Positions 1 to 32,109 of a stretch of 32,109 nucleotides of DNA are shown piece after piece. The notes below the pieces were generated by a model. The model made no database searches and was not told where the DNA came from. It saw only the letters and a program-made list of their open reading frames with translations. Origin of the DNA: Methanobrevibacter sp. (GTDB lineage Archaea; Methanobacteriota; Methanobacteria; Methanobacteriales; Methanobacteriaceae); assembly GCA_009777005.1 (NCBI GenBank), contig WRMT01000001.1, forward strand, positions 1 through 32,109, in the 5' to 3' direction. Numbering within the stretch: the first letter of the stretch is position 1; every line of letters begins with the position of its first letter. The position numbers and the translations under genes are program-made.

Positions 1-185
1 TTTTTAAAAATTTTAATATTATATTTATTTATTAATTTAAATGATTAAAATTTATATTTTTTAATAAAAATAATTAATAACTATTTATTTTAAAAAATAA
101 TTTAAATATGATTGATTTTTAGAAAATTAATAATTTTTTATAAAGAATTTAATTCAAACTTTTCTTCAAGGACAATAATCTTTTT

Positions 186-1763
186 TCATCGGATTGTTGT
201 TATTTGTGTTTGTAGTTGTTTTCCTGCAAATGCTATGGCAATAGCTATTATTTTTTTATCAAAGTATTTTTCATAGTACTTTTTATTCTTTATCTGTTCT
301 TCTGCACTTTTTAACATTTTTTCAAAGCTTATAATGGGTTGGTCTGTGTCTTTTTTGGTTTTTGAAAATTTAAATTCAGCTACTACTATAAAATCTTCTT
401 CTTTTAAAACCATGTCTATATATCCAGTATTAGTAGGAGTTTCTCCTTCTATTTCAAAACCTAAAGCATATAACCAAGCTAAAAAGATTGATAGATAATA
501 AAATTCTCGTTCAATATGAATTCTAGCAGGAATTCTTGCAAGAAAAGCTTTCATTTCTTTTTGAAAGCTATCATTATCAAGTTTTTCAATTTGTGAAATG
601 ATTTTATCTTTTCTTTCACTTATCTTATTTTCAGATAAATTTAAATCAATCAAATGATCTAGTAGAGAGCTTTCCACTTCAAAATTAGGAAATTCAAGTT
701 TATAATGGATGACATCATTGATAATTATCTTTTCAGTGATGGTTAAATATCCTGTTTGGAAAAATAAAGTTATAGGATCTAAATTATTATAATCAAAAGT
801 ATTAAACCTTGATTGTTTGATGATAATAGGTTTTAATACTGCTGAGTAGTCATTAGATTTTTTTAAAACATTTATAAGAAATTCTGGTGTTCCAGTATCA
901 AACCAATAGTCAGAAAATTCATAGCTATTAAATAATTTTAAGGTTGAAAAGGGATTATAAACCTTGTTTTCACCATCCCAACTATAACCATCATACCAAA
1001 AATTAATTTTTTCAAAAACTTGGTTTTCAGATAATGATAAATCATCTTTAAGAAGGTTTATATAATCTTTAAACTGATTTTTTAGCTCTTGATGAGTATA
1101 TCCACAAATACAAGCAAAATTCTTATTCAAAGTAATATCATTTAAATTATTTAAACCTGAAAAAATAGAAGTTTTAGAGAATTTACTTACACCTGTTAAA
1201 AATATGAATCTTAAATATTTATCATTAGATTTTAAAACTTGATAAAACCCACTTAAAACATCACGATTATGTTTAGCTACTTCAATGTTTTTGATAGCAT
1301 CTATTATAGGGAAATCATACTCATCAATGAGTACTACAACTTTTTTACCTGTTTTTTTATAAACTTCTATTATTAAGTCTGTGAATTTTTCAGATAAGTT
1401 TTTACTATAAAGTTTCACTGAAAATTCTCTTGTTAATCTATTAATTATATCATTTAAAATTATTTCTAATTTTTCAGGTGTTTTGTAGCTTCCTTTTCCA
1501 AGATCTATTTTCACTACAGGAAATTTTTCATTCCAATCCCATTTATCATAAATATAAAGATTTTTAAAAAGTTCTTTATTTCCTTTAAATAGCTCTTCTA
1601 AAGTACTAAGGAGTAATGACTTTCCAAATCTTCTGGGTCTTGATAAAAAATAAGTTTTACCCTTGTTAACCATTTCATAAATAGCTAATGTCTTGTCTAC
1701 ATATATATAATCCTCTTGGATAATTTCAGAGAAAGTCGACATCCCCAAAGGTAATTTTTTCAT
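186..1763 (-). CDS. AAA-ATPase-like / PD-(D/E)XK nuclease family protein (Pfam AAA-ATPase_like + PDDEXK_9/DUF1703-type architecture), paralog A
   Basis: The ORF track gives 186..1778. Motifs seen: P-loop-like SRPRRFGKSL, Walker-B-like VVVLIDEYD, and a C-terminal D...E-x-K nuclease motif (GYIDMVL...VAEFKFSK). I prefer the ATG at 1763 (MKKLPLG...) because a GGTGAGG Shine-Dalgarno lies 6 nt upstream and the paralog at 19734 starts MQKLPIG. Confidence 0.8.
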   Translation of the reverse strand: MKKLPLGMSTFSEIIQEDYIYVDKTLAIYEMVNKGKTYFLSRPRRFGKSLLLSTLEELFKGNKELFKNLYIYDKWDWNEKFPVVKIDLGKGSYKTPEKLEIILNDIINRLTREFSVKLYSKNLSEKFTDLIIEVYKKTGKKVVVLIDEYDFPIIDAIKNIEVAKHNRDVLSGFYQVLKSNDKYLRFIFLTGVSKFSKTSIFSGLNNLNDITLNKNFACICGYTHQELKNQFKDYINLLKDDLSLSENQVFEKINFWYDGYSWDGENKVYNPFSTLKLFNSYEFSDYWFDTGTPEFLINVLKKSNDYSAVLKPIIIKQSRFNTFDYNNLDPITLFFQTGYLTITEKIIINDVIHYKLEFPNFEVESSLLDHLIDLNLSENKISERKDKIISQIEKLDNDSFQKEMKAFLARIPARIHIEREFYYLSIFLAWLYALGFEIEGETPTNTGYIDMVLKEEDFIVVAEFKFSKTKKDTDQPIISFEKMLKSAEEQIKNKKYYEKYFDKKIIAIAIAFAGKQLQTQITTIR

Positions 1764-1814
1764 GAAAATCCTCACCATATTCTATTTATTTTTACAATCA
1801 TGTATATTTTTATT

Positions 1815-2060
1815 GGATAGTTGTTATTTGTGTTTGTAGTTGTTTTCCTGCAAATACTATGGCAATAGCTATTATTTTTTTATCAAAATATTTTTCATAG
1901 TATTTTTTATTTTATTTTTTATTTTCTGATTTTCTGGAACTGTCAAAAATTACTGTGCTGACTTTTGATTTTCTTAGATTAACACAAGAAAATAGTTCAT
2001 CTATAGCAAAAACATCGCTTAATTCATTAACATCACATTTAAATGACTTCGTCTTTCATT
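1815..2060 (-). pseudogene. Decayed 3' remnant of a tandem AAA-ATPase/PD-(D/E)XK paralog
   Basis: 1815..1910 is about 95% identical to 191..~292, the last ~33 codons of the intact gene. The fragment translates as NKKYYEKYFDKKIIAIAIVFAGKQLQTQITTIQ*, against ...AIAFAGKQLQTQITTIR* in the intact gene. An in-frame stop lies just upstream. Further upstream there is only faint similarity, so the 2060 boundary is approximate. Confidence 0.6.
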
Positions 2061-2145
2061 TTCCAAGCATTTTTCACTTTAAAAATTTTAAGAATTTTAA
2101 GAATTTTTCCTTAAGTTGATAGTCGTTAGAATAATAATTTTATCC

Positions 2146-2181
<36 letters not shown>

Positions 2182-2300
2182 TAAATTTTTTTACATTCTT
2201 AAAAAATTTTTTTTTTTTTAAAAAATTTTTTTTTTTAAAAATTTTATAAATTTTATAATTTTTTTTTTAATTGATAAATGTTAGAAAAAAAATTTTTTTC

Positions 2301-2335
<35 letters not shown>

Positions 2336-2371
2336 TTTAAACTTTATTCACTGCTCAAAAGATGTTTTTTT

Positions 2372-3829
2372 TTAGTCAATCAAAGATTCTAATAAACCTT
2401 TATTACTTACATTTGTATTGTTAGCTCCATTCATTTTTGAATTTGTAAGACCAGTTAACTTTTGAACAAATATATCTGACTTTTTAAGATTTTCCATTGT
2501 AGCTTTGGTTACTTTTTCGTGATAATGTCTAGCATGTGTATTACGATAAGTAAAGTAGACGTAAGCGAAATAAACAATTCCAGCAAGAGCAAAAATCCAA
2601 GAATAATCAGAATCAGAAAATATTAATGCTATAATGATTCCAATTAGTTCTACTATAGCTGAAACACCTAATAACTTAGGCATGTGGAGAGGTACACTTC
2701 CCATTATTTCTTTTGTTCTGGCATTTACTGCAACATAATGTAAAAGTTTCTTTTGATTATTTTGAACCTCTTGGTAGCTATATAACCACACAGGTAAATA
2801 AGCAGCAATCCATTTTTGCCCTTTAATATCTAATTGTTCATTTGACCATCTAACACCTCTATCATATTGTTTTAAAGTTTTGTTAGCTTGAAACCTTGCA
2901 ATGTCTTTAGCCTGATTAGTAGCTATGCCTTTTAATTGTTCAATATTTATATCACGTTTTTCTGATGTATATCCTTTCAAATAGTTAGCATTCCAATTTA
3001 CACTGTTTTCAGTGTCAAATGGCATGATAGCATTTATTATATTGTTTGTTTTTTCAGATGGTATATTGCTTAATTTATCAGCACTTGATTCAATTGTTAA
3101 GTCATCTATAAGTATATCAAATTCACGTTTAACATCATATAAATCTGCATCATAATATGTTTTCTCATCATCCCCACTTTTACGAGTATATCTTCTAACT
3201 TGATGTTCTCCTTGCCCAGATAATTTTGAATGAGCATTGATATCAACAACCATATAAGGTAAGTAAACTCCCATAACATTTTGTGTCGTGAATTCTTCTT
3301 TAAATACTGGATGTGCAAAAAATTTTCTCTTATCTACAAATTTTTCAATTTCTGCTTTAGCTATATCTTTTTTCAATTTAAAAGGTAATACCATATCAGG
3401 TATACTTCCATTTGGAATTTGTTGATTAACTGATAAGGTATTTCTACACCAATGGCATCTTGCCTGAGTAGCTTCACTTGTGTCAATTATTACCTCAGCT
3501 CCACAGCTACTACATTTAAAAGTCAATACATCATCTACATCTGCAATAATATCTTGAGCTCCTGAACCTAATACTTCCCCTTCTAAGTTACGTAAATCCT
3601 CATCGGTATCAGGTATTATTTTTTTTGACTCAAATTCATGTCTGCAAAAGTTACATCTTAATTTTCCATTATCTTGATTAAGTGAAATATCAGTTGAACC
3701 ACATTTAGGACATTTATTTTGTCCATCTTTAGCATCACGATCAGTTTGAATGATTTTAGGTTCATCAGTAGAAGTATTTACTTCACTATTATTTTCATTT
3801 TCTAAATTCGTTAAATCTTCTTCTTGCAT
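2372..3829 (-). CDS. Double zinc-ribbon membrane protein (YdjG-like TFIIB-type Zn-ribbon N-terminus, two C-terminal TM helices)
   Basis: Two CxxC...CxxC ribbons are present (CPKCGS..CNFCRH and CSSCGA..CHWCRN). Two C-terminal hydrophobic helices are present (LLGVSAIVELIGIIIALIF and WIFALAGIVYFAYVYFTY). The ATG lies 3 nt after the stop of the upstream SPFH gene, and a GAGGGA Shine-Dalgarno sits inside that gene's last codons. Confidence 0.75.
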   Translation of the reverse strand: MQEEDLTNLENENNSEVNTSTDEPKIIQTDRDAKDGQNKCPKCGSTDISLNQDNGKLRCNFCRHEFESKKIIPDTDEDLRNLEGEVLGSGAQDIIADVDDVLTFKCSSCGAEVIIDTSEATQARCHWCRNTLSVNQQIPNGSIPDMVLPFKLKKDIAKAEIEKFVDKRKFFAHPVFKEEFTTQNVMGVYLPYMVVDINAHSKLSGQGEHQVRRYTRKSGDDEKTYYDADLYDVKREFDILIDDLTIESSADKLSNIPSEKTNNIINAIMPFDTENSVNWNANYLKGYTSEKRDINIEQLKGIATNQAKDIARFQANKTLKQYDRGVRWSNEQLDIKGQKWIAAYLPVWLYSYQEVQNNQKKLLHYVAVNARTKEIMGSVPLHMPKLLGVSAIVELIGIIIALIFSDSDYSWIFALAGIVYFAYVYFTYRNTHARHYHEKVTKATMENLKKSDIFVQKLTGLTNSKMNGANNTNVSNKGLLESLID

Positions 3830-3832
3830 AGG

Positions 3833-5191
3833 CTATCCCTCTAAAATCTTGAATTTTTCTTTATCAAATTCTTCTTGTGATATAACTCCAGCATCAAGTA
3901 ATTTTTTAAGTTTTAATAATCTATCATATGGATCTTCTTCTTTTTTAGCTTCTGTTGGTTCGGGTGCTTGTGATTCAGTTGTTTGTTGATTTACTTGCTC
4001 ATTATCTTGTTGATTTGCTTGTTGATTTGCTTGTTGATTTGCTTGTTGATTTGCTTGTTGATTTGCTTGTTGATTTGCTTGTTGATTTGCTTGTTGATTT
4101 GCTTGTTGATTTGTTTGTTGATTAGCTTGTTGTTGAATAAATTGTGATTGAGGTGTTTGGTCATTTTGTTGTGTGGCACCCATCATAGAACCAGAGGCAT
4201 TCATTCCCATTCCCATAAATGCCATATTTCCTCCACCACCATTTTCTCCTGCTGATTGCATACCTCGTGCTACTGATTGTTGCATGAATGAGTTTCCACG
4301 TGCTCCAGATAAAGCATCTGCTTTTTTAACATCACTTAACAAAGACTTTGTATCTTCATCATATTCAATGGATTGTATAGCTACTTTTACTATTTCAAGA
4401 CCTCTATCTGCTTTCCATTGGTATCCATCTTCTACAGCTTGTGACATTGATGATGCAAAACCAATTTGGTCTCCTTGAATTTTAGCTATACGATTTCCTT
4501 TATTTGGGTCATTAGTATAATTAGAAAATGCTGCTGCTAAGCTACTTACAACTTCATTAAATAGCTGTGAACCTAAATCATTATCCATATCTGCAAGATC
4601 TAATAATGGTGCATTTGATTGTAAATACATAGCTGGTACAAAGTTCTTTACAAATAATAGTGGATCAATTATTTTTAAAGTATATGTCCCTCTTGTAATT
4701 GCTCCAACTTGAGCACCTAAATATGCATCATCCCAGTAGATTTCTGATTGTGTTCCAAAACGGTTATTTGGTATCTCTTTTAAATTGACATAGAATGCAA
4801 GTTGTTGTACACCTGGTTGCCCACCAAACTTAAAACGCTCCCATGATTGTTCTAATATAGAGGATAAAATCCCATCTCCTGAAAACAATGATTTGGCATT
4901 AGGATCGTTAGAAGAGTATATAAACCCACCAGGTTCAGCAACAAGCCCTGTTATTGCTCCATCTTCCAATGTAATCAGTGCAGTGCCTTCTGGAACTATT
5001 ATTTTACTTCCGTTAGTAATAATATTTTTGGACCCTTCTGTATTTGAGCCACGACCAGCATTAGCTCCTTGTGGAACTGCTTCAAATAGTACTGATGTTA
5101 CAGTAACATCTTGTCTTGGTAAAAAAAAATCCTTCCACTGGTCAGCAAATGTTCCACTAATTGCTCCAGTAAATGCTTTAATAAATCCCAT
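3833..5191 (-). CDS. SPFH/Band-7-like protein of the COG4260 type ('virion core protein-like', YdjI-related) with G/M-rich linker, (QQAN)n tract and C-terminal SHOCT domain
   Basis: The N-terminus MGFIKAFTGAISGTFADQWKDFF...NIITNGSKIIVPEG matches my memory of this family. The C-terminus DPYDRLLKLKKLLDAGVISQEEFDKEKFKIL is SHOCT-like. An AGGAGA Shine-Dalgarno lies 9 nt upstream of the ATG. Confidence 0.75.
   Translation of the reverse strand: MGFIKAFTGAISGTFADQWKDFFLPRQDVTVTSVLFEAVPQGANAGRGSNTEGSKNIITNGSKIIVPEGTALITLEDGAITGLVAEPGGFIYSSNDPNAKSLFSGDGILSSILEQSWERFKFGGQPGVQQLAFYVNLKEIPNNRFGTQSEIYWDDAYLGAQVGAITRGTYTLKIIDPLLFVKNFVPAMYLQSNAPLLDLADMDNDLGSQLFNEVVSSLAAAFSNYTNDPNKGNRIAKIQGDQIGFASSMSQAVEDGYQWKADRGLEIVKVAIQSIEYDEDTKSLLSDVKKADALSGARGNSFMQQSVARGMQSAGENGGGGNMAFMGMGMNASGSMMGATQQNDQTPQSQFIQQQANQQTNQQANQQANQQANQQANQQANQQANQQANQQANQQDNEQVNQQTTESQAPEPTEAKKEEDPYDRLLKLKKLLDAGVISQEEFDKEKFKILEG
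4001..4132 (-). repeat. In-frame 12-bp tandem repeat: 11 units, of which 8 are identical (4013..4108), encoding (QQAN)n
   Basis: Direct parsing gives attatcttgttg, then 8 x atttgcttgttg, then atttgtttgttg, then attagcttgttg. Confidence 0.95.
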
Positions 5192-5422
5192 GAAAAATCT
5201 CTCCTAAATTTTTTATATAGATTTAATTTTGTGTCTACAAAACTATTTTTTTATTAAATAACCTTTATAAGCAGAATTAGTTAATAGGTTAAAATCTTCA
5301 TTTTTTATGTTATATAAAATAGTGAGAATTTCAAAAAACATAATTAAGTATTACATATTTATCTATTTGATTAATGAAATTTCTATTTTATATAAACAAT
5401 TTGGAAAAAATATTTATTAAAA

Positions 5423-5540
5423 ATTTTAAAAATATACTTTATAAAATAACTTTTAAAAATGCATTAATAACTTTTAAAAATATATTTTATATAAAAACTT
5501 TTAAAAATGCATTAATAACTTTTAAAAATATATTTTATAA
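5423..5540. repeat. 48-bp-period tandem repeat, about 2.5 copies, upstream of the SPFH operon
   Basis: The unit acttttaaaaatgcattaataacttttaaaaatatattttata occurs at 5449 and 5497, with a partial copy before the first. ORF 5374..5568 is an artefact of this repeat. Confidence 0.85.
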
Positions 5541-5960
5541 AAAATGTATAGAAAATTTAAAAAAATGATTTTTGAAATTATCTAATAATTATGTATATAT
5601 TGATACATGATTTAAATATTTTTTATATATTTTAATTTTAAATTGAAGTCATTGTACAATTTTATTTTTGATGAACAAAATTAAAAAAATATTAAATAAA
5701 AAAATATAAATTAATAATTGAACAAAATTGGCTATATTCAATTTTTTTTAAATTTTAAATTTTTATTTATAAAAAGCTTTAGCAAAAATAATTATCCAAT
5801 AGCTAGTGCTGATAAAAATTTACCTCTTATTAAATTTTTCATCATACACACATCTTATAGAGATATATCCTAATCATTTTAATCTTATATGATGTTATCC
5901 TTCAAAATCAACTATTAGGTGTAAGTTTCATAATCTTATTTTAAGAAAGTATTATTCATT

Positions 5961-8519
5961 TTATCCTTTTTCAATCTTTTTTATTAAATCATTAGCTATT
6001 TTTTCAGATTTTACATCATTGAGAGAATTAGCTATTCTTTTTACTGCTTCTAGGTTTCTAACAAACTTATCAAGCCAAGAAAAAACATCTCCAGAATATG
6101 TTTGAATTTGGTAAGAGCTAAATAAGTCCTTTGAAATGTCAGTTGGATCTTTTCTCTTCAATCGTTCATTAATAATAAATTCAGAAACCCCTTTTTGAAG
6201 ACAGGTGCAAAATGGCTTATCTTTACATTTACACTGTAAAAAATCAATTTGTATCTTTAAAAGAGCTTCTTGAAATTTCGTGTCCAACTTAGCTATTGTA
6301 TCTCCTGAAGAAATAATATCCATAGTAGATTCAGAAAATAGTCTTGTTGAAAAATTTACTTTTAAGGTATTAACTATTTGTTTATGAACAGCTGGTGCCA
6401 GGTATGCACTTTCAAAGTATTCTAAGTCCATAGCTATTTCCATGAACTTATAATATAAATCTTCTTTTTTAGACCTATGTAACAATGAATTTTTTATAAA
6501 TTCTCCATTTTCAATATCTAAAAAAGACATAGCTACTGCTTTTCCATAGCTAGTAGGTTGAACATATTCATGTGATTTTAACTTAGAATTATTCTTATTT
6601 TTATTAGAAATAGCTATTAATCCTTTATCATATAGCTCATCAATAGCTTTACCTACACTCATAGGTATTGGTAATTTTTCATAAAAATCATGAATTTCAG
6701 AAATCTTTTCTAATGAGTGTGAACATATATCAGCTAAAATTTGTTCTAAGGTGTCATTTTCATTATAATCTATGCTAACTTTTTCCACATCACCTTCTAA
6801 AAGTGAAATAGCTACTGACTCTTCACTTTCACCATCAAATTTATTAGATATTTCTGGAAGAAGATAAACAACACCTCTATCATGATAACTTGGTCTACCT
6901 GCTCTTCCAACCATTTGTGAAAATTCGTTTGGTGATATCCATCTATTTCCCATTAAAAGTGTTTCAAAAATTACTGATGATGCTGGAAAATCCACTCCTG
7001 CAGCTAATGCTGATGTTGTAACAACAGCTGAAATTTTCCCACTTGCAAAATTTTTTTCAATCTTTTCTTTTTTAAAGTAAGAAAGACCTGCATGATATGG
7101 TGATGCATTTATTCTATTACGATTTAAGTAGTTAGCTATTTGATGAGTTTTTCTCCTAGAATTAGTAAATATTATTGTTTGACCACTAAACCCCTTAGAT
7201 GATTTTGTTTTAAACTCTTTTAATACTAATTTTCTAATAATATTCCTTTTTTCAACTTCACTTCTTACAAAGATAAGATGTCTCTTTAAAGGAACAGGGC
7301 GAAAATCATACTGAACTAATTTCATATTAAATTTTTCTGTTAAATATTTAGGATTTTTAACAGTAGCTGAAAGACCAATTATCTGAGTAGAGGGATAAAT
7401 ATTTTCAATTCTTTTAATTAATCCATAGAGTCTTATACCTCTTTCATCATCATCTAAAGTATGAATTTCATCAATAAGTATCAAACCAAGGTCTTTTAAA
7501 TAATCTGATTTTCCAGATCTAAGTAAAAAATCTATTCCTTCATAAGTTCCAACAATAATATCAGCATCTTTTATAGATGAACTAGGAATTTTAAGCTCTT
7601 CTTTTGCTTTTATCCTATTCATACCAACTTTAATAGAAACTTTAAGACCTAGTGACTCATATCGCTTTTTAAAATCCCTGTATTTTTGATTAGCTAATGC
7701 TACAAGAGGAGTTAAAAATATAAACTTTTTACCATCTATAGCTTTTGGAATACCAGCTAACTCTCCAATCAATGTTTTTCCACTTGCAGTAGCTGAAACA
7801 ACTAACAAGTCTTCATCCTTTAATAAACCATTCTTAATAGCTAAATACTGTACAGGCAGCAAATATTCATTGTTTTCTTCTAAAAGAATTTTTTTAAATT
7901 TTTTTGGAATTTTAAGTCTATTAAGTTTAACTTGTGGAATTTTTTTATTATTATAAGTTTTGATTTCATCAAATAAAGTTAAGTTTAAATTAGCTACTGG
8001 ATCAAAGTTATGGTTAATCATAGATAATACTTTATCTAAGTTACCAGTTTTGTTTAATATTCTTTTAAAATTTTTAAATGATTTTTTATCAAATCTCTGA
8101 AGTTTAAGTTCTCTTTTTATTGTTTCTTCAGCACAAATTTTACAAATATTTTGATTATGATATGAATAGCTAAAGCTGGAATTTATTATAGTTATATTTC
8201 CTTCTAAAGTACAATGACTACAAATCCTAGTAAAACGATAATCTATATTCAAAAGTTTAAGAAAGCTTTCCATTTCTTTATCTTTAGAAGTTAAAAAAAT
8301 AGTTTGACTTCTCAGTAGTTTAATAACCTCAGAAGGAGGAATTAATTTTTCTTCCTCATTATATTTAGCTATAAATTTATTAATGGAAACTCCTTTAGCA
8401 TTTTTTTCAAATTTAAGAAAACCTACAAACTCAGGAATTCTTTTAGTATTTAAAGCTCCTTTGGGACTTCCAATAGGATACATTATCCAAGATTTCTTTG
8501 TTCTTTTAAATATAATCAT
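5961..8519 (-). CDS. Ski2-like DEAH helicase with N-terminal 4-Cys zinc finger (ASH-Ski2 / Eta-like)
   Basis: Helicase motifs seen: Walker A SATASGKT, motif II DEIH, motif III SAT, motif VI QMVGRAGR. The ~230-aa N-terminal extension carries CSHC...CKIC. A C-terminal Cys cluster CKCKDKPFCTC is also present. No Shine-Dalgarno is seen, so the start is uncertain (alternative ATG at 8483). Confidence 0.8.
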   Translation of the reverse strand: MIIFKRTKKSWIMYPIGSPKGALNTKRIPEFVGFLKFEKNAKGVSINKFIAKYNEEEKLIPPSEVIKLLRSQTIFLTSKDKEMESFLKLLNIDYRFTRICSHCTLEGNITIINSSFSYSYHNQNICKICAEETIKRELKLQRFDKKSFKNFKRILNKTGNLDKVLSMINHNFDPVANLNLTLFDEIKTYNNKKIPQVKLNRLKIPKKFKKILLEENNEYLLPVQYLAIKNGLLKDEDLLVVSATASGKTLIGELAGIPKAIDGKKFIFLTPLVALANQKYRDFKKRYESLGLKVSIKVGMNRIKAKEELKIPSSSIKDADIIVGTYEGIDFLLRSGKSDYLKDLGLILIDEIHTLDDDERGIRLYGLIKRIENIYPSTQIIGLSATVKNPKYLTEKFNMKLVQYDFRPVPLKRHLIFVRSEVEKRNIIRKLVLKEFKTKSSKGFSGQTIIFTNSRRKTHQIANYLNRNRINASPYHAGLSYFKKEKIEKNFASGKISAVVTTSALAAGVDFPASSVIFETLLMGNRWISPNEFSQMVGRAGRPSYHDRGVVYLLPEISNKFDGESEESVAISLLEGDVEKVSIDYNENDTLEQILADICSHSLEKISEIHDFYEKLPIPMSVGKAIDELYDKGLIAISNKNKNNSKLKSHEYVQPTSYGKAVAMSFLDIENGEFIKNSLLHRSKKEDLYYKFMEIAMDLEYFESAYLAPAVHKQIVNTLKVNFSTRLFSESTMDIISSGDTIAKLDTKFQEALLKIQIDFLQCKCKDKPFCTCLQKGVSEFIINERLKRKDPTDISKDLFSSYQIQTYSGDVFSWLDKFVRNLEAVKRIANSLNDVKSEKIANDLIKKIEKG

Positions 8520-8972
8520 TGTTTTTAGTATGTTTTAATAATTAATAAAATTAATCAAGAATATTTAATCATTAATTTTATTTTTAAGATGCTATAGTAG
8601 ATTAGCAAATTTTTTTAACATTTATAAAAAATATTTTTTAATAATAATCTGAAAAATCATTTTAAGTTTAATTTAAAAGATTTTTAACATTTCCATGAAA
8701 ATCTTATTTGTTATATACATTAAGTACAATATATATTAATAATTTAACAGTTTATTTAAATTAATTTTACAGTTTATTTAAATTAATATTATAAAATTTG
8801 AAAAAAACATAAGATAAGGAAAATAATAGCTAAACCTAATATATTAGGAGTATTCTATAAATTAAATTAAATAAAGATATATAGAATAAAAAATATAAAA
8901 AAATTTGTTGTTATAGTAAAAAACTAATTTTTAAAAAATAATTCAATTTATTTAATATGATTAGGTGATTTA

Positions 8973-9272
8973 TTGGACTCTAAAAAAAAAGCTAATTTAC
9001 TTGTTATATTCATAATAGCTATTCTTGGGTTTGGAATAAGCAATATCGCATTTATATTTACAGGAGAATATATAGATATAGAAATACCAGAATTTAATAA
9101 CGATAGTCAGAAGTTGACAGTTGTTGATGACGGAAACTTCACCCCAACCCATATTAATCAAATTAAAATAGACAATACCACAAACACCACAAATGAAACA
9201 TCCCAGAATGATACCGAGATTAATATAAATAATTTACCTAATTTAACTATTGATGAGGATGTTGAAGATTAA
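8973..9272 (+). CDS. Small signal-anchored N/T-rich protein, unknown function
   Basis: TTG start preceded by a perfect AGGTGAT Shine-Dalgarno. One N-terminal TM helix (LLVIFIIAILGFGISNIAFIF). Asn/Thr-rich tail. Confidence 0.45.
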   Translation: MDSKKKANLLVIFIIAILGFGISNIAFIFTGEYIDIEIPEFNNDSQKLTVVDDGNFTPTHINQIKIDNTTNTTNETSQNDTEININNLPNLTIDEDVED

Positions 9273-9576
9273 TAATAATTGTGTAATATGATACTTTTAA
9301 CTTTATTTTGGTAAATTAGTCTTATTTTAGGTTTTTTATTAAAAAAATTATTATTATTAACTTATAATCTTGAAAGGAAATATTTTAATTAATAATCATA
9401 ACAATATTAATTTTTTTTAAAAAATCATTTTTCATTTCTTTTAATTTTTAAAACAGTAATGGATGTTTTAATGATTAATAAAATATTAATTTTAATTCTT
9501 TTAATCAATAAAATAAATTAATAAATAATTTTAAAAATTATCATTTGTTAAAACTTTATTTTCTGGACTATAATTA

Positions 9577-9757
9577 AAATCAATAATAAAAAATTAATTT
9601 AAAAAATTACTATTATTCTCTTTTTATTAAATTAAAAAATTAAAAAATAATAATTATCTACTAAATTAATCAATAATAAAAAAAATTACTATTATTCTCT
9701 TTTTATTAAATTAAAAAATTAAAAAATAATTATCTACTAAATTAATCAATAATAATA
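9577..9757. repeat. 76-79-bp-period direct repeat, about 2 copies plus a partial copy
   Basis: The unit attactattattctctttttattaaattaaaaaattaaaaaataa(taa)ttatctactaaattaatcaataataa occurs at 9606 and 9685. Confidence 0.85.
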
Positions 9758-10092
9758 AAAATAATATTTTAAAAAATAATATTTATTCATTTATAACTAA
9801 AATTAATAATAAAAATTATATTATCTATTCTAACTAATCGTTAAATTATTGATAAACATTAAAATTCAATTACTATTTTTTAAACAAAATAAATATTTTT
9901 ATGAATAATTTAAATAATACTAAAGTAAATATAAAGTTAGTATTTAATTTAAAATAAAATTATAAGATTATTATAAATTTAAAACTTTTAATAAAGTTTT
10001 AGATAAAGTAAAGATAACATTTTGAATTTTTCAAAAAAAAAGAAATTAAAAAATAACTATCCACCAAGATAAATATGTTTATAGGCGGTATT

Positions 10093-10674
10093 ATGAGTGT
10101 AAAAAATGAAATAGGAGCAAAAATTAAAGAATTAAGAAAATCAAGAGAAATTTCATTAGAAGCATTAGCTAATGATAATAACATTAGCTTAGATCTTATG
10201 AATAGCATTGAAAAAGGAGAAGTTGTTCCATCTTTAACTCCACTAACAAAAATAGCTAGATCTCTTGGTGTTAGACTAGGAACATTTCTAGATGATGCTC
10301 CTCAAACAGACCCAGTTATTGTTAAAAAAGGAAAGAGTAATCAAGTAATGTACTTTTCTGGTGAAGAAGACCAAACTGATGTCAGTGCCTTAGAATTTTA
10401 TTCACTAGGTGCAGGAAAAAATGATAGGAATATGGAACCTTTTATAATAGATGTTCATACAAATGAAGGAGAATTCAACCTTTCTTCCCATGAAGGTGAA
10501 GAATTTGTCTATGTTTTAGAAGGAGAAATAGAAGTTAAATATGGTAAAGATAGTCATATTCTAAGTAAAGGAGATAGTATATACTATGATTCTATAGTTC
10601 CACATCACCTTCACTCATACAATGGGAAAATGTCTAAAATATTAGCTGTTGTTTATACTCCATTTGAATCTTAG
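10093..10674 (+). CDS. XRE-family HTH + C-terminal cupin transcriptional regulator
   Basis: HTH_3-like region [37 protein letters not shown]. Cupin region [16 protein letters not shown]...[14 protein letters not shown]. The ORF track starts at 10075; I prefer the ATG at 10093 (MSVKNEIG). Confidence 0.8.
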
Positions 10675-10869
10675 CTATTAGCTATTTAAATAACAGCTAA
10701 AATTTTTCCTAACATATAAATTTATAAATTATTTTATAATATATCATTTATTAGAATTCACAAAACTATATATTACTTTATAAAATTAATTATTGTGTTT
10801 ATTTATGTTGTGTTAAAATTTGCCTTTTAAAAAAATATCAATGCGAAATATATTTCATGATTTTAATAT

Positions 10870-10955
10870 AAATTTTAAAATTATAATAAAAAAATCAAAA
10901 TTATAATAAATATATCATAATTAAAAAGAATATTTCAAAATTATAATAAAAATTT
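10870..10955. repeat. About 20-bp-period reiterated motif (t)caaaattataataaa, 3 good copies and 1 degenerate, upstream of the thioesterase gene
   Basis: Copies are read directly at ~10874, ~10894 and ~10935, with a degenerate copy between the last two. Confidence 0.6.
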
Positions 10956-11105
10956 CACTTAAAAATATCTTTTTTGATGAAAATTTAGGATAAGAGGTAA
11001 TTTTCTGACAACATTAAAAATTAACACTTAATAAAATTCACAAACTATATAATATTTTTTAGATTAGTATTTTTTTTCAATTTTAGTACACTTTAAGGGA
11101 TGAAT

Positions 11106-11534
11106 ATGTTTATAGATTACGTAACGCCACGATTTGGAAACATAGATGGATTAAGACATGTTAATAATATTGTTGTAGCTGATTGGTTTGAAATTGGAAG
11201 AAACGGAGTTTTCAGGTATTTTACGCCTGATTTAAACCTTAGCTATGAAAAATGGAAACTTATCATGGTTAGAACAGAATTCGATTATGTATCTCAAATG
11301 TTTTTTGGTAGCGATGTTGAAATAAGAACTTATTTGCTTAAGATAGGGAATTCTTCATTTACAGTTGGACATGAAGCATGGCAAGACGGAGAACTAAAAG
11401 CTAAAGGAAAAGCTGTTATTGTGCATTATGATTTTATTGAAAAAAAATCTAAACCTATTCCTAATGAAATAAGAGAAAAATTGACTAATCATCTAATAGA
11501 TGAAGTCGAAATTGGAAAATCTTTAGACAACTGA
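11106..11534 (+). CDS. Hotdog-fold acyl-CoA thioesterase (4HBT/YbgC-like)
   Basis: The N-terminal region FGNIDGLRHVNNIVVADWFEIGR is typical of the 4HBT family. The ORF track starts at 11100. The AAGGGA Shine-Dalgarno overlaps that ATG, so I prefer 11106. Confidence 0.7.
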   Translation: MFIDYVTPRFGNIDGLRHVNNIVVADWFEIGRNGVFRYFTPDLNLSYEKWKLIMVRTEFDYVSQMFFGSDVEIRTYLLKIGNSSFTVGHEAWQDGELKAKGKAVIVHYDFIEKKSKPIPNEIREKLTNHLIDEVEIGKSLDN

Positions 11535-11790
11535 ATAAATAGGAAAATCGTTAGACAATAAACAAATAAGGAAATTTCTAAGCAATTAACAAAATAGAAA
11601 AATCTTTAGACAATAAACAAATAAGGAAATTTCTAAGCAATTAACAAAATAGAAAAATCTTTAGACAATTAACAAATAAGGAAATTTCTAAGCAATTAAG
11701 AAAATAGGAAAATCTTTAGACAATTAACTAATAAGGAAATTTCTAATCAATTAACAAAATAGGAAAATCTTTAGATAATTAACAAATAAT
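11508..11790 (+). repeat. Tandem array of about 10 subunits of 27-28 bp, in two alternating variants with a 55-bp super-period, starting inside the last codons of the thioesterase CDS
   Basis: The landmark ttagaca recurs at 11523, 11551, 11606, 11661 and 11716, with ttagata at 11771. The A-type unit is aaaataggaaaatctttagacaattaac and the B-type unit is aaataaggaaatttctaagcaattaac. The CDS end attggaaaatctttagacaactga is itself an A-type unit. Confidence 0.9.
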
Positions 11791-11825
11791 AAAAAGGAAT
11801 AATTTTAAAATAATTAGGTGATTTA

Positions 11826-13487
11826 ATGGTTTTTTCAGAAGAAACTATAGGAGAATTTTTTGAAAGGCAAGTTGAAGCTCAAGGTGATCGTGAAATAATA
11901 GTTTATCCTGATAGAGACTTGAGATTTACTTATAAAGAATTCGATGAACGCGTTAACATATTAGCTAAAGGTTTACTATCAATTGGAATTAAAAAAGGAG
12001 ATCATGTGGGAATTTGGGCGAAAAATGTTCCTGATTGGTTAACATTCCTTTTTGCAACAGCTAAAATAGGAGTAGTTCTTGTAACAGTGAATACTGCTTA
12101 TAAAAGCCATGAATTAGACTATATATTAAAACAATCTGACATGAAAGCATTAGCTATTATTGATGGATTTAGGGATGTTAGCTACATTGAAACTCTTTAT
12201 GAATTAGTTCCTGAATTAAAAACACATTCACGTGGAAATCTTAAAAGTAATGAATATCCTCACTTAAAAAATGTTATATACATTGGTCAAGAAAAACATC
12301 GGGGTATGTATAACACTAATGAGATAATGTTACTTGGTAAACATGAAAATGATGATGAATTTAATAGGGTCAAAGGAAGTTTAAGTAATGAAGATGTTAT
12401 AAACATGCAATACACCTCAGGAACAACTGGTTTTCCTAAAGGAGTTATGTTAACCCATAGAAATATTTTAAACAATGGTTATGCTATTGGTAGTAGAATG
12501 AAATTTACTCCAGAAGATAGATTATGTATTCCTGTTCCTCTTTTCCATTGTTTTGGAATAGTTTTAGGAGTTTTAGCTATTTTATCACATGGTGGAACAA
12601 TGGTAATGTTAGAATTATTTGACCCTCTTCTAGTGTTATCAGCTATTCATAAAGAAAAATGTACAGCTGTTCATGGTGTTCCAACCATGTTTATAGCTGA
12701 ATTAACCCATCCAATGTTTGATATGTTTGATATGTCCTCACTTCGAACAGGTATTATGGCAGGTTCTACTTGTCCAATAGAAACAATGAAAGAAGTGATG
12801 GATAAAATGAACATGACAGAAATCACAATTGTTTATGGACTAACAGAATCTTCCCCAGGAATGACCCAATCATATGCTGATGATACAGTAGAGCGAAGAG
12901 CTAACACAGTAGGAGTAGCTTTTGATGATGTTGAAGTAAAAATTGTCAACTCTAAAACAGGTGATGAATTAAAACCAGGTGAAACAGGTGAAATTTGTTG
13001 TAGAGGATACAATGTAATGAAAGGTTATTACAAAATGCCAGATAAAACAGAAGAAGTAATTGATAAAGATGGATGGCTACATAGTGGAGATTTAGCTACT
13101 GTTGATGAGGACGGTTACTACACAATAGTTGGACGGGAAAAAGACATGATTATAAGAGGAGGAGAAAATATATATCCTCGTGAAATTGAAGAATTCCTCT
13201 TTACAATAGATGAAGTTAAAGATGCCCAAGTAGCTGGAATAAAAGATGACAGATATGGAGAAATCGTTGGTGCTTTCATAATCAAAGAAAAAGGTTCAAC
13301 TTTACAAGAAGAAGATATTCGTGATTATGCAATCGAAAAAATAGCTAGGTATAAAGTTCCTAAACATGTTTTCTTCGTAGATGAATTCCCATTAACCACT
13401 AGTGGAAAAGTTCAAAAATATAAATTAAGTGAATTAGGTCTAAAATTAGTTGAAAAAAAAGAAAAAGAAGATTTTAAATTCGTGTGA
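11826..13487 (+). CDS. AMP-binding acyl-CoA synthetase / fatty-acid-CoA ligase family
   Basis: AMP-binding signature [19 protein letters not shown]-terminal motifs [23 protein letters not shown] and SGKVQK. AGGTGAT Shine-Dalgarno upstream of the ATG. Confidence 0.9.
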
Positions 13488-13608
13488 ATAAAGATTTAAA
13501 ATATAATAATGAATTATTATAATATTCTTTACTTTTAAAATTTAAAAAACATATTGTGCATATCAAAATAAAAGTCTTATTTATATTGTATAATATTAGG
13601 TGTTTGAT

Positions 13609-13881
13609 ATGACTACAACGATAGAAATAGAAACAAAAATATTTAATATTATTAGTGAAATCGCAGAAAAAGAAAATACCACAGAAACTAAACTTATAAA
13701 TCAAATGCTAAAAAAGGCACTTGAAATTAAAAATAAAAAGGAAATACCTGAAGATTTAACAATGAATAAAGAAACATATGACCCAAATTCTGAATTATCA
13801 GAAGAATTAATAGGAGCTATTGAAACTGATGAATCTTTTGATACTTTGAAAGCAATTCAGGAGATAAGAGAGATTGAATAA
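13609..13881 (+). CDS. Small ribbon-helix-helix (CopG/antitoxin-like) protein with acidic tail
   Basis: ATG at 13609 with a TAGGTG Shine-Dalgarno (the ORF track's GTG at 13600 lies inside that Shine-Dalgarno). The pattern is beta-strand TIEIE, then helix KIFNIISEIAEKEN, then helix TETKLINQMLKKALE. Confidence 0.45.
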   Translation: MTTTIEIETKIFNIISEIAEKENTTETKLINQMLKKALEIKNKKEIPEDLTMNKETYDPNSELSEELIGAIETDESFDTLKAIQEIREIE

Positions 13882-14044
13882 TATGTTTAACAGTGTCTAC
13901 TTAGCACTAATGGAAGAACTTGAATAAAAACAATAATTTCATTTGATGAACATTTGTACGACAAAGGAATAGTAAGAATACATTAATAATCAAGACCATT
14001 TAAACTAAAGAAAAAATAGCTAAATTACAAAACAATTTATTAAA

Positions 14045-14280
14045 AAAAGAATTTACAAATTTTATTCTTTTAAAATCTAGAAAAAAGAAGTTCTTTTAAA
14101 TAAAAAATTAAGAATTATATTCTTTAAAAATTTAGAAAAAATAAGTTCTTTTAAATAAGAAATTAAGAATTATATTCTTTAAAAATTTAGAAAAAAAAAG
14201 TTTTTTTAAATAAGAAATTAAAAATAATATTCTTTAAAAATTTAGAAAAAAGAAGTTTTTTTAAATAAGAAATTAAAAAT
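14045..14280. repeat. 55-bp-period tandem repeat, about 4 copies
   Basis: The landmark tattcttt recurs at 14063, 14118, 14173 and 14228. The unit is roughly aagaattatattctttaaaaatttagaaaaaagaagttcttttaaataagaaatt. Confidence 0.9.
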
Positions 14281-14339
14281 GACAAATTAAAAACATTTTC
14301 TCAATTAACTATAATCTTTAAAATTTATAATGTGATATT

Positions 14340-14528
14340 ATGCCAAACAATGTATTTACTGGATCCTTAATTTTTTCACATATACTTCCTATAATATTAG
14401 GGTTTATTGGAGTTTTACTTATGACTACAGGAATAATGGACGATGATAACTACTATACCAAAGTAGGAGTAGCTTTATTTATCATAGCAGCCCTAATGCC
14501 ATTTTTAGTATTAAGTATTGTATTATAA
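14340..14528 (+). CDS. Small two-TM membrane protein, unknown function
   Basis: Two hydrophobic helices are present (LIFSHILPIILGFIGVLLMTTGI and VGVALFIIAALMPFLVLSIVL). A weak GTGATA Shine-Dalgarno-like sequence lies upstream. Confidence 0.4.
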   Translation: MPNNVFTGSLIFSHILPIILGFIGVLLMTTGIMDDDNYYTKVGVALFIIAALMPFLVLSIVL

Positions 14529-14580
14529 AATCCAAACCATGAAAAATGAACTAAGATAATCAGCTTATTAATCAATTAAA

Positions 14581-15276
14581 TCAAAAGTTCAAATTAAGAC
14601 CAATTTCTCCACTATGAAGAGATGAACCTACTAAAACTTTCTTAATACCATTTTTTGAAAGTTCATTTATTTCATCTTTAGTAATTCCTCCCCCAAGTAT
14701 TAATTTATCTTTTAACTGCGAGAAACTATCAATTATTTCTTTATTAAATCCACAGTTTGTTCCTACACTAGAAATATTCAACAATATAATTTCATTAGGA
14801 TCAATAGCTATTAATTCTTTTTTAAACTCAGCTAAGGTCAAATCAATATTTTGAGAAAATAATTGATTATCCTTTATATCAACACTTACTATAATTCTTT
14901 CTTTAGAAAAAGTATCAAATATTTTATATAATTCTTCCATTGATTCCAATGTTTCTGTAGCTACAATCAATTTATAAGCAAAATCTAAGTAAAATTTAAA
15001 TGAATTTAAATCCTTAATCCCAGCATCAAGCATAACAGGTAACATAGTATTAATAATTTTAATCTTATCTAAATTATGACCCTGCTTTTCAATTAAATCC
15101 AAATCAGCAATATAAATCTGATTTGCACCATTTAATTTAAGAGACTGGACAATGCTTACTGGGTCACTGTTTGAAGAATAAATAGAAGATAATGGAGTGT
15201 AGTTACTCCTATTTCCAGACTTTCCAGAAACAGCTATAGAATTCATTAAATCTAATACTGGGATAATTTCTATCAT
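14581..15276 (-). CDS. HisA/HisF-family (beta-alpha)8-barrel protein (methanogen HisA-related paralog type)
   Basis: The N-terminal IIPVLDL motif and the C-terminal ILGGGI...VLVGSSLH phosphate-binding motifs are typical of HisA/HisF. ATG at 15276 is preferred over the GTG at 15285. Confidence 0.65.
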   Translation of the reverse strand: MIEIIPVLDLMNSIAVSGKSGNRSNYTPLSSIYSSNSDPVSIVQSLKLNGANQIYIADLDLIEKQGHNLDKIKIINTMLPVMLDAGIKDLNSFKFYLDFAYKLIVATETLESMEELYKIFDTFSKERIIVSVDIKDNQLFSQNIDLTLAEFKKELIAIDPNEIILLNISSVGTNCGFNKEIIDSFSQLKDKLILGGGITKDEINELSKNGIKKVLVGSSLHSGEIGLNLNF

Positions 15277-15432
15277 TAATATCACTTTTTTTTAATTTTA
15301 AGTATTTAAAAATTTTAAGACTTTTAACTTATTTCATTATTAATATTGATTATTTTTCTTTAATAATTTACAAAGTAATTCTTTAAGAATTAAAATAAAA
15401 GATTTTTCAAGACATTAATTTGATTATTATCA

Positions 15433-15549
15433 GCACTGCCAATATCAACTTGTTGAAATCATTCAAAATTCTTCTGAATTGTAATTTTAGTTAAATTTAA
15501 GGATTTTTTCACAAAATTTAATGCTGAAACCAGTAAAGTTTGGCAGTGC
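15433..15549. repeat. 10-bp GC-rich inverted repeat (gcactgccaa / ttggcagtgc) enclosing about 97 nt
   Basis: Read directly at 15433..15442 and 15540..15549. It lies between the WD40 stop and the HisA-like start. Confidence 0.7.
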
Positions 15550-15564
15550 ATTATTACATATTTG

Positions 15565-17010
15565 TCAATTATTTTGATTTGCAGTAAATTCATTAATTTT
15601 TAATTTCTCATTACAACTGTGACATTTAATAATATTTCCTATAAATTTTTCATGAATATCAAAAGTTTTAGCACAATAGCTACACCTAACTTTAAGGTTA
15701 TTATTAGTATATCGAAGCATGCCATCTTTAAACATGATTTTAGAACCGTTAGCCTTAAATTTAAGGTTACTATTTGTATCTTGGAGAGGAGTTACAATAG
15801 CTATTCCTTGTTTTAAGTTTTTAATGGAGTAAATTAATATTTCTCCAGAATCCGTTCCTACTGTGATTTGATGATTGTTATTCGAAAAAACACAGGATCT
15901 TATGTAATCGTCTATATTTATCGATATTATGGGTTCTTGTTTTTCTTCATTTTTTTCCCAGTCCCAAACACAAACAGTACCATCCTCTGAACCCGAAACA
16001 ATATATTTTCCATCAGGAGAAAAACACACACTCCACACAATGTCTGTATGTCTTAATCTAGTTTTTTCCTCTTTTTTTTCCCAGTCCCAAACACGAACAG
16101 TACCATCCTCTGATCCCGAAACAATATATTTTCCATCAGGAGAAAAACACACACTCCACACATTGCGTGTGTGTCCTTTTAATATTGTTTTTTCCTCTTT
16201 TTTTTCCCAGTCCCAAACACGAACAGTACCATCCCTTGATCCAGAAACAATATATTTTCCATCAGGAGAAAAACACACACTCTCCACAAAGCCAGTGAGT
16301 CCTTTTAATATTGTTTTTTCCTCTTTTTTTTCCCAGTCCCAAACACGAACAGTACCATCCCCTGATCCCAAAATATATTTTCCATCAGGAGAAAAACACA
16401 CACTCTCCACAAAGCCAGTGAGTCCTTTTAATATTGTTTTTTCCTCTTTTTTTTCCCAATCCCAAACACGAACAGTACCATCCCCTGATCCCGAAACAAT
16501 ATATTTTCCATCAGGAGAAAAACACACACTCACCACATCGTCTGTGTGTCCTTTTAATATTGTTTTTTCCTCTTTTTTTTCCCAGTCCCAAACACGAACA
16601 GTCCCATCCCTTGATCCCGAAACAATATATTTTCCATCAGGAGAAAAACACACACTAAACACATAGCTTGTGTGTCCTTTTAATATTGTTTTTTCCTCAT
16701 TTTTTTCCCAGCTCCAAACACGAACAGTCCCATCCCATGATCCCGAAACAATATATTTTCCATCAGGAGAAAAACACGCAATACTCACGGTGGTTGGGTG
16801 AGCAAGTATTGCTTTGAGTGAACCTTCGGGTGTGTGCATATAATGATGTGGTTTTAGCCATGGGAAATTGGTTTGTTTTTCTATTTCATTTAATAATTCT
16901 TTAATCTGAGGATTTATTTGTGTTTTTAATCTTCCCCATAGTTGAGAAGGTAATTCTTTAATATTGTCTTGTAGAATATATGAAGACATAGATAAAGTTT
17001 TTTTAATCAA
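15565..17010 (-). CDS. WD40 beta-propeller protein (7 near-identical blades plus 1 degenerate) with C-terminal CxxC...CxxC zinc ribbon
   Basis: Repeats have the form CFSPDGKYIVSGSxDGTVRVWDWEKKEEKTILKGHTxxVxSV. The C-terminus is CSYCAKTF...CHSCNEKL. The start is ambiguous: a TTG at 17010 overlaps the upstream stop, or the ATG at 16989. Confidence 0.85.
   Translation of the reverse strand: MIKKTLSMSSYILQDNIKELPSQLWGRLKTQINPQIKELLNEIEKQTNFPWLKPHHYMHTPEGSLKAILAHPTTVSIACFSPDGKYIVSGSWDGTVRVWSWEKNEEKTILKGHTSYVFSVCFSPDGKYIVSGSRDGTVRVWDWEKKEEKTILKGHTDDVVSVCFSPDGKYIVSGSGDGTVRVWDWEKKEEKTILKGLTGFVESVCFSPDGKYILGSGDGTVRVWDWEKKEEKTILKGLTGFVESVCFSPDGKYIVSGSRDGTVRVWDWEKKEEKTILKGHTRNVWSVCFSPDGKYIVSGSEDGTVRVWDWEKKEEKTRLRHTDIVWSVCFSPDGKYIVSGSEDGTVCVWDWEKNEEKQEPIISINIDDYIRSCVFSNNNHQITVGTDSGEILIYSIKNLKQGIAIVTPLQDTNSNLKFKANGSKIMFKDGMLRYTNNNLKVRCSYCAKTFDIHEKFIGNIIKCHSCNEKLKINEFTANQNN
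15935..16800 (-). repeat. Seven DNA-level tandem copies of a 126-bp unit (two copies are 123 bp) encoding the WD40 blades
   Basis: The landmark cccagtccc (cccaatccc in one copy) recurs at 15957, 16080, 16206, 16332, 16455, 16581 and 16707. Confidence 0.95.
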
Positions 17011-26228: not shown

Positions 26229-27083
26229 TTAAAATAGAATATTATCAATATTATCTTTTAGCATATTATAATTTAAAACATAATCAATTGATCTCATAGC
26301 AAATTTTAGAGTAGTGAACATTTTTTTCCATCCCTGTCCATCAGTTATCCAAATAAATGTCATGTCTAAATCACTAATTTTTTTTTGTAAATCAATATAT
26401 GCGTTTGCAGTTTCAATCGGTTTACTTCCTCCTGCAGAATAAAAATTACATTCAAAAAGAAATAGAGGAATATCATCTTTATATATAACAAAATCGGCTC
26501 TTTTATTTCTTTTAGTTTTTATACTGCTATCTTCTGAGGTCAAAGAGTATTGAGGATTATTTTCAATGCTTTTTTCTAATAAATCACCTACAATTCCTTC
26601 AAATACATGCCCACTTCTATTTTTTCGAGCATTAGTGTCTAAACCAACTTCTGTTCCAGTTAAATATGAATAAAGATCATCAATTTCATTAAAAAGATTA
26701 AGTAATCCAGTTTTTCTGGAAAAAGTTAAAACTTCATCTAACTTAAAGTTATTCATTGAAAAATCTATCTTTTTAAATGTTTGGGTTGTTAAATCAATCA
26801 CATCAACTTTTTTATCCCTAATAGCTAAAACTAATGGTAAAATAGGAACACATTCAGGATATTTTTTTAAAATTTCTATAAATTTATCTTCAACTTTATC
26901 TGAACCAATTTTATTTAAACTATTTAAAATATTAATCTCAACAACTTTATTTTCGAGATTACCAAAAACTTTTTCCCAATCTACAAAAAACTCATATGTG
27001 CGGTTTGTAGTAAGTAATGAATCATCATAATCCAAAGTGTACTCCTCAAAAGATTTATATCCCAATTTTTCATAATAAACCAT
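26229..27083 (-). CDS. Type II restriction endonuclease, DpnII/MboI family (GATC)
   Basis: NILNSLNKIGSDKVEDKFIEILKKYPECVPILPLVLAIRDKK resembles my memory of the DpnII N-terminus (NSLIG..EDF..YPE..VPLLIAKR). GLDTNARKNRSGHVFE is also present. ATG at 27083 with a TGAGGT Shine-Dalgarno is preferred; the track's TTG at 27098 would overlap the methylase stop. Confidence 0.8.
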   Translation of the reverse strand: MVYYEKLGYKSFEEYTLDYDDSLLTTNRTYEFFVDWEKVFGNLENKVVEINILNSLNKIGSDKVEDKFIEILKKYPECVPILPLVLAIRDKKVDVIDLTTQTFKKIDFSMNNFKLDEVLTFSRKTGLLNLFNEIDDLYSYLTGTEVGLDTNARKNRSGHVFEGIVGDLLEKSIENNPQYSLTSEDSSIKTKRNKRADFVIYKDDIPLFLFECNFYSAGGSKPIETANAYIDLQKKISDLDMTFIWITDGQGWKKMFTTLKFAMRSIDYVLNYNMLKDNIDNILF

Positions 27084-27094
27084 TTTTATTAACC

Positions 27095-28033
27095 TCAATA
27101 ATTTTTAACTAGAATTTCATTAATTGCTCCTCTTTTTTTAGCATCTCGATTAATAAATCTTTTTGCTTGAACACGTTTTATATCATATTTGCCATATAAA
27201 TCGTCGAAGAAATTGTCATTTTCATCCTCATTTTTAGGATCAGAATTGCTTAAAATAGCTAATGCTCCTTTTTTACTTATTCTATAAAAATAATGAGCTA
27301 ATTCTACTTGATCCTCGTCATTAAATTCATTTTCACTATAACTAGTGAAATTTGAAGTTTTATTAAGTGGTCTGTATGGAGGATCTAGATAAACTAAAGA
27401 TTCTTCATCAATTAATTTTTCTGATTCTATAAAACTTTTATTAAATATATTAGATATTTTTAAAGCTTTTGAAACATTTTTAACATTAGTTTCATCACAA
27501 ATTGTAGGATTTTTATAATCCCCCATAGGAACATTAAATTCTCCTTTTTTATTTAGCCTAAAAAGTCCATTGAAACAAGTTTTATTAAGAAAAATAGTTT
27601 GAGAAGCTCTAATAATATGTTTATTAGTGTAATTATTAAAAGAAAAACTTTTTAAGTTATGATTAAATTCTTTTCTAATAGACAAATAATATTCTTTTCT
27701 TTCACTATGATCTTTAGGCAAAAAATGATTTTGAAGGTCAGTTAAATGATTAATCAATTCTTGATGATCATTTTTAATTACATTATATGTTAAAATCAGT
27801 TCTTTATTGATATCATAAAGAAAAGCCTTTTTGATATTATAATTACTAGCTAAATGAAAGAAAACAGCACCCCCACCAACAAAAGGCTCGAAATAGGATT
27901 TAATTTTTTTATTTTTCGTGAAAATATCAGGCAATATTGATTCTATTTCATTAATAAGCTGTGTTTTTCCACCTGCCCACTTTAAAAATGGTTTAGCTTT
28001 GATTTTTTCATTATTAAAAAGATCCATTTGCAT
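27095..28033 (-). CDS. Dam-family (MethyltransfD12, DpnM-like) N6-adenine DNA methyltransferase
   Basis: Motifs seen: PFLKWAGGKTQL, motif I EPFVGGGAVFF, motif IV VYLDPPY. The gene lies directly upstream of the endonuclease and in the same direction. Confidence 0.9.
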   Translation of the reverse strand: MQMDLFNNEKIKAKPFLKWAGGKTQLINEIESILPDIFTKNKKIKSYFEPFVGGGAVFFHLASNYNIKKAFLYDINKELILTYNVIKNDHQELINHLTDLQNHFLPKDHSERKEYYLSIRKEFNHNLKSFSFNNYTNKHIIRASQTIFLNKTCFNGLFRLNKKGEFNVPMGDYKNPTICDETNVKNVSKALKISNIFNKSFIESEKLIDEESLVYLDPPYRPLNKTSNFTSYSENEFNDEDQVELAHYFYRISKKGALAILSNSDPKNEDENDNFFDDLYGKYDIKRVQAKRFINRDAKKRGAINEILVKNY

Positions 28034-29129
28034 TTTTATTAATTCCTATAGAGTTTATAATACTCTTCTATTTTGATGAAAAAAATTTTAATTTATTATT
28101 GAAGAAAGTTTTACTTTAATTTTCTTTTTTATAGTCCCAAAAGCTATAAATCCCATTATAAATAGATTTGTCATTTTTATTCTATCTGTAAATTGAATAA
28201 TCATAATTAAATCAATAGCCATAATATTAAGCCAATTTACATGTTTTGAGGCAGGTAAAAACATACTTTCCCTATCGATTCTGCAGCTTCTTGAAATTCA
28301 TAAGTTTCAAGAATAGAAAGGTCTTAAGAGTATTAATTTTCATGATGATTTTTAGCTTCAGAAAATACATGATTAACTAAATGTTTTATATAAGAATCAA
28401 AATCGATTTTTAAACATCTTTTTTGCTCTTACCCCTTATTTAAATGAAAAACATTCATGTAGTAAATAAAAACTTTAGTATACACATATATAAACATTTT
28501 GATTTTGAAAAATGGAACAATATTTTCTATGGAGAAAGAAGGGTAGATTCTTCTAAAAAGGTTTTTAAAGGAATAGTCGGATTAAATAGCTATTAAATAT
28601 TTTAAAGTTTAAATCCATTTTTAAGAAAATTTCTAAAATTTAAAAGCACAATATTATATTAAGACACATTTGATATTTTTTTCAGATTTTTTTATCTTGT
28701 TTAAATCTCAATTTTTTAAATTATCTATTAATTATTATTATTTTTAAAGTATTATTTATAAATTATTTTTTAAAAAATATTTTATTTATATGAAAATAAT
28801 TCTTAGGGACAATCAATTTGTAAGTTGTTGTATTTTTTAAAAAATTATTTTGGGATTGAATTTGCAAACGCTCCATTTTTAAAAGAGAAATTTTTCTTAC
28901 CAACTAACATTTTGACAGTTACATTCTAATGAAAGAATATAAGTATTTTTATCACAAAAAACAAATTTTTTAATAATAAAGTAAAAATGTTAAAGTTCAT
29001 ATGAACTAAATAAATTTTATTCTCCTCTTTAATATAATTCATTGTCAATAGTTTATATTGAATTCATATTGTTAGGAAATATTTTTACTATTTGGAAAAA
29101 TTTTTAATGAAATGGAATACTTTTTGAGA

Positions 29130-29295
29130 AAAGAAATAATTAAACCAATAGGAAAAACCCAAAAAACTAGGAAAAATAAAAAACACCAAAAAATAATTAA
29201 ACCAATAGGAAAAACCCAAAAAACTAGGAAAAATAAAAAACACCAAAAAATAATTAAACCAATAGGAAAAATTAAAAATACTTGGAAAAATCAAT
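29130..29295. repeat. 57-bp-period tandem repeat, about 2.7 copies
   Basis: The landmark accaatagg recurs at 29144, 29201 and 29258. ORFs 29088..29294 and 29112..29300 on both strands are artefacts of this repeat. Confidence 0.9.
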
Positions 29296-29385
29296 GTTGA
29301 TTGGATACCATATTCAAATAGTTTAATAAAGTCATCCTAGCTTTAGACATTTGAAGAATTTTTTATTATTGATAAAAATCTTATT

Positions 29386-30000
29386 TTATTTCGGTTTAAC
29401 TGGTTGTCGAATAATAGTTCTGAGTTTTTCTGGTTTTGCTCTTCGAACATCACTTAAATATATCTCATGATGTAAACCATTGAAATCATAGCTATTTTCT
29501 TCAATAACATTGTGTAGCTTTTCAACTGTTGGTCCTTCATCTGCATAGGGACCAATATGTAATATTTGAGCAGATAATCCTTCATCCATTTCTACAAATT
29601 CGATTTTATCAAGTGAAGGAAGATCTTTCTTTTTAGCTACTTCTTCCTTTGCTTGTTTGAAGTGTTCATCTTCAACAAAATTTGGTTGCATTATAAGGGA
29701 TTTCCAATTCCAATTAGATTTATCTTCTACTGAAAAATCATTAGGGTCATCTCCCCACCATAAACCTTCTAAAGGCATTACAACATAATCAGTTTTATGT
29801 TCTTTTTTCATGATGAACTTTGTTTTAAATGAGACACTCATTAAAGCCTCAATAGAATCTTTGTATTCTTGAGAAGTGTTTGGGTCTCCTTTTCCATCAA
29901 TGCTTAGATAATTTAACTTTGGAACTTCAACAAAATAAACTTCCTTAGATGATGGTTTGTACAAATCCTTATATTCTTTTTTTAAATCAATTTTTGCCAT
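29386..30000 (-). CDS. GyrI-like small-molecule-binding domain protein
   Basis: MAKIDLKKEYKDLYKPSSKEVYFVEVPKLNYLSIDGKGDPNTS...LEGLWW...HHEIYLSDVRRAKPEKLRTIIRQPV matches my memory of the ~205-aa GyrI-like family common in Firmicutes. An AGGGAT Shine-Dalgarno lies upstream. Confidence 0.75.
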   Translation of the reverse strand: MAKIDLKKEYKDLYKPSSKEVYFVEVPKLNYLSIDGKGDPNTSQEYKDSIEALMSVSFKTKFIMKKEHKTDYVVMPLEGLWWGDDPNDFSVEDKSNWNWKSLIMQPNFVEDEHFKQAKEEVAKKKDLPSLDKIEFVEMDEGLSAQILHIGPYADEGPTVEKLHNVIEENSYDFNGLHHEIYLSDVRRAKPEKLRTIIRQPVKPK

Positions 30001-30308
30001 TTTATCCCTTTGTTTTTATTTTAATACCTTTTTCACAATTTCATTAGCTTTACATACTTATAGTGCAATTATTAATGAATAGCTGCTTCATGACAATAAT
30101 AAGTCAAGATTATTCTTATAAATTTAGATAGAGCTTAAGAAAAGTATTCATCTTGAAGTCTTTTTCAAATATTTACTTAGCAGTTAATGGTTATCTTCAT
30201 ATAACGGACATATAACTACTACTATTCCTTACTTTAGAATTACTTCATTAGCTAATCAAAGACAAAATGGGTTTAGTGAGATTTAATGTCATCTAATATG
30301 TTATTGAT

Positions 30309-30812
30309 TCAATAGCTAGTCCATACATTAGCTAAATGAAAAATTAAAAATAAGATTCCTAAAGGCACTAAAATATGGTTTTTTCTCCATAGTCCAATAA
30401 ATGTATAATAAAGTGGTGGAAATCCAGCAAGAACGATTAATACAAGAGATAATTCTTGATAACCATTAAAATAAAACATCCATCCAAGATAGTATCCAAG
30501 AAGTAATATAATGCTTATTGTGAAAAATATTTTTTCTTTTAGAAAATCAAGGTTTAATCCTTTTGTATTAGAATTAACTATAAATATCATAGCTATAATC
30601 GTGCTAATACCAAATATTTTTTCAAAGAGATTTAAAATAGGATAAGTATCAATCATTTCCATTAAAGGATTATTAGCTAATTCAACTAATGGCATGATAA
30701 TATAAGGTATCTCTTGAAAAAGGAAAAAAAATAATCCTAGAGAAAATAATCCAAAGTATATATTTTTATGAATTTTAAACCATTTTATCACAAATAAAGT
30801 ATTCCATTCCAT
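30309..30812 (-). CDS. Integral membrane protein (about 5 TM), unknown function
   Basis: The sequence is hydrophobic throughout. The start lies 23 nt downstream of the HAD gene stop, so co-transcription is likely. Confidence 0.6.
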   Translation of the reverse strand: MEWNTLFVIKWFKIHKNIYFGLFSLGLFFFLFQEIPYIIMPLVELANNPLMEMIDTYPILNLFEKIFGISTIIAMIFIVNSNTKGLNLDFLKEKIFFTISIILLLGYYLGWMFYFNGYQELSLVLIVLAGFPPLYYTFIGLWRKNHILVPLGILFLIFHLANVWTSY

Positions 30813-30835
30813 TTAAACACATCAAAATGTTATTG

Positions 30836-31630
30836 CTAAAAATCAATATCTAAAACTTCAGAAATTTTATTTATAACTATATCAGCTGCATCAAATACTT
30901 TTTGTGAAATTTCTTCACCTTGCTCAAGAGTGAGAACAGCTAAATCAGATTCATTAAAAGCTGAAATATCATTTGGACCGTTTCCAACCATCATGACCTT
31001 GTATTTCTTTTTTAAATCTTTAACTATCTCTCCTTTCCTTTCTGTATTAGCTGTTTCGAAAACATTCTCTATTGGAAAATTTATAATCTCTGCAAATTCT
31101 TCAAGTGATTTTGATCTATCACCTGAAGCTATGAAAGTTTCAATACCTCTATTTTTTAAGGTTTGGATAACATAGCTAACATTAGGGAAAATTTCTCCAC
31201 CAGCTGTTATAATGTATTCAAGTTCATTATTATCAATATTTAAAATAAAAGCTGAACCACTGCATAGCTGAATGAAATTATTCCTTTTAGTCAGATAACG
31301 AGCAGTTTCATGAAATTCCTCTAAAGTTAGATTAGAACTTTTAAGTCTTGGCAATAATTCATCTTTACCAATATTTGAAGAAGAATAGCTAATATCCATC
31401 TCTATGTTATATTTTTTTAAAAAATCATAGAGTTTTTTTTCTGGAGAAGCTCGCAACAGACATTTTTTTATATCAGTTTGTAAAACAACAAGAACTGAAT
31501 TATTTATCTCATCAACAATATCTAAAGAACTGATTTTTTCAGATATTTCACCAGTTTTCATATCTTTAACTGCCCGACATCTTTTTAAAAGAGTTCCAGA
31601 AATATCAAAAACAATAGCTTTTTTATCCAT
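30836..31630 (-). CDS. HAD-superfamily protein resembling a stand-alone P-type-ATPase phosphorylation domain (MJ0968-like soluble P-type ATPase/phosphatase)
   Basis: Motif I FDISGTL has the D-x-[ST]-G-T form of P-type ATPases. ASGDR is also present. MVGNGPNDISAFNESDLAV resembles the hinge motif GDGxNDxPAL. Confidence 0.7.
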   Translation of the reverse strand: MDKKAIVFDISGTLLKRCRAVKDMKTGEISEKISSLDIVDEINNSVLVVLQTDIKKCLLRASPEKKLYDFLKKYNIEMDISYSSSNIGKDELLPRLKSSNLTLEEFHETARYLTKRNNFIQLCSGSAFILNIDNNELEYIITAGGEIFPNVSYVIQTLKNRGIETFIASGDRSKSLEEFAEIINFPIENVFETANTERKGEIVKDLKKKYKVMMVGNGPNDISAFNESDLAVLTLEQGEEISQKVFDAADIVINKISEVLDIDF

Positions 31631-31639
31631 GTGAATCCT

Positions 31640-31880
31640 TATACTGAAATGTTTATATTAATATGAACTGTTTACTGTGATAAGAAACGTTAATCTTAGC
31701 AATGAATATTTATCATGATAAGAACTGTTTATCTCAATAAGAAATGTAATCTTAACCAGAAACATTTACCCTTCAAGAAATGTTTACCTTAAGAAGAAAT
31801 GTTTGCCATAATAAGAAAGATTTACTCAAATAATTGTTTACCATGATAAGAAACGTTTGTCTTAATAAGAAATGTTTTTT
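31640..31880. repeat. About 13 degenerate direct copies of an ~18-19-bp unit (consensus roughly aagaaatgtttacc), immediately upstream of the HAD gene
   Basis: Copies read in order: ctgaaatgtttat, atgaactgtttac, aagaaacgttaat, atgaatatttatc, aagaactgtttat, aagaaatgtaatc, cagaaacatttac, aagaaatgtttac, aagaaatgtttgc, aagaaagatttac, taattgtttac, aagaaacgtttgt, aagaaatgttttt. Confidence 0.8.
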
Positions 31881-32109
31881 TACAAGTTTTTTATTAATTA
31901 TTTTTTTCAATAGTGTACATCATAAGAAATATTATAATAAAAAAATTTCTTTTTTTTAAAATTATATAAATAAAGATTAATAAATATGAAAAAATTATAG
32001 ATATTATAAAGTTTATAAGGAATATTAATATGTCTAAATTTAATATTAAAATAATTTTAATGATTTTAATTATACAAATTATTTTGGAAAAAAATTATCC
32101 TCATAATTT

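Follow-up and report, generated by a model that had tools for sequence, protein, structure and literature searches.

Two adjacent genes in a Methanobrevibacter contig, which encode a soluble SPFH protein and a zinc-ribbon membrane protein, are an ordinary member of a very widespread and very conserved two-gene module related to YdjI (SamI) and YdjG (SamG) of Bacillus subtilis. We propose, with a probability that we put at about 60%, that the pair is a self-contained operon whose products would form a membrane-associated complex of the SamI/SamG type and would survey or organise the membrane with no PspA gene next to them.

Locus and gene junction

The window analyzed here is the whole of a 32-kb contig (32,109 nucleotides), which also holds a DpnII restriction-modification system and a STAND NTPase with a WD40 gene. 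The pair comprises two minus-strand open reading frames, gene 1 (452 aa) and gene 2 (485 aa), with the following features.

5199..5205, minus strand: AGGAGAG Shine-Dalgarno-like motif, 7 nt upstream of the gene 1 ATG, read off the sequence
3833..5191, minus strand: gene 1, encoding a soluble 452-aa member of the YdjI/SamI family of SPFH proteins (Pfam Band_7_1) that ends in a SHOCT domain
3830..3841, minus strand: translational-coupling junction (GAGGGA, TAG stop, spacer cct, then the gene 2 ATG at 3829)
2372..3829, minus strand: gene 2, 485-aa YdjG/SamG-family protein, from BLASTP, HHalign and AlphaFold2
2305..2333, minus strand: T29 run (A29 on the plus strand), 39 nt past the gene 2 stop

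The start codon of gene 1 is confirmed by its N-terminus (MGFIKAFTGA...), which is near-invariant in 100 homologs. At the junction, the minus strand reads GAGGGA (3841-3836), TAG (3835-3833), cct (3832-3830) and ATG (from 3829), placing the Shine-Dalgarno-like motif of gene 2 within the final codons of gene 1, with a spacer of 3 nt. No hairpin-type terminator was found after the pair, and the T29 run is plausibly an archaeal oligo-T terminator. The reading frames, junction, Shine-Dalgarno motif, (QQAN)n tract, ribbons, transmembrane (TM) hairpin and T29 run described in a first-pass annotation of this DNA were all present at the positions listed here and below.

A soluble SPFH protein

4244..5191, minus strand: conserved N-terminal amphipathic helix (aa 2-18) and SPFH core with helical extension (aa ~20-316), from AlphaFold2 and fold matches
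4172..4255, minus strand: G/M-rich low-complexity segment (aa ~313-340), aligned with a YdjI segment by BLASTP and HHalign
3979..4132, minus strand: (QQAN)n tract, a 12-nt tandem repeat in 12.8 copies (TRF)
3839..3931, minus strand: SHOCT domain (aa 421-451), a two-helix module, Pfam PF09851 above cut-off

Gene 1 matched Pfam Band_7_1 (PF13421) at 27.3 bits (gathering cut-off 24, E = 3.4e-6) over residues 55-187 only, compared with 147 bits for YdjI itself, and on this profile evidence it is a divergent member of the family. Its AlphaFold2 model (pLDDT 73.6) adopts an SPFH fold, for which the best Foldseek matches in the PDB were stomatin, HflK/C, erlin, prohibitin and flotillin (E from 2e-7 to 1e-5). 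No hydrophobic window reached the threshold for a TM segment. Residues 2-19 have a hydrophobic moment of 0.66, and the N-terminal helix and SPFH part together are about 80-85% identical to bacterial homologs.

The linker and the C-terminal module vary across the family. The G/M-rich segment is modelled at pLDDT < 50, and gene 1 (452 aa) is longer than its archaeal relatives (400-417 aa); judged from its repeat structure and these lengths, the (QQAN)n tract is an expansion of the variable linker specific to this lineage. The SHOCT domain (28.2 bits against a cut-off of 27, E = 1.5e-6, residues 423-446) is predicted as two helices, 421-433 and 439-451, at pLDDT > 90. In place of SHOCT, other family members carry GYF_2 (Bacteroidales), a Zn ribbon (Bacillus) or a helix-turn-helix (HTH; Comamonas).

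A zinc-ribbon protein with a membrane hairpin

3632..3715, minus strand: Zn ribbon 1 (aa 39-66; C40, C43, C59, C62), from cysteine conservation and sub-threshold Zn-ribbon profile matches
3437..3520, minus strand: Zn ribbon 2 (aa 104-131; C106, C109, C125, C128), on the same basis
2687..3400, minus strand: middle alpha/beta domain (aa ~144-381) with very long beta-strands, from AlphaFold2; homologous to the YdjG middle domain
2546..2683, minus strand: TM hairpin (aa 383-428), from hydropathy, flanking charges and AlphaFold2 helices 383-403 and 410-428
2375..2545, minus strand: conserved cytoplasmic tail (aa 429-485), from invariant columns, with motifs YRNxxARHxHE and TGLxN..GANN

Each of the eight ribbon cysteines of gene 2 is conserved without exception in 99 close homologs, and in alignments they correspond to the eight cysteines of YdjG-type proteins. 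The AlphaFold2 model, with a pLDDT of 68.9, is moderately good and includes three long stretches of low confidence; in the strands at 186-246 and 326-369, pLDDT reaches up to 97. The YdjG-type middle domain has been described as NTF2-like and related to YpeB (PMC11237479), but this fold is unconfirmed for gene 2 because Foldseek returned no significant solved-structure match in the PDB (best E = 0.037, TM < 0.1).

The hairpin consists of a strong TM1 (386-404), the short acidic loop SDSDYS and an aromatic-rich, hydrophobic TM2 (~410-428). Flanking charges of +2 / -2 / +3 follow the positive-inside pattern, and both ends are predicted to be cytoplasmic. On this topology, gene 2 is almost wholly cytoplasmic and is anchored in the membrane solely by a helical hairpin with an outside loop of ~6 residues. 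In the tail, residues 442-461 are predicted to form a beta-strand (pLDDT > 90). Pfam searches detected no NfeD domain in gene 2.

Homology to the B. subtilis YdjI and YdjG proteins

Profile comparisons (HHalign) linked gene 2 to the YdjG family (99.9%, E = 3.6e-36) and gene 1 to YdjI-type partners of YdjG-like genes (99.9%, E = 3.8e-34, 290 columns from the N-terminus to the G/M-rich segment). BLASTP matched gene 2 to YdjG directly (E = 3e-23, residues 39-386, 24% identity over about 350 aa), while the pairwise match of gene 1 to YdjI reached only E = 0.004. By these comparisons, both proteins are true homologs of YdjI/SamI and YdjG/SamG, and the proposal of the first-pass annotation that this is a YdjI/YdjG-like SPFH and Zn-ribbon pair is borne out by Pfam, BLASTP and HHalign.

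The resemblance to the B. subtilis pspA-ydjGHI (pspA-samGHI) operon covers essentially the full common length of both proteins. In each case, one operon encodes an SPFH protein of the Band_7_1 type, soluble and with a G/M-rich segment, together with a partner whose N-terminal part has two CxxC ribbons, followed by the same middle domain and, at the C-terminus, a membrane anchor. The differences are also substantial: identity is only 23-24%, the host here is an archaeon, and the pair lacks both pspA and ydjH, which encodes a TPM-domain protein. The SPFH gene comes first here, with 3-nt coupling, whereas the order in Bacillus is G-H-I. YdjI ends in a Zn ribbon (Zn_ribbon_3 at 301-322) where gene 1 has SHOCT, a substitution that had been proposed at the outset. 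YdjG stops just past its TM helix, whereas gene 2 continues with another TM helix and ~55 aa of conserved tail. The idea that gene 2 fuses YdjG-like and membrane-anchor functions does not hold, as YdjG already has its own C-terminal TM helix and YdjH has no counterpart in gene 2, with which it shares no similarity.

Distribution, conservation and origin

At 83 of 86 related loci, the two genes lay side by side on one strand and in the order seen here. The intergenic gap was 1-4 nt in 71 of these 83 and exactly 3 nt in 48, and the coupling layout itself (…LLG-x codons giving GGA/GGGGG, then a 1-4 nt spacer) was shared by the 71 loci, which span several phyla. This arrangement is far beyond chance. 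Gene 1 and gene 2 were the only genes universal in 74 non-redundant loci; some loci carry extra downstream membrane genes of Zn-ribbon-Yip1 and Zn-ribbon-VWA type. Carriers of the dyad include Bacillota, Bacteroidota, Pseudomonadota, one Saccharimonas metagenome-assembled genome and a few Methanobrevibacter, and the close subfamily, found mainly in gut anaerobes, retains 61-81% identity across phyla and domains. Inter-phylum dS ranged from about 1 to above 3 and dN from 0.13 to 0.28, and the pair is under strong purifying selection.

A flanking helicase is a native Methanobrevibacter gene, in agreement with the archaeal host assumed in the first reading. The archaeal copies form one clade inside bacteria (30/30 bootstraps), which points to a bacterial origin of the pair through an old, codon-ameliorated bacteria-to-archaea transfer. 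Horizontal acquisition from Firmicutes had been suggested earlier; the bacterial source stands, but the neighbor-joining tree does not single out a Firmicutes donor: the nearest neighbors of the archaeal clade were termite-gut Bacteroidales, with weak support (14/30).

A dyad without linked PspA

No PspA gene was found in the contig by Pfam searches of 20 called open reading frames (those of at least 90 aa plus two more, the pair included) or by six-frame phmmer with B. subtilis PspA, in line with the original reading of the window, and the 32-kb contig likewise contained no TPM (YdjH/SamH) gene. Whether such pairs occur widely without pspA had been raised as a question, and they do: besides the near-universal adjacency described above, phmmer gave no PspA match within 10 kb of the 86 loci, PspA was not among the most frequent Pfam families listed for the 128 nearest neighbors, and a TPM gene was present at only 3 of the 86 loci.

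More distant replicons share this organization. The Enterococcus gallinarum pK205-4a-A triad (SPFH, YdjG-like, TPM) and the dyads of Vibrio and Comamonas replicons all have the SPFH gene directly upstream of the YdjG-like gene and no PspA, even though their YdjG-like proteins are only 20-26% identical to gene 2. The Vibrio dyad has the same 3-nt spacing, whereas Enterococcus keeps a TPM gene and Comamonas has an HTH fused to the SPFH protein. The description of the pair as a compact version of a psp operon therefore has to be reversed. The dyad without PspA is the common form, and the SPFH to YdjG-like dyad is the conserved core to which PspA and TPM linkage was added in Bacillus, making B. 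subtilis the elaborated case.

The pair might still belong to a dispersed Psp-type system and recruit a PspA/IM30/ESCRT-III-type protein whose gene lies at another site in the genome. YdjI is needed for PspA foci in B. subtilis (PMC8581546), Ravi et al. suggest that PspA-less neighborhoods may recruit PspA from elsewhere (PMC11237479), and our view covers one 32-kb contig. We nevertheless consider this unlikely. The lack of linked PspA at 86 loci from many phyla and in the distant dyads indicates no selective pressure for linkage, the conserved Firmicutes partner of PspA is the TPM protein YdjH (PMC11237479), missing here, more than half of archaeal genomes are without any Psp domain (PMC9239133), and the SamI phenotype is PspA-independent (bioRxiv 10.64898/2026.02.06.704340).

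Comparison with classical SPFH operons

Classical SPFH operons (stomatin-NfeD STOPP, FloT/FloA-NfeD2 and HflK/C-FtsH) share with the pair the SPFH fold and, probably, the formation of large membrane-associated oligomers that work with a membrane partner from the same operon (PMC2636767). They differ in that classical SPFH proteins have their own N-terminal TM segment or hairpin, whereas gene 1 is soluble, and in that their partners are NfeD-type proteins or FtsH, whereas the partner of gene 1 is a Zn-ribbon protein of a different fold. By analogy with HflK/C-FtsH and stomatin-NfeD, the SPFH assembly could cage or regulate a membrane client encoded at another locus (a protease or transporter, for example), with gene 2 merely an adaptor. 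The best structural matches of gene 1 are all SPFH cages that enclose or regulate clients, and the Zn-ribbon-Yip1 and Zn-ribbon-VWA genes downstream of a subset of loci would fit this possibility, which we judge distinctly improbable: genes for NfeD, FtsH or any other client are not conserved beside the pair, NfeD was not among the most frequent neighbor families listed, and gene 1 lacks the TM segment or hairpin that sets classical SPFH cages over their clients.

The ribbons of gene 2 weakly match those of TFIIB, RpoP, S27e and L37ae, and SamGH has been proposed to signal to gene expression (bioRxiv 10.64898/2026.02.06.704340), so gene 2 could be envisaged as a membrane-tethered nucleic-acid-binding or regulatory factor whose activity or release the SPFH protein controls. 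This is very unlikely, given that every ribbon match fell below its family threshold, that Zn ribbons are generic interaction modules, that no protease site or release mechanism is evident, and that 65-70% identical proteins work in bacteria and archaea despite their different transcription machineries.

Defence and mobile elements

A role in abortive infection and an enrichment in defence islands had also been considered. Searches of PADLOC-DB gave no credible match (only PDC-S64, local to the Zn ribbon, and the low-complexity PD-T4-6). Matches were found in 8 of 50,697 phage records and 6 of 72,556 plasmids, none of them close, and in none of 2.9 million viral contigs; at 74 loci, the pair had housekeeping genes as its nearest neighbors, and these did not make up any coherent defence system. 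An anti-phage or abortive-infection module in which the SPFH protein controls a membrane-disrupting effector, for which one could cite the DpnII system and STAND NTPase/WD40 gene in the same window and the matches of the long gene 2 strands to pore-formers and porins at insignificant scores, is scarcely credible against these surveys and an extreme sequence conservation that is the opposite of usual defence-gene evolution.

Proposed function of the pair

We propose that gene 1 probably assembles into an oligomeric ring or cage at the membrane, on its cytoplasmic side; to our knowledge, all structurally known SPFH proteins form such oligomers. If gene 1 oligomerises at the membrane, gene 2 would therefore be the receptor or anchor of the SPFH assembly, and possibly a regulated partner, in a role modelled on that of SamG (with SamH) acting for SamI in B. 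subtilis. There, YdjG/YdjH are needed to localise soluble YdjI at the membrane, the direct interactor of YdjI is YdjH, and in two-hybrid assays YdjG bound YdjH and not clearly YdjI (PMC8581546). Since YdjH is missing here and the YdjG-YdjI result is unclear, it is only the conserved coupling that argues for direct contact between the products of gene 1 and gene 2. This tight translational coupling, kept across phyla, would supply both proteins together for complex assembly, and the variable C-terminal module of gene 1 may act as an adaptor that can be swapped, attached through a flexible G/M/Q-rich linker.

The complex might then monitor or organise the cytoplasmic membrane, for example under envelope stress, without an adjacent PspA; in B. 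subtilis, signalling by SamGH is kept in check by SamI, a phenotype that does not require PspA (bioRxiv 10.64898/2026.02.06.704340). Because largely the same proteins work in bacteria and, following horizontal transfer, in an archaeon with ether lipids and a pseudomurein wall, its target is likely to be generic: the physical state of the membrane or a universally conserved component would be likelier than the synthesis of peptidoglycan or a transcription apparatus specific to one domain. Physical interaction, oligomeric state and stress role are all extrapolated from a relative that is ~23-24% identical.

A bolder version, which we regard as tentative and rather doubtful, is that the dyad is an autonomous membrane surveillance system independent of both PspA and lipid chemistry, with an anchor fold that has no solved relative, and that the SamGHI/PspA system derives from this ancient core. 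Its claim to lipid independence draws on the 65-80% identity kept across bacterial phyla and into ether-lipid archaea.

Significance

Our findings overturn no current view, and databases already annotate such genes as 'SPFH domain protein / TFIIB-type zinc ribbon-containing protein'. SPFH proteins, which organise membranes universally, are just beginning to be understood in mechanistic terms, and the YdjI/SamI branch has been studied in B. subtilis only, always alongside PspA. If the dyad is the conserved core, it would offer a minimal system for the function of this branch, without PspA and TPM. Hundreds of species of gut anaerobes carry the dyad, and purifying selection on it is very strong. 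The archaeal copies indicate that the module, once transferred, keeps working in a cell that has ether lipids and pseudomurein, which constrains what it may sense.

Gene order and sequence of the pair

The window is one entire contig of 32,109 bp. The pair consists of two ORFs on its minus strand, accompanied by a repeat inside the first and a homopolymer run behind the second:

3833..5191, minus strand: gene 1, 452 aa, the soluble SPFH protein with a SHOCT domain (ORF calling)
3979-4132, minus strand: (QQAN)n tract of gene 1, a 12-nt tandem repeat in 12.8 copies (tandem repeat detection)
2372..3829, minus strand: gene 2, 485 aa, the membrane protein with two Zn ribbons (ORF calling)
39 nt after the gene 2 stop: T29 run on the coding strand (sequence)

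Every element that the first-pass annotation had reported as observed (the ORFs, ribbons, repeat, TM pair, embedded Shine-Dalgarno (SD)-like motif and T29 run) was confirmed. The junction reads GAGGGA-TAG-cct-ATG, with a 3-nt spacer and a purine-rich SD-like motif within the last two sense codons of gene 1, and related SPFH genes end in ...L-L-G-x codons that place GGA or GGGGG 8–11 nt before the next ATG. A read-through fusion of in-frame ORFs was considered and is excluded, because the 3-nt spacer is a stop codon in some related loci; many others have a spacer of 1, 2 or 4 nt.

Just downstream of gene 2 lies a 156-nt direct duplication (2078-2373; 1.9 copies, 81% match), each copy of which contains a homopolymer run of 28–29 nt (T on the coding strand), so that the 'T29 terminator' is present twice. 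The spacer between the adjoining helicase gene and gene 1 (5192-5960) is unusually long (~770 nt) and 19% GC, contains a 48-nt tandem repeat (5416-5544; 2.7 copies, 92% match), and may be regulatory or an insertion remnant. TATA-like A/T runs were noted for the gene 1 promoter region, and a sigma-70 promoter scan, a model not applicable to archaea, performed at chance level.

Domains and predicted structures

Pfam placed gene 1 above the cut-offs for Band_7_1 (27.3 bits, cut-off 24) and SHOCT (28.2 bits, cut-off 27), bearing out its description as an SPFH/SHOCT protein; it has a G/M-rich stretch, and hydropathy analysis found no hydrophobic segment. In its AlphaFold2 model (pLDDT 73.6), an SPFH core with a helical extension is accompanied by a disordered G/M-rich stretch, a single long helix formed by the Q-rich repeat, and SHOCT as a confident two-helix unit. 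The PDB matches of this model in Foldseek (stomatin, HflK/C, erlin, prohibitin, flotillin and major vault protein) were without exception ring- or cage-forming SPFH proteins. Archaeal relatives of gene 1 measure 400–417 aa, and its extra length is the (QQAN)n repeat. The exact 452-aa sequence was absent from the protein collection searched; one relative (P0139), on a separate contig, is identical to gene 1 over its N-terminal first 320 aa and stops at the repeat, and another (P0121) is 623 aa long. The tract looks variable in length and apt to break assemblies.

Gene 2 presents both expected CxxC...CxxC ribbons, although Zn-ribbon profiles matched them only below threshold, and its ~240-aa middle region had no Pfam match. 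After a strong TM segment (residues 386–404) come a short acidic loop and a second hydrophobic helix, rich in aromatic residues, and basic residues on each outer flank mean that the hairpin fits an arrangement with both ends cytoplasmic. The AlphaFold2 model (pLDDT 68.9) comprises two small ribbons, an alpha/beta domain with very long strands (186–246 and 326–369), two TM helices, and a tail strand (442–461) at high confidence. Foldseek of this model against the PDB returned nothing significant (best E = 0.037, TM below 0.1) and gave no confirmation of the NTF2-like/YpeB relationship that Ravi et al. put forward for YdjG-type middle domains (PMC11237479), and sequence searches of the PDB yielded nothing useful. 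Against BFVD there was a single marginal match, A0A3G4ZSZ8 of Edafosvirus sp. (E = 4.7e-4, TM 0.25/0.33, 263 aligned columns); this was the model's only significant structural match, and the protein, which carries the annotation 'DnaJ-like subfamily C member 3', may represent a YdjG-like protein of a giant virus.

Relationship to YdjI and YdjG

We compared the pair with a B. subtilis-type pspA-ydjGHI locus, located via the ydjG primer sequence printed in PMC8581546. Pairwise, gene 2 residues 39–386 aligned with YdjG 6–315 (24% identity, E = 3e-23), spanning both ribbons and the entire middle domain as far as the membrane anchor, and gene 1 aligned weakly with YdjI (23%, E = 0.004). Profile–profile comparison with SPFH and YdjG-like proteins from Bacillus, Enterococcus, Comamonas and Vibrio reached 99.9% for both proteins (for gene 1, E = 3.8e-34 and 290 columns, the G/M-rich segment among them; for gene 2, E = 3.6e-36 and 323 columns), and we regard it as decisive for their homology, in agreement with the original reading of a YdjI/YdjG-like pair. 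The accompanying idea that YdjG-like and membrane-anchor functions have been joined in gene 2 is wrong, since pairwise comparison found no similarity to YdjH, a TPM-domain protein, and YdjG has a C-terminal anchor of its own. Compared with YdjG, gene 2 has one further TM helix, its second, plus a tail that is conserved (YRNxxARHxHE ... TGLxN..GANN), and the C-terminal module of the SPFH protein also differs, being SHOCT in gene 1, a Zn ribbon in B. subtilis and GYF in Bacteroidales.

The dyad without PspA

Neither PspA nor TPM was found in the contig by Pfam on 20 called ORFs (those 90 aa or longer and two others, both pair genes included) or by six-frame phmmer with B. subtilis PspA and YdjH queries, as had been claimed for PspA. 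Among 86 related loci, the SPFH gene lies directly upstream of the gene 2 homolog on the same strand in 83, with a gap of 1–4 nt in 71 of these and of exactly 3 nt in 48; these are the only universal genes among the 74 non-redundant loci. PspA was sought near each locus with one query sequence, plus Pfam on nearest neighbours only: the query found it within ~10 kb of none of the 86, and it was not among the listed most frequent Pfam families of 128 nearest neighbours. A TPM gene was present in only three. Family members at 20–26% identity keep the SPFH to YdjG-like order, again without PspA; the arrangement is SPFH / YdjG-like / TPM in Enterococcus gallinarum, SPFH-HTH / Zn-ribbon protein in Comamonas, and SPFH / YdjG-like with a 3-nt gap in Vibrio. 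The dyad without PspA is kept in distant and close loci alike and is therefore the core that has been conserved, while the linkage to PspA (and TPM) in Bacillus is an elaboration specific to that lineage. What the window holds is the module in its common form and not, as first proposed, a compact or reduced psp operon.

Relatives of either protein number in the thousands. The top 120 for each are 65–88% identical and come, where named, from Methanobrevibacter, Methanobacteriaceae, Bacteroidales, Prolixibacteraceae, 'Tenericutes' and a MAG labelled Peribacteria. At least 355 stretches of a one-genome-per-species collection encode a relative; the best 80 (61–76% identical) are nearly all gut-derived MAGs (uncultured Bacilli/'Tenericutes', Clostridia, Bacteroidales/Muribaculaceae, one Saccharimonas and one Actinomycetes MAG), together with a single Clostridium isolate and a single Methanobrevibacter from termite gut. 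Complete genomes with the close subfamily include those of Clostridium sp. HCS.1 (NZ_CP170704.1) and Methanobrevibacter filiformis. At E ≤ 1e-3, the wider YdjG-like family falls into 3,508 clusters (50% identity), across which identity declines without a break from 60% to 28%. We found no paper describing the dyad in the literature on COG4260, SPFH+SHOCT or SPFH+zinc ribbon.

Several variants were seen. At 10–18 of the 74 non-redundant loci, mostly Bacilli-labelled in the examples checked, genes for a Zn-ribbon-Yip1 membrane protein, for two unknown proteins and for a Zn-ribbon-VWA protein lie downstream of the pair (L025 4452-5423, L023 11534-12283, L033 15668-16297, L021 15367-18255), and these genes may form an extended operon. 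Termite-gut Bacteroidales have a three-gene variant in which GYF_2 replaces SHOCT at the end of the SPFH protein and a 211-aa DUF6935 gene sits between the pair (L001/L012 7338-7973 region; L058). Some gene 2 proteins are nearly the same in MAGs with different labels, namely Agathobacter versus Bacilli (L010 vs L011) and Christensenella versus Bacilli (L013 vs L016), and P0002, labelled 'Candidatus Peribacteria', falls inside the archaeal clade; these conflicts of class or phylum label reflect either mis-binning or very recent transfer.

Origin and selection

The 852-aa DUF5814 helicase adjoining the pair has named matches only in Methanobrevibacter/Methanobacteriaceae (MAGs, 80–82% identity; M. 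arboriphilus, 73%; M. cuticularis, 71%; M. olleyae, 65%), indicating that the host is of Methanobrevibacter type, from the insect/termite-gut group, and that the flanks are native. In a neighbour-joining tree rooted on YdjG (30 bootstraps), the archaeal sequences formed one clade (29/30) nested within bacterial sequences (30/30), with termite-gut Bacteroidales as nearest neighbours at weak support (14/30). The proposed horizontal transfer from Firmicutes thus stands as regards a bacterial origin, but a Firmicutes donor was not demonstrated. GC3 of the pair (0.14–0.15) equals that of native genes (0.10–0.17), and its higher overall GC reflects amino-acid composition; no flanking synteny was found between the window and other archaeal loci. 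Synonymous divergence was 0.5–0.8 inside the archaeal clade and, across phyla, ~1 to more than 3 (saturated), with a dN of only 0.09–0.28, and the pair is 64–79% identical to bacterial proteins while the native helicase falls to ~65% within the genus. The picture is one of a bacteria-to-archaea transfer that is old and has been ameliorated, with purifying selection very strong since then.

Alternative roles and neighbouring genes

Abortive infection had been raised as a possible function, with enrichment in defence islands as a check, and we disfavour a role in defence or abortive infection. PADLOC gave no credible match for either protein (with PHROGs, only local Zn-ribbon or low-complexity matches), neighbours of related loci are housekeeping genes (SerRS, EF-Tu, release factors, PlsX, DnaB), presence on phages or plasmids is negligible, and the conservation level is atypical for defence genes. 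A role of the gene 2 ribbons in domain-specific transcription is unlikely because near-identical proteins function in bacteria and archaea. Phage or plasmid carriage was rejected after searching phage, plasmid and viral records; one 'phage' record came closer (MT835641, 44% identity), but it is a fecal scaffold of 73% GC marked UNVERIFIED, in which ORF calling did not recover the genes.

Other genes were noted in the window. A 748-aa DUF4062 + STAND/NACHT-like NTPase (17007..19253, minus) overlaps by 4 nt the gene for a 481-aa seven-bladed WD40 protein (15565..17010, minus); together they resemble an archaeal STAND protein of conflict-system type that is split over two genes, with weak or local PADLOC matches only, and their GC3 (0.22–0.23, versus 0.10–0.17 in other window genes) suggests more recent acquisition. 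Two paralogous AAA-ATPase_like + PD-(D/E)XK (PDDEXK_9) genes (186-1778, minus; 19734-21314, plus) are present, one immediately downstream of the pair, and a DpnII-type restriction endonuclease with a D12-class (Dam-like) N6-adenine methyltransferase (26229-28033, minus; 4-nt overlap) is a complete type II R-M system.

Proposed function

In B. subtilis, soluble YdjI reaches the membrane only with YdjG/YdjH (PMC8581546), and the same protein, as SamI, restrains the SamG/SamH sensor independently of PspA (bioRxiv 10.64898/2026.02.06.704340); SHOCT-like domains have been proposed to act in membrane-proximal anchoring or assembly (PMC11237479; PMC3581485). By analogy, we propose that gene 2 would anchor and partner a membrane-proximal gene 1 oligomer, that translational coupling would ensure that both proteins are made together, and that the exchangeable C-terminal module (SHOCT, GYF or Zn ribbon), on its flexible linker, would serve as an adaptor. 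Candidate contacts would be the ribbons or middle domain of gene 2 with the SPFH core, the invariant N-terminal helix or SHOCT of gene 1. Because only about six gene 2 residues lie outside the membrane, any signal would have to come from the cytoplasm or the membrane itself. The first-pass interpretation is partly supported. The pair belongs to the SamI/SamG system as a divergent variant that lacks both PspA and TPM. Within its large, uncharacterised subfamily it is an ordinary member, of note mainly because it is conserved across domains and because the fold of its anchor protein is unsolved.

Follow-up and report, generated by a model that had tools for sequence, protein, structure and literature searches.

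A WD40 repeat array with hypervariable codons on its predicted top face in a frameshifted NLR-like gene of Methanobrevibacter

Results

The window analysed here is the whole stretch of 32,109 nucleotides (positions 1 to 32,109) of contig WRMT01000001.1, from assembly GCA_009777005.1 of a Methanobrevibacter sp.; the host is a Methanobrevibacter of the termite-gut type. The minus strand of the window carries an NLR-like gene that is split into two open reading frames by a 1-nt frameshift, and the second frame contains a tandem array of WD40 repeats. The gene and its parts are as follows.

15565-19253, minus strand: NLR-like gene with the order DUF4062-NACHT-helical linker-WD40 propeller-zinc ribbon, in two open reading frames
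17007-19253, minus strand: ORF1, 748 aa
15565-17010, minus strand: ORF2, 481 aa
18678-19235, minus strand: DUF4062 (TeTIR/NIR) TIR-like NADase domain, ORF1 residues 7-192 (Pfam PF13271, E=8.2e-12)
17844-18275, minus strand: NACHT/NPHP3_N-type STAND P-loop NTPase core, residues 327-470 (Pfam NPHP3_N, E=1.2e-6)
17007-17016, minus strand: frameshift site, CAT TTA AAT TGA on the coding strand (from the sequence, homologue junctions and reconstruction)
16819-17010, minus strand: helical linker before the propeller, with an LPSQLWGRLK motif conserved in the fused homologues
15940-16815, minus strand: seven near-identical WD40 blades together (TRF, codon alignment, seven Pfam WD40 matches, E=2.5e-98)
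15820-15939, minus strand: degenerate eighth blade, QEPIISINIDDYIRSCVFSNNNHQITVGTDSGEILIYS, predicted to close the propeller (AlphaFold2 model, homologue tails)
15595-15699, minus strand: C-terminal CxxC...CxxC zinc-ribbon-like tail (CSYCAKTF...KCHSCNEK), read from the sequence

ORF1 comprises the effector domain and the NTPase core. The Pfam match to DUF4062 spans residues 12-101, while a phmmer match to the crystal chain of human TEP1 (11gz_A, E=7.5e-24) extends over residues 7-192. The segment SVTEIEIEHA contains the glutamates E121 and E123, and when SVTEIEIE is aligned to SVTEMEV of TEP1 both TEP1 glutamates are matched; one of them is probably E1008, going by the construct numbering. E121, E123 and E125 are invariant in an alignment (A1, 9 homologues), and the glutamate of the catalytic region of the DUF4062 NADase site appears to be conserved. 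Over residues 327-470, the Pfam matches to NB-ARC and NACHT are weaker than that to NPHP3_N. The NTPase motifs are AGLGKT (Walker A) and IIIIDGINQ (Walker B), and residues G356, G358, K359, D434, N437 and Q438 are invariant in alignment A1. The linker helices near the N-terminus of the ORF2 protein were modelled at residues 2-46 with low confidence. The effector, the NTPase and the repeats are thus all found, colinear with the fused homologues, but they are split over two frames by the 1-nt frameshift.

At the frameshift site the stop codon of ORF1 overlaps the TTG start of ORF2. The homologues read H-L-K-(L/M/I) at this junction, which fits a deletion from A4 to A3. Adding one A at 17011-17013 produces an open reading frame of 1229 aa that fuses the array to the upstream frame, and this reconstruction aligns end to end with the homologues P0003 (residues 5-1226 against 1-1244), P0004 and P0005. 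The fused homologues have 975-1299 aa, and all sequenced homologues are fused, including the closest one, P0002. Judged by these alignments, the array is no separate gene but the C-terminal portion of an interrupted one. Because a short run of A, located between the NACHT and the WD40 regions, has lost 1 nt, this copy may be inactive; as the site is a homopolymer, the deletion may also be a sequencing or assembly error. An in-frame U_UUA_AAU heptamer lies just 5' of the TGA. In this AT-rich contig 1.9% of codons carry a heptamer of this kind, and 0.13 would be expected in the 7-codon overlap, so that its presence is not significant. No purine-rich, Shine-Dalgarno-like motif can be read from the sequence upstream of the TTG or ATG of ORF2.

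The tandem array was delimited by TRF at 15940-16777 of the minus strand, with a period of 126, 6.7 copies, 93% matches and 1% indels. Translated, the array gives seven near-identical WD40 blades followed by the degenerate eighth, and two of its units have 3-bp deletions. The units (U1 to U7) are given in the register that starts at CFSPDG, and the blades (B1 to B7) in that of the codon alignment.

16776-16651, minus strand: U1, 126 bp
16650-16525, minus strand: U2, 126 bp
16524-16399, minus strand: U3, 126 bp
16398-16276, minus strand: U4, 123 bp
16275-16150, minus strand: U5, 126 bp
16149-16027, minus strand: U6, 123 bp
16026-15901, minus strand: U7, 126 bp, of which only the first ~85 nt are repeat
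16815-16690, minus strand: WD40 blade B1
16689-16564, minus strand: WD40 blade B2
16563-16438, minus strand: WD40 blade B3
16437-16315, minus strand: WD40 blade B4, 123 bp
16314-16189, minus strand: WD40 blade B5
16188-16063, minus strand: WD40 blade B6
16062-15940, minus strand: WD40 blade B7, 123 bp

Pairwise nucleotide identity is 88-98% among U1-U6, while U7 has 71-76% identity to the other units over its full length. Blades B2-B6 are 91-98% identical, and 95.5-99% identical when the four hypervariable (HV) codons described below are removed. Units U3 and U4 differ by two substitutions and a 3-bp indel (98.4% identity) and represent a very recent unit duplication. A first-pass annotation, made from the sequence of this locus, had described seven tandem 126-bp units, two of them with 3-bp deletions, and a very recent duplication of two adjacent blades, and the coordinates and identities above bear this out. 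Its estimate of more than 90% identity is correct as regards the internal units and the TRF average but does not apply to the two edge units. The degenerate eighth blade is retained in the homologues P0002, P0003 and P0008 and at the related loci L001-L003. An open reading frame on the plus strand, 15929-16666, is no gene; it arises as a by-product of the repeat in antisense and was discarded.

The differences between the blades are concentrated in codons 8, 9, 11 and 27 of the 42-codon blade, which in B2 correspond to positions 16668-16663, 16659-16657 and 16611-16609 of the minus strand (codon alignment). The variable residues of the motif GHT-xx-V-x are SY/F, DD/V, GF/E, GF/E, RN/W and DI/W, and the variable residue of SGS-x-DG is W, R, G, G, R, E and E across the seven blades. 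The only other amino acid changes in B2-B6 are H/L at position 6 and a VS-to-L replacement that results from a 3-bp deletion. The edge blades have diverged further: B7 has the changes I2R, K4R, R32C and K39N and has lost G5, and the first 13 residues of B1 are different.

In B2-B6, 9 of the 12 nucleotide columns of the HV codons are variable, as compared with 7 of 114 in the rest of the unit (Fisher p=1.3e-7), and the pairwise nucleotide difference is 0.433 in the HV codons and 0.027 in the remaining unit, a 16-fold excess. The Nei-Gojobori pN/pS ratio at the four HV codons is 11.5 for B2-B6 and 16.1 for B2-B7, while outside these codons it is 0.17-0.22; these ratios compare paralogous repeats under concerted evolution, a non-standard use of the test, with 6-7 units. 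Outside the HV codons, pS is ~0.08-0.12. Within the HV codons, positions 1 and 2 are variable in 8 of 8 columns and position 3 in 1 of 4, a count from four columns that does not clearly exceed the 7/114 of the remaining unit. The third base is fixed in three of the HV codons, as NNC in codon 8, NNT in codon 9 and NNG in codon 27. Because a local mutation hotspot should strike position 3 too, the bias towards positions 1 and 2 suggests selection on the amino acid. The data support purifying selection on the non-HV codons and diversification of the HV codons within the array.

The AlphaFold2 model of the ORF2 protein has 32 strands over residues 65-395, which form 8 blades. Its pLDDT is mostly above 90 in this segment and 95-99 across the repeated blades, and its best superposition is with the eight-bladed Tako8 (TM 0.95, rmsd 1.4). 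The variable residues were placed by DSSP of this predicted model and by a published sequence rule for hotspots on the WD40 top face (Wu et al. 2012, PMC3419727), whose patterns (V/L/I)-R1-R2-(V/L/I) and D-1 were applied to V-x-S-V and SGS-x-D, respectively. By this rule, position 9 is R1-2, x11 of V10-x11-S12-V13 is R1, and position 27, which precedes the tetrad Asp, is D-1. Published hotspots are thus matched by three of the four HV codons, and the fourth, position 8 (R1-3), shares the D-A loop. In the model, positions 8 and 9 are located in the D-A loop, position 11 comes second in strand A and position 27 is in the B-C turn, which supports an assignment of the variable codons to the top face of the predicted propeller. 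Blade B7 lacks the G of GH and B4 is one residue short in strand B, both at structurally conserved positions, and the tetrad His is replaced by Leu in two blades.

These results agree in most points with what had been read from the sequence in the first-pass annotation. The variable residues that it listed are reproduced exactly in the codon alignment, and its claim that variation is confined to about four codons per unit is confirmed by the distribution of variable columns. Two checks that it had proposed, of per-codon variability and of the position of the residues on a structure, gave the pN/pS contrast and the loop placement described above, and its assignment to the top, ligand-binding face fits the hotspot rule. 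The further claim, that this is a fast-evolving recognition surface, is supported in part, namely between the units within the array, by the clustering and by pN/pS.

Among the homologues, the number of blades ranges from ~8 to 15. P0002 has 14 canonical blades and P0004 has 8 near-identical ones, and positions 8, 9 and 27 are among the five positions of highest entropy in both, while position 11 has the highest entropy of all in P0002 and the seventh highest in P0004. The distant relatives L001-L003 also have blades of the CFSPDGKY type, but these are diverged (70-72% by TRF in L003). When TRF was run on 78 related loci from species-representative genomes, none was as homogeneous as the present array, the best being L043 with 84%; high internal conservation therefore appears sporadically in this family and is no fixed trait. 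A search with the NTPase protein in genome and metagenome contig collections found no close, strain-level relative, and a search of metagenome contigs for an exact 29-nt repeat core found a single distant locus, L079, with ~66-70% nucleotide identity. A homologue search with the WD40 frame returned generic WD40 proteins only. Recent DNA transfer between domains is unsupported, the best nucleotide identity to Bacteroidales/Tannerella loci being 63-70%. With the PADLOC models, the only matches were weak and at the level of the P-loop (PDC-M16A, 2.4e-5; STAND_TPR, 1.7e-3), and the WD40 part matched a generic repeat model. There is no obvious defence island around the gene; a DpnII restriction-modification pair is located ~7 kb away.

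Discussion

Near-identical repeats with hypervariable surface codons are known from fungal HNWD proteins and from bacterial WRAP and highly repetitive WD40 NLRs; what is new here is an archaeal member, which is possibly a pseudogene. The repeats of fungal HNWD proteins also measure 126 bp (42 aa), and four codons of each, located at the interaction surface, are hypervariable (PMC12222747). The likeness to HNWD/HET-E and HET-D of Podospora anserina extends to the tripartite effector-NACHT-WD40 organization as reconstructed across the frameshift, to near-identical units whose interaction-surface codons are under diversifying selection, and to duplications and indels of units (PMC12222747; Dyrka preprint). 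However, the effector is a DUF4062 (TIR-like NADase) domain here and HET in the fungi, and the N-terminus has no Pfam match to a HET domain. Furthermore, the host is an archaeon, the gene is frameshifted, and eight blades are predicted here as compared with 10-11 or more fungal repeats that form a double propeller. Shared ancestry of the two kinds of repeat is evidenced no further than the WD40 superfamily. Because the effector domain differs, the parallel with HET-E/HNWD drawn in the first-pass annotation stands as a functional analogy and not as family membership; the NLR-like setting that it presumed is borne out by the DUF4062 and NACHT domains directly upstream, in frame after the 1-nt correction.

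The best sequence match in the PDB is the WRAP propeller of Nostoc punctiforme Npun_R6612 (2YMU, E=1.5e-118), which likewise has near-identical blades of the WD40 superfamily C-terminal to a STAND ATPase. In such STAND ATPases the WRAP propellers often contain disrupting frameshifts, and a role in innate immunity has been proposed for them (PMC9218822). The 14 blades of Npun_R6612 differ by just 10 point changes, none of them synonymous, whereas the present array has 7+1 blades with pS ~0.08-0.12 and, unlike Npun_R6612, has its non-synonymous changes strongly clustered at four codons. The two 7-bladed propellers of WRAP are absent from our model, which is a single 8-bladed propeller, and the TIR effector, which in the Npun system is on a separate, coupled STAND protein, is replaced here by a DUF4062 domain fused in cis.

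The order DUF4062-NACHT-helical-WD40 is shared with the DUF4062/TeTIR/NIR-NACHT-WD40 proteins, which include human TEP1, NWD1 and NWD2 and their prokaryotic homologues. In the accessible part of the DUF4062 and TEP1 literature, this family is noted in 'several bacteria and archaea', NADase activity is ascribed to DUF4062 both in anti-phage defence and in TEP1, and three isolated prokaryotic TeTIR domains had no NADase activity in vitro. The validated bacterial DUF4062 systems presented there (Swarozyc, Vulcan, Vesta and Avs2-DUF4062) have TPR and other sensors without WD40, and near-identical repeats with hypervariable codons go unmentioned in that text. For highly repetitive prokaryotic WD40 proteins, the available text of Hu et al. 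2017 (PMC5587647) reports conserved blades with diversity at predicted top-face hotspots; the survey counts 63 archaeal WD40 proteins in total, and in this text we met no case from Methanobrevibacter.

We propose that the array is probably the ligand-sensing propeller of a single NLR-like STAND protein of ~1229 aa, the top face of which would be a selected, mosaic recognition surface. Seven of the eight blades would derive from recent amplification and/or homogenisation of one 126-bp unit, by unequal recombination, slippage or gene conversion, while selection would keep four codons per blade different, at the hotspots R1-3, R1-2, R1 and D-1. The mosaic would in this way be assembled from interchangeable cassettes. 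By analogy with Apaf-1, bacterial Avs/bNACHT proteins, DUF4062 defence proteins and fungal HET-E, the propeller would bind a non-self protein and thereby release the NACHT domain for oligomerisation, which in turn would trigger NAD+ hydrolysis by DUF4062, with abortive infection or an arrest of growth as the outcome. The mechanism of recombination, the ligand, the activation of the NADase and the defence role of the protein are inferred.

Some alternatives concern the origin of the variable codons. Pereira and Lupas described how new propellers are continuously amplified from single blades and then decay (PMC9218822), and together with the match to 2YMU this could suggest that the array is a very recent, neutral amplification whose differences are random drift. 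We consider this very improbable, since the differences are far from random in their distribution, the HV codons change by 2 nt at positions 1 and 2 with position 3 variable in one column of four, synonymous divergence is nonzero, unlike in Npun_R6612, and P0002 and P0004 vary at identical positions. Targeted mutagenesis, for example by a diversity-generating retroelement (DGR), is scarcely credible as the writer of these codons. The fixed third bases NNC, NNT and NNG do resemble AAY-codon mutagenesis, but they are also predicted by selection on amino acid change; STAND-associated sensors are diversified by DGRs in some bacteria, according to the accessible part of PMC10907252, but no WD40 propeller was met as a target in the available DGR texts. 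No open reading frame of at least 100 aa in the window has a Pfam reverse-transcriptase match and no further copy of the unit is present within the 32 kb as a template repeat, and a DGR origin was ruled out on these two grounds.

Other alternatives concern the state of the gene. That it is a decaying pseudogene, in which the hypervariability would be the fossil of a formerly functional receptor with a surface now out of use, is possible although doubtful: the frameshift between NACHT and WD40, the 3-bp deletions at conserved blade positions, the His-to-Leu replacements in the tetrad, the lack of a Shine-Dalgarno-like motif before ORF2 and the common disruption of WRAP-type propellers (PMC9218822) agree with it, but frames of 748 and 481 aa are both stop-free, the non-HV pN/pS is still ~0.2, the model closes confidently despite the indels, and the frameshift, in a homopolymer, could itself be a sequencing or assembly error. 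The array could also be a collapsed or chimeric version of a longer one or of several strains or paralogues, in which case neither the number of units nor the indels, nor the side-by-side position of the identical blades, would be real. The gene (P0001) is on one apparently metagenome-derived contig of 32109 bp, and 126-bp units, being near read length, mis-assemble from short reads (PMC12222747); unit number and order are therefore unreliable, and the closest homologue has 14 canonical blades. Nevertheless, such an artefact appears rather unlikely, as unique sequence flanks the array on both sides, the array closes as a sensible eight-bladed propeller, and P0004 likewise has 8 blades; moreover, the pattern of variation between units would hold even with the wrong order. 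A deliberate split of ORF1 and ORF2, by programmed -1 frameshifting at U_UUA_AAU or by phase variation of the homopolymer, would yield a sensor-less NADase-NACHT protein and a minor full-length receptor. Although the heptamer is a canonical X_XXY_YYZ in the correct frame, directly 5' of the TGA, and the protein made by a -1 shift at this point is colinear with the homologues, such a split is highly unlikely, and programmed frameshifting was rejected because the heptamers are common and the homologues, P0002 included, are fused.

If the array does function as a mosaic sensor, receptor diversification by near-identical repeats and hypervariable codons, which is known in NLRs of fungal allorecognition and in STAND proteins of cyanobacteria, would extend to a methanogenic archaeon from a gut, where the hypervariable sensor would be coupled to a TIR-like NADase effector, DUF4062, whose role as an enzyme of defence and of TEP1 was recognised in 2026. 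With four positions in each of seven repeated blades, out of eight blades in total, the predicted propeller presents 28 variable positions on one face, and a functional protein would offer a compact natural model in which the targets of archaeal NLRs could be studied. No new mechanism is revealed. A wider scenario, which we regard as improbable, is that Methanobrevibacter and its relatives rewrite NLR specificity in populations by recombination of four-codon cassettes, that the family is exchanged with gut Bacteroidales, and that the A-run/U_UUA_AAU junction is an on/off or -1 switch for the sensor; should the rewriting of cassettes be true, it would be the first archaeal counterpart of HET-E/HNWD diversification in fungi. 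Loci of this class are prone to mis-assembly in metagenomes and to splitting by gene callers.

The first-pass annotation did not include the frameshift with the possible pseudogene state, the degenerate eighth blade or the C-terminal zinc ribbon. The motif of the latter is also found in P0003 and P0008, and in the model of ORF2 it consists of four short strands over residues 438-472, with a pLDDT of 74-82.

Results

Tandem Repeats Finder located the array at 15940-16777, with a period of 126 bp, 6.7 copies, 93% matches and 1% indels. The repeat is contained in a minus-strand ORF, ORF2 (15565-17010, 481 aa), which consists of seven WD40 repeats (Pfam, E=2.5e-98). In the register starting at CFSPDG, the units are as follows.

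Repeat units of the WD40 array.
16776-16651 (-), unit U1, 126 bp
16650-16525 (-), unit U2, 126 bp
16524-16399 (-), unit U3, 126 bp
16398-16276 (-), unit U4, 123 bp
16275-16150 (-), unit U5, 126 bp
16149-16027 (-), unit U6, 123 bp
16026-15901 (-), unit U7, 126 bp, of which only the first two thirds are repeat

These coordinates agree with the first-pass annotation, which had described seven tandem units of 126 bp, two of them shortened to 123 bp by internal 3-bp deletions; these two are U4 and U6. Its estimate of more than 90% identity holds for the internal blades B2-B6 (42-codon register, TILKGHTxxVxSV...), which are 91-98% identical, or 95.5-99% without the four hypervariable codons, but not for the two edge units; pairwise identities among U1-U6 are 88-98%. 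U3 and U4 are 98.4% identical, which bears out the proposed duplication of adjacent units; this duplication is very recent. The array is richer in G+C (38%) than the contig (25%) or the gene's own NTPase part (30%); the amino-acid composition of WD40 repeats or a foreign origin may account for this. A plus-strand ORF of 245 aa (15929-16666), itself repetitive, is not a gene but an antisense product that the repeat generates mechanically.

The variation is concentrated in four codons of the blade, 8, 9, 11 and 27, as had been proposed, and the residues listed as variable were all correct when the blades were checked. In B2-B6, 9 of the 12 nucleotide columns in these codons are variable versus 7 of 114 elsewhere (Fisher p=1.3e-7), and the pairwise nucleotide difference is 0.433 versus 0.027. 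The per-codon analysis suggested earlier, run on the aligned units, gave pN/pS of 11.5-16.1 at the hypervariable codons and 0.17-0.22 in the remainder (Nei-Gojobori), as descriptive ratios, not a formal test, from only 6-7 paralogous units that probably evolve in concert. Codon positions 1 and 2 are variable in 8/8 columns and position 3 in 1/4, the latter, with only four columns, being not clearly above the 7/114 background. This pattern is taken to point to selection acting on the amino acid rather than to a local hotspot of mutation.

The AlphaFold2 model has a mean pLDDT of 83, with 95-99 in the repeated blades. Residues 65-395 form 32 strands, making up seven repeated blades and a degenerate eighth, and the best superposition is to the eight-bladed Tako8 (TM 0.95, rmsd 1.4 Å). 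Under the sequence rule of Wu et al. 2012 (PMC3419727) for top-face hotspots of WD40 propellers, R1 immediately follows the first V/L/I in (V/L/I)-R1-R2-(V/L/I), R1-2 sits two residues ahead of R1, and D-1 is the residue before the tetrad Asp. In V10-x11-S12-V13 and S26-x27-D28, the rule assigns R1 to position 11, R1-2 to position 9 and D-1 to position 27. By this assignment, three of the hypervariable codons coincide with canonical ligand-contact positions, and the fourth is their neighbour in the loop. By DSSP on the model, the D-A loop holds positions 8 and 9, strand A has position 11 as its second residue, and position 27 falls within the B-C turn.

Directly upstream on the same strand, Pfam detects a DUF4062 domain (E=8.2e-12) and a NACHT/NPHP3_N-type P-loop in ORF1 (17007-19253, 748 aa). 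Its homologues are proteins of 975-1299 aa that run on into WD40 repeats through ...ENYHLK(L/M/I)IKNTLSMSS.... In the window, by contrast, one frame ends in ENYHLN-stop, and LIKKTLSMSS lies in the -1 frame. One A added to the AAA run at 17011-17013 restores a 1229-aa ORF, colinear end to end with the homologues P0003 (residues 5-1226 versus 1-1244), P0004 and P0005. The array is therefore the predicted sensor part of a single frameshifted DUF4062-NACHT-WD40 gene (15565-19253), NLR-like and tripartite, with the frameshift between the NACHT and sensor parts. The C-terminal tail has a CxxC...CxxC zinc ribbon common to P0003 and P0008, another homologue. The N-terminal domain matches the TIR-like domain of human TEP1 (crystal chain 11gz_A, E=7.5e-24); SVTEIEIE aligns with SVTEMEV, so both candidate catalytic glutamates are conserved, and these are invariant in nine homologues.

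Housekeeping-type neighbour genes point to a host in the termite-gut clade of Methanobrevibacter. They include a DUF5814 helicase (80-82% identical to Methanobacteriaceae/Methanobrevibacter MAGs, 71% to M. cuticularis, 70% to strain TMH8), an FAD-dependent oxidoreductase, probably of geranylgeranyl-reductase type, a THUMP methyltransferase and a HisA/F-like protein. A Methanobrevibacter MAG supplies the closest NLR homologue, P0002 (68% identity). Among species-representative genomes, Bacteroidales/Tannerella MAGs are nearest (loci L001-L004 and L008, 48-50% amino-acid identity), followed by Methanobrevibacter (43-46%), which suggests cross-domain gene transfer inside a gut community; isolate names suggest a termite-gut origin for some of the Tannerella MAGs. 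Nucleotide identity to the bacterial loci is only 63-70%, so any transfer was not recent. No strain-level relative was found in the genome and metagenome collections searched.

Near-identical blades number eight in P0004 and fourteen in P0002. Positions 8, 9 and 27 are among the five highest-entropy positions in both; position 11 has the highest entropy in P0002 and the seventh highest in P0004. L001-L003 have the same CFSPDGKY blade type, with diverged blades. High internal conservation thus recurs sporadically in the family with the same positions variable. In the metagenome contig L079, an NLR homologue (1-~3940, minus strand) runs off the contig start and directly adjoins a 986-aa protein (3991-6951, minus strand), whose N-terminus carries a TIR-like motif, DAFISYRH, and whose long C-terminus is repeat-like.

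Discussion

The array is homogenised, and non-synonymous variation saturates its top-face hotspot codons. Essentially the same pattern is published for Podospora HNWD genes, in which 126-bp units carry four hypervariable codons at the interaction surface (PMC12222747). The gene studied here lies outside that family and has no HET domain. Patterns of a similar kind have been published for highly repetitive prokaryotic WD40 proteins (PMC5587647) and for the WRAP propellers of STAND ATPases (PMC9218822); with its eight blades and synonymous divergence, the gene is not a strict WRAP. Dyrka et al. explicitly proposed the fungal regimen for bacterial NLR repeats. By its predicted domain content, the gene belongs to the DUF4062/TeTIR-NACHT-WD40 family. 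Preprints from 2026 show DUF4062 (TeTIR, NIR) to be a TIR-like NADase in bacterial anti-phage systems and TEP1; they also show that human NWD1, NWD2 and TEP1 share the DUF4062-NACHT-WD40 architecture, which has further members in 'several bacteria and archaea'. New here are the Methanobrevibacter host, the combination of a putative DUF4062 NADase effector with a highly internally conserved sensor, and the clean internal statistics of the array.

Units would be amplified or homogenised through unequal recombination, slippage or gene conversion, while selection would keep or drive diversity at contact residues, making the top face a mosaic recognition surface. By analogy with Apaf-1, Avs proteins, DUF4062 systems and HET-E, ligand binding may free NACHT oligomerisation and switch on the DUF4062 NADase.

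Recent amplification under neutrality is contradicted by the clustering of variation and by non-zero synonymous divergence between blades. Collapse of the array in assembly may have occurred, although this is less likely than not; short reads are documented to mis-assemble 126-bp units (PMC12222747). A diversity-generating retroelement is ruled out for the contig, where the scanned ORFs gave no reverse-transcriptase match and no template copy of the unit was found.

That this copy is a pseudogene is a real possibility, given the frameshift, lost conserved blade residues, His-to-Leu changes in the tetrad and the frequent disruption of WRAP-type propellers (PMC9218822); against this, ORF1 and ORF2 are both open and the codons outside the hypervariable set are still constrained. 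The junction (17007-17016, minus strand) reads CAT TTA AAT TGA, the TTG of ORF2 overlapping the TGA; just ahead of the stop, and in the right frame, lies U_UUA_AAU, a canonical -1 slippery heptamer. Programmed frameshifting is nevertheless very improbable, as the homologues are fused proteins; since 1.9% of the contig's codons coincide with an in-frame heptamer of this kind, the junction is probably a plain A4 to A3 deletion.

Other features were observed on the contig. One of two paralogues of a predicted AAA-ATPase (PF09820) fused to a PD-(D/E)XK nuclease domain (PF08011), at 186-1778 (-) and 19734-21314 (+), adjoins the NLR-like gene divergently. A DpnII-type restriction endonuclease and a D12-class N6-adenine methyltransferase, overlapping by 4 nt (26229-28033, minus strand), lie about 7 kb from it. 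Two intergenic arrays of 55 bp, at 11537-11789 (4.6 copies, 94%) and 14043-14280 (4.3 copies, 91%), bracket an acyl-CoA synthetase/RHH-protein block. Further intergenic tandem repeats, all AT-rich, lie at 23705-23882, 29134-29291, 9601-9762 and 2078-2373 and have periods of 40, 57, 79 and 156 bp; the 156-bp-period repeat includes A28 and A29 homopolymers. A 12-bp repeat (3979-4132, 12.8 copies, 90% match) encodes a tetrapeptide repeat within ORF 3833-5191, which has a SHOCT domain and a weak SPFH/Band-7 match.
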